Origin: Marsupella aquatica | Taxonomy: Eukaryota > Plantae > Marchantiophyta | Reading direction: 5' to 3' | Assembly: GCA_973895155.1 (NCBI GenBank) | Contig: OZ316895.1 | Coordinates: forward strand, 22,766,558-22,830,557 | Length of the DNA stretch: 64,000 nucleotides | In this document: piece after piece, positions 1 to 64,000 of the stretch | How positions within the stretch are numbered: position 1 is the first letter of the stretch | Layout of the letters: each line of letters begins with the position of its first letter | Translations under genes and position numbers: made by a program | Notes under the pieces: model-generated | The model's database searches: none | What the model was told of the DNA's origin: nothing | What the model saw: the letters and a program-made list of their open reading frames with translations, nothing else

Positions 1-655
1 TCGCCCAAGTCTCCTCAGTGGCATCCCCTGGAAGCGCCACAGTTGACTTTCTCCAATTCAAGTCAGCCTCCGTGGGCATGGGAATGTCATCATCATCCTC
101 CACTCCCCACACCACCACCATTTCTCCCGTTTGCTCATCACGCATTTTGTATGCCCCAGGATGCATCTTACTCTCCCTATCCCTCCTGTTTCCTCTCCCT
201 CTGTTGTACCCACCTCCTCCACCACCACCACCACCACCTGAGCTCCTCCCCCCTCTGAAATTTCTGGAACCACTCCTTTCATTGTTATCCGAGCCACCTG
301 AGTATCCTCCATACCTGCTCCTGGACTCTTCCGAATCCCCGTTGCTGCTTTGATGGCCGTTAATTTGTTCTCCCAGGCCTCTGGGATGACTACTTACTGC
401 ATTTGAGCTTCTGCCACTACTGCTGTTGTAGCCATTTGGGCGACGGGAATCCCCTTTGGACCCTCTGCAGGTGACTGTCAAGGATGCGGCATTGCTGCTG
501 CTCCTCCTGAGCTCTGTCCGTTGCCGTCTCTCGCATTTCTCACTCTCATCTGCTACTCCCTCTCTTCTGCTGCTGCTGCTATTGCTGATGATGGAGTCCA
601 AGGAGGTCAGTGAGCTGACGGAAGAGCTCCAACTCAGAACATGCCCGAGATTCAT
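1..655 (-). CDS. RH50: 5' coding exon (partial, open at window edge) of a chloroplast DEAD-box RNA helicase 50-like gene
   Basis: Not in the ORF track because no stop falls inside the window. Minus frame from ATG 655 (in-frame TGA upstream near 785) is open to the edge: Ser-rich transit-peptide-like MNLGHVLSWSSSVSSLTSLDS...LTVTCRG, a Gly/Arg-rich stretch, then PGAYKMRDEQTGEMVVVWGVEDDDDIPMP, resembling the N-terminal motif I recall for plant RH50. The helicase core lies outside the window. Confidence 0.6.
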   Translation of the reverse strand, partial: MNLGHVLSWSSSVSSLTSLDSIISNSSSSRREGVADESEKCERRQRTELRRSSSNAASLTVTCRGSKGDSRRPNGYNSSSGRSSNAVSSHPRGLGEQINGHQSSNGDSEESRSRYGGYSGGSDNNERSGSRNFRGGRSSGGGGGGGGGGYNRGRGNRRDRESKMHPGAYKMRDEQTGEMVVVWGVEDDDDIPMPTEADLNWRKSTVALPGDATEETWA

Positions 656-890
656 AGCCGGAGGCAGGCCCAACGAAAGGATAACAGAGTCGCAATCTCT
701 GCTCTGCTCTGAATGCTCTTCTCTTGGCCGAATGCAAGGCCTCGTTGCTCGGCTGATTGTCTTGATAGTAGTGAACGCTGAACCTCATCCAAAGCACAAT
801 CCGCAGAATTCCTCTCGTGCAGCCTAAGGCATTTCGCAATCTGCCTCGCTCTTACCCGGATGAAGGAAATTTTCACAATCTGTCACATGT

Positions 891-1035
891 CGCTGACAAC
901 AACACGCCTCCCAAAACATTCCATGTGTGGAATCCAAGTTTCAGTGATGATTTAATTTAGTCTGGGGCCATATAGGGTGCAGTACTGGAGTGGGGATTTA
1001 CACATGAAACTTTGGGAGGCGTGTTAATGTCAGCG
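891..1035. repeat. Inverted repeat / small MITE-like hairpin
   Basis: cgctgaca..aacacgcctcccaaa...catgtg (891-935) is the near reverse complement of 994-1035. No clear TSD. Confidence 0.65.
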
Positions 1036-1270
1036 CCAAACCTTACATGGCCCTACACTAAATTAACTAGACATTGATCGTCAACGCCTGAAAAGCTGTC
1101 AAAGCTCTTTGTTTGGCAACATCTATTGTGTAATTCACAATATTTTTCTATGCCTTTATGGGTTATGGGGGTTTGCATGTTTTTCTTTGGCCCTTTTACA
1201 CAAATTTGTGCAATCTTTATGTCAAACGGAGGCCCTATCCAATACTTTTTGTCATCACTACCTTCTTTAG

Positions 1271-1404
1271 ATAGTTGGTGTGTGTTGGAGTACATAGGGC
1301 TCCCGCATTCACTACTCTTTGTAGGGGTGACCAGCTTCTTTATATAGTTGGTGTGTGTTGGAGTACATAGGGCTCAGGCATTTCACTACTCTTTGTAGGG
1401 GTGA
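1271..1404. repeat. Direct duplication of about 60 bp
   Basis: atagttggtgtgtgttggagtacatagggctc...cactactctttgtaggggtga at 1271 and 1344. Confidence 0.85.
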
Positions 1405-1895
1405 GATGGGGGATTTTAGGGTCGCTACATAAATTCCTCTGCTTCCCCCTCCTATGTAATTCACCTTGAAGTTGTACCAGGTTTTCAGTTTGCCAATAGG
1501 TAGGCTTATAAGTTCTATTTTCTACATGTTGTTGTTGTTGTGTTTTGCCTGGACTCTTGGGTTTTCTGGCTCTTTATCTTCCTGGGGTTTTCCCTTATTG
1601 CCTCCCTTCATAAGGTCTCCTGCTTTGGGGATCAAGTCTCCCAGTTGGGCATCTTCTTTTTGGTAGTGTGATATATATAGACAAGCCCTCTACTCTCTTG
1701 GTGAAGTTGAGGTCCCATGGACCTAAATGTTTGATAAAATACCTAGATGAACCAGTCAAACCTGGATGACAGCAGAAAACCTTTGTTGTACTCAGATAGC
1801 ACTATTTCTGTGAGAAAAAGGTCAACAGTAACCTGGTGCATCCGGGTTGCAAGGTTTATAGAAGTTGTCCATCTGTCTAAGCATTACTTTCTCTC

Positions 1896-1992
1896 TTGGT
1901 AAAAGAGTAAACATTCAGTTCCCACTGAATTTGAATGTGTGAGTTGGTAAAAGAGTAAACATTCAGTTCCCACTGAATTTGAATGTGTGAGT
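1896..1992. repeat. Tandem duplication of about 48 bp
   Basis: ttggtaaaagagtaaacattcagttcccactgaatttgaatgtgtgag occurs twice. Confidence 0.9.
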
Positions 1993-2467
1993 GAAAGAGG
2001 AAAAACAAGATAAAAGTACTGAAGAGTGAAAGTAAAGTAAAGTAAAAGAGTGAAAGATCTGCAAGGAAGTGTACCCTAAAGTCCAATCTACCACTATAAT
2101 TCCCCACCCTGCCACAAAGGCGTCATTCCTTAGTGTACAAAGTGATAAAAAAAGGGGAACCAATCTTGACCGTCTATCAAACCATTTTTTTACACCATCA
2201 GACTATACACCCGTCTTAAATAAATGTCTGCCTTTTAGCCTGCCAAACCTGCCCAAGACAAAAACCTAATTTTACAATAATTAATTGTATTTCTATTTTA
2301 ATTATTTAAATCTACATTTAGAAATTTGGAAAAAGAACTTTGAGAATTTTTGAAAACTTTGAAAATAAATAAATTATTAAAATTTATTCCTAAAAGATTT
2401 AATACTAAAAAATCCATATTTTTCAGTTGGTTGTGCTTGGATTCTACAATGTGTGGCAACTATCTTG

Positions 2468-2657
2468 CATCTCCAATTTCTGTGTACAACGCAAGGGATA
2501 TTGAACATGACCACAATGATCATATGATCAGGATAACACATAACATGCCTCAACTATATCACTCACATCTCCAATTTCTGTGTGCAACGCCAGGGTTATT
2601 GAACATGACCACAATGATCTTATGATTAGGATAACACATAACATGCCTCAACTATAT
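2468..2657. repeat. Tandem duplication of about 99 bp
   Basis: catctccaatttctgtgt...ataacacataacatgcctcaactatatc occurs twice. Confidence 0.85.
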
Positions 2658-2791
2658 CGCATCACTCATATTTTTTTGCCTTGCCTTGACACATATTTCT
2701 AATCTTTACATATTTATTCTCCGCAACATCTTTATCTTACTTTGACATTTTTTCTCATCTTGATATCTTCTCCTCACATTGACATCTTTAT

Positions 2792-3136
2792 TGTTAGGAT
2801 TTACTCTTAGGTCTAGAGTTACAACTGTACCATAGTTAAGGCTAACCTTAGTCGTAGACTTGGTTAGGTTAGTCATGTTGTGCACACTCTATAACCAAGC
2901 GGTGTTTGCTTGGAGAGGGGGAACTCAGGCTCATTGTTACGGAGCTAGTTGAGAGATAGAGAAAGTTTGCAGTGTGGATGCTTGGTATGGCCGGTCAGCC
3001 TAGAGTGCAGTAAAGTTCATATGTGTTCCCGTGGACATAGCCTCATGTGGAGGTGAACCACATATATCTCTGTGTCGACTCTTGTGCATTGGATGGTTCA
3101 TGGGCTTGCTGTTTCGATTGTCGTCTACGCTCAACA
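2792..3136 (+). mobile_element. Solo LTR, Ty1/Copia-like
   Basis: TGTT...AACA termini, perfect 5-bp TSD TTTAT (2787-2791 and 3137-3141), internal cccgtggacatagcc...ggtgaaccac motif shared with other LTRs in the window. Confidence 0.85.
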
Positions 3137-4265
3137 TTTATCTCATCACGATATATTTTCTCTCCTCAATATCTTTTTCTCATCTTTATATCTTTTTCTC
3201 ACCTCGCCACCTTTTCTTTCCTTGAAATTTTTTTTTATCACCTTGATTTCTTTTTTCTACTTTGGCATTATTTTTCTCTTATTGTATTAGTTTTTTATTG
3301 CATCATGATTTTTTTTCTCCCATTGACATTTTTCTCACCTCACCATCTTTTTCTCACCTCACTATCTTTTCTCTCCTTAAGATATTTTTCTCACCACAAT
3401 TTCTTTTCCTCACCTTGGCATATTTTCCTCTCGTTGACATCTTTTTTCACCTCGCCATCTCAACATATTTTCTCACATTCAGGTAAGATAGAGAAGTGAA
3501 CGTGAGAGTGCATTGAAGTGTGATTGTATTTTCTCACATTCAGGTAAGATAGAGAAGTGAAGCATTGAAGTGTGATTGTTTTACTGTGTTTGTGCAACAT
3601 TTGAGGATATGGTTGCAAAAGTGTCATTGTTTAGGTTGAGTGGTTAAGATTGCAACAAACATGATCATTCATTTTGTTCTTAAGTGTTCTAGTAGGGGAG
3701 GGTGAAGGTTAGAGCATGGGGATGCAACATGGGTGGTGAAGGTTAGAGCATGAGGTTGGACCACGGCAATGCAAGATGGGTGACAATGATCCACTCGTTT
3801 TGGAGTCCAAGCATGGTTATGTCATAGGGGGGGGTCCAGTTAGTTTGTTACTAAATTATTTTTTACTTATATGTATTGAAGTTTTTCAAGATAAATTCAT
3901 CACGAGTGAGTTGAATTGCCTTCCTCAGATCATAATTGTCTTCTACCAAAACTTGATCCCACAGCACTAATTAAAACAGATGCAAACAGCCCTTGTGACA
4001 GTTAGTTCCTGCAGAGTCAATCTTGTAATTTTGAGCCCAGAGCTCGTGGACTGAAATGGTGCGAAAAGAGAGATTGCAAGGTCTCCGTTGTTTGCTCATG
4101 GGTAAATTACCGTAGAAGGATATGAGAACTGGATGTGTACCCCACTTTCAAAACATCTGGAAGAATTCCCCCAAAAAAATTGATGATAAATTGTGTCAGC
4201 TTGCTTCTCAATTACTCCACTTCAAGTCGGCAAATTAAATTCTCTACACGGAGATCCAATTCGGC

Positions 4266-7753
<3,488 letters not shown>

Positions 7754-8658
7754 AGCTACACCGAATGCTGCGGCAACGAATAGACCCTGAGCTGATGAAG
7801 AGCTACACTCTGAATGTGCAGTCCCAAAATCGAGCGAATTGTGGGGATTGATGAGTTTCAGTACACGGAGAAGGGAATCTGCCGTGAGGGTGTTGAAAAG
7901 GAGATTTCACTTTTGGAACCCAAAAAGGAGAGGTTACCAACGAAATCCTATCATCATCCGATTTGGGATCGGGATTACATTTCGCTCACATATGTTTGTG
8001 GATTCCAACTGTAGCATTGGCACCCATTGATGAGGACCACACGTCCACACAAAACCAAACCAGGAGTGCCTGCGTGGCACTCACCCCAGGTATTTTAGCC
8101 GCAAACATTTCAAAGGTGGGTCTGGCTGAGGAAACCTCCATAGCCAGTATGGAGTTGGAGCATCAATTGTTTATGTGTGTGTGCTTTGAAAGCACTTTTT
8201 TACTCTACAGTGAAAGAAGGGAACAAGAGTCAGATGTTTTCCGAGGTCTTTAGCCCTCACATATTTTCCAAGGCTGTTGGAGCATCATCTGCATTTTTCT
8301 TTGTGGGTGTGACTCGCTTGCTAACGAAGGGAACAAGACCCAGAGGTTTTCCAAGGTCTTAGCCCTCACATATTTCCAAGGGTGTCTTGCAAGGTTTTCT
8401 TATACTCTTGGAGTGACTGAAAATGAGGTTTTAGCATTCACATATTTTCCAAGGTTTTTGGACATTCTTGGCTTGACTGAAAATGGGTTGTCCACGGGGA
8501 TTATTCTGTTGGCTCCTATGGTACAAGGTACATGTGCTGGCCGCAGTACTTCTGGTACCTGAACCTAGTTGTACTTTACTCCCACTACTTGGGAAACATT
8601 AGCGGTTTCAGCTAAGGAGGAGAAGAAGTTTGAATTTGCTTTTGAATTTGCTTGAGAT

Positions 8659-8765
8659 ATACTTGATGGACCCATGAGACCATTAATAGACCTTAAATAA
8701 CATATTTTTAAAACCTGATGGGGTCCATCAACTTGAACTTTTCAAATTAGGGGTCCATCAAGTAT
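8659..8765. repeat. Short element with 15-bp perfect inverted ends (MITE-like)
   Basis: atacttgatggaccc (8659-8673) versus gggtccatcaagtat (8751-8765); an extra internal gggtccatcaa copy. Confidence 0.55.
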
Positions 8766-9268
8766 GCTTCTCTAATTTGTTTTTGGATTTATATTTCTCT
8801 TTAAGGGTGACGGAAAACTCATGGGGCCAAGATGAATCCTTGCACAACCCCTCTCTGACCTTGCCTGCTTTTCTTGGAAGTGGGGTGGATTTCTCTTTTC
8901 GTTTTGGGGATTGAGGGTGAATAATGAGGCCAAACTGAATCCCTGTACTTGCCTCCCACCTTGTGTAGTGCCCTGATTGCGACTTGGGGTCCAGCTACTG
9001 ACCTTCTCTTCTTCGTAATGTAACCACTAGCCCTTGTCCTCTGCTTGGTAATGTAACCAATAGCTCCTTGAGATCACCTATAGATCTTGAGCTATGGTCC
9101 GTTATTTGTGTATAGCAACAATAGCACCACACATGAGCCATGAGAATGGCTTGTCAGGACCACCTGCATGGGGCGCACCTCAAGACAAAAGCCAACTAAC
9201 CTCACTTTTGCTTTGCTTGAAGGCATAAACACTCTTGTACTACTCTACAGGTTTTATTTTCACAGAAT

Positions 9269-9535
9269 TAGCACATCACTTGTCACAAAGAATAAGATCA
9301 TTTTATTGGTTCTAAAGGCAGACTTAGAAACTATTGTGGAAGAACATCGGGGTCTTTTAAATCCAATTTTGAGTCTTCTAAGAATATGATTGTACTTTTA
9401 ATCAAAATTTTGGAATATTTGAAGTATAGTCATGATTTATAAGGGTAGCAAATTTGGAAAATTTCTTACATTTTATGGGATCTAAGGCTTAAGAAAGTTG
9501 CAGGTGATGAAGGCCCTCTACATAGTGAGACCCCC
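9269..9535 (+). repeat. Dispersed ~265-bp repeat, copy 1
   Basis: gcacatca...tcattttattggttcta...gggtcttttaaatc...caggtgatg...catagtgagacccc; homologous to 10617-10878 (inverted) and 19317-19577 (direct). Confidence 0.75.
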
Positions 9536-9565
9536 AAGACCCTATGTTCCTTGGCTTGGACGGAG

Positions 9566-9946
9566 TGTTATCTAGACAGAACGAGACAGCATCAACATAT
9601 GTGAACATTTATCCATAGACTCTAACACTGAAAGTATGTATTTCACCCCGTCTAGGCTACGTCCAAAGCCATGAGAGAAATCCAATAGTGCAAAATGATT
9701 ACATGTGCCATAGCCAACATGCTAGAGCTCCTCCTCTCACTCTCTCACTCTTTATCTTGAAGAGTAAACCTTCAAGTGTGAGCACAGGTGTGTGTTCCCC
9801 TTGGGTATACCCCCTCCCATGATCTATGTGAAACCTAGAACTCACATTAATGTTATCCTAGTCTACTGAAGTCTAGCTATTACGTACTATGGAAGTATAT
9901 AGGTTATACTAGGGGCACCACCTACAACCTATCAAACTCCCCCTTG
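9566..9946 (-). mobile_element. Copia-like 3' LTR with polypurine tract (truncated element)
   Basis: Minus strand AAGGGGGAG PPT followed by TGATAGG at 9934 and ending ...TAACA at 9566; carries the ggacgtagcc...ggtgaa LTR motif. Confidence 0.65.
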
Positions 9947-10616
9947 ACTGTAGTCCTCAACTAACTACCTAGTAGTGTTCCTTCTACCTATCTGTACGAA
10001 TCTCATTGGGAAGTTCTAGAAGGTAAAACCAATGAGTTTTCCCCTATACTTGAGAGCTAACTAGAACTAAGCCATAGTTAACAAAGTGTTAGATAGAGCA
10101 GTCATACATAGAAGTAAACTACCTACCTAGTACTAGCTAGTCACGGAACTTGACTACCCTAACACTTAGCTCCGGTGTCGTTGACTCCAACGTCGAGCAC
10201 CTCTATGGTCCAAGCCTCCGGAACGGCCATCCGATGGGAGACTAGTGGGCAACAAGGTGTTACACTAGCAAGAGCAAGGCGCTAAGTTGGTAAAGCACAC
10301 TAAGGACTTAGACTAGGAAGATCATGGGAAGGGTCGGGCTCAAGGTGGACCGCCCGGATCCCCGGACGAACTTTGAGTTATGAGGGCTTGAGTGTGAGCT
10401 CCTCTTGGGCCCAAGGCTAACAAAGTTTTCATGCGCAACAGTTGGCGCATGAGATACGACACGGCCCAGGTGTGGTCATCTTGGACCCCCGACTGACAAT
10501 GGGTTCTGAGGGCCTAGGCATGAGCACTGGGTTGGCCCGATCACAATGGGTTGAGGCACTTGGCTTACGAATGTCTAGCTAGAAAGTTATGGGCATAGCA
10601 AGTTAATTGCATGCTC

Positions 10617-10878
10617 GGGGGTCTCACTATATGGGGACCTCCCCATCACCTATGACGTTTTTAGGCCTCGGACCCCCTAAAATGTAAGATTTTTTTTAAT
10701 TTCTTTAACCTCTATAAAGTTGGAATATTCCAAAAATTGGATTAAAAAGACCCTAATGTTCTTATAAGTCTCAAAAGTGAATTTGAAAGACCCTATTGTT
10801 CTTCTGCAAAAATTCTTAGTTAAGTCTTCCCTTAGAACCAATAAAATGACCCTATCCTTCATCGCACGTGATATGCCA
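10617..10878 (-). repeat. Dispersed ~265-bp repeat, copy 2 (inverted)
   Basis: ggggtctcactat...tagaaccaataaaatga...tgatatgcca is the reverse-complement homolog of 9269-9535. Confidence 0.75.
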
Positions 10879-12659
10879 TTTTTTTGAAAGTGAAAGACCC
10901 GAGATTGCATGTCCAAGCATGCAGGTTGGAGTCTAGGTTGAGGGCCAAATATAGGGGACCAAAGCCAGTCTAGGGGTGGTAGTTCTCCAAAAGCATATAT
11001 GAAGGGAGTGGTGTCTCCGTGGGGGCCAAGGGTGAGCCCAAATCGTGAGTCGCGGCGGTCACGACACTAAGAGGAAACGTCAAATGGAAATAGCGATAAC
11101 TTCTCAACGGGAAGTCTGTTGGAGGACTTCTTGGATGCGTTGGAAAGCTCTTGGAGAGAACTACATACTCTTGAGCTCAATTGGGTGTGGGGTGAGATTG
11201 TTCTCAAGGTTGGAGGGATCTATTCGCCTACTTGCCAAATCCTTGCCGAAATAGCAGCCAAGTCGCGTTTAGTTTCCCATGGGAGCTTGCGTTGGGGCAA
11301 AAATTCAAAGTAGGCATGGAAGTTTAGTTCCAAGTGCACTTGGCCCCTAGACTCTTGATTGAGTGGAAACCTTGGAGTTGGTTGCTAGAGTTGAGGCCAA
11401 TTTGGTCTCAGCATTTTTGGACAAGCTTAGGACAAGTTTTGGGACAAACTAGCTATTTGGGCCATGAGCATATCCTAGAGGCAGGGTGGTCAACCAGTAA
11501 TAAATAGGAAGTGGGGAAGCACGGGTAACATCCAAAGAGAGGTTGTTTTGGAAAAACAGTGGGTGTCGGCTCGGGCTTTAGCTTATGGCAAGGCCATGCT
11601 GGCCCGGGAGGTCCTATTGAGCTTGAGTTGAGACACTAGTCTTGGAGTTCTTAAATCCTGCGGGTTACAGGCTTACTTAGGTGTTTGGTTGCTTGTGTAG
11701 ATTGTGAGGACGTACCGTTGAGCTACGCTCAAGTTAGGGAGCAAGTGTGACTTTGTATGGGAGTTATCGCCAAAGGTGCTAGAGGTACCAAGTTGCTTGC
11801 TCAAGGAGTTCCATGTAGGCGTTTGGGCATTAAGGGCACATAGGTGAGAGTGTTGGGATTGGTGAGGGTGTTGGGTGGCAAGGTCTACGACTTAGCTCCT
11901 GCTACCCATATGTATCTCCTTGGGAAATTCTAGACAAAAAACCAATGTTTCCCCCTTCTCTATGAGAGTTAACTAGAATCAGACCGTAGCCGGTACATAC
12001 CGGATAGAGAATACATATACAAGAAAAATAACACAGTTAAGCATCATTGTGCAAAATTTGAAGCCTTGCACTATGCTCCGTGAAACTAGCCAAAGGAAAG
12101 ACTTTGGTTACATATTAGGAAGATTGAGTTTTCCATCAATCTTGATTAACTCAATCTCTTTCTAAGGAATAGCCTACCTGAGAAAGTGATACCTAGTATC
12201 AATGTGCTTTATTGAAATCTTGACTCTGTCACTTTGATTGTTGCCTCAATATACACTTACATGCACGTACTAACAAAACTCTTAGTGATAAGAACTCCAA
12301 ATGAGTTGGAGGTCCATCCTCCTTTCCTGTTTATATATAGTGCTTGGCACAAAATTTCTTTCAAAAGCTCGTCTGCCTTAGAAACTTTTTCAAGTTCCTT
12401 CCTAGCATAGGAACCTTCTCTGGTTCCTTCCCAACACACCTCGCTAGGAACGTTCTATGGTTTCATCCTAGCACACCTTACTAGGAACCTTTTATGGTTC
12501 CTTCCTTGTTTACAATGATTGCATCCATTTCCATTCGTTCCTTCAACCTCAATCTACCTCATTGCCTAGGAAGCTTTCTAGGTATCTTACAAGAATATTC
12601 CAAGATTTCCTTTATGAAATATTCTAGGAATCTTCAAGAGAATCTTTAAAAATATTCTA

Positions 12660-13800
12660 AGATATTACAATCCTTTCCTCTAAAGTCCTCATTGCAAGAG
12701 GTTTCAAAATCCCAAAGAATCTAAGTTAAGCCTAATGAGTGAGGTTGATGATTGGTTCCCAAGTCGTTTTGTGGAGGGGAAGTCCTTTTCAAAGAATCAA
12801 ATACTCAACAATCATCTTGCGCCCGCAATGGAAAGTATGTTTTTAGAGGACACGATCAACTTCATACTTCAGATTATCCTCTACCAACTCGGGAAGAGGT
12901 AGGGATGCAAATTGGAAAATTAAGTTGGGCGAACAATATGAGGTTGAAGTAGTGCCGTGGGGAATCACTTAGTTGTAAAAACCTTGAAAACATGTGGGAA
13001 CAAACCAGTACATTTTGAAAAACAAAATTTTAAAAAATCAATTAAAAAAGCCCTTGTACCCTTAATTATACAACTTTGACAAATTTTCAAATATCTTGTT
13101 GACTATAAAAAATAATATTTATACCAAAATTGGATTTTTAAATGTTGTTAGTACAGTGTTTGATTATAATGATTAGCCCGACAAGATTAAAAATAACATT
13201 CATTTGTTTGCACCCCATTATAAGAATCCAACAAGTGATTCCCCAGGGAAGTAGTGTCACATGAAATACTGGATGGATGTGACGCATATGCTCTGGAAGT
13301 TTGAGTTGAGTAGGCCACGACACCAATCCATTGGACCACTGAAAAAGGTCCAATGCGTCGGGCATTCATTTTACAATTTCCTTTTAAAGAAAGATTGGTG
13401 TTTGTCAAACTTGATCATCTGCAACATAGTTTTGTGCGCGACGTTTCTGGTCCGCATACTATTTTTGCCAATTTTGAGCTATTAAAAGCTTCTCGCGTGC
13501 TGTTTGCAAAATGTGTTGTAACCGGCCAATAAATGTTTTTGTCGCTACAACCTTAATCAGTACAATCTTCTGATGAATCAAAGATGTGGGAATGGAAGGT
13601 GCTCACCATACGTGAGATAAAAAGGAGATACCTTGGTAGAGATGTTAATGGCGTTGTTATAAGCAAACTCAAGCAAGGGTAGAACAAGATCCCACTTGGT
13701 TTGCTTGTCCAATGTAAATGCACGGAGCACCTCCTCGATGGTTTGGTTGGAGCGTTCGGTTTGACCATCAGTTTCAGGGTGTAAAGTTCATGAAATAGCT
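12660..13800 (-). mobile_element. Decayed Ty3/Gypsy (chromovirus-type) integrase, chromodomain and start of 3' LTR
   Basis: Minus translations: HPETDGQTERSNQTIEEVLRAF...WDLVLPLLEFAYNN...SPFYLTYG (13590-13785, integrase core); YADQKRR, RIGPFSVVQWIGVVAY, LKLPEHMRHIHPVFHVTLL (GPY/F region, frameshifted); EYLIL*KGLPLHKTTWEP (12750-12810, chromodomain); purine tract then TGTAAT at 12669. Confidence 0.88.
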
Positions 13801-14054
13801 TAAGTGTTTAAACCGCCATTGGAATCAAGTTTGGAGTGGACAAAAGACTGGAATTTGGACTTGTTATAATAAATTTGGATCCACCAAATTTTGATTAGGG
13901 CAAGTAGGACTTTAAACTTGATATACATTTTAGAGTATGCAGAGATATGAATGTTGAAAATAGCCTTGGAAAATTTAGAGTCAACACTCATCAAAAGCTA
14001 ATTTTCAATTAGAAGACTTATCTTTTAGTAACCTTGCGACTAATACCTATCTTA

Positions 14055-14403
14055 TGTTAGGGTTAACTCTAGTCTTGGGATAATCTCTTGTTACTTAGGC
14101 TAAACTGCCATTAGGGTGTTAATGGTAATTAGCCACGACTCTTGCACCTAGCACATAGAGGGGCTAGGGAGAGCTCTTCTTGGAGACTCATTCTCATTGT
14201 TGAGGGCGCTAGCTAGGTGCTAGGAGGAGAGCTTGTGCAAGGAGGCTTTGTGTGGCCATGCATGGTGGCCAAAGCTTAGTAAAGCTCTTGTGTGCTCCCA
14301 TGGATGTAGCCTTGATGAAGGTGAAACATGTGTCTCTTTGTGTCAGTGTGTGCATGCTTGCTGATTGTTTTCATAATTGTTTTGTGACGGTTTTATCGCA
14401 ACA
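14055..14403 (+). mobile_element. Solo LTR, Ty1/Copia-like
   Basis: TGTTAG...CAACA termini, perfect TSD TCTTA on both sides, cccatggatgtagcc...ggtgaaacat motif. Confidence 0.85.
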
Positions 14404-14677
14404 TCTTAGTCATGTGATTGTGATTAGTTGGGATAAAGTATTGGAATGTCAGTTTGAAAATTGTATTTGTGCAAACTTACTTGCTAATATGAGAATTTTA
14501 ATTAATGTTTGTTTTACAATTGTATGTAGCCTAACTTGGCTCCAATGTATAACCTTTAATTTCATACTTGGTCTATTGCATGTTCATATCTAGAATGAGA
14601 TATAAGAGCAAGTATGTAGTATATTTGTATGTTTGATCACTTGTGTTTTGTTGTAAAAGTAAGCAAACTAAACATGT

Positions 14678-14969
14678 TGTTAGATATTGCTCTAGTCTTG
14701 TGACTCATGAGCTAACTACAGTTAGGCTAACTCGGGTTAAGATTTAGCTATTGTTAGCGGTAGTGCTATTGTGTATATAGCCAGGGCTAATGCCAGACCC
14801 TGGTGGATCTTCAGCTCATTGTTGGAGTGGAGCAAGAGAGAAGTAAAGGTCTCGTGCTTTCCCGTGGACGTAGCCTCAGACATGAGGTGAATCACATACT
14901 CGTTATGTCGACTACTTTGTATGGTGTTCACATGTGCATGGTGTCTTGGGATAGGGATTATCCCCAACA
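14678..14969 (+). mobile_element. Solo LTR, Ty1/Copia-like
   Basis: TGTTAG...CAACA termini, TSD CATGT/CATGC (one mismatch), cccgtggacgtagcc...ggtgaatcac motif. Confidence 0.75.
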
Positions 14970-17900
14970 CATGCAACATGCATGAAGTTTGGCTTCTTGA
15001 TGTGTCATTGCATGATAAGAGAGAAGGGATATGTAGAAAGATCTTGAGGAGAGAAAAATAAATGTTGAAATATATAAGAATGTGGATAGTTAAAAGTTTT
15101 GATAGAAGTACATTTTATACTCTTTTTGGTTACCCGACTTGCAATTGGGGAGCTAAGGGTGGCTTTACAAGACATTAGGGGCACTTTCCACATTTGTTTT
15201 TGGTCTCCAAGATCTGATCAGGGCTATCCATTTGACACAAAGTGCTGTTGTTCACTTTACAAAACATTGGGGGCACTTCCAACCAAACATGTTACCAATC
15301 CTACATGGAATGGAGTGGGGTCCAAGTTTTGCTTATGTAAAGCACTCTTTTGTCCTAGATTTTAGACCTCCTCTCTTGGAGGTCTATTCTTCTGACTGGC
15401 CCCTTGGTCCATTTCTATTTTATGTCATTTGCATTAAAAAGGGACTCACAAGTCCTTGATAAGAACTTCTCTTGTCACATCTATAAAGACTTTAGCCAAA
15501 GAATAATTTGGCCAAAGAATATGTGACATTCAGGTTGAGTGGGTCCTCAATCTGTCTTTTTAGAAAATTAATCTAGCACCACTAGTTGCACTTTGATTTA
15601 CAAGACCTTGGGGGCCATAAAAGGATTCTAAAAATGCTTTTAGCCCCGGGACACTATATTGAGTGTGTGCAACGGCCCTCCAGTTTTCTTCAATGAAAAC
15701 CTCTCAAGCGCTCCAACCTCTTGTAAAGTCCCCCTAAGGCTTGCCCTCCATGAAATTCTCTAAAAAGAGTGAAAGCTTTTCCTTTATTTTGTTGTGATCT
15801 AGAATTAAAGTTAATAGAATGTTGAACAAACAAGGAGGCATGTGAATTGCAAGGGGCCTTATTGTTGTGACTTAATCATTGGGTGATTGGGAAATCAAGA
15901 ATGGTAGTTGGACCATGTGAAAAACAAATGATACCTGTATGGCTTGCTAATTGCGGTGAGGAGGTGATCTCTCCTGTGTTTCTGCCTCATCTTTTGTTGC
16001 TTGCAATTTGCAAACTTCAATTTTGTATTTGTTTTTGGAGTTAGGAGTACATTACTACAAATAATGTCCAAGTTTTGTTCAAAGATAAATATACCTCAAG
16101 TTAGGCTACAGAAAGTAATTTTATGTGTCCAATAAGTGTGCTATTTAAATGCTTAGCGGTGTTTTTTGTTTGGATAATTCTACTCTAAAGTTCATATGAT
16201 TGCAGATGAAAGGCTTAACATTGAGGAACAATCATGAAAAGTAAATGAAAGGAGGAGAAAGAAAAGGCCAAAGTCTTCCATGTTTCATGAAATGGTAAAC
16301 ATTTTATTTTATAATCAATAGTATATAATCTATCATAAGACATTTATTATTATAATTATATTACCATAATTTTGGAGAGCACATATTTGTAAGTAAAATC
16401 AAGATGAATTGATGAATCTCTGGGTGAAACATTTAGATTGTTTATGTTGGACTCAATCTTTGGTCTTGATATGATTTGAATTTGATTTGAAATTACTATG
16501 GTTCAAAATGTCAACCAAAAATGTTGGTGACTAAATTAAAGTGGTACAAATTAAATGTAGTTTAATTCTGATCATTAATCTCATTTGCGCAAATTCTAGT
16601 TAATGACTCGGGGGTCAACTACCAGAAATTGTATGAACCTCGTGCAATTCAAAATAGGTATTTTCAATGAAAATTACCTCAATTTTAAACCGTAAAAGAT
16701 AAAAAGGTGTTATAAACTCTTAGTATTAGAATATTCTTTAATATGTATTTTTTTATAAAAGTAAAATAGGTCATTAATATTGAAATATAGAATATTATTA
16801 TTTTCTTGTTTTTAAAATATGAATATTTATATTAGCCTAGGATTGCATGAGGTATCCCAAAACATATACTCAATTAAGACCCCTAGTTAAATGATCACCA
16901 TAATCCAACAAAAATCACCAAAAGCCATACTTTTTCTAAGGCCCCAGTTAATTTATGTAAGCTAATCACACTTACATCTAAGTTGGAAAATATTACATAT
17001 TAGATTTTTAATGAAATGGCTGAATTGCTCAATAACTAGATACTCTTTGAATATGATATTCATATCTTTTCTGTTAAAAAATGAAGAAAAAATTATCCAA
17101 ATTTTATTTGATTGTTATTTTTTAGTGAAAACATGTAGTTGGTGTGATTGAGTATTTACTGTCAATAAATGAAAAGTAATAATTTTCTTGTTAAATTTCC
17201 AATACATTTATCCTCGCTTGGAAATGAGATCACTTTGAAAAATTTGAAGAACACATGATCCTTCTAAAAATAATTGCAAAACAAAGCCCAAAGTATTTTG
17301 TAAAATATTAGAATGTTTTTTATTGAGATGGAATTTAGCCCACCCAAAATACAACAAAATATTCTAGAAAATGTAGTTTTAAGTAATTTTTATGTCATGG
17401 ATCCTTTAACTATTGAATCTGAAATGATATGTCTATCAATAAAATAATAGGAATAGAATGAAAATAACTCTTGTAGAGGATAATCTACATTTCTCAAGCA
17501 TTCAATAATTGATGGATACAATCATAAATAGACTATTTGCAAAGCTTATTCAAGATCAACATTGAGTGACTACAATTACACTTAATTTATGAATAATGCT
17601 AATATTATATTTTATTTAAATTATTTTTGTATTACTTTATGATTATTTTTTTGTCCTATTGTGAGGAAGTTTTTAGATTTCAAGGATACTCTTCCGAATG
17701 CAAGAGAAGAATAACTGCAATTATGTAAATACCCCTGGTTGCAAGATAACAATTACGTCACTATTTTTCTAAACCTGATGTTGTGAAATATGTTACATCA
17801 ATATATCCTTTATTTTTCACAAATGATTCTTATAATATAGCTCATAGTGATCATGATCATAATATTCATATTATGTTCATGACAGAGAATCTTTCCATGG

Positions 17901-18332
17901 AGGATCAAGATAAAAATCTAGATATTTTTGAGCATTGACAAAAGATTTCAATCGTATCTGCAATTTTTTTTGGATAATTTGTAAAGGGGGCATGCATATA
18001 TTGTCCAATATGTATGCCCCAAGGACCAATTTATGTCATTGGGATAACAATTAATGAAAAATTAGGTAATGCTTATATATTTTTAAATAAGAATGAACAA
18101 TCATGATTCATGAAATAACATAATATTGAGCATTTTTATCTTCTATATTTTATTACATTTTGATTTGTCATGATTTTGATAAGTTTAGAAAATTGAATAA
18201 AAGAATATGTTGTTGTTTGATGCTTTCTGTAAAACTATGATTATTATCATAGGTTGAGGTTGGACATTGTTTGAATAATATGTGATCAAATTTTGTTTTG
18301 TGAGTTTGCTTTGATGATTACGTGTTTAGGCT

Positions 18333-18634
18333 TTGAATATTGGGTAACCAGGTTGTGAAAGAATGACTAACACTAAATACATTCCGATCAATTTTTTAAA
18401 TTCAGACTTGAATATTAATATTTCAATTAATTGAATTTTTAAATTTAGGCTTGAATATTAGCAGTACTTCCTCGGAGGAGAAATTGAATATTGGGTAATC
18501 AGGTTGTGAAAGAATGACTAACACTAAATACATTCCGATCAATTTTTTTAAATTCAGACTTGAATATTAATATTTCAATTAATTGAATTTTTTAATTTAG
18601 GCTTGAATATTAGCAGTACTTCCTTGGAGGAGAA
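18333..18634. repeat. Tandem duplication of about 151 bp
   Basis: ttgaatattgggtaa...gcagtacttcct.ggaggagaaa at 18333 and 18484, near identical. Confidence 0.9.
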
Positions 18635-19216
18635 ATGTCTACTACATCCCATTCTTCCGACACAGATTTGTCACCAAATGAGATGCCCAAAAAGAGGCGT
18701 AGGAGTCAAAGGGGAACCAAAAGTTTATTGTAGCAAGTGAGAGAGTTAAGAAACGAATGCAGAGAGAGGGAGAGAAAGTGCGAATAGATGGAGAGAAAGT
18801 GCGAATAGATGGAGAGAAAGTGGACAAAGAGATTCAACAACATGGAAGGTGACGCTGAAGTATTAGCAGAGGTCCCAATAAAAACTTTAGCCGGAGACAT
18901 TGTATCGTTTATTAGAGTTAAAAAGGAGAACCAATGTCCTACGAGATTTGGGACTTTTTTTCATGACACAAAAATCAAAATTCTAGCAAATGCATTGAGC
19001 ATGGACAAAGCTGCTCTTACAACTTTATGCCATGGATGTCATTCAGATAGGAATGAGGCTGTCCATTGTGAGGATATTGAGTTGTTGAGAATCGAAGTGA
19101 AGAAATTCTCTTTATATTTCGAGAGATATCCAGGTTTAAAGTCTAAATTTTGCAAACAATATAGCTTAATTGTAAAGTTTGATAGTATTGATAATATGAT
19201 GCAACAGTGGTATTAG
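18635..19216 (+). pseudogene. Disrupted ORF of unknown origin (possibly transposon-derived)
   Basis: ATG 18635 MSTTSHSSDTDLSPNEMPKKRRRSQRG (NLS-like), then an in-frame TAG, a 21-nt internal repeat, and a 135-codon open frame 18809-19216 in very AT-rich DNA. No family recognised. Confidence 0.3.
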
Positions 19217-19316
19217 GATTCTTTATGACTGTCAAAAAATTAAATTATCATAAATTTGCATCAAAAACAAAAGAAAAAGTTTGAGACCCTCACTTGGGGG
19301 TTTTACTTCTACAAAT

Positions 19317-19577
19317 TGGCACATCATGTGCAACAAAGTATAAGGTCATTTTATTGGTTCTGAGTGAATACTTAAAAAATTATTGGACAAATATTAGGGT
19401 CTTTTAAATCTAATTTTGGAAGTTATAAGAACATTAGGGCCTTTTAATCAAGTTTTTGTAATATTCCAAGAACATCTAGCTTTATAAGGGTTAGAAAAAT
19501 AAGAATTCTTAAATTTTAGGAAGTCCAAGGCCTAATATGTCACAGGTGATGATGAGGCCTCCACATAATGAGACCCC
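19317..19577 (+). repeat. Dispersed ~265-bp repeat, copy 3
   Basis: tggcacatca...ggtcattttattggttct...cataatgagacccc, homologous to 9269-9535. Confidence 0.75.
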
Positions 19578-20356
19578 AAAGGCCCTCAATAGTTCATGAA
19601 GCCATTTGTAGTTGAGAGGTACCTTTACTCACGTACATTCACATTTTATTGTATCTACAATGATAACTGTAAATTTTTTACTAGCCCTTACTTGTCTTCT
19701 GACCTTTGTTTCTATGACAATATTCATAAAGTGTTCCCAAAAAGGTAGAATGCACCTGCCAAAATTTCTTAGTAAAACCAAGAATAAAACACTCATAAGC
19801 TACAAGATATGTATGATAAAATTTATGGTGTTTCTTTAGTGGCAAAAATTGCTAGAGTCCAGCTCTCCAGAATGTTTTTGCCAGTTTGGCAAAATTTTGT
19901 TAGGTTTTTTTTGTGTCTCACTAGCCAGAATCTAATAATCTTACTCAAATCTAGTGAGATCTAATGGTCAGAAAAAAATTGCAAACATTGCTAGCATCTT
20001 CTCCATTCCACAAAGGTCTCCACTCTGGCCAAAAAGGAAAAACCTTAGACATTACACTGGCAGGGACTCTGGCAAAAAAGAAAAAAAAAACCTTAAAGAT
20101 TATATTGGCAGAGGGTTATGAGCTATTACACAAGGTAATGTAGCGTGCAAGGAAACAGTAAACAATTCACTTGCATGAGCAAAAACTTTCTTCACATGAC
20201 CCCTAATTTTTCAATATCCAATTGCCTTGCTAACAGTAACATAACATCCATTTTGGGGACTCCTCTTTTTGCTAGCTATCTCACTAGTCATCTGGAATCA
20301 TAAATAACACACAAAAAATATGAAAGGTAGCAAAAGAAATTCAGAAACACAAGTGT

Positions 20357-20550
20357 CTCGCTAACAAAATTCCTGTTTGCTCGCATTATAGAATACCTCT
20401 CATACACACAACAATCCCCTCGCTAACAAAATGACTCTTTGCTTTGCTGGCATTATAGAATACCTCTCCTACACAAATGAAAACGATCCCCTCGCTAGCA
20501 AAATTCATGATTGCTCGCATTATAAGATACCTCTCCTCCACAAATGAAAA
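20357..20550. repeat. Three degenerate ~60-70 bp tandem units
   Basis: ctcgcta(a/g)caaaat...gcattata(g)aatacctctc...acac repeated three times. Confidence 0.75.
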
Positions 20551-21882
20551 GGACAAATTAAGGTGTCAGCGAGCTCTGATGTGCCTCCGACCTAAGGTAT
20601 CCTGTGCCTTTCTCGAGCTTTTACGAAAATGATCAGAACCTCCAAGCTCATAGGTGCAGCATCAGAATCGTTCCTCCTCGTTGCCATGATTGTGTTCCCT
20701 CTCATCCTCCTCCTCAACAGATTGATATGCCACACCAGCTACGTGTTGCACATTGAGCTCTCCATATCTCTTCACCGGATGTTCGGTCGTCACTCAACCT
20801 AATAAATCGTGCTGCTGATCGAGCTCTCCGCTGCTTTCAATAGTAAGTTGCTCTTATGTTTCCTTTATATAGTTTAAATCTGGGTTCTGCTCTATCTAGG
20901 AATGCTCGCACTCGCAGGCTGTCCCCTGTAGAGCTCATGCTCTCTGTTTAAAGCTCGAGGCGTCCGCTGGATCAACAAAACTTCCTCTCCCTGGGCTGTC
21001 AGAATCAAATTCAAGATTATTTTGGGAAGGAATTGGAGTGTTCCCCGATGGCATTATGAATGTTCCAGCACGTGAGGGATTGAATTTGTTTTCTGCTTTT
21101 ATTTCTGGTTGATCAATGATGATACTGCTATGATTCATGCAAATAGAGATTCGGGACTATTTCCGTGAAATCGACTCAAACAACTGGCAGTCACCCAAGA
21201 TGTTGGTGCACATGCATCAACATTTCGAAGAGCGGAAAGTCACATCCAAATGGAATCGAAATAGAATTGGAAGATGGAAATCATAGAAAGCAATCCGAAC
21301 TAGTTTGAGTGCGTCAGCCTGAGAAGTAAGTGCAAATATTTACTTCAAATAATTCGAACTCACTTCAGCTTTAATAGGATAAGCCACGCTGTCAATCGAT
21401 TCTGACAAGGGGTCGACTAGCTGAATGGATCGATTAGTCGACTAGACGAAAGTAGGCATTTGATCCAAACCTTTTACTTAAGATTGATTGAGAAACGTCT
21501 GATTATAAGACGACAACGAAGGAAATTGAGCAATTTGAGAATGTACTGAAACTAGTCTTGACGACTTAGAAACTAGGACCTGTACGCGAGTTCTTCCATT
21601 GCATACAAATCTCGCAGCGTTTCTTGTTTTTGGTGCTGCGCACTGGGCAGGCAGAGCACACCACAAAGTACAGAGCTGCATCTTTGCGGGTAATCCTTGG
21701 TAACGTAGGGTAACTCACCGTGCGTTCTGTGAGTATCATCCATTCCTCCTCAGATGTGGACTGACGTTTACCCTAAACCCTGACCCGTTTTTATTAGGTG
21801 AGGTAGTACGCGAGAAGCCAAACAGAGGACGAGTGACTGACTGCAGGGGACGCACAGAGCAGAGCGAAGGAGGTCGGAGGAG

Positions 21883-24208
21883 ATGGCGGATCAACCTGCT
21901 CGAGCTTTGATCGTTTACGGGGACGGCCTAGTCAGAGGCGTTGAAGCTCGCCATTCTCATATCCATGCTGTAGCTGCTGCTGGATGCTGTGGCTTCCTCG
22001 CTTTGCGGACTCAAGTTTCTCAAGAATGCTCTCCTGGTATGTTGGTCCCTATTTCAAATTCTGCTTATCATTTTACCCATCCTCGATAGGTATCTAAATT
22101 CCAAGCTTAACCGCACTCGTTTTAAATGTCTCCCTCGTCATTGTTCCTGCAATACTTCCTTCCAAACTTTCTTTGGTATATTCCTGTCGTGTTGTGCTTA
22201 CGAGAAAGATATCTTCGCTTGAAGGAGTGTGATCAGTCATTTTCCTACACTGAACAAATTATATTGTTTCCCTAGTCCACAATTTGAAAATTCTGATATG
22301 CATATTCAAATAGAGTGAGCGACGACGAGTAATGTTACGAAGTTCGACTGAAAATTGTGTACTCCATCACAAAATAGCAGATGATGACGAGAACAGAGTA
22401 ATTGGCGAGCTGGCACAACTTTTAGATCTTCACGATATTTATCAAGTGAGTGAGTGTCTTCTTTTGTTACAATCTCCTCCAGTCAATAAGAGTGCCCATC
22501 AAAAATGCTGTAAGCTACACAAGAATTTGTCTTATCAAACTTAGACTAGTCTAGCATCACCTGGCAGCTGATTGCAAATATTTACCTACCTGAACAGAGA
22601 AATCATTTTCATTTCTCAATGGCTATTGTTTGAAGTTCATGCATGTGACCATGAGTTGTCAATAAGTTCTCAGGAGAGTTCTCCCTTGTGCTTGGATTTA
22701 CACCTTCATGCAGAATTTATTCTATTGTTACTTGGTTTGGCGTCTGTGTTGACCAATTTGGTATAGGATAGGGATGTATGTATTATTGCAGATTAATATT
22801 TCGGTGGTGGGTCTGCAGAAAACAGCAGCTGCACGGGTGGGTATTACCTCTGATAGCACTATAGCTGAAGAAGAGCAAATTCCGTCCATGTCTGATAGGT
22901 GTGTGTCCTATCTGGACATTTCATGCCCACACTAAATATATTTGCTCTATTTGATGCGTACTTCCATCATGCCGTGTCTGTCTTATTTTGGAGGATAACC
23001 GACAATGAGCTGGATGATTGGCCCCATCTCTATTAGCTATGTTTTGTGCTCTCAAGTCGTTTCTAGAGTACTAAAATTTTATAATGCAGTAGTTGTGGGA
23101 ATCGTCTTGGGTTGATTCACCTACTTTGCTTCGTGCTTTGTCCCTGGAAGATATAATGACAGTCACGGTCATTAGCTATTATATGTGGAAACTTATCGGC
23201 CGTTGATGTTATCTTGCAGATTTATGGGTATCAAAGCATGCATGTTCACCAACTCGGGGCCTGCATCAGCACTTGGCAAACAAGCCGGCTTCTCTTTGCT
23301 GGAGGTGCAGGAGGGTAACCCAGTTTTTGATGATCATGCACCTCCAGACGCATCCACGACAGCAGCCCGGTTTCTAAGCTTGCTAGGTTTGCAAGAAGGT
23401 ACCGCCAACTCAGAGCAGACTAATTTTGACCTCCTGCTATTACATCTATCTGTCAAAGAGCAACTTTGCGGTCAACAAGTTGACTGGGTGGATTCATTAC
23501 TCGGGGAGCTTCAAGCAGCGGCAAAGCCTGGAACCGAGGCTGGCAGTCATTTATATCTTATCGTAGTGCTAGGGTTCGGGCCTGTTGCGTCAAATAAAGA
23601 CGATGGGTTCCCATTAGTTGTAGCGGATGAAAGACTTGCACCAAAATTTACCCAGCTGTTTCCTCAACAAAGCTATAAGAGGAAAGGAGGTCATCCTGTT
23701 GACGATGCCAGGTGAGTAGAGCTATTTCTAAGTATTCAAAACTTTTCACAACTGTATATTCTCTTGGGCCCTCTATACTGATTAAGATGCTGGGAGAAAC
23801 AGTAGCAGCCAGACTTGCACCAAATTGCAAGGAGTACACAATGCAAGTTGGTTACCACTGACGGTGTCTACATGCAGGGAGCATCATCCCTTGTTGGTTG
23901 CATACCACCTGGACGCTGTGACTCGGCGTGATGACGTGAAAATGTTTAATTACGACGAGTTTCAAAAGGTTTGTACCCTCTCCAACATGCTTGCCGATAC
24001 TCTGTCCTTACCTTAGAGATGGTATGTCCTTTGCAATAGCTCTGACTGTGGGAATCGCTTATCAGATTGAAGTCTTACTCTCATCTGCAATTTGTTGATC
24101 TTGCAAATTATTTCGCTGCAGCTCAGTGGAAATTTGACCATCCTTGTTGACCAATTCTTGGCCGAGATTGCTTTCAAGCTTTGGAAAGCTCCAAAGTATG
24201 GGGCGTGA
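21883..24208 (+). CDS. Conserved plant protein of unknown function, 6 exons, about 322 aa; degenerate ApgM/alkaline-phosphatase-superfamily-like
   Basis: Exons 21883-22036, 22381-22445, 22819-22898, 23220-23711, 23878-23968, 24122-24208; GT-AG and phase-consistent. Begins MADQPARALIVYGDGL and ends FLAEIAFKLWKAPKYGA*, matching my recollection of a plant uncharacterised family (Arabidopsis AT5G11810-like). Confidence 0.9.
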
Positions 24209-26556
24209 TCGTTCCACTGATGCAGCGCAACATAAAGAAGCAATTACGTTGGATCTTTCAAAAGGTACGAAACGAATTTCGCAAATACGGCGCCAATTGC
24301 AGTAATTGTTTATCTTCACTCTTTCAACAATTTTCTATTGTTGAAGTGACATGAAGCAGGTCCTGTTTGAATCCCTGGAAGAGATGGTTGGAATCCCTGA
24401 CTTGGTTATTCTCTTCATTTCCTTGTACAGGAGCGCTATAATTACATTTTAAAATCCAGCCAACTTTAAAGTGTTTTTGCAAGCTTAGCTACTGAAAGGG
24501 CACCATCAGAAAGATTTTCTTTAGCTTGGGAAATCCGGTAACAGTCGAATGCTAGAAGAAGTTGTATCCCTGAAAGTACTAGCTCATCTTTCTGCGGCCA
24601 AATTATAATTGTTCCTCATCGTGGTCCCAAAGCTTTGAAAATGTTCGTCACGAAGCAAATAACCTAGGGTGCGAATCTGCAGAAGAATGCCAATTGATAT
24701 TAGTGTTAAAATTCTTTTCTTGACCTTGTAAAAAGTGTTTCTGCTGTTTTTCAGCTCTACGAAGGACAAGGGGTTTCCGCAGAGGACGAGGTTTATCCTG
24801 GCCAAGTGAGAGGATTATTGTCACGTTTTCAAAGATGAAGGCAGTGATAATGCTGGTGCTTCACAACAGTAAAAGTAAAGTGCCTTTGCACACGAAAAGG
24901 AAGTTCAGTCAATCTTTGCAGAAGCAATGATGTTTCCGTTGGTTGAACAATATTGTAGTTTACGTGGAAAAAGTTGCGTAATTAACCACAAAGCATCCAA
25001 CAGACGAGAATTGAAACTGGCCTGGGCATGATGTTTTACTGAACTGATACAGACCTATGAACTTCTTTAGAAATGAGGCAAGCATTGACACACTTCTCAG
25101 GAAGAACCGTAGTGCTTTAGAGATTAGTAAGACAATTTGAAGGGAGATCAAACACGGAAAGAGAATACGAGATCACTTGAGCACCTTATCAGGTGCATCA
25201 TGGACTTAGTACACCCACTTCATGTCATTTGTAAATGCGGCTCTGGCAGTTTAGGGCTGAAGTAAACAACAAATTTTGTCATGGTAACTTGATGAGCTAA
25301 ACACCTGTCTGATAGAACACACTTTACTTTGGCACCAAAGAGTTGCCGTAACCTCGATTTTCTTCTTCATTGGTGGAAAAAATAATATAGATTCTATTTG
25401 GAACCTTGGCGATACTGTGAAACGTTTCTTCGGCTTTTCTTGGTTGACAGTGCACCAAAATGTATTTCAAGACACCTGTGACAGAAACCAGCAGGCGACA
25501 AAGAATGTATATCAAGGCACCTGTGTCACAAACCAGCAGGCGACAAAGAAGTTGCAAACTTGTCTTTTGAGGCTCCCCCAAAGGGCTTTCCACACTGTTG
25601 CAAGTATCGACCAAAATGAAAATTGATATACGTTGGAACTAAGTCACCAACGACCATACTCATAAATGTTGGGTTTCGTAGAACTCTCAACTCACAAACC
25701 TATTGGATCGACAATCCATAAAGTACTACAAGATCATTAGTTTACCTCCCCCTCACAATTTCATTAGAAGCATGAAATCATGATTTGTTGAAGCCTTAGG
25801 CACATCTTGGGCCAGAGTCAACAATGCCCAAAAGTAGATTGTTCCTGTTTTTTGTTTATAAACTGCTAATAGTCAGGTAAGCCATATGGTTTTGAGTGTT
25901 CCCATGTATGTCTCCCTAGAGAAATCTAGCCAAAACGTATTACAGTAGTAGTACAGAGAGTGTATAAGTGATATATGCATGTGTACGCTCATAACAAAAA
26001 TACACATGTATTGTGGTTCAGTGGGGAATTACCTTCACGTATGCCAACTGCATATTTTATACATTACAAAAGAAATTGCTGAAATATTACGGGCTTACGT
26101 GGCCATCCTGCACTTAGCCAGGGAATCCACTCATAGACCCTATACTTATGTATGTAGAAAGTCCAGTATACAAGGCCCACAATGCTCCCCTAACAGCACA
26201 GTATATATTGAAAGGCCTAAAAGATTTTTTATTTTCAAGTAATTTCAGTAAAAGTATAGGAAATCTTCATAATGAGCTGATACACATCTTGGCTCTCCAT
26301 TCTTATTGCCTTGAAAATACGAAGAGAGAAATTCCAATTCTTCACTCTGCATTCCACTCCAATATTGCCCTGAACAGACGAAGAGAGAATTCACTCCATT
26401 CTTCTCCGATATTGCCCTGCAAAATACAAAGACAAAATTCACAAATGGCATGTGAAAAATCAAGGAGGGCACTAAACAAGGTAGGCTATGTACAGTATTG
26501 CTTAGATTTTGTGTAAATTTCTCACTAGGTTTTACACAAACCCATAAAATCTCTTA

Positions 26557-26915
26557 CTCTCTCTCTCTAAACATGGGTCTCGATGATATACGGTTTAAGG
26601 TTTAAGACTTAGCTCCTCTTTCTCTCTCTCTCTAAACATGGGTTTCGATGGTATAGGGTTTAAGGTTTAAGACTTAGCTCCACTTTCTCTCTCTCTCTAA
26701 ACATGGTTTGGATGGTTTAGGGTTTAAGACTTAGCTCCTCTTTCTCCCTCTGTCTAAACATGGTTTTCGATGGTATAGGGTTTAAGGTTTAAGACTTAGC
26801 TCCTCTGTGTAAATCTCTCGCTAGGTTTAAGGTTTAAGAACACGAACCCATAAACTCTCTTTCTCTAAAATCACGAGTGTCGAGATTATAGGGTTTAAGC
26901 TTTAAGACTTAGCTC
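26557..26915. repeat. Tandem 57-65 bp units with (CT)n and telo-box (TAGGGTTT) motifs, upstream of the Pol I A49 gene
   Basis: ctctctctaaacatgg...ggtttaaggtttaagacttagctc four times plus a degenerate fifth; TAGGGTTT at 26654, 26718, 26776, 26889. Confidence 0.85.
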
Positions 26916-26963
26916 GTCGACTTCCTTGCATAGAGAAGAGTTCCGGCTTCCCTCTTGTGTTTC

Positions 26964-27188
26964 CTCTCTCTTGCTCTGTTCATCTCTCGAGCAAAAATCG
27001 CTCAAGCAGCGCTGTACTCTGTTTCGAAATTTCGAAATCTCTCTCTTGCTCTGTTCATCTCTCGAGCAAAAATCGCTCAAGCAGCGTCGTACTCTGTTTC
27101 GAAATTTCATAATCTTTCTCTTGTCTGTTCATCTCTCGAGCAAAAATCGCTGAAGCAGCGCTGCGATCTATTTCTAAATTTCGAAATG
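26964..27188. repeat. Three 75-bp tandem units ending at the A49 start codon
   Basis: ctctctcttgctctgttcatctctcgagcaaaaatcgctcaagcagcg...aaatttcgaaat at 26964, 27039, 27114; the third unit ends in ATG at 27186. Confidence 0.9.
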
Positions 27189-29599
27189 GACGGTGTTACT
27201 CCCGAGAAGAAGAGGAGGAGGGAGAGAGTGAAGACGAAGATGGAGTACGTGCCTCGGGTGGAGGGGTTCGGGAACCCTTATGTGGCCTTTTTCCCGAGTG
27301 GGTTTGATCCTTTGCAGACGACCGCGAACGAAGTAGGCGACTCATGCACCGAAGCTGCGGCCTATAGCAACCCCAAACCGATGTCACGGCAGCAGGAGCT
27401 GGTGATTCAGACCCAGGAGGACGTGGATTTCGTGGGATCCAATTATGTTGGAGAGGCTGCGGGGTGGCAGCCTTGTGACTATCTCCTCGGTGTTTTTGAT
27501 AAGGAAAAGGGATCGTTGAAACTGATGTCTCTCGCTGGAGAGAAGGTACTTTCTGTTCAACCCGAGCTGCTTACCGCATTCTATCAGGATCAGTACGTTT
27601 TTCTCGTGAGCATCTGAGTTAGGGTTTAGGTTGAGAGAACAATTCCAAACCTGGCACTCACGCAGGTCACGTGTTGCAACTATCTAACGGGTTGTTGAGA
27701 ATTCAGCTTGATTGTTGGGATTCCGAGCTTAAACAACGAAAGTAATGAGTGCTGATCTAGACCCTAAACCCTAAACCGATAACCCTTTGTGCATCCATGA
27801 AAGTTGCTCAGATTGTCAAATGAGAGGACTCGGGACTTCTTAAACTGGGACTCTGGCAAGCAGTGAGGTGTACAAGATTGAGCCAATGTGCTTCGACGAA
27901 TGTTCAATTCTGTATATGGAAGTTTAAACTGGAATTCTGATATGAAGTTGTTCCGAATGCAGCCAGTGGCGATGAATTGATTCCGATCTATGAGTTGTCG
28001 TACATTTCCAGCATCGAGTCAAGAACAGTAAAGGCAAGTACTGTAAGACGGGGAACCCAAGTTTTCTAACTACCCAATTCGTTTAGGTGTTCAGAATGGA
28101 GCCAAGAGTCAGGGGGCTTGACTACGGTCGGGTTATAGACGAGGAGGTACCGGAGGAGGAAGGTGATACACTGGAACGAAGCAGGATCAAGAAACGAATG
28201 CTGACGGAGGCTTTCGGAACCCAAAGAAGCCGACTAAGAGTACGTGGTCTCTTTCTTGGACGCAATGGACTTTTTATGGCATCAGTGTAGCCAGCGAAGA
28301 CTCTTGGGGAATCAAATGAATCGATGGCACTCCATCCTGCTTTATATTTAGCATTGGGATTAGACTTGGAGTTAGGATGAACAAGCCAAATGGCCAACGG
28401 AAGACCTAAATTGTTTAATTTATGTAGAGCTCTTGGTGCCATAGTTTTTCTGACCAGTTGATCGAAAGATCTGTCTGTCCAAGAAACATGTTTAAAGGAT
28501 GCGTATGGTATGCAAACGGAGCCCTTTATTATTTACAACTATGTTGGATGTGCAGGCTGCTCGGTATGAGAGAGCCCAAGTGAAAGAAGCTGATATGGGA
28601 GACTTCAAGGAAATGGAGGGCTTGTTTCAGGAAGCAGCACGGAATGATGTTTTACTCACAACTGAGCAGGCCTTGCAATCAGCAAATTCTGCCGTTTCTC
28701 GAAACATTCCTCCACATGATCTTTCTGCGACTACTCCACAGAATGCCTATCTCTTAGATCAGATGATTACACCTGATCAGTGGGAGGCTTTGGCCTCAGA
28801 AGTGAATGACCTGAAGTCGGCTACCCTGACTAAAAGTTCCAGTCAAGGGTTGCCTGGGAGTAACGTGTATCCACCATATTTGCTGAACCGACTCAAGAGG
28901 CTAAGGGTTGAGGTAATTTCTATTTTCATTGTCATACACAAACTATGTCAGTTGCTATGATTCAGACTTTTGGGCTCTGAAAACGTTTCTGGGTGGGTGT
29001 CCGGGTCTCTAGCTGAGGTTTCACTGAAGTCTTTACCCTGTTTTCTGTATCTTCTACATGTAATGAAGGGTGACAATGAGGGCAACCAGCGGAGAGCAGT
29101 TATTCTTCTATATATAAGGCATCTTCTCATGTTCCATTCTGCACCACACGCGGTCATAAAAAGAGCAGCTGATCCTTGGAGCGTCAGTACAACTTCAAAC
29201 ACAGTGAACCTAACAGAATCACTGGGCATTCCTGGCCCCCTTGTTGCGAAGTTCCTAGAAATCTTTACCACAAAGGGTGTAGGTAGTGCCAAAGCCAGTA
29301 GAGGTTGCCAGAGAAATAAGGAACACTTAGAGCTCACCATCAGTTACGTTCTGGTACTTGGTCTGATGGTGGATGACTTCCAATCGGATCCTTATGATCT
29401 TGCAACCGAGCTGAAGTTGACTGTTTCTCAATTGAGACCACATTATCAGCAATTAGGATGTAAGTTTGAACCGCGGAAGGCATCCGAGAAACTGATAGCA
29501 GGAGAAGATCAGAATTCAGGCAAGCTGAAATGGAAAGTGACTCTTCCAGTTCCTCTTGACTTCCCTAAGATAGTTGTCCAACCGAGAGGAAGACGGTAG
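27186..29599 (+). CDS. RPA49: DNA-directed RNA polymerase I subunit A49 (RPA49/PAF53-like), 4 exons
   Basis: Exons 27186-27545, 28087-28239, 28556-28912, 29069-29599 (last acceptor is AAG). Motifs PYVAFFPSGFDP, VDFVGSNY..GE, LLGVFDKEKG, LTEAFGT, IPPHDLSATTPQNAYLLDQMI, DLATELKL...YQQLGCK, LPVPLDFPK. Confidence 0.88.
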
Positions 29600-30112
29600 A
29601 TTGAAATTTAGCTTGGTTACAATTCGATTCTGACTGAATCATAAACATCATCCATCTCAGTTGTAAATTGTTGAATGGTACCTCCAGCTATTGAAGAGCT
29701 TTCCCCGTCACTTTTTCATATGGCTGGGGATGCATCAGCGGACAAGTGGGCAATTATCCTGCCAGGTATCATTCAAGATTTTAGGCATACATCTGAAGCT
29801 GTTTTCCATTCTCATCTGGGTACATCAGTGGTTGAAGTTATCAAGGGAAATGTATTAGCGTACATTCCAACAGACTCAGGTCATGCCTGAATGTTCAGCA
29901 AGGACCTCCCACTTTGCAATTCACACTCTTCGTTTACAGCAGCTATCCCAAATCTTCAAGAGACCATGTATGTTTAAAACAATTGTAGACCTTGTCCAAT
30001 GGAAGGCCAATGCTGATGTCGAATGTCAGGATAACTGCAATACGTCCCTGAACAATTTTATATTTATTGAAGCAGCTCTTTAAAAGATAGAGAAACCTCC
30101 AACGTTTTCTAT

Positions 30113-30278
30113 AAAAGCTCGTTCTATGTATCTCTCATCGCAGCACAAGTGGAATGTGAATGACCAGGACAGCCCGAGAAATTGGGAATACAGACAAAAG
30201 CTCGTTCTATGTATCTCTCATCACGGCACAAGTGGAATGTGAATGTCCAGGACAGCCCGAGAAATTGGGAATACAGAC
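30113..30278. repeat. Tandem duplication of 83 bp
   Basis: aaaagctcgttctatgtatctctcatc...gagaaattgggaatacagac at 30113 and 30196. Confidence 0.9.
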
Positions 30279-31845
30279 AGATCCAAAAAGGGCAGAAGTG
30301 ATCATGGAAGCATCCAGGCAGGTAAGGGAGGAAAGGCAAGTCGCTCATGGGGCTTTTGGCTACAGACCAAATCGGCAAATCCGTATCCAATCGATCATTT
30401 CTGCCCGGAGGTTATGTAGCTGGAGGGGAGCAAATGATGGTACGGTTTGACGTGTTCATTGCTGCAGCAGCACGAGAGTTTCAGGTGACGACGTCACGAA
30501 AGTCAGGATCATGCGTTGCGTAAGGGCCAACATGAAATCATTATTCTGGTGTGGGTTGGTCGAAAATTGCAGCAGCAGCACTCTTGTCACGCCAGTGAGT
30601 CATGGCAATCGGAAAGCCCAAGCGCTCCTACCCAGAGCTACTGTGGGTGCAGACTCTGATGTGGAAAGGACGGAGTGGACCTATTCGTGATACTGTTATG
30701 AACTTGCCTGAGTACGATATACAATTCCTCGAGTACGCTGAGGTTACACTATCAATTGCTCGAGTACTCACTTTTTTTTCTCCTTGGATGTGAGTAGAAA
30801 TCCATAGAGAGCTCAAAGGACCAATTTACAAAAAAGGGCCAGAAAAATTACAACTTTTCTTGTCTAGGATCTCAGTAGAAATCTATAAAGAGGGCAAAGG
30901 ACCAATTTACAAAAAGGGGCCAAACAAAGTATAGTGGAGTGAACACAAAACACAAACTCAAAAGAAATGGGCAAATGCAAACCCCAAAAACCTAGAAAGA
31001 GGAAAGAAAGAAAATCCTGGATGATTGTCATCTGAGTAATCAATACTCTAGGGTAGGCCATGGCGGGAATATTCAGGGGATCCCATACATTGGATATAGA
31101 GAGAGAAGGCCACATGGGGAACATTCAGGGGATCCCATACCTTGGATAGAGAGAGAGGTTTAGACAGGGTCCAGGGTCCCAACCCTTGGAGGGAGAGGAT
31201 TAAAGCAGGGTCACAAAGCAACCAGCCAGAGACCAATTGTCATCAGAGTATCACATGCCTGGGAGGGAGAGAGTATTTTTACCAGGGTCCCAAAGGCACC
31301 AGCCAAAGACCAAGGAGAATAAACAATGACTTAAAAACAATTTCAAAAGGAAATAAAGAAAAAGGTTTAGCCGCTTCTGTTTATATATAATGACACAAAC
31401 CATAAACTCCCCTGAAGAAAATCGGGAAGAAAATTAAAATTTAAGGAATTACCTCGGAGAAATACTTCCCGAACAGGTCACCAAGGTTGCGCCACATATC
31501 ATATTCATCTCTTTGAGATTGGGGCCTGTAGTACTGTTGTTATCTTAGGCTTTTCTATGGACTACTTTGGCCTCTTCCCTACTTTCTCAAATGTATAGCA
31601 TACGTAGGGTTGATGCATTCATCCCTTTGAGATTGGTTACTGGCCTATAATAGTACACTTGTATCTTAGGTTTTTCTTGGGACATCTTTTGGCCTCTTTC
31701 CTTCCTTTAATTATTAACTTGTAGGCCCGCTCTATAGTGAAAGAGTCATATTCTAAGTTGTGAGGTAAAGAACAAGAGTTGAGAATGAATGGTTTTTCAG
31801 GCTCTGTAAAAGCAAGATCAAAAACACTTCATTAATTACCAATGA

Positions 31846-32195
31846 AGGGAAAACAAAAGAGATCTAAAGAGGACAAACACCAGACACTAGCCAAGAGGCA
31901 AAAGCAAACCTGAATGCAAGGAAAGCAAAAGAAATCCAAGGAGGACAAACACCAGACACTAGAGAAGAGGCAAATGCAAACCCGAAGGAAAAGAAAAGCA
32001 AAAGAGATCCAAACAGGACAAACACCAGACACTAGAGAAGAGGCAAATGCAAACCCAAATGAAAGGAATGCAAAAGAGGTCCAAAGAGGTCAAACATCAA
32101 ACACTAAAGAAGAGGCAAATGCAAACCCACATGAAGGGCAGCAACAGAGGTCCAAAGAAGACGAACACTAGAGAAGAGGCAGATGCAACCCCGGA
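31846..32195. repeat. Purine-rich minisatellite, five degenerate ~70-75 bp units
   Basis: ...ccaaagaggacaaacaccagacactagagaagaggcaaatgcaaaccc... repeated five times. Confidence 0.85.
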
Positions 32196-33537
32196 AATCT
32201 AGAAGGAGGAAAAAGGGGAGCAAAAAAGGGGGAAAGAGCTACCACGCCAATGGTGTGAGAGTTAATGGTTCACATCTAAACTGAACCCAATACAAGTTAC
32301 TTTGCAAGGCTAGAGTCTAGAGTGAAGCCTCTAGACACTAACCCTCAGTCAATAAGGACAAAACTAACTGTAACCCTTGATAAGGACAAAGCTAACCGTA
32401 ACTCTAAATAAGGCAAAGATGAACCAGAAATAGCATATAATTATTATTTTCACTAATAGTTTTTGTAGTCGGCTCTGTTTACTTTAGTTTTTTGCCTTGA
32501 ATACCTAAAGCTGACCCATCCAAAAGAGGATAGAAGATCAACTCTGGAGCATGCACCTATGTAGGGTAGCCCACAAGGGGGGTCATACTCAGTACCAGGA
32601 GGGAGAGGGGGTTGGACCAGAGCCCCAAAGCGGACTAGCCAGGGGCTGAGGAGAAACGAGGACTCCCACCAGTACACCCCATCCACACCCACCCTTCACA
32701 ACCCTTGCATGTGGAAGGGCGATTCAACCCGGGACCTCTGGATTCTAGGCTCAACCCTGGCACCAGTGTGCCATTGGTTAGCTCTGTTTACTTTAGGCTA
32801 GTATGATTTAAAAACAAGAGAAGATTATGAAGAAATGAACGAAGGCTTTTCAAGTTTCAAACCAGAAGAACTAACGAAGAAATGATTGAAGGAAGGAACG
32901 GATGAATTTCAAAGCTGACAACAATCGAGAGCAGATTGACGAGACTACGAATATATATATTTTTTCCGAAAAGTTTACTCCAAAAAGACAAAACAAGGAT
33001 GATCTTAACAAAGAAAGAATCTCCATCGCTTACTTCGAATCACCACATAATCATTTACTTCCAATCAACAGAACACAGAATCATTTACTTCGAATCAACC
33101 GAGAATCCTAAACACCTGTAAATCGATCCGTAATCTGTTGAATCTCAATCATCCCCTTCGAATCAACACAGAATTTCTTGAATCCCTATTATCTCCTTTA
33201 AATCGAACCATTTCTGGAATCTCTATCACCTCTTCGATCGATCCAGAATTTCTTTGACTCTCCATCATCTCCTTTCATCAATGAATCCATAATTTGTTGA
33301 ATACCTTGACTCTCCATCATCACCCTATCCAGAGTTGGATGATTGAAGTCCGTGAAGAAAGTAACATTGCATGGTCACGAGAGAACCCACGTCTGGTACA
33401 AGGGCTCATCGGTTGCATGGCAGTAATCCAGTGTACTGTATGAGATTTGAGTAGTCGGACAATACACGCAACGAACGGAGTGCTGATGGTCATCAGTTTA
33501 GTCGAGTTGGGTGCCCGGTTGGGTGTTCCTCATGCAA

Positions 33538-33539
<2 letters not shown>

Positions 33540-33593
<54 letters not shown>
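33540..33593. repeat. (AG)27 microsatellite
   Basis: Perfect dinucleotide run about 1.1 kb upstream of the transporter ATG. Confidence 0.97.
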
Positions 33594-33597
<4 letters not shown>

Positions 33598-34690
33598 GAG
33601 GAAGATGCGTTTTGCAGATACAAATGCAATGATAGAGTGGTGTGGAATTGATGTCTCTCTCTCGTGAACCCAAAGGTTGAGTGATTTCTTCACACAGAAG
33701 GACCTCTCTTCTTGGTCGGTGGGTCAGTCGGTCATTTGAGCGAACGAATTACGCATGGAGCGGAACATAAACTGTTTTCCTACTAGGTTTATGAGAGAAG
33801 CTTGCGTGTTTCTCTAAATCAGTTGGGTGGTGGCTTCCTCAACCGCCACAATGCCAGACCCTTATATCAGACCAGACCCCTCCGGCCCTTCAATGGCGAA
33901 GCGGAAGCTTGGATTCGCGACATTGTTCGAGATGTGGTCGATTCCATTCCAGAACCTCTAGTTGAGGAGCTCCGCAAAGTCGCTCTCTCTCTCTCTCGTA
34001 GATTGTGAATGTGGGCGCAGACTGATGGAGTTCTGTTGTTGGAAGGAAATACTTTCTAGTCTTGTCAGGAGTACCCATGCATTTGCCGCTACTCGACGTC
34101 GCATGCATTAAATTGTCGACGGAAATTGCTCATCGCGGCGCCGAGCTTGACCTGCAGCTGATGGCATGGGACTTGTCCGACTCAGGACCGATATAATTCA
34201 TATACGGCGAGAGAGAGGAAATAATGCATGAATGAATCATTCAAGATACCAAGATGCGAATCTGCTCCTAGGCATCAGACGTACGAAACCTACTTCAGTA
34301 TTACTGTCCAGCACCTCTCGTTTATTTGAGCAGGAAGCTGTGCTCAGATAGAGATGAACGTGTGAACGTTCGCTATTTAGAAAAACTCTCCATAGACGTT
34401 GACGAAATTTCAAAGTACAAGATTGCACGGCGACACTCATGAGCGTCCGTGCTACAAGAGGTGAAGTCATTTCGCACAGAATGAAGCTACCGCGGCGGTA
34501 TAACTTAGATACACGGAGGTCGTTGTTCCAATTTCTATTTTAAATGTTTCGTTCAAACTTCGTCGCATGGAATTTTTCTGATTTTAGAGAAGTTTGTCGG
34601 CGAGCACCATCCTCAAACTCTCTCTTGCTTGTGAGGTAGTTTAGGCTGGCAACAACCAATTCTATTCCATTCCGTCGTAAGTTCCATCCC

Positions 34691-37600
34691 ATGGACTCCG
34701 AGGTTTTAGAAGAGGGCATGAAATTGCCCAGCGAGAATGTCCGCAGAAGCAGCTCCCCAGCAAAAGGGGATGGGAAGGAGTACATGTCGGTCGACGACAT
34801 GTTGGTGAAGCATGTGGGTGAATTCGGATGGGCTCAGTTGGGGCACTTTGTGTTGGTCAGTTGGGCATGGACAGTTGAGGCGTTCCATACTATGGTGATG
34901 ATCTTTGGGGACCGTGTGCCCGAGTGGCGTTGTCTGTCCCCGGATGGCGGCGCTCAGGCATGGGGTGTCAACGATACTCTTGCCTCTACAACTTGCTCCG
35001 CATCCTCGGCGCTTTGTGATTTGGACCGAGGAGCTTGGGACTGGTCTGGAGAGAGAAGCCAGTCGACGGTGTCTGAATGGGATCTTATCTGTGGAGAAGA
35101 GTACAAGGTCGGTCTTGTTGGCTCTCTGTTCTTCATCGGCGTTCTCTTGGGTAAAAAACTTCCCATCCGTGTTCCTTCATTCCTCAACCCTGACCCAGCA
35201 CTGAGTAATGAACTTGCATTGCATGTTTGATTTTAGAAGAAGGTCGAGTTTGTTACCTGTCCTCAACTGCCATTTGTGCTCCTACAATCCGCTCTCAAGG
35301 TTTAGATGAAAAGGAAGGCGATGATGTCTCTCGAGGAACAATGATTTACACAATTATTATCTAGCCCAGCACCCATCTTACGCGGCGTAACAGAAGTGTT
35401 GTTTTCGTCCATGTCGCATTTTCTCGCTCTCCGGTTGCGTCCCGCATGGACTTCATGTTCACTCATTCCTTTTATATTTGGCATCTAGTCTCTTTTACGA
35501 TCTCGTGCCAGCCACCTCTCTCTCATGCGCACCAGTTCATGGTTTGCAGCGATCTCAGCGGGTGGTACGATTTGTTGTGAGTCCAACCGCTCTGTCAAAG
35601 CGAATAGAGAACTTCGAGTTCACAAGGATGGCTTCGAGAGAGCGAGGAAGTAATGTAATTCACGATTGTCATCAGAGAAAAAGAGAGAGAATGAAATAAT
35701 GAAGGACTGACGGAATGAATTTAAGTCTATATATGGGAACCATCAAACCTGGGCCATCGCACCAACAATCTACCACGACCACCATAAATCTATCAGAAGT
35801 CAAAATCTCACAAGGTCACCTATGAATCACAGAAGGTTACCAAATCTAAATCCCTGAAGTGTCTTAAAGAGTTTGAGAACTATGGAGAGAATTGTCTGTA
35901 AACAGCCTCCACCCTTCCGAGAGTGGTACCGAGCTAGGCTGCTCTCAGAAACTAATGCGTGTATCGATTGATATTTAATGCAGGTGCTGGGATTTATGGA
36001 AGCCTCTCCGACTCGTTTCTGGGCCGGAAAGGGTCCTTGGCCCTCTCATGCATCGCAACAGTGAGCCTGGGGCTGCTCACATCCCTTGCGCCCTCCTACT
36101 GGATCTATGCCTCCTTCCGATTTATGACAGGGCTGAATGCCGGAGGAATCGGGCTCTGCTCCTTCGTGCTGGCCACAGAAATTGTGGGACCGAACAAGAG
36201 GGGGTCGGTGGGAATGTCGGCCTTCTACTTCTTCTCTGGTGGAATCATGCTCCTATCCGTGGTCGGCTACTTTTCACCCTCTTGGAGAGTTCTGTATGTC
36301 GCCACGGCGGTTCCGGGACTATTATACTGCTTTCTGGTTCTGCCATTCATCTGGGAGTCCCCCCGGTGGTACCTCGTGAAGGGGCGTCTCGGTGATGCCA
36401 TGAGGGTCTTGCGAGCCATTGCCAAATGGAATGGGGTCACTCTGCCTGATAGTGTGCTCCTTTGCTTGGACTCCGATGAAGACGAGGGGGCGAAAGTGGA
36501 ACAACAGGACAAGATGGCAATTGTGGAGACCACAGAACAGCACCATGAAGAAGCTGTTTCCTTAATTTCTCCGCCCACCTTGCGTCCTCAATTCTCTGTA
36601 AGCATTTCGTTCTTCAACCACCGCGTTGCCATCTAGGACAAGGGCTATTTGGGCAATGACTAGAGAGAAAGAACCAGTGGGTCACATAAGTTAATGTGGA
36701 CAATGAATACGGAGAATACAAATTGCTTCCTTGGACATAATACCAGATAATAGACTGAATTATTTGCTTGAAGTTTGTTTGAACGATCGTTAGAGAGTGA
36801 AGGAACTGATTACGTTTTATATCGACAGTTACAGAGAAAGTGGAAATGATTTGAAGTTTGTGGGATCCTAAAATGTCCATAGGACAAGGTGTTGTAACAA
36901 TTCAGAGGGGGTGGGCCGTGAAATCAAGAGTAGTTTTTTGTTTTTAAAAAATATTTTTTGGAGACTAATTTACGAAGAAGATCGAACTCACTGATCTTGA
37001 CTGGAAATCCAGTTAACTGACCTGCAGCTCTCGGATATGATATTGGCAGGACTTCATTGATAGACTCATGTGCCTCATTGAAATCATGTAGAAACTACCA
37101 CAATTGCATTATTTTCCCTTGTTTCCCCTCTTGTTTTATGACGAGCTCTATATTACCTTCATTCGTCTGCACCTCATCCTTGCATGCACTTAAAATTCAT
37201 TCCCTGTAAGATTTCATTAGACTAAACGACAAGCAGTTCAAGAATTTTTTTGTTTCATTTGCTGTAGATGATCGGTCAGGTTATGAGCTCTATGATGCTC
37301 AAAGAATTTTCTTAGAATCACCGAGAACAAATAGAAGTAAGCCTCCCAAACGCACATCAATTTCTTTTAGGGGAAAAGTTTTAGTGTCCTGATGATAGAC
37401 ATCGATCTGAATAGATCTCTTCCTTCATTTGTTCTTGAATTGTCGTGTGTTCTTTGTTTTATGTCCATTGGATCCCTTTTACCGATCACAGCGCTTACGT
37501 TAGTCAAGTCATACGTGTGGCGATAGCTCGAAATCGCAGTTGATTGTCGAAAGTCAGCTAGGGCCTCAAAACAAACCCGGATCGAAGAACGACATGCGGG

Positions 37601-39095
37601 AGACTCTTCTATTTTTTCTCATGTAGTCAAGTGCATCCTTGTCGCCCCTCGCACCATACTGTACATGTTTCAATCGGGTTAATGTGTGCTGAAGAGTTAA
37701 CGGTCCATCTCAGGGAGGCCAAAAGTGGCTGATTGCCTTCCACTGCACAAGGAAAACGAGTAGTTCGACAGGTCCATGGACGGTCTGCCAACTGCAGCCT
37801 TCGCTTAGAATCGCTATTTGGATATTCTTTTGCTCGCACAATTTCAGATTGAAACTCCAAGGATCACAATGCTTAGTTCTTGAGCTTCAATGAACACGTT
37901 TGAAACTTTTAGTGCTGAACTTACTCATATCTTCGAATACAACTTGTGTTCATCGGAGTAAAATACACGAACATAATTGATCTAGTTTGTAATGTCTGAC
38001 GGCTTTAGTTGAATGCCCTCAGGACATTTGTGCAGTAAGGTTGGAAGAAGATGAAGAGAGGCAAGAAGAGAATGATACCCAAAAGCAGCTCGAGTCTGGG
38101 GGTAATCTCATGGACGTCTTCAGGTATAGAGAGACGCGATGGCGAATGCTCATTATGGTCTGCATATGGTTCTTCACAGGAGTGGTATACTACGGCATCA
38201 GCCTGAACGTTGTGAACTTGGGTCTCAATGTCTACGTGAGCGTCTTCGTGAATGGCTTCATTGAAATTCCAGCATTCGCCATTACTGCTATGCTGTTGGG
38301 AAGGGTCGGAAGAAAGGCCATGCTTGTCGGTGCCATGGCCCTCTCGGGTGTCTGCTGCCTGGTGGGCAGCTTCTTCTTTGGTTTGGACACGCCACAAGGG
38401 CTGAACGGAAGAAATGGATTTTCGTTTGGTGGCTCTTCGAAGAGAATGGGATCCAACGGCACCTATCTGCAGCAATTTGAGCTAAATGACACCGGTAACG
38501 TCTACCATACCTCTCTGAAAGTATGACCTATAAAGGTACGAGCGATTGTAAGTGATCACTCCCAACAACGAGAAGACTCGCAAGAGTTTTTGTTAGTGCT
38601 CGGGGAACATATACTAAACTGATCTTTCGTTTGCGTAATGACCTTTCGTTTGCAGGAGCAAAGTCTTCAGGAATCCTAATGGGGATTTTGAGACTGTCGT
38701 GCGGAGTACTGGGCATATTCGGCATGGCAGGCACCTACAATCTCATCTACATTTACACCACGGAATTATTCCCCACGGTTGTGAGAAATGCTGCTCTTGG
38801 ACTGGCATCTCAAGCTGCAGGAATTGGATCGGTGATTGCTCCACTGGTCGTGGTTGTTGGCCATTTTGAGCCATCTCTTCCATTTCTGCTGTTTGCGGTG
38901 TTCGCTTTAGCTGGTGCTGCTTTGGCAACCAGGCTGCCTGAAACTCTCAACCAGCCTCTCCTTGACACCATGGAAGGGATGAAAAGGACTGAGAGTACGA
39001 ATCTGGATCGTGCTAGGACACAAGCGTCCCCAGAGGAAACAAGGTGCCCCATCATTGCTGTTGAGGCTCGCAAGGATTGCTATACCCAAGGGTGA
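34691..39095 (+). CDS. OCT: Organic cation/carnitine transporter (MFS, SLC22/OCT family), 4 exons
   Basis: Exons 34691-35150, 35984-36597, 38023-38494, 38656-39095 (the exon 2/3 junction is least certain). Motifs VGEFGWAQL, STVSEWDLIC, LSDSFLGRK, ESPRWYLVKGR, RVGRK, YTTELFPTVVRN, LPETLNQPL. Confidence 0.93.
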
Positions 39096-40722
39096 CAGGC
39101 TAGGGATACCTGGAGGCCCAGCAAACCATGCTGGGTTTTGGAATTTACGTTTCCCAGATCACCATTTGAATCTAGTTAAGTTCAGAGGCTCTCGCGTGGA
39201 TGCGAAGCTCATTGGAAGGCAACGTCCACATCACCAATTGCATCTCTTGCTTCATTTCCATTCCAGGGTATTGTCATCAAGATTGGAAAGAAGGCGAGGA
39301 GACGCCCAACTTTACGCCTAAACGTTTCCGGGTTTCGAAGCACTCTTGAGATATGAAAACTGCTCCTCTTGTTTCATGGAGCTATTGATCAACGTGATGG
39401 GAAGCATTGCGGTGGATTTCATCAGTTTTTTACTCGTAGAATGAAGAAGGCTCCCTGTACATATGGAGAGACATCATCTGTGTTTCGTTTTCTTTCTGGA
39501 CTCAAGCAGAAGCTGAGAGCCATCGAGTATCCGTTTCGTCCTAAGCAGCAATTAATCTATGCATGCGACTTTCCTCACCGTTTTTCTGCAGCTCTTAAGA
39601 CAATGACATCGCAGTCTGGCTGCTTCCCTTTCTGCTCGTGATCCGCAACCTGAACTTATTTTTCTCCTGAGTTCATCCGGTACAAAGAAGGTTTTGAATT
39701 CAATTTCCAGTTAGTATCCATGAAACTCAAGTTGTGTTGTAACAGTTTAATTCTTGCTGCAATGATTTGCCAAGACTCTGGATATCGGTGCTGAAATTGG
39801 TGCTGAAAAACACTGCAAACTACTGGTAAAATTGGTAAAATTCCAACCTGTTAACTTTTCTCCGGTCAAATGCATCCGGTTGGACATTTATATCTCAAGA
39901 TAATTCCATTGATCTTGACGGACTTCATTGCAAACTTTAATCTCTGGCATGGCAACAACCCATGTAGGTCCGAGCATCTATCATCACATGGCTGCCCTCA
40001 ACTATTCAATCGCATTTGCAGGTTTCCCCTGTATGTTGCATTGTTTCTGAACTACATTGTGTTCTTCCGGATTTGTTTGTCAATGAGAGTTCCTAGCGCC
40101 CGTTTCTCGCAAATTGGTGAATGGATGAAATAGTTTGTCAGCCTGGCAGAAGCTCCTTACCACGCCGAGTCGCATCATCTCAAAGTTCCTGTAACAGAAT
40201 GGCCATCGTCGATGGCTGCAATACCTCCTGATCACGCAAACATTGACAACATTATTGTATCTGGGCTGCCAGTGAGTACTGCTCTAGAGTGACTTTGAAG
40301 CGAGCGAAGAACACAGCTTCCAAGCTTATCACCAGTTAATCACCACAAGAACACACGCCATCTTCAAAATGGTCAAAGCTATTTGCATCCCTCACTTTCA
40401 TCTCGCGTCCTCTCACCTTAGGGATAAACTTGGTTGCTGTATGTATACATTAAAGTCCTGTTCGGCATTATGGGATATAATGCTTAAAAAAAACGAGAGC
40501 TTCAGTTGAGTTCTGAGGGGCTATAATTGCCCATAATGCTCAGGAAACACGAGCCTGAGAGATGTCAGGTTTTCTATCTTCAGTAAAACTAGAGTAAAAT
40601 CTTCAGAAAGTGGTGATCTAGTGCACCGGGGCATGATGCTCTGAAAAATACAAAACAAAAAATCATGATGGGTAATAAGGCAATCTGAACCCACCCCGAC
40701 CCAAAAGATTTTATATATACAA

Positions 40723-40751
40723 ACTAGCCCAATGCTCCATGTGTTGCACAG
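40723..40751 (-). mobile_element. Helitron-like 3' terminus
   Basis: Minus strand ctgtgcaacacatgg (degenerate hairpin) followed about 9 nt later by CTAG|T. Confidence 0.4.
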
Positions 40752-41583
40752 AAGATGTTGAGGTGAGAAAAAAATTCATTCTAGCTTGTTCATCATCTGT
40801 TTGTGATTTGTCATTTGAGCCGGCTTGTTGGTTCTTGGGTTTTCCTTGTTCTTTCATTTGTCTTCCCCCATTCAATGGGTTTTTGGTCTTTGGGATCCTG
40901 TCTCCCGCTTAGTTGTTGTTTGTTCTTTTGCAGTGATTTATATGATAAAATTTGGTGATTTGTCAAATTTTGTTGTGTCATAGTTCAATTGGCCAAAAAC
41001 ACCCTCCTCTGCCCCACTCCCGCATGCCCTGCCTTGCTATCCTTGCCTCACCCTTGCTAATCACATGACACATGGGCATCGGGCTCATATCTATCAAAAT
41101 ATCTCTGCATGTCTCAGTCTCCAAGGTGTGACTGTGCTGCTGAGCATAATGCACACTACAAGGTTTCATAGGTAGTTACAGGGTTTGATTGTGTGAGGGG
41201 AGGAAGTTACAGGCATACCAAGGGTTGAGGGGAACTCATGTCCATTAACTATGGTACACAAGAGTTTCCTGCCCAACACTCCTGCCCACAAAACCCTCCT
41301 TGTGAGCCCTTTCTCAATGAATGTTATGGTCCAGTGCCCTCGCGTGCACAGATGACGCGGCATGAACTGCAAGGAGGAGGGTGCATTGGGAGGTAGGGAG
41401 TATGGCAAGGGCACACCTGGAAGCCGGGAGGGCATGCAGGAAAACGTTTTGGCCGATTATATTTCCTACCCAGAACGTAATTTATAAACATATGATCAAT
41501 TTGATTTTATTGTGTGTAGATAAGCCTGTCACCAGCCTGGCTACACTTTTCAGTGGTTTGAATTATGTGTTATTGGCGTTGGC

Positions 41584-41770
41584 ATGGATCTACTCCAATA
41601 TTCTGTGTTACTGGCATGGATTGAGGCTACAACTCCTCCCAAGCGTAATGCCCTTTGTGATGTCAATATGTGTGGAATGGATCTACTCCAATATTCTGTG
41701 TTACTGGCATGGATTGAGGCTACAACTCCTCCCAAGCTTAATGTCCTTTGTGATGTCAATATGTGTGGAA
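41584..41770. repeat. Tandem duplication of 93 bp
   Basis: atggatctactccaatattctgtgttactggc...tgatgtcaatatgtgtgga at 41584 and 41677. Confidence 0.9.
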
Positions 41771-42439
41771 GGGATTTCTGTTCCGTTACTATTCTTTGTC
41801 TCAACTTTCTCTTTGTTGCTTTGTGTTTTTATGCACGGCTTACAGTCCTTACTTGTAAAAGGACACAGGGTGTTTTGACAGTGGGGACTCAACAAGTGTT
41901 GGGCTCTGCTCTCCCTGCTCCTGTCTAGTGAATGCTCTATTCTCCTGTTATGAATTCAAACTAGTTTTCTTCTCGATCAAGAAAAGCTCTTTGGCAATGT
42001 ACTTATGTCATGAATTGACTCTCACGAACTCAGACAGCAATATTCAATAGAAGATTCAAAGCATTCACTGGAACTCATGACTCTATTTTACTATTTCTTT
42101 GTCTCCAATTCTCGCAGCATTGAGCTCTTAACATGTATTCTCTTCATTTTTCTTCCCTTTGCATTTTTCTTGTTGATACTCCTGATGATAATCACCGATC
42201 ATAATATGGGATGGCCTCATTTTAAGATTTTCTTGTACTTTTACTAAAATTACTAAACTTAAAAATCAATTTGCACTTTTACATGCATTTTGGGCAATAA
42301 TGCTCCTCAAAACTCAAGCCAAAGCTCTAATGTTTTGGGGGGCATGATTGTCCCGATGTTCAGGGCATTATATCCCACAATGCCTTGTAAACAGAACTTT
42401 ATTATATTCAAAGTTTAGAATACTAACAATGAGGGTTAA

Positions 42440-43910
42440 CAATTGGTAACCCTTTCAACCAGGGCAATGACCACCCAGGGCGTTTCACCCTCTAAACCCC
42501 TTCTGTATTCATTTCTTTGTATATGTATAGATGGTTATGAGGCATTACTCTGCGCATGAGCCAGGGAACCCCTATTCCAGCCTGGCCTGGGCATTCTTGA
42601 ATTTGAATGAGAGTAAAGGTAAGGCACAAGTGGCAAACTGTGGCAAACGACAGCAGTTTTTCAATGCAAAACTGAAATGACTGTTTCAAATATTCACTTG
42701 GGGCCTAAGGTTGGTAACTCATCCCCAATTAGTGTAATGGGCTCAACGCCCTTGGGGAGCACATCCCATCACCCACTCTTGGAGATGGGTTACCCTACAC
42801 CCATAAACCTCTCCTGGATTTTTTCCTTTGTATGTCTGTACAAGGTTATGAGGTATTACCCCCGGGTGAAGCCACAGAACCCCTGGGCCAGCCTGGCTTG
42901 GGGATTCTTGAAATTTGAATGAGAAATAGGGTAAGGTGCAAGTGGTAGACAATGACGGATGAGACTTTTCCTGTGTAAAATTAACTCAACAGTTAAAAAA
43001 AAATTGGTCAGGCTTTATGCTCTGTAACTCATCCCCACCTGGGGATAATGGCTGTAACGTGTAAAACTGAACTAAATGGCTCAAAAGAGTCACTCAGACT
43101 TTTATGCTCTGTAACTCATCCCCACTTGGGATCATGTGTAGGGTAACCCATGCCCAAGAGGGGGTAATGGGATGTAAACCCAGAGGGCGCTGAGCAGGAG
43201 GAATGTGCTGAGCCAGAGGAATTACAGCCATTTTACCCAAGTGGGATGAGATATAGAGATTAAAACCTGAGTGAGATTAAAGAATGAGTGAATCTTTTGA
43301 ACCATTCAGTTTGGTGTTACAGTTGTAAATCGTAAGTGAATTTTTTCCTGTGAATTTTTTCCTTTTTCCCTTTATATGTGTGTACGAGGTTCCGAGGGAC
43401 TTCAATCTTTGGAACCATTCAGTTTGGTGTTACAACCTTATACCCTAAGCGAATTATTTCCTCTGTATGTGTGTACAAGGTTATTACCCCTAGGTGAAAC
43501 CACGGAACCCCTGGGCCAGCCTGGCCTGGGGATTATGAAATTTGAATGAGAAAGCCTAAAGTGCAAGTGGCTTGTGACGGATGAGACTTTTACTATGTAA
43601 AAAGGAACTGAATGCTGCGTAAAAAATTGAATGTTGTGTAAAAACTCACTCAGGCTTTAAGCTTGGTGACTCATGTCCACTTGGGGACAATGCCTATAAC
43701 CCATTTGGGCTCCGTGCCCTGGGGGATTACAGCCCATTACCCCCTCTTGGGAAGCCAGGGTCTTGGGAATGGTTTACCCTACACCCTTGTCACTTGCAGG
43801 ACTCGAATGCTTCCTTTCAATCAATGAATGCAGCCACATTTTGATGTGTGATTACCAGCAGGGTCTTGGGAATGGGTTACCCTACACCCTTGTCACTTGC
43901 AGGACGCGAA
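42440..43910. repeat. Complex array of direct and inverted repeat units
   Basis: gaacccct...ccagcctggcctggg.att...aatttgaatgaga near 42567, 42877, 43506; ctctgtaactcatcccca units near 43020 and 43107 with an inverted copy near 43222-43275; cagggtcttgggaatgg.ttaccctacacccttgtcacttgcaggac at 43756 and 43858. Confidence 0.75.
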
Positions 43911-44780
43911 TGCTCCACTGGCATGGCAGGGCCGCTCCGCTCCGATCTCCTCCTCGAACGGGCCTCTCAGAAATCTGCTCGTCCTGCGCTCCACAATGTC
44001 AAGTACATAACTATGGTGACGGACAGTCGCTGCTTGGTTCCCTCACAGTTCAGAAGCAGTACTTGAATTTGTGTCCTAGGAAGGGTGATGAATCCTCGCG
44101 TGAGCACAGAAACCGGGGAATCGATTCTCAAAGGTAGTAGAGTGATGGTGTTCGAATAGATCCCTCACAAGCTCCAGAGGCATGAATGGAATTCGAGCTT
44201 TAGGGAGCGCCTAGGGTCGTGGCGCTAGCCCCGGGACAAGGGAGAGGACGCTCAACGGTAGAAGTAGACAACTAGACATTGTTCGAATGTATTGCTCCAG
44301 AGTCACTGAATTGAATTGCAGCTCTAGGCCGCCCAAGGTGGTTCACATTGTTTTGATTGTCTTGTAAGGTCCTAAACACTAGCCTCGTGAATGGAACTTG
44401 AGAGAGATGCTAGGACGGAAGCGGGGAAAACGACGTCCACATTTGATGCACTGTGCATTGTTTGCATTCGCGTCATTGTTTCCATGTCGACTTGGAAGAC
44501 GTTGAAGGTGCTTCAGAACTGACTCTGTCCTTCAACCAATTGTTGCAGGTGACGGTATTTCGTGTGTCTCTGCAGAAGCTTGTGACCGAGTCTCGAAGTG
44601 TGAGAAGGATCCCAACTGACAATTTCGGGTTTCTCGGAATTCGGACTGAGCCGGGAGGAGGTATAAGGGGGAAGGGTGCCGGAGGAGGTATCGATGCGTT
44701 AAATACGGCGCTCCCTGTTTGGACCCGAGGAGACACAAGTGGGCAAGGAGCTGGAGTAGGAGGTGGTGAAGTCTGAAGAT

Positions 44781-45152
44781 ATGGGGCTGCTTGCAGGGCC
44801 TCTTTCGCATGACGCAATTAGTTGCCTCAGCAACGCGGACGCGAATTTGCGTCCCGTATTGCAAGTGCTGCACGTCAGGCGAGTCAAGAGCAAGCTGGAA
44901 CTTTATAGTCTGCTACTATCCGACGGGCTGCACGTGCTGCCGGTGATGCTCGCGATGAAACTCAATGAGTATGTCAAGACCGAGACACTGACTAAGGGCA
45001 CCATACTGCATCTCTTGGAGTACATGTCTCACACCATTCAGGATAGACTCGTCACGTTTGTTCTGGACATAGAAGTTCTGCAAGCAGCATCTGATATCAT
45101 TGGTTACCCGCGATGCCTGCCACCTGCTATGAGTAAATGTTCAAAGAATTAG
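44781..45152 (+). CDS. Stand-alone RPA70/RPA1 N-terminal OB-fold (Rep-A_N) protein, 123 aa
   Basis: ATG 44781 with in-frame TAG upstream at 44757. LSHDAISCL...LRPVLQVL...YSLLLSDG...MLAMKLNEYVK...KGTILHLLEY...VLDIEVL...IIGYP follows the RPA70N consensus. No DNA-binding OB-A/B/C domains found downstream. Confidence 0.78.
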   Translation: MGLLAGPLSHDAISCLSNADANLRPVLQVLHVRRVKSKLELYSLLLSDGLHVLPVMLAMKLNEYVKTETLTKGTILHLLEYMSHTIQDRLVTFVLDIEVLQAASDIIGYPRCLPPAMSKCSKN

Positions 45153-46749
45153 ACACTTCATCTCCGAGATCTAAGTGGACATTAACTGGACCATCCTGTG
45201 TATTCACGAAACAGACACAAGATCGATATGATAGATTCTGGATACACCTACATTTGAATTTCATGAAGAGTAGACAGGTCAGACAAATAAAAAGTTGACA
45301 TGACAATTTTTCCTTCCGCTGCGGCGTATTTGCCCTGAAAACATGTACGGTTTTTTGTATCATTCAGCCAATCTAGTGTAAAACCAGGCGACTTGGCTAA
45401 TGGGATTCGATCTACAGGCTCGTTCATCTACAAGTGGGGAACATTCGTGTCTTCTTGAAATCTATTGCTGTAAAGTAGGGATTCAATACTCAAAACGTCT
45501 TACGTCAAATCTGAGTCATCTAAAAGGATAGTATGGAGTACTTGTCACAAACCATTGTTGCCCCTCGCTTTCCATCTGCTAATTGGACCCCCAACCTCGT
45601 TAATTCTGGTTAATGTTGCACTGCGCAGTCAGGGGAGGAAGCTGGCAAACCTATATGGTCAAAACTGAATAAGTCCCTCATACAAACGATACAATCATGT
45701 CTAAACGTTGCGTCGATGAAATTTCAATCAACTCTGTTAAATTAACAACGAGACAAAAAGTTGACCAGAATAAAAAAAAAAGCTTCATATCGCTGGTCTT
45801 AGCCCAAGACGAAATCCTTCGTCAAAGCCCTGTGCATAAGGCCTGACCCTCCATCCTACACACAAGCTTCGGTCATCTTCGTGCAAGTCGGCACGATTGC
45901 TTTATCCTCCCCATAGGTCTGACCCGTTTTTCAGGTATTCCACACGAATCCAAGACAACTTCAATGACGTCAAGAACATCAACTTGTGTCGCCAAGAATG
46001 TCGAGGTGGAGGGTTCTCAGTTCCCTGCCCCGACAAATTGGACACCAATCTTTGTGTTGTTCAACATGTTTCTCATGCTCTTCGTACGTCGGACTTGTCC
46101 GCCCAAATGCATGACAATAGTCAATCAAATCAAGAAACATCGACTTGAGTTGCCGAAGAAAGTCGAAGCAGAACGCAGGGACCTCAGTTCACCAGCCTCG
46201 ACGAATTGAAGACCATCAAGCGACACTCATCAGGTATGGAAGATGAAGCTCGTGGCGTACATGAAAAATTAGGGCGAATGAAAACCGTATGAAAACTATT
46301 CACAATGGAGCAATGATATTGGGATGAGAATGTGCCTATGAAATTAAGGGTCCCGACGATGCTAGGCCTGTGAGTGCCCCAACATTAACACAGAAAATTA
46401 CCACCACAAAAATTGCGTCTCGATCTGGCTCCATGGGAGATTTCCAATGTACAGTACATTTTTCTTACGTTTCAACAGTCAGTGTTACTTGAATTGTGTT
46501 AGAAACAGTCCCATCTTGATCGTGACGAAAGCTTAACATCGATGCCGACTACCCATGTTATCTACACCATCACGCGCACGAACTCATCGAACGACTGAAC
46601 ACATTTTACAGTGACACAAATCTGGTTCATTCTCTCCTGCACTAAAATTCAGTTATTTGAGGCCAGGGAGATTCCAGGACGGGTGTCAAGACCACCAACT
46701 GACGATCTTATGCCAGGGAATTTAGTTCAAAATGCAGAGCGATCTCAGT

Positions 46750-49198
46750 CCTGTTTGCAATAATGAATGGGATTCCTATAATCACCACTCACAGATAACC
46801 AAATTCATTTTAGGAAGAAAACAATCCGGACCCTAGAATTATGTCATGAATATGGCAACAAGAACGGATATTAGCATAGGAGAAATGCAGGGCACAATAG
46901 TGCTAGACCAGGAAATGCTCGATTACAACACACGTCAGTACATACCTTCTGTTTGCATACCGGTCCAAATGCAACTTCACCAAGATGTTCCACAAAAATA
47001 AGCATCGACGATGCAAAAACCTACACAGTGCCAAAAAAAACTGTACAGAAAAGGTATTTGCCTAAGAAGCAAGGATCATTTGCACACTTCTCAAATTAAG
47101 TACGAATTGGTGAAAGCTCTCGGTAAACTGGGTTGGAAGGAATGCAACACCATAACGGTGATGGGATAAGGCAATAGAAAGTAACCACCAAATGATGCAA
47201 AGAGTTTCAGGAAGAAATGGAAAGCCAGTACCTTAGGAGGTTGACGAAGAAGAAACATAAGCCAAAACACATGTGCTCGATGCACTACTCAATCTCTTGA
47301 TCCAATCCAGTGCACCTGCACCATTAGAGCAGACACCTAAAATAAAATAAACTGCGGTCGTCGTATGGGGACATCCACGCTAAGAACCTATCTTGACAGG
47401 ATGAGGACAATTTTACGGAGTCAAACCAAGCTAGAAGAAACTCATCCATATCTCTAAGACGTCCCTCGTCTTCATGAGTGCAGTCAAAGTTATGAAATGC
47501 TTTGCGAAACAAAATCTCTTAAGGTTCATATCCCGTAAAGAATTCAAACCATGCTAAAGCGCAACGTACGTCAAATCTGAAGGAATACTTCAAAGATCGG
47601 AGACGCATGACATAGCAGACCATTCAACCACTAGATCGACAACTGCGATCACGAGGCTTTGAAGAAACATTCATGGTAGCATTCACTTACAACCTCTCCT
47701 ACTCTAGACCTTAGCGGACTTCGTGCCAATTCCTTGCGGTACGAAGTAGAAAAGCTCTGTAGTCATCATGTGCGGGTCAATTTCTTGCATAACAATTATA
47801 TGTACGGTATTTCAAGAACGTTGCTAGAAACCCCATCATCATTGTAGAGCTCACGGGCGATACACAATGCACAATGTTCTCCAAGATCAGTTTAAACACC
47901 GATATGCTTGAAAGAACAACATTCTCTCGTGCTACGAAATTCCATTTGTGCAAACCTCATAGACATCTGACGCGACCAAGACTTGAGATGTGTATCACTG
48001 GTCCAGTCATATGCATAAGATTAAGAGTGTCGTTATTCTCCAGTCCTTACATAGATTGGCAAATAACGTGTGCAAGGACAGCCCTGACTCCCCTTGTGCG
48101 AGGACTTGGTCTCTAATCTGAAGAGCTTTGTGACAAGAGAGTTACAAGAAAGCAAATTCACACGAGGACAGAACCAGAAAACTCACCACTTCAAACCTCA
48201 TCTACGGAAGTACATCCCAAAAATGATTCATAACAAAATCACATTCAAGAACTGCAACACCTTACAAAGACAAAATTCCATTCAGAACACCCGGTGATAC
48301 ATATAAAAGGAATACTAAAGGTATAGAGTTCGCAATTTGGTCTTACAGCTCCTGACGTCTGCAGAAAATGGGGTCTGTGGAGCATTAGCAATCTAATGTC
48401 CCCTACATAATATGTTTTTAACAGCTCATACTGAACAAACTATCTTGAGATACAATCGAAGTAAACAAAATTACCTTTTCGTTTTAGCTGCCTCTGAACC
48501 ATATTCTTGGCAACAGTGAGCATCGAGTCCACCATGCTCTCTGCTCACCACCAAATGTAACTAGCCCAACAGAGGTCAAAGACAACCACCATAACAGTGC
48601 ACTGCTATTGAGAATCTTGAGGTAATTTACAATCAGAAGCACGCGTGAAGTAATTTCACACTTCTGCAGTATCATCACATGTCAAGGGGGAGGTCATAGC
48701 TGCATCTCAACCTGACTCTTATGGAACTTGGAATCCAGTGCATATTACTGCAGTTCGACTCCAGCCATATAACTCACCGTGCAGGATCTAACAAAGTGGT
48801 TGTGACTGCAAAGTAAACTCATGAACTCTCTGCACAGCTTATAAAATCTACCCATATTTGGCATGGAGTTACAAGTTCCACCATTGCCACCGCCACAAAA
48901 CGTAGACAGCAAGTGATATCATTTTCGGTGCATCGTATAATCACCGGGTCCAGTTGATGGAAGGCATTTTCAAAACTGCGCAACCCAAGCTCACCCTTGC
49001 GACTCCCAAAAATCTGCATAATTTCTTTTGTTACTTCACAATCAATTGGGCATGAATGGCAACCTCATATCCTCTAAAAGTGCTGCACACTTAAACTTGC
49101 ATACCGATGCACCTCTTTATTGTCCAAGAGGAGTAAAACAATTGGGCTGCGGCATGTCAATGGCGATAAAGGTCTCCATCAGATCCGTCCACCTTACA
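46750..49198 (-). other. Putative multi-intron non-coding 3' extension of CDKG (micro-exon array)
   Basis: Series of minus-strand YAG|exon|GT pairs: 48995-49013, 48778-48805, 48475-48540 (or -48493), 48347-48358, 48187-48201, 47691-47756, 47570-47576, 47232-47315, 46946-47040, final acceptor at 46751. Joined exons give no long ORF. Predicted from motifs only. Confidence 0.5.
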
Positions 49199-49228
49199 TT
49201 TAGGTGGCAGCGTCGAGGTCCCAGATAA

Positions 49229-52200
49229 TCAGCCAAAGAGGCCCCCTCCACCGAGCTCACCTTGACGCAGCTCCCGCCTCCGCTGTTCCTCCAATGGATC
49301 TGGGCTCTTCAGGAGCCTCCTTACTCGCCTGCAAGGGGAAGTAAAACTATCAGCGGTTACAATCTACAACATCAAACGGTTACACAACACCAGCTTTGTA
49401 TTTCATCTGGAAAGAATTTAATGAGGATCAGAAATGATGACGTATACACGACGCTACTCGTTTTTTTATATGACGTGGTGCCCATTCCTATGTTGTAGCA
49501 TACCTGTCATGTTCACTCCGCGCTGGAAAAGTTGGCATAAATTCTTTGGACTTTGGCAGCGGCACTTCGCGAAACCAATCGTGTTTCAGTGCCTCGTCCG
49601 CTGTTATTCTCTGCGAAACGCGAATTATACACATCAGTGAGCAGCAAGCCATCAGACAAAAAAAACATTTCGCAAGGAGCTGGTACACCCTATTCTTTGA
49701 AGCCAGAGGTACGTATACAAAGGGATACAGCACTCAGTCTGAATCCATCATCAGGAACAAGAGTTTACAGTCTACAACATTTACTGCCCAATTAGTGAGT
49801 GAGAAGTTTACTTTTTGAGGGTCGTAAGTAAGTAATCTGTTGAGTAGATCAAACCCACTTTCAGATAGAGTAGGCCTACCAGCAAACGCTGTCGGTGGAA
49901 ATCTTTCTCTGAGTTTATTGTAGCTGCAAGTACATTCGAAAATTCGTCATGATAAACTCAGGGTCTGCAGTACAGAATGCTTACTATGGTGTAGAAATTA
50001 TCACACATCGGCGACTACAATCATCTGGTAGAATCATACATTACAAATACAGACAACATAAAACTGCCAAGAAGCGCAGTCCGGATGCTTACGGCTGTCT
50101 CACGAAATTACACTTCACGCCAGGTAGCTTCGGAAACTCCGGCCAAATTTTTTCATTGGGTGTACCCAATGTTTTGAATATCTGCATTAAAACACACAGT
50201 GATAAAACGTTACTCCGATAGAACAAAGATCAAAATTGAAACATCACCCTTTTAAGTGACAATCGTTAAGTGACAACTTTCCGAGAAGCAATACTACAGA
50301 CCCTCGGATGGATAATTTTGCACTGGTTTTGCTAATCACAGACATCCCTGAACGTAATTGTTGATACATCACATTCTTTGCAGCCCAAGAGAAAACCTAC
50401 TAAGCTCAAACCCTGAAACGTGAGCTATCGTCAAGCAAGCCTCAAGAAATTTGCGTGCATTAATGTTAAACTGTCATCTAATAGTACCAACCTTATCAAT
50501 CTGATCGATTTCAGAATTTCCATTGAAAAGAGGCTCTTTGGCAAGAAATTCGGCCATTATGCAACCCAATGACCACATATCTATAGCAGTTGAGTATTGA
50601 TAATTCTTTGGTCCGAGCAGTAACTCTGGTGCCCTGTTTCACACATAACATCGGAATGAAAACTCGAAAATTTCAATTCCATTGGTGTTTACTAATTCTT
50701 GTCAGGAGTATCAACAATGGAAAACTGCCGCAGGCACAACAGCCAACGAGAAGCAGATGATAGAAAGTAGCGGCGATACAAACAGACATCGATAATATCA
50801 CTCATGAGAAGGTAGGTATCCAACCTGTACCAAAGTGTAACAACCATGTTCGTATAAGCCTTTAACGGGCTACCATACTGCCGTGCCAGTCCAAAGTCAC
50901 AAATTTTGAGTTCCCCGCGATTATTCATGAGCAAATTGGACGTTTTCAAGTCTCTGCAAAATCATGACGCACAGAAGGTGATCCCGTGATCAGTAACTTG
51001 ACCGAACGGATGAGATTCCTTTCCAAAAGCCAATGGGCAGAACTTCACGGTAGGTCAGGTTACTTCAACCTTTCATCGGAATGGATCCCTGCAAGCACAA
51101 TAAGGAAAGGGACTGCACAAGAGCTGATTTAGGATAGTGAGGGGCAGCTCGGTTAACTAACCTGTGCAACACCCAGTTGTCGTGCAGATATTGTACCCCT
51201 TCAAAAAGCTGTAGCATAAGGCATTTGACTTCACTTTGACTGAAAGGCTGCTTCATGGTTTCCATAAGGCCCTTCAAATCATGTTCCATGTACTCCATTA
51301 CCATAAAGATGCTGTCTATGGTGCTACCTACAACAACCTCTTTGACATCAACTACCGAGGAATGATGAAATGATAAGAGTACATTGATTTCCCTGAGAGA
51401 GGTCTGCGGGAACCCGTCTTTTTCCTTATCCATCTTAACCTTTTTCAACGCGACAATCTCTCCGGTCCTCTTATTTCGAGCACGGTACACAACCCCATAT
51501 GTCCCTTCATCGATTCTGTTCAACCTCTCAAATTCGTCCACACTTCTGCAACCTTGAAGCATATCAATGGCTCGCGATAATGGTTGAGGGGGTGTTGGTG
51601 GAACATCATCATACTCAGGATCAACCTCAGGCCTCTGCTCTTCTTGATCATCGACATCAGAGTCCTCTTCGTCCAGCTCCATCAATTCTCTCTTATTCAA
51701 CTCTCGTTCGTACTCCTCGTCTTCAATCGACCGACTCCGCCGGCCTTTACCATCACTACCGCGTCCCACGCTTCCATTACTGTCTGTGCCTCTCTCCTTA
51801 GCCCTTGGAGCAACGTCAGCCTTCTCTGGAATGTACTCACCAGGCTGCGGAGACGAACTACGCCCACTAGTAACATGTCCGCCGTCTTGACCTGAAGAAA
51901 TGAGACCCTCTTCGCTCTCTAAACTCGAAGAGCGCTTCCTTGCCTTCCCTCCACCACCACGAGGAGACCTACCCCGTTCGGGGGTGTGAGTCTCTCCTGC
52001 CCACCGAGAGGCCGCAATCGTGATTATAGGCGATGGGGCGTTTCCTTCCTCATCCTCCTCAACTCTCCCCGGACCTGTCCTTAAAGGAGGGCTGTCATCA
52101 GATTCGGGAAACAGCTGCCCGGGCTCAGGCTCATCATCTGACATTGAAGAAGCCATGACCTGATCCTGCATTTGCACATCCGGCGTATGTTTCTCGTTGT

Positions 52201-54124
52201 GAATCTCTCCAACCAAAGGAGAATCTCGAATCCGCTCCGAAACCGGCCGGGGAGTTAAGTCCTGGGGGCTTATGGAGAGACTACGCACTCTATGGCCCCC
52301 AGCCGAACCACGCGGAGTTGCTCGGCCAGACGATGGTGGCTTGGAAGAGGGCGACGACAAGTTTTCGTTTGAAGTTACTGGGGACGACAAAACCTGGACT
52401 GGTGCAGAAGACTGGACCAGGGAGACTTGAGAAGGTTGAGAGGATCCCGAGCCAAACTTTGACACGGAGAGGGATACTGAAGAAGAAGCTCCCATGGCAC
52501 CGCTTGACAGCTTGTTACTACTCGGTCGGGCCTGCTTCTCATCATAGTCCCAAACAATTGGAGAATACTTACGTTTTTTAGTAGGGCTGCTGCTGCGGTT
52601 GCCTCCTCCGCCACCACCAGGCATCTCTCCTGCTGATGATGGCTTGTTCATATTATTGCTATTATTATTATTCCGGGCATTTCTTGAGTGTAACGACGAC
52701 ATCATCGAAATCGAAACGTCTGGTCGCCAACTGATCTCTTCTACTCTGCGCCCTAAACTCGGCAACTCCCCTGGTTCCATCTCCACATCCTTTCCCGATG
52801 GCAGCCTTGCCGTTCCTGAGCTTCTCATCTCCCCTAAATTATCCGTCTCCTTGTCCAAGACGCCATCACTGACTGGAGACACGGAATTTCGAACAATGGA
52901 CAGACTTACTGAACCGCCAACAGTACCCACGGACGGTGGCCTGCCGAACAATAATGGACTTGGAGCTCGATCTCCTCCCACAACTGCTTCTCCTCCCACA
53001 TGTCGCCGCTGTTGTAGATGCCTGCTGCTACTCAAATCCCTCTCCCTGCTGCTGCTCAAGTCTCTCCCCCTGCTGCTATTTAAGTCCCTCTCCCTGGTAC
53101 TGCTCAAATCTCTCTCCTTCTTGTCTCTCTCCCTCACATCCCGCTCCCTATCCATCTTATCTCCTCCTCGCCCCCTGTCCGAAGACGGCTCCCAATCCCT
53201 ATTTCGGTCGCTACGGTCTTTCTCCTTTCCATATCCTCCTCCACCTGCTCCTTCTCTGCTCTCCCTTGCCGAGAAAGAATCCCTTGCCAATATATCATCC
53301 CTCATAAGATTCCGCGACCTGTAATCCTTCCCTACATCCCTTCCTCCTGCATCCCTCCCTGCGTCCCTTCCTAAATCCCTCCCTGTTTCCCTACCTGCAT
53401 CCCTTGCTCCATCCCTTCCTAAATCCCTTGCTGCATCCCTTCCAGCATCTCTTCCATCATCTCTTCCTCCATCCCTTACGCCATCCCTTACGCCATCCCT
53501 TACAGCATCTCTCCCTGCATCCCTTCCAGCATCTCTTCCTCCACTTCTTCCACCATCTCTTGCATCATCTCTTCCTACATCCCTTAACCCATCTCTTCCT
53601 GCATCTCTGCCAACATCTCTGCCTGCATCCCTTCCTACATCCTTTCCAGCATCCCTGCCCGCAACCCTTCCTACTTCCCTTCCAGCATCTCTGCTTAAGT
53701 CTCTTCCTGCTTCTCTTCCTGCTTCTCTTCCTGCGTCCCTGCCCGAATCCCTTCCGACAACATCTCTGCCACCGTCCCTGACTGTATGATGATTACCACT
53801 GCTATTGACATTGCTTCTATCCCTGTCCCTATCCCTCGCTACATCCCTCGACGAATAACCCTCAGACCTGGACCTTTCCCGGTCTCGGTCCCGATCCCTC
53901 TCAAACGCTTCAAGATCTCTCCCTCCCCCTCCACCAACGCCACCATGATCCCTTTCGCGACCCCCTCCGCCACCGCCCCCGCCTCCGAGTCCAGACGCCG
54001 GTTTATCCCCTCCACCGAGGAAAGAGGCAGACGAAGACGAGGAAATCCTACTCTTCCCTCCCGACGACAGTCCTCCTCCTGCAGCAAGCGACAGCGGTGA
54101 AGTGTGATTTCGTCCTGCTGCCAT
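49229..54124 (-). CDS. CDKG: Cyclin-dependent kinase G (CDK11/PITSLRE class), 7 coding exons
   Basis: Exons 51162-54124, 50825-50953, 50492-50633, 50093-50181, 49812-49923, 49504-49610, 49229-49328. Motifs [67 protein letters not shown]-terminal [12 protein letters not shown]...GGGGLFG*. Confidence 0.96.
53330..53780 (-). repeat. Coding 12-nt repeat encoding (GRD[A/V/G/L])n in the CDKG N-terminus
   Basis: Roughly 35 imperfect tetrapeptide units [16 protein letters not shown]; + strand period-12 pattern catcccttccwg. Confidence 0.92.
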
Positions 54125-54500
54125 CCTGTGCTTTTTCTGCTCCTCTTCTTCCCCTCCTTCTTTCTGCCTTGCCCTACGTCGCCTCGCCTTCGTTCGCCTC
54201 CCTCGCCTCCCCTCGCCTCTCCTCTCCTCCTCGTCTTGTTTTCCCGTCCACGCTTCGAAGTACCGTGATGCGATGCTTCAGAGCCGACGAGAAGCCAACC
54301 TTCGGGACTCGTTTCTTCCAGCTTTTATCGAAGCCGTCTTTCGCTCCCCCACCCTTATGGGTCACGAGCTCATACTGTTGCTCCCCCACCCTTATGGGTC
54401 ACGAGTTCAAAACTGTTGCTCGGACGAATGGAATGTAACGGGTAATGACTGAGTATGGGTTTACTAGACTCTGACCAGTGAGGAAATGCGAAGCTTTTCT

Positions 54501-55141
54501 GAGCTTTGTGGGAAGAGAGGTTTCACACTAGCACCCCAACCCAAGGAGTCATTACCATATGGAATACTTGCCCGGAGCTTTGTGGGAACAGAGGTTTCAC
54601 ACTAGAACCCCAACCCAACGAGTCATTACCATATGGAGTACTTGCCCAGAGCTTTGTGGGAACAGAGGGTTCCAGACTAGAATCCAAAAACAGTCAATAT
54701 CATATGTAATATTTGCCCCTAGCTTAGTGGGAACAGAGTAGCATTGTGGGAACATAGGTTTCATACTAGAACCCCAATCCAAACAGTCATTATCATATGT
54801 AATACCTGGGAAAAAAGATTACAAGGGGAAAGATTTTCCGGGCATAGGGTTATGGAAATGGTAGCACCTAGTAAAAAAGATTACACACTGGTAATCTTTG
54901 TCCCTGACACAACTATGGACTCCACAAATGTGCAGACACATGTTGGCAACATGTCCAACACGGTCATTATCATATGTACTACCTGCGCGGAAAAAAGATT
55001 ACCGGGTAAGACTTTCCATGCACAGGATTATGGAAATGGTAGCACCTAGTAGAAAAGGTTACACACCAGTAACCTTTGTTCCTGACAGGAATTGTGGACT
55101 CCACAAACAAGCAGACACTTGTTGGTGACATGTCCAACACG
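54501..55141. repeat. Tandem arrays upstream of CDKG: 74-bp unit (3-4 copies) then 177-bp unit (2 copies)
   Basis: gagctttgtgggaa.agag...gtcattaccatatgg at 54501, 54575, 54649 and ~54721; gtcattatcatatgta...acatgtccaacacg at 54786 and 54963. Confidence 0.88.
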
Positions 55142-55864
55142 TCTTGCGCTTGTTTGCTCCACTCCACTCCACTTCTGTTGTCGAGACTTGTTGCAACCAG
55201 TTTGCTTACACAAGTAAATGTGGTATCTTAACTAAACCACAACTACTTTTATGAGAGCTACAGGTTACCTTACCCTCATTGCATAGTGTAAACTCTAAAC
55301 TACAGCTACCTGCATAAAAGGGTATGGTTATTTGTAACTCTCATTATATAGTGTACACATTCAGGTATACTAGGAATGAACTTGGCTCCATTTTTTAAGG
55401 TGAGTACACTATTCACTAGGGGACAAATATGAGCAGTAGCCCGGCACAAATGGACCCTTGAACCCTTTCATATGAGCAAGTGTGTTTTAATAGCAATTTT
55501 TATTTTTCACTTTGTAGGTTTAGGAGCATTCTTGGAGTTTAGGAATGGAGAGGGCCATTATGGCACAAAATGTTCTGTGAACATGAATTTTTGATATTTT
55601 TTATGCTCTTCATGAGTTTTCTCTTCCTAGTTTTTGGTGAGATGGGGGCCTTTGCACCTCCATGCATCTGAGTGTATGACCTTGCTAAGATAAATGTACG
55701 GACAAAAAATGGGGCCAAAAAAAAACCTTAAAATTTTTTTACCAAATGTCTTCAAAGGAACAAAAACATATAATTTTGGAAAAGAAAATGGAATTTCTTG
55801 CCATTTGTACTGGACAAACACCCACCCATCTTAGCTGACCTCGCCAAGATGGGGCGTCTATACC

Positions 55865-56210
55865 CCATAGTGAAAACAATTTCAGAAAAATAAAACATTA
55901 TCCCATCCCATAGTGAAAACAATTTCAGAAAAAATAAAATATTATCCTTTAAATTTGAAGAAAAAAAATGCGCCACAATTTGGTGGTCTCTTTGAGATAA
56001 CATAACAATTCATATTAGGCAGATTGATGAAGATGACTAATACCTGATAAGATTAGTTGTCTGGGTGAATTTTGTCCCCGGTGCCTTGGTCTATGGGGTT
56101 CATTTGGTGGTCTCTTTGAGATAACATAACAATTCATATTAGGCAGATTGATGAAGATGACTAATACATCTGGGTGAATTTTGTCCCCGGTGCCTTGGTC
56201 TATGGGGTTC
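55865..56210. repeat. Two adjacent tandem duplications (~43 bp and ~124 bp)
   Basis: ccatagtgaaaacaatttcagaaaaa twice; tttggtggtctctttgagataacataac...gtgccttggtctatggggttc twice. Confidence 0.85.
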
Positions 56211-57480
56211 TCTCCAGAGATAGTGTTGCCTAGCCAAGTTTGTGCCTGACCTATCACCTGGTTCCAAATGTAGCAACATTAGCCTTGATCACCATTAATC
56301 GAAGGGAAAGAGAGAGGTGAGGAAAGAGAGGTGGGGACAAAAGAGTTCCTTGTACAAAAACAAATTCCTGGCTGTTTGGATGCATTGTCCCCTATCTGTG
56401 TTTTGTCATCAAAGAAAGTACTCATTTAGAGGCTTCACTCTAGACAGGAGGCCTTTGAAGCAACTTCCAGTCACGAATGATTTGTCACTCAAAGAAGAGT
56501 CCCATTTCTAGGCTTTCACTCTAGACAGGAGGCCCTTAAGGCAACTGGCAACTACCAGTTGCAAATGATTAGTAAAGATTTACAGGAGGCCGCCAAGTAA
56601 CTCCTGTACATGATTTGGTTGGACCAGCCATGCATCACCACCAGCCAGTGGGGCAACTATGAGCAACCATGGTTTCACTACAGCCGTTAAAACCACCTTG
56701 CTCAGGTTCATGTAGATCTCATGTAGAGTCAACTTTTGGTTGTTGCTCTATATTCTTACGAATCTGGTTATGATATCAAAATTACTGTACCCTGAGGAAC
56801 GGATTCTAGCTCTAACATCCCACCACAACTATATCATCAGAACTAATGTTGCCCTTGGACAGGAGTCAACAATTGTTGAACCGCGCTAATCAACAATTGT
56901 CTTCGGCAAGGAACTTTACTCAAAGAGAAAGTATACATCTCGATAGAAGTCTGTTCCACTTCCCGAAGACACCACCAGCTGTGTCTTCATTCACATCAGA
57001 CACCCCAGAAAAGAACTCCAAAAGGATATTATAATCAGGACATAAGGAACTCTGTTTCCAATAGCTCCCAATTCTGGTACACAAATCACATATACATAAC
57101 CCCAAAAACAAATTGAACTCAAATTAAGGATACATGCGAGCTGCTGGAGACCCACAGTTGCCAAGAGCACCACTTGACAGATGACTTCGACTGAAGGGTT
57201 CCCAGAATCCTAGAGTCCTCGGAGTCAGCAGTTACCAGTCCAAGAACCAAGCAATTATATGACCAATATTTGCTCAGAACAACTTAGCTAATTAACATGA
57301 AGGCCTCCAGTCTGGATGGACGTATTGACGTAACCCTGCAACAGGTCCTCCCCCTTACCTTCCAGAGCCTACAAACTGAGTATACCAAGAGCCTAGAAAT
57401 TCAGCATACCAAGATTACATAATGGCAACCTCAAGAGAGTCATCGTAAGGTCAAAAATTCCTAGAAAAACAGAATTCTTC

Positions 57481-60400
57481 CTAGGCTGCTGGTTCCTCTT
57501 GCTGCTGGGGTTTTGGCTTAGAATAAGTATCAACGTTAGATGACCGTCTCCAGGAGTCCACACCCTCGTCCTTAGGAGCACCATAGCTGGGTCGTTCAGA
57601 TCTATCAGATCCAAATGCGCTCCGAACACTGGGGCGGCTAGCTCCACCCCTACTCCAGCGGTCCTCAGCTCCTCTTTCACTCCTGTCACCTCCAAACGGC
57701 TTTGCACGCTCTGGTTCTCTATCACGGTCTGCAAAACGATCTGCAAACCTTCCAACGGTTGGTCGTTGTGGTGGAGGTGCGTCGCCACCATATGCTGCTG
57801 TCTCACGACGCACAGGTGGTTCGTAACGACCAGTAGTTCGTTGAGGTGGCTGATACTTCCCAGGGGCAGCACCCTCCGCTGGCACAGCCGGCTGCTCACG
57901 TTCCGGTTCTGCCTGTCGTTCAGGTCGTTGCCACTTGTCACCATCATCCCTGGGGCCCAACCCACGGTTGGCACTGAAAGGTGCAGGCCTTCGTTCGTCT
58001 GATGGTGGTAGACTGTCCCTGACCCGTGAATCAGGCTCTTCAGTTCTCTTGCGGAGCGAGGAAGGAACGAATCGACCAGGTTTTCCGTCATCTGATTTCC
58101 CAGACAAGATAGCCTCTCTTTCTTTCTTGGCACGTTCCTCGGCATCAGCTTCTATTTGCCTCTGTCTGGCGGCAATTTCATCATATTTTGCACGACGCTC
58201 GGCTTCTTCCTGTTTCCTCCGCTCCTCCTCTGAACATAATACATGTTAGGTCAAGCTTAGAAAGAGTGGTTCAATGAATTGTAAAGCCCTACGAAAGAGT
58301 AGGTCGATGAATTGTAAACCCCGTTGCACAAAAAGGAGCCTCTAACAGAAAAGTCTAGAGTGGAGACATCTGCCCGAAAAGAAACCTCTGACAGAAATGT
58401 CCTTTCGTGCATGCAGGCATATTGTTGCATTGCAGTAGATGAAGCTTTTCGCTCAGGAAAGGAAAATTACAACAAACAACTATTAGAAGCAAAGGCGCAA
58501 AGTACCTTCTCTTTTCCGTGCTTCCTCCTCTTCCTTGATTTTCAGAAGACGAGCCTCCTCTTGCTGTCGGTAATATTCCATCTTTCGGCGCCTCTCACAA
58601 TCCAAGTGTCGTGAAAGTCTCATCTCGGCCAGCCTCTCCTCTCTTTCCTTCAGCAGCTTCTCAAACTCACCTTGTCGGCGGCCTACCACTTGCGCTTGGA
58701 ACACATTCTGCACAACACATATTCTATACAATGAGCATCGGCTCCGAGACGAAAATTATTGAGATATAAAAACGACGCACACATAAATCTATACAAATGA
58801 CCAACATAGGAAAATTAGTGAATCAGAATCCCAAGTTTCATGAAAATTACCTTATCATCCACCATTTTGAGAAGCCTATTCTTCTCAATCAAATCCTCAG
58901 CATGCTGTTTCCGACTCTGGTCGATCATTTGCTGCACAATTCATAAAAGGAAATTCCCTCAATCACGATTCGTTCAGGTTTTGAATACACAAGAACATTC
59001 TCGATCAAACTAATACGGCTCATTTCCATAACCAATCCTTGAAACTGGCGGCATCTCCTCGCCAGCACCACGGTACCATCTCGTAACTCGTCCCAAGAAA
59101 GTGTTAAATTACGGGTCACTTCAAATATCACAAAGCTAGTTGTAGCGAACGAGGGTAGGATGTGAGCAAACCTCCTGTTGCTGGGCATAGAAAACTTCAT
59201 CATCAACGAGCCGCTTCTGATAAGCAGCCTCTATCAGTGGCCTCTCTTCCTCTCGCTTAGCTCGCTCCAAATAATCCATGGTCTTGGAAAGCTTCTGTAG
59301 TTTCCGTTCCATCTCCTGCCTCTCTTTCATTTGCTCGGTCAAAGCCTCTTCCATCAGAATCTGCTTTGTCAACTTCGTAACCTCCTGAACCACAAAATTG
59401 CAAGGCTTGCTAGGATCAATTGCATCAAACTGACATAAAAAGAAACACATGCTTGCGATAGCACCAAGTAGAATCGAATTTACTTGCCAAGTGGGAACGG
59501 TCTGAGCTTCACTTACTCCATCTGCAGCAACCTTCTTTCCTTTCTTCCCCTTCCTCTTTTCTGCCTCTGCAAGCAATAATCGAGCTTCCTCCAGATCCTT
59601 CTCTTCAATTTCTTTCCTAATTCTGGCTTCCTCACGCCTTGCAGACTCGTTAGCTAATCTCTTTGCTTCAGCCTCTTCTGTAAGGCGGAGCTGCTTGAGC
59701 CTCTTTGACTCTTCCTCCCGCTCCTGAGATATTGTCAGAACGGAAACAATTCAATGAGAATCGAGAATCCCAAGAGGCAAGAGGGTGCACCAAGCCATAG
59801 CTTTGAAGTAAAATCTTGCACTACTAGTATCACCACTACTCGACTCACCATCTCGAGCATCTGCCGTTCTTGTTCTTCCTTGCGCCTTTCAATGAGAACC
59901 TTCCGGGCAAGTAGCTTCTTGTGTTCTTTCTCAATCTTCTCCTGAAGATCAGCAGGTGCCAAAGTCTGTTTCGACACCTTCTCGACTGGAGCAGGCTGAA
60001 TAAGGGACAAAGCCTTGTTCAACCTCTTGGCCAGGATAGTCAGCTGATTTTTCACCTTGTCGGACTCTAGGTCCTGCAAGACACGGGTTCTCAGTAACGA
60101 CAGATGAACCATTCGAAACCAAACTTTCACGACAATGTAGGGGTCAGAAGTTGGCCAGAACAAGCCACAGCACTGACAGCTTCATCACAGTTCTTCCAAA
60201 GTCAGTTTAGAAAGCGTGCCCCACAAAGATTGTACTGAAAGCAATATACAGCAAGAGAGTGCTTCTTGTCATTCCAGTTGCAAGTATGTTTAAGGTATAC
60301 CTGGTTGCCGACATGAACAATGCCATTCAGGTGGTCAATTTTGATATGAAGATAATTAAACTTGACAGCGTCCACTGCAAGCTTCTCAACCAACGAAAAC

Positions 60401-63111
60401 TCAAAGAAGGGAATCATCTTCGTGAGGGTGGATATCTTCGTTGTCTGATACACTTGGGACACCTGGTCCACAACCGCAAAAAAATCCTCAGTTAATAACC
60501 ACCAACAACCCTAACGCTCATGGGCTGCCTTGTAGAATGAGAAATACTGAGAATTTCGACGTATACCTGTTGCAGTACTCTCAGCGTGGTCAGCTTCTCC
60601 AAGGCAGGAACATATTGCTCCAACTGAACTTCGGGAACTGGGGAAGCAGTAGACAGCTTGTCGCTCAACTTCGACAACCGCCCGAGCAAAGGTTGTGCTT
60701 TGGCAGCCAGGTCAAGGGGATGAAATTCGTTTTCAAGCAAGTTAAACAGGTCCTTCACATCTTGTGGAACGTAAGTCATTACACCCTTCGTCACCTGCAG
60801 AGAAAGTCCCCGATCAGTTCGAAAAACGGATATCCGGAGAATAGCACATACCATACCAGAGGACAACTGAAAACCAACATCCAATGCTTCACAAGGAAGC
60901 GTGGCGTATCTACACCAAGTTCCCAATCATCCAACCCAGTCATGGCATGTGAGAACAAACAGAATTGACTCTTTACAACGTGTTTGTAATTTAGGGCACA
61001 ACTGAAACATGAGCTTACCAGTTCCGAGAGAAGAGCCCCCCGAGAAAGCTGCGGAAAGACAAGAAAGACAATAAGTACTTACTCTACTGAAACGAAGCAG
61101 GGAATCAACGCAAAGCTAAAAAAAAAAGGACATGCGGCAAGTGATCGTAGTACTCACAACTTCTCTCGCATCCCTCTTAGGGTCCAAGGTAAAACCTAAC
61201 AGGTTCGCCATGCGCACGTTGCGATCTTTCTCCATCTCCAATTCAAAGTGGTGGGCTCCATGCTTTCTGTCATATGGCGTGACAGAAAGAGTTGCAAGCA
61301 AGACCGATGACGCCATCAACTGAAGGTCTTTCTGGGTGAGATTTTTATTGTAACTTTTCTGAAGGTTGTACAACTTGTACCAGGCATACGCATGAAACAA
61401 ATGACTCTCCGAAACCCAGAAAATCTTCGTGAGTTTGGCATAATATATAGCCATCATTTGTGGCTTCGGACTCTTCTTGACCATCGTCATCAGCCCGTGG
61501 ATGTCTTCGATTGAACGAAAAGCTTCCTGTATATCCAAAAACCAAACGCATAAACTATCCATCATCACTCACACCAATGCAAAAAATTGATTACTAGATC
61601 CGGAAAGTTTTGAAGAAACTTCAACTCTGTTTGTTTCGAACACAAAGTTCATTTAGAATGCATCTTACCTACTGCCCGATGTGGAATGGCAACAATCAAT
61701 AAGCCGTGAGAGACAAGACAGGAAGTGAAGAAATTCATTCAATCAGAGAATTTTTCAATTTAATACACACCTGCCATAACTCGAGCTCAGTGGCAACCTT
61801 CAGCTGCTCAAACCTGGTCTCAAGATACAGCTGCAAACTCTCAGGTTGAGAGAGATCAGGCCTGTCCCTCTGATCCCTGTATTTATTTAAGTTCGTCAGG
61901 TGGTTACGCAGGATCTCACACAACCGGCGGAACTCGGTGGTGCGCTTATATTGAAGACAGAACTGGAATGCCCTGTGAGCAGTCATGGCGTAGAGAGATT
62001 CTAGTTTGGAGTTATTTCGCAATATCTCCAACACAGTCCGATACGTTTCCCACAAGAACTTGAACCAAGGCGTCACGAGCTCACGGTCAGATCGCTCCTT
62101 CCCTTTCTCTCCGCTGACATAGCTGAGCATCAAATCCTCCGGCCTCTTCTCGGCTTCTAGATCTTCTATGTCCAAAGTTACCTCTAGCGCCTGAGCCTGA
62201 GCTTGCTCTGCTCTCTCGCTGGAGAGCTTCAGAAAATACTTGATGACCTCCTCCAGAGATCCGACATTCACTTGCTGGCAGACAATACGGTACTGAATGA
62301 GCCCGTCCTTGGCAAACCTGCCTTTCTTCATATCCACGCACAGCTCTACATACTTGAACATGATCCTTTCCAAAGTCTTCTGCCATGTTCTGTATCTCTT
62401 GCTGGTGATCAAATCGTGCAGCGCTTGCAGTGCAGCCTGCTTCTGCCCGACGTTCATCAACTCTGTACCCACGTAGATTTCCCACAATCATCGCATCAGT
62501 TACACCTTCCATCTCTGGATTCATATCGACATCCCGTATCTCGATCACCGGCCCCACGAACAAGTCAAGACCATTCTCGAGTAGACCTTCACACTGAAGA
62601 AATCCTAGACAGGACAAATTTCCAGTAACGAGACACTCTCATAACCTAGGAAACTGCCCCCATCTATAACAACCCAAAATATGACCAGATCACCAACCAA
62701 AAAGAAAAACCTTCAGCTAAACCTTCAGAGCGGGAATTTCCCAATCATGCATGCACTCACAAACGTTCGAAAACTGCCTACATCTGATGACAGAAAATCA
62801 CTAAAACATGGCGACGAAACCATCGAAACATCACCAACACAACGAACCTAACGGATCACGACACCGAACCAGTCATGCAGTAAACTATAATGCATCGACA
62901 CACTTCAGCGACAGAACCAAAGAAAGCGACGCTCTACAAACTGAAAGGGCCGAGAACACCAAACTCGCACCAAAACCTAATCGGAACAGCAGAGAAGAAG
63001 AAGAACAATGAAAAGAACACGGTTCTCACAACGCCAATCGACAGAATCACAAAATCTGCACTCACCTTCGGCACGCTTGAGCGCATTCTCGGGCTTCGCA
63101 AAGGTCGCCAT
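57481..63111 (-). CDS. TIF3A1: Eukaryotic translation initiation factor 3 subunit A, 12 exons
   Basis: Exons 63066-63111, 61771-62462, 61158-61526, 61019-61048, 60567-60794, 60301-60462, 59849-60073, 59517-59723, 59172-59384, 58851-58931, 58506-58707, 57481-58229. [72 protein letters not shown] region, coiled coil and RD/RG-rich tail. Confidence 0.97.
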
Positions 63112-63959
63112 GGTGGAAATCTCCTTCGGCTCCGACGAGCCACAGCGCAATCGCGCGAGTCAGATGTGTGAAGATCAGTCTAGAGCAAAGCGAGGCCTCT
63201 CCCACAGAAACCTCCTGTTCGTCCAGCAGAGTAGGAAAGACGGTAACAGGGTGATGGACGGTGAGCCTCTCCCCGTAACCCTAAACGCCGTAACCCTGAA
63301 AGCCTGAGGGAGAGTCTCTCTATATACTCCAACCAAAATACTCTACTTATGGTTTTATAAACGTGCCCAGATGCGCGTAGACGATTGAAGAGCTTGTTGT
63401 GGCACTATTTCTCAGATCTCACATTTTCTCCTTATTGTCTGAGCTTCACTTCGGCATTGTGATGGGCCCAGAAGGTGTTCTGTGAACAGGCTGTCGAACT
63501 GGTATGAATTCTAAATATTTTGAGCTTATTGTAACCACATAGCCTTGGTCACGGGCCTGGGTTTTTTATTTACACTCTATGTGCATTGTTTGCAAGAGTG
63601 ATGTCCAGATTGAAAGGCAATCTTGGAGAGGTAGGGAGACATGGCTTTCTAAAGCATATCAATTGTGGCAATTTCTTCTCCACCCAGAGGAAAAGGCTGC
63701 CCCCACTTCTCTAGTCAATTGCCCCTCTCAGCTTCACTATTAGAAATGGAAGAGTCGACAACAGCTTCATGAGAAGTTTTGCAAGTCTGAGCCAATGGAT
63801 GATGGGAAGACTGATGGAACTCTATGTAGGTTTTCCAGTGGAGACTTGGCCTTGTGCCTCTTTGTACCCGTTTGGGCTGGTCCTGGTTTTATTGACTTGC
63901 ATCTCTCCACATTTTCCCAAAAAACAAAAGATGGGAAGACTGATATCATAGCACACACA

Positions 63960-63986
63960 CCAAAACAAAACAAAACAAAACAAAAA
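63960..63986. repeat. (CAAAA)5 microsatellite
   Basis: Pentanucleotide run at the right edge. Confidence 0.85.
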
Positions 63987-64000
63987 CCACCACCACCAAA

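What the first reader, a model, noticed from the sequence alone, without database searches (positions are those of the whole stretch)
46750..49228. Array of about ten non-coding exons, many of them micro-exons, behind the CDKG stop codon
Seen: the 2.5 kb after the CDKG TGA (49229) carries a dense same-strand series of acceptor/donor pairs enclosing tiny exons: tatgcag|19 nt|gtgagc, tttgcag|28 nt|gtgagt, ttctgcag|12 nt|gtaaga, ccgtag|15 nt|gtgagt, ccttcag|7 nt|gtacgt, plus 66-95 nt exons. Spacings of about 110-430 nt match intron sizes in neighbouring genes. A first donor lies 31 nt after the stop (49197) and an AATAAA at 49116-49121 sits inside that first putative intron. Joined exons hit stops quickly. 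Established: CDK11/CDKG kinases control spliceosome activity, and introns more than ~50 nt downstream of a stop trigger EJC-dependent NMD in plants. Inference: competition between proximal polyadenylation and splicing into this array could let the kinase sense splicing efficiency and down-regulate its own mRNA; alternatively it is a separate small-RNA host transcript.
Basis: partly seen in the sequence, partly recalled or inferred. Interest (0 to 1): 0.78.

Follow-up and report, generated by a model that had tools for sequence, protein, structure and literature searches.

The report
Splice-site array in kinase mRNA tail
Behind the stop codon of a liverwort's splicing kinase gene (CDKG) lies an unusually dense run of splice signals that likely forms a multi-intron untranslated tail, as seed-plant relatives of this gene have, and that would let splicing lower the kinase's own mRNA level.

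Summary
Splice-site pairs on the CDKG strand are 2-3 times denser than in shuffles (0-47 of 500, 25-30 of 1000 reach the count) and as dense as in real genes of the window. No RNA run of this organism was listed, so no single exon is proven; most sites are weaker than true coding-region sites. The organism is a leafy liverwort (kinase 96% like Calypogeia). The candidate exons look non-coding: no homologue, and variation at the neutral rate (6 of 40 listed differences in 15% of the DNA). The best support comes from relatives: seed-plant CDKG2 genes keep three or four 3'UTR introns at conserved places, and transcript contigs show them both spliced and retained. The liverwort tail matches these in position only, not in sequence. 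Best reading: an alternatively spliced 3'UTR, coupled to polyadenylation choice and NMD, like SMG7, Barentsz or THIC. Feedback by the kinase itself is untested here, and the one Arabidopsis test of a CDKG2 3'UTR intron showed no change with temperature or in CDKG/cyclin L mutants.

The parts
49229..54124 (-). CDKG (CDK11/PITSLRE-type kinase) coding region, 7 exons, 1213 aa, ends in the family's usual C-terminus
   Evidence: Six GT-AG introns give one open frame; nearest protein Calypogeia fissa, 96% over the kinase part
49255..49260 (-). Strong donor 31 nt before the stop, inside the last coding exon; if used it would remove the stop and splice into the array
   Evidence: Score 9.9, above 27 of 33 training donors; a Riccia gene model leaves this exon at the same residue; may be a by-product of codon usage
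49192..49197 (-). First donor after the stop (junction 31 nt from the stop, too close to trigger NMD)
   Evidence: Sequence; weak, 3.6; position +3 differs in organism B
49116..49121 (-). AATAAA, candidate proximal poly(A) signal inside the first putative 3'UTR intron
   Evidence: use not tested
48995..49013 (-). Candidate exon 1, 19 nt (88 nt with the alternative acceptor at 49083); acceptors at +146 and +215 and donor at +235 from the stop resemble seed-plant positions
48778..48805 (-). Candidate exon 2, 28 nt (52 nt with the stronger acceptor at 48830); preceding intron 189 nt
48475..48540 (-). Candidate exon 3, 66 nt, both sites strong
   Evidence: scores 9.2 and 9.2
48347..48358 (-). Candidate micro-exon 4, 12 nt
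   Evidence: acceptor 7.6, donor 0.8, below all training donors
48187..48201 (-). Candidate micro-exon 5, 15 nt
   Evidence: acceptor 3.8, donor 7.7
48051..48117 (-). Candidate exon 6, 67 nt; weak sites, only 69 nt from exon 5
   Evidence: scores 3.7 and 1.3
47570..47576 (-). Candidate micro-exon 7, 7 nt
   Evidence: scores 8.3 and 6.4; flanking differences in organism B keep both motifs
47232..47315 (-). Candidate exon 8, 84 nt (105 nt with acceptor 47337); stop codons in all three frames
46946..47020 (-). Candidate exon 9, 75 nt (60 nt with donor 46960); strongest donor of the array
   Evidence: scores 7.2 and 11.0
46637..46751 (-). Candidate acceptors of a terminal exon (46751, or the stronger 46637); 3' end unknown
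   Evidence: scores 5.3 and 10.8

Best explanation
The region is likely an alternatively spliced, non-coding 3' tail of the CDKG mRNA, in which splicing past a predicted proximal poly(A) signal would leave exon junctions far behind the stop codon and would send that mRNA to nonsense-mediated decay. Shown: the splice-signal excess on the CDKG strand, the lack of coding signs, and spliced or retained 3'UTR introns in seed-plant orthologues. Inferred: that several of the liverwort's sites are used (the strong ones, exons 3, 7, 8, 9 and the first two, more likely than exons 4-6); that retention of the first intron exposes the AATAAA and gives a short stable mRNA; and that junctions at 78 nt or more from the stop trigger NMD. 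Speculative: that CDKG activity itself shifts this choice and closes a feedback loop (about 0.25).
For: Pair density 9-11 vs 3-6 in shuffles and 0-4 antisense, equal to the window's multi-exon genes and above the five other 3' flanks in the window (2-7 pairs). Among 13 non-redundant seed-plant CDKG 3' regions, four sites recur: donor at +62..+89 in 11, donor at +253..+316 in 11, acceptor near +450..+500 in 10, donor at +519..+584 in 9 (two of these hits fell on a neighbouring look-alike, and the alignments show the true site in both). Transcript-type contigs: the 72-nt intron is spliced in 3 and retained in 5 of 11 (3 undetermined); the ~190-nt intron is spliced in 1 and retained in 7; the 1017-nt intron is spliced in 4 and retained in 2; a 987-nt intron is spliced in 1. 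The pattern reaches L046, which groups with Cryptomeria (93/84). Liverwort positions (+146/+215 acceptors, +235 donor, 189-nt second intron) resemble these. Junctions more than 50 nt after the stop trigger NMD in plants (PMC3711448, passages) and predict NMD targets in moss (PMC6009662, section 16). No downstream minus-strand gene was found to own these exons (0 of 33 frames with a Pfam hit at cut-off).
Against: A profile of 11 seed-plant tails finds nothing in the window (best E 11). Five sub-profiles find nothing in the first kb, and local alignments to 11 relatives do not beat shuffles (5-37 of 40 reach the score). The Sphagnum-identical loci show no such density (1 sense vs 3 antisense). 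Most array sites score below the training median, two donors below all 33, and branch-point motifs are not enriched (3 of 10). Three of 40 listed differences in organism B hit donor position +3, two of them towards a weaker base. In Arabidopsis the annotated CDKG2 event, which maps to a 112-nt 3'UTR intron at +104..+215, did not change with temperature or in cdkg/cycL1 mutants, and CDKG1 L/S isoforms were not NMD targets (PMC6032924 section 7).
Confidence: 0.6

Rival explanations
1. Most sites are cryptic or chance motifs in an ordinary 3' flank; CDKG ends at the proximal AATAAA, with at most one or two real 3'UTR introns.
For: Region picked after the fact; enrichment only about twofold and lost for micro-pairs at the strictest threshold; weak sites and one 69-nt spacing; no branch-point excess; no constraint visible in exons, 6 of 40 differences vs 5.9 expected; no sequence homology to relatives.
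Against: Only 2 of 236 other tiles reach the pair count, both inside a real gene; strong strand bias, GTRAG 11 vs 1; relatives have real 3'UTR introns; 0 of 12 listed indels and 0 of 40 substitutions touch exon frames or GT/AG, though neither is significant (P 0.15; 0.64 expected).
Confidence: 0.22
2. A separate multi-exon long non-coding RNA starts just behind the CDKG 3' end, with no small RNA cargo, and is not part of the CDKG mRNA.
For: Ten introns is far more than the three or four seen in seed-plant CDKG tails; an AATAAA could end CDKG at about 49100; no sequence likeness to CDKG tails.
Against: No room for a promoter between the stop and the first acceptors (+82 to +215); the first donor lies in the CDKG last exon; no Rfam family, no C/D box pair, no local hairpin.
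Confidence: 0.1
3. The exons encode, or once encoded, a small protein or an alternative CDKG C-terminus reached through the donor at 49260.
For: Exons 5, 6, 7 and 9 can join to a 68-codon ATG frame; the donor at 49260 is strong and a Riccia gene model extends the protein from the same point.
Against: 68 codons is the best of 512 exon subsets in three frames; exon 8 has stops in all frames; the differences in exons 6, 8 and 9 change the residue in every open frame; no Pfam hit; no homologue for the exon 6 frame at either length range; the four hits for the exon 9 frame are weak, and the three read are repeat-built sequences; the Riccia tail has no match here (best E 0.025 in a 5-kb subject).
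Confidence: 0.08

Closest known systems
Plant SMG7 and Barentsz 3'UTR introns (NMD autoregulation; PMC3711448, passages read)
   Same: Introns after the normal stop; a stop-proximal intron too close to trigger NMD followed by distal ones; structure conserved while sequence is not.
   Different: One or two introns, not up to ten; no micro-exons; the products are NMD factors, and NMD sensitivity was shown by mutants and reporters, which is untested here.
Seed-plant CDKG2 3'UTR introns (this work; one Arabidopsis event annotated as AT1G67580.2 in PMC6032924 Table S2)
   Same: Same gene family; alternative donors and acceptors in the first 600 nt after the stop at similar distances; second intron about 190 nt.
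   Different: Three or four introns with exons of 60-120 nt; no detectable sequence match to the liverwort; Arabidopsis keeps only the proximal part.
THIC 3'UTR splicing / 3'-end switch (PMC10226581, passages read)
   Same: A poly(A) site inside a 3'UTR intron: retention gives a short stable mRNA, splicing a long unstable one.
   Different: THIC is switched by a TPP riboswitch; no Rfam family was found here or in five relatives.
NMD escape by intronic polyadenylation in human genes (PMC13187750, abstract read); poison-exon autoregulation of splicing factors (e.g. PMC11357089, search listing only)
   Same: Polyadenylation and splicing compete to decide NMD sensitivity; splicing regulators limit their own level by unproductive splicing.
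   Different: Those involve premature stops in poison exons, not the normal stop of a full-length kinase.

Membership tests
3'UTR-intron NMD-regulated mRNAs (SMG7/Barentsz type) | A spliced intron more than 50 nt after the normal stop | not testable with these tools
   No RNA of this organism; predicted junctions lie at 31, 50, 78 ... 404 nt. Met in seed-plant orthologues.
3'UTR-intron NMD-regulated mRNAs (SMG7/Barentsz type) | Intron arrangement conserved among orthologues | tested here: inconclusive
   Conserved within seed plants; liverwort matches in position only; Sphagnum-identical loci lack the density.
3'UTR-intron NMD-regulated mRNAs (SMG7/Barentsz type) | mRNA rises when NMD is blocked | not testable with these tools
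   One paper search for AT1G67580 with upf1 gave one unrelated listing; the moss smg1 supplement could not be read.
3'UTR-intron NMD-regulated mRNAs (SMG7/Barentsz type) | The protein feeds back on the step that destabilises its mRNA | not testable with these tools
   Arabidopsis CDKG2 event unchanged in CDKG/cyclin L mutants (PMC6032924).
THIC-type splicing/3'-end switch | Poly(A) site inside a 3'UTR intron | tested here: inconclusive
   AATAAA at 49116-49121; use unknown.
THIC-type splicing/3'-end switch | Ligand-binding riboswitch controlling the donor | tested here: not met
   No Rfam match at E up to 1.
snoRNA or miRNA host transcript | Intronic C/D or H/ACA snoRNA, or miRNA hairpin | tested here: not met
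   Rfam none; three C boxes, none with a D box 60-160 nt on; no long inverted repeat with a short loop. H/ACA RNAs unknown to Rfam were not tested.
Protein-coding micro-exon gene | Open frame across the exons with homologues and purifying selection | tested here: not met
   searches used single-exon frames, so distant homologues could be missed.

The most novel reading that the evidence does not exclude
Land-plant CDKG/CDK11 kinases carry an ancient splicing sensor in their 3'UTR, kept from liverworts to seed plants and expanded in this liverwort to ten introns with 7-28-nt non-coding micro-exons; the kinase promotes splicing of this tail and so sends its own mRNA to decay.
Probability: 0.15. 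Interest if true: 0.75.

Novelty: new variant of a known kind. Interest (0 to 1): 0.5.

Why it matters
CDKG/CDK11 kinases steer splicing, flowering time and meiosis in plants, but how their own level is set is little known. The conserved seed-plant 3'UTR introns found here are partly lost in Arabidopsis, which may be why they seem unstudied, and they can be tested at once in public RNA-seq of crops and NMD mutants. If the liverwort tail is spliced as predicted, it would be an unusually intron-rich 3'UTR with non-coding micro-exons and would date this control to early land plants.

Tried and rejected
No RNA holder listed for the region, so expression and splicing were not tested; the four runs behave as DNA and showed no joints in the array. 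No whole genome is held. Earlier scan notes: nothing. snoRNA/miRNA host: rejected. 5'UTR of a downstream gene: no minus-strand coding gene found down to about 40000. Coding exons: rejected as above; a recalled likeness of the exon 6/9 peptides to the N-terminus of the large TFIIIC subunit got no support. Sequence homology with seed-plant or moss tails: none. Conserved RNA structure in the seed-plant second intron: consensus fold only -1.4 kcal/mol, no Rfam match. A shared ORF in spliced seed-plant tails was not seen, but several acceptors in that check were misplaced by a few bases, so I do not rely on it. Two of the six training genes (RPA49-like, transporter; 4 of 33 introns) did not give an open frame when joined because other introns were missing, so their sites are unverified. 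The bacterial promoter scan is not meaningful here. Polymorphism tables were cut: 40 of 88 substitutions and 12 of 18 indels were visible. Paper searches for a description of CDKG 3'UTR introns or their NMD found only PMC6032924 and PMC7683410; subscription papers and genome-browser annotations were not searchable, and the unreadable supplement of PMC6009662 may list moss CDKG as an NMD target.

Full report
Setting. The gene upstream is a CDKG (CDK11-type) kinase on the minus strand, 54124-49229, with six GT-AG introns and one open frame of 1213 residues. Its closest listed protein is from the leafy liverwort Calypogeia fissa, then Marchantia and Riccia; a tree pairs the window with Calypogeia at 100/97 support, 96% identity. 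No whole genome is held.

Observation. A chain of nine internal candidate exons of 19, 28, 66, 12, 15, 67, 7, 84 and 75 nt, with spacings of 69-474 nt, can be drawn from donor 49197 to acceptor 46751. With a matrix from 33 introns of this window the chain count is 9 against 3.2-6.0 in dinucleotide shuffles and 2-4 on the other strand; at the strictest threshold it is 5 against 1.9, and the micro-exon excess disappears. Motif counts independent of that matrix agree: 11 pairs against 5.3 (25 of 1000 shuffles), 2 antisense, and 2 of 236 other tiles, both in eIF3a. In tiles along the window the array scores as high as the real multi-exon genes. Against this, most sites are below the median true site, two donors are below all of them, and branch-point motifs are not enriched. 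So the signal is real but moderate, and individual exons cannot be called from DNA.

Coding or not. Exon 8 has stops in all frames; the best ATG frame over 512 exon subsets is 68 codons. Pfam gave nothing for 14 frames in or near the array and one hit for an RPA1 N-terminal fragment on the other strand, and nothing at cut-off for 33 further frames. The exon 6 frame found no homologue among proteins of 24-77 or 78-2000 residues. The exon 9 frame gave four weak hits, the three read being repeat-built. Contigs of a second organism (B) differ at 88 places in 2511 nt, 40 of them listed: 6 fall in candidate exons against 5.9 expected, and those in exons 6, 8 and 9 change the residue in every open frame; none hits a GT or AG and none of 12 listed indels is in an exon, neither result significant. 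The exons look non-coding and unconstrained in sequence.

Small-RNA host. No Rfam match, no C/D box pair and no local hairpin.

Relatives. A search with the second-last coding exon returned 57 loci. Comparing transcript-type contigs (no coding introns) with genomic ones shows GT-AG introns after the stop: 72 nt at +78, about 190-215 nt from a donor near +275, 1017 nt from +542, and 987 nt further on. Of 11 transcript-type contigs the first is spliced in 3 and retained in 5, the second spliced in 1 and retained in 7, the third spliced in 4 and retained in 2; assemblies may mix isoforms or hold pre-mRNA. The four proximal sites recur in 9-11 of 13 non-redundant seed-plant loci, the body of the second intron is conserved from monocot-type and eudicot-type loci to L046, which groups with Cryptomeria, and eudicot-type loci share a distal acceptor and exon 1.1-1.6 kb out. 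L011 and L031 match a published Arabidopsis CDKG2 primer and hold a GT-AG of exactly 112 nt at +104..+215, the size of the AT1G67580.2 event in Table S2 of PMC6032924; they lack the more distal sites. The liverwort's first sites (+146, +215, +235, a 189-nt second intron) resemble this layout, but no profile or alignment detects sequence homology, and the loci identical in protein to Sphagnum CDKG show no array, though they and the moss-type transcript L001 each keep one look-alike site at the expected distance.

Mechanism. Inferred model: when the first intron is retained the AATAAA at 49116 ends the mRNA about 130 nt after the stop, with no downstream junction. When it is spliced the signal is removed and the transcript runs into the array; junctions fall 31, 50, 78 and up to 404 nt after the stop. 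Introns more than 50 nt after the stop trigger NMD in plants, and SMG7 has just such a proximal neutral intron plus a distal active one, conserved in structure, not sequence (PMC3711448, passages). Downstream junctions are a strong predictor of NMD in moss (PMC6009662, section 16). THIC uses the same splice-or-cleave logic (PMC10226581, passages), as do human cases of intronic polyadenylation (PMC13187750, abstract). Feedback by the kinase is attractive because CDKG2 and cyclin L control CDKG1 splicing, but the same paper found no change in annotated CDKG2 events with temperature or in mutants, and no NMD of CDKG1 L/S (PMC6032924, section 7 and supplement 2). PMC7683410 (passages) notes alternative introns in CDKG1 UTRs. 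Passages of PMC6987439, PMC7263676 and PMC13552211 say nothing on CDKG2 3'UTR introns.

Verdict. Likely a spliced non-coding CDKG tail (0.6); mostly cryptic sites (0.22); separate lncRNA (0.1); coding (0.08). It works like SMG7/Barentsz/THIC-type 3'UTR control; membership is untested for lack of RNA. The firmest new result is the seed-plant-wide set of alternatively retained CDKG2 3'UTR introns, which my searches did not find described beyond one Arabidopsis event. The ten-exon, micro-exon version in this liverwort is a testable prediction.

Noticed in passing
window 50092-49924 (minus); L005, L010, L013, L026, L028, L034, L045: Many annotated angiosperm CDKG2 isoforms carry a conserved frame-shifting cassette in this coding intron. 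The window's intron has an AG at 50025 and a donor at 49984 at roughly aligned places, a 40-nt candidate with an immediate stop, but its flanks (68 and 61 nt) are shorter than any training intron; there is also a strong alternative acceptor at 49965.
   Followed up: partly
window 45501-45514 and 47567-47580: An exact 14-nt repeat that is, on the minus strand, acceptor + the same 7-nt micro-exon + donor, 1.2 kb beyond the proposed last acceptor. May be chance or may mean the array extends to about 45250.
   Followed up: partly
window 49195, 48992, 47567: Three of 40 listed differences in organism B hit position +3 of array donors (0.16 expected; P about 0.0006 before correcting for the classes looked at), while none hits GT or AG. 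Unexplained.
   Followed up: partly
window 44760-45152 (+): Open frame with only the RPA1 N-terminal domain (Pfam PF04057, E 5e-18), ending in a stop; a short gene or a remnant, pointing towards the array.
   Followed up: no
L002-L004, L054: Genomic CDKG copies without coding introns in the kinase part (contigs of 9-125 kb), probably retrocopies as reported for Arabidopsis CDKG1.
   Followed up: no
window 53300-53800 (minus): The CDKG N-terminus holds a long array of short Arg-Asp-rich repeats, also present in Calypogeia but not Marchantia.
   Followed up: no
window 46206-49230 in runs X3, X4: Organism B holds in places one haplotype identical to the window and one 3-8% different, which could reflect a hybrid or polyploid.
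   Followed up: no
window 18000-22700 (minus): Tiles here also score high for short acceptor-donor pairs; not examined.
   Followed up: no
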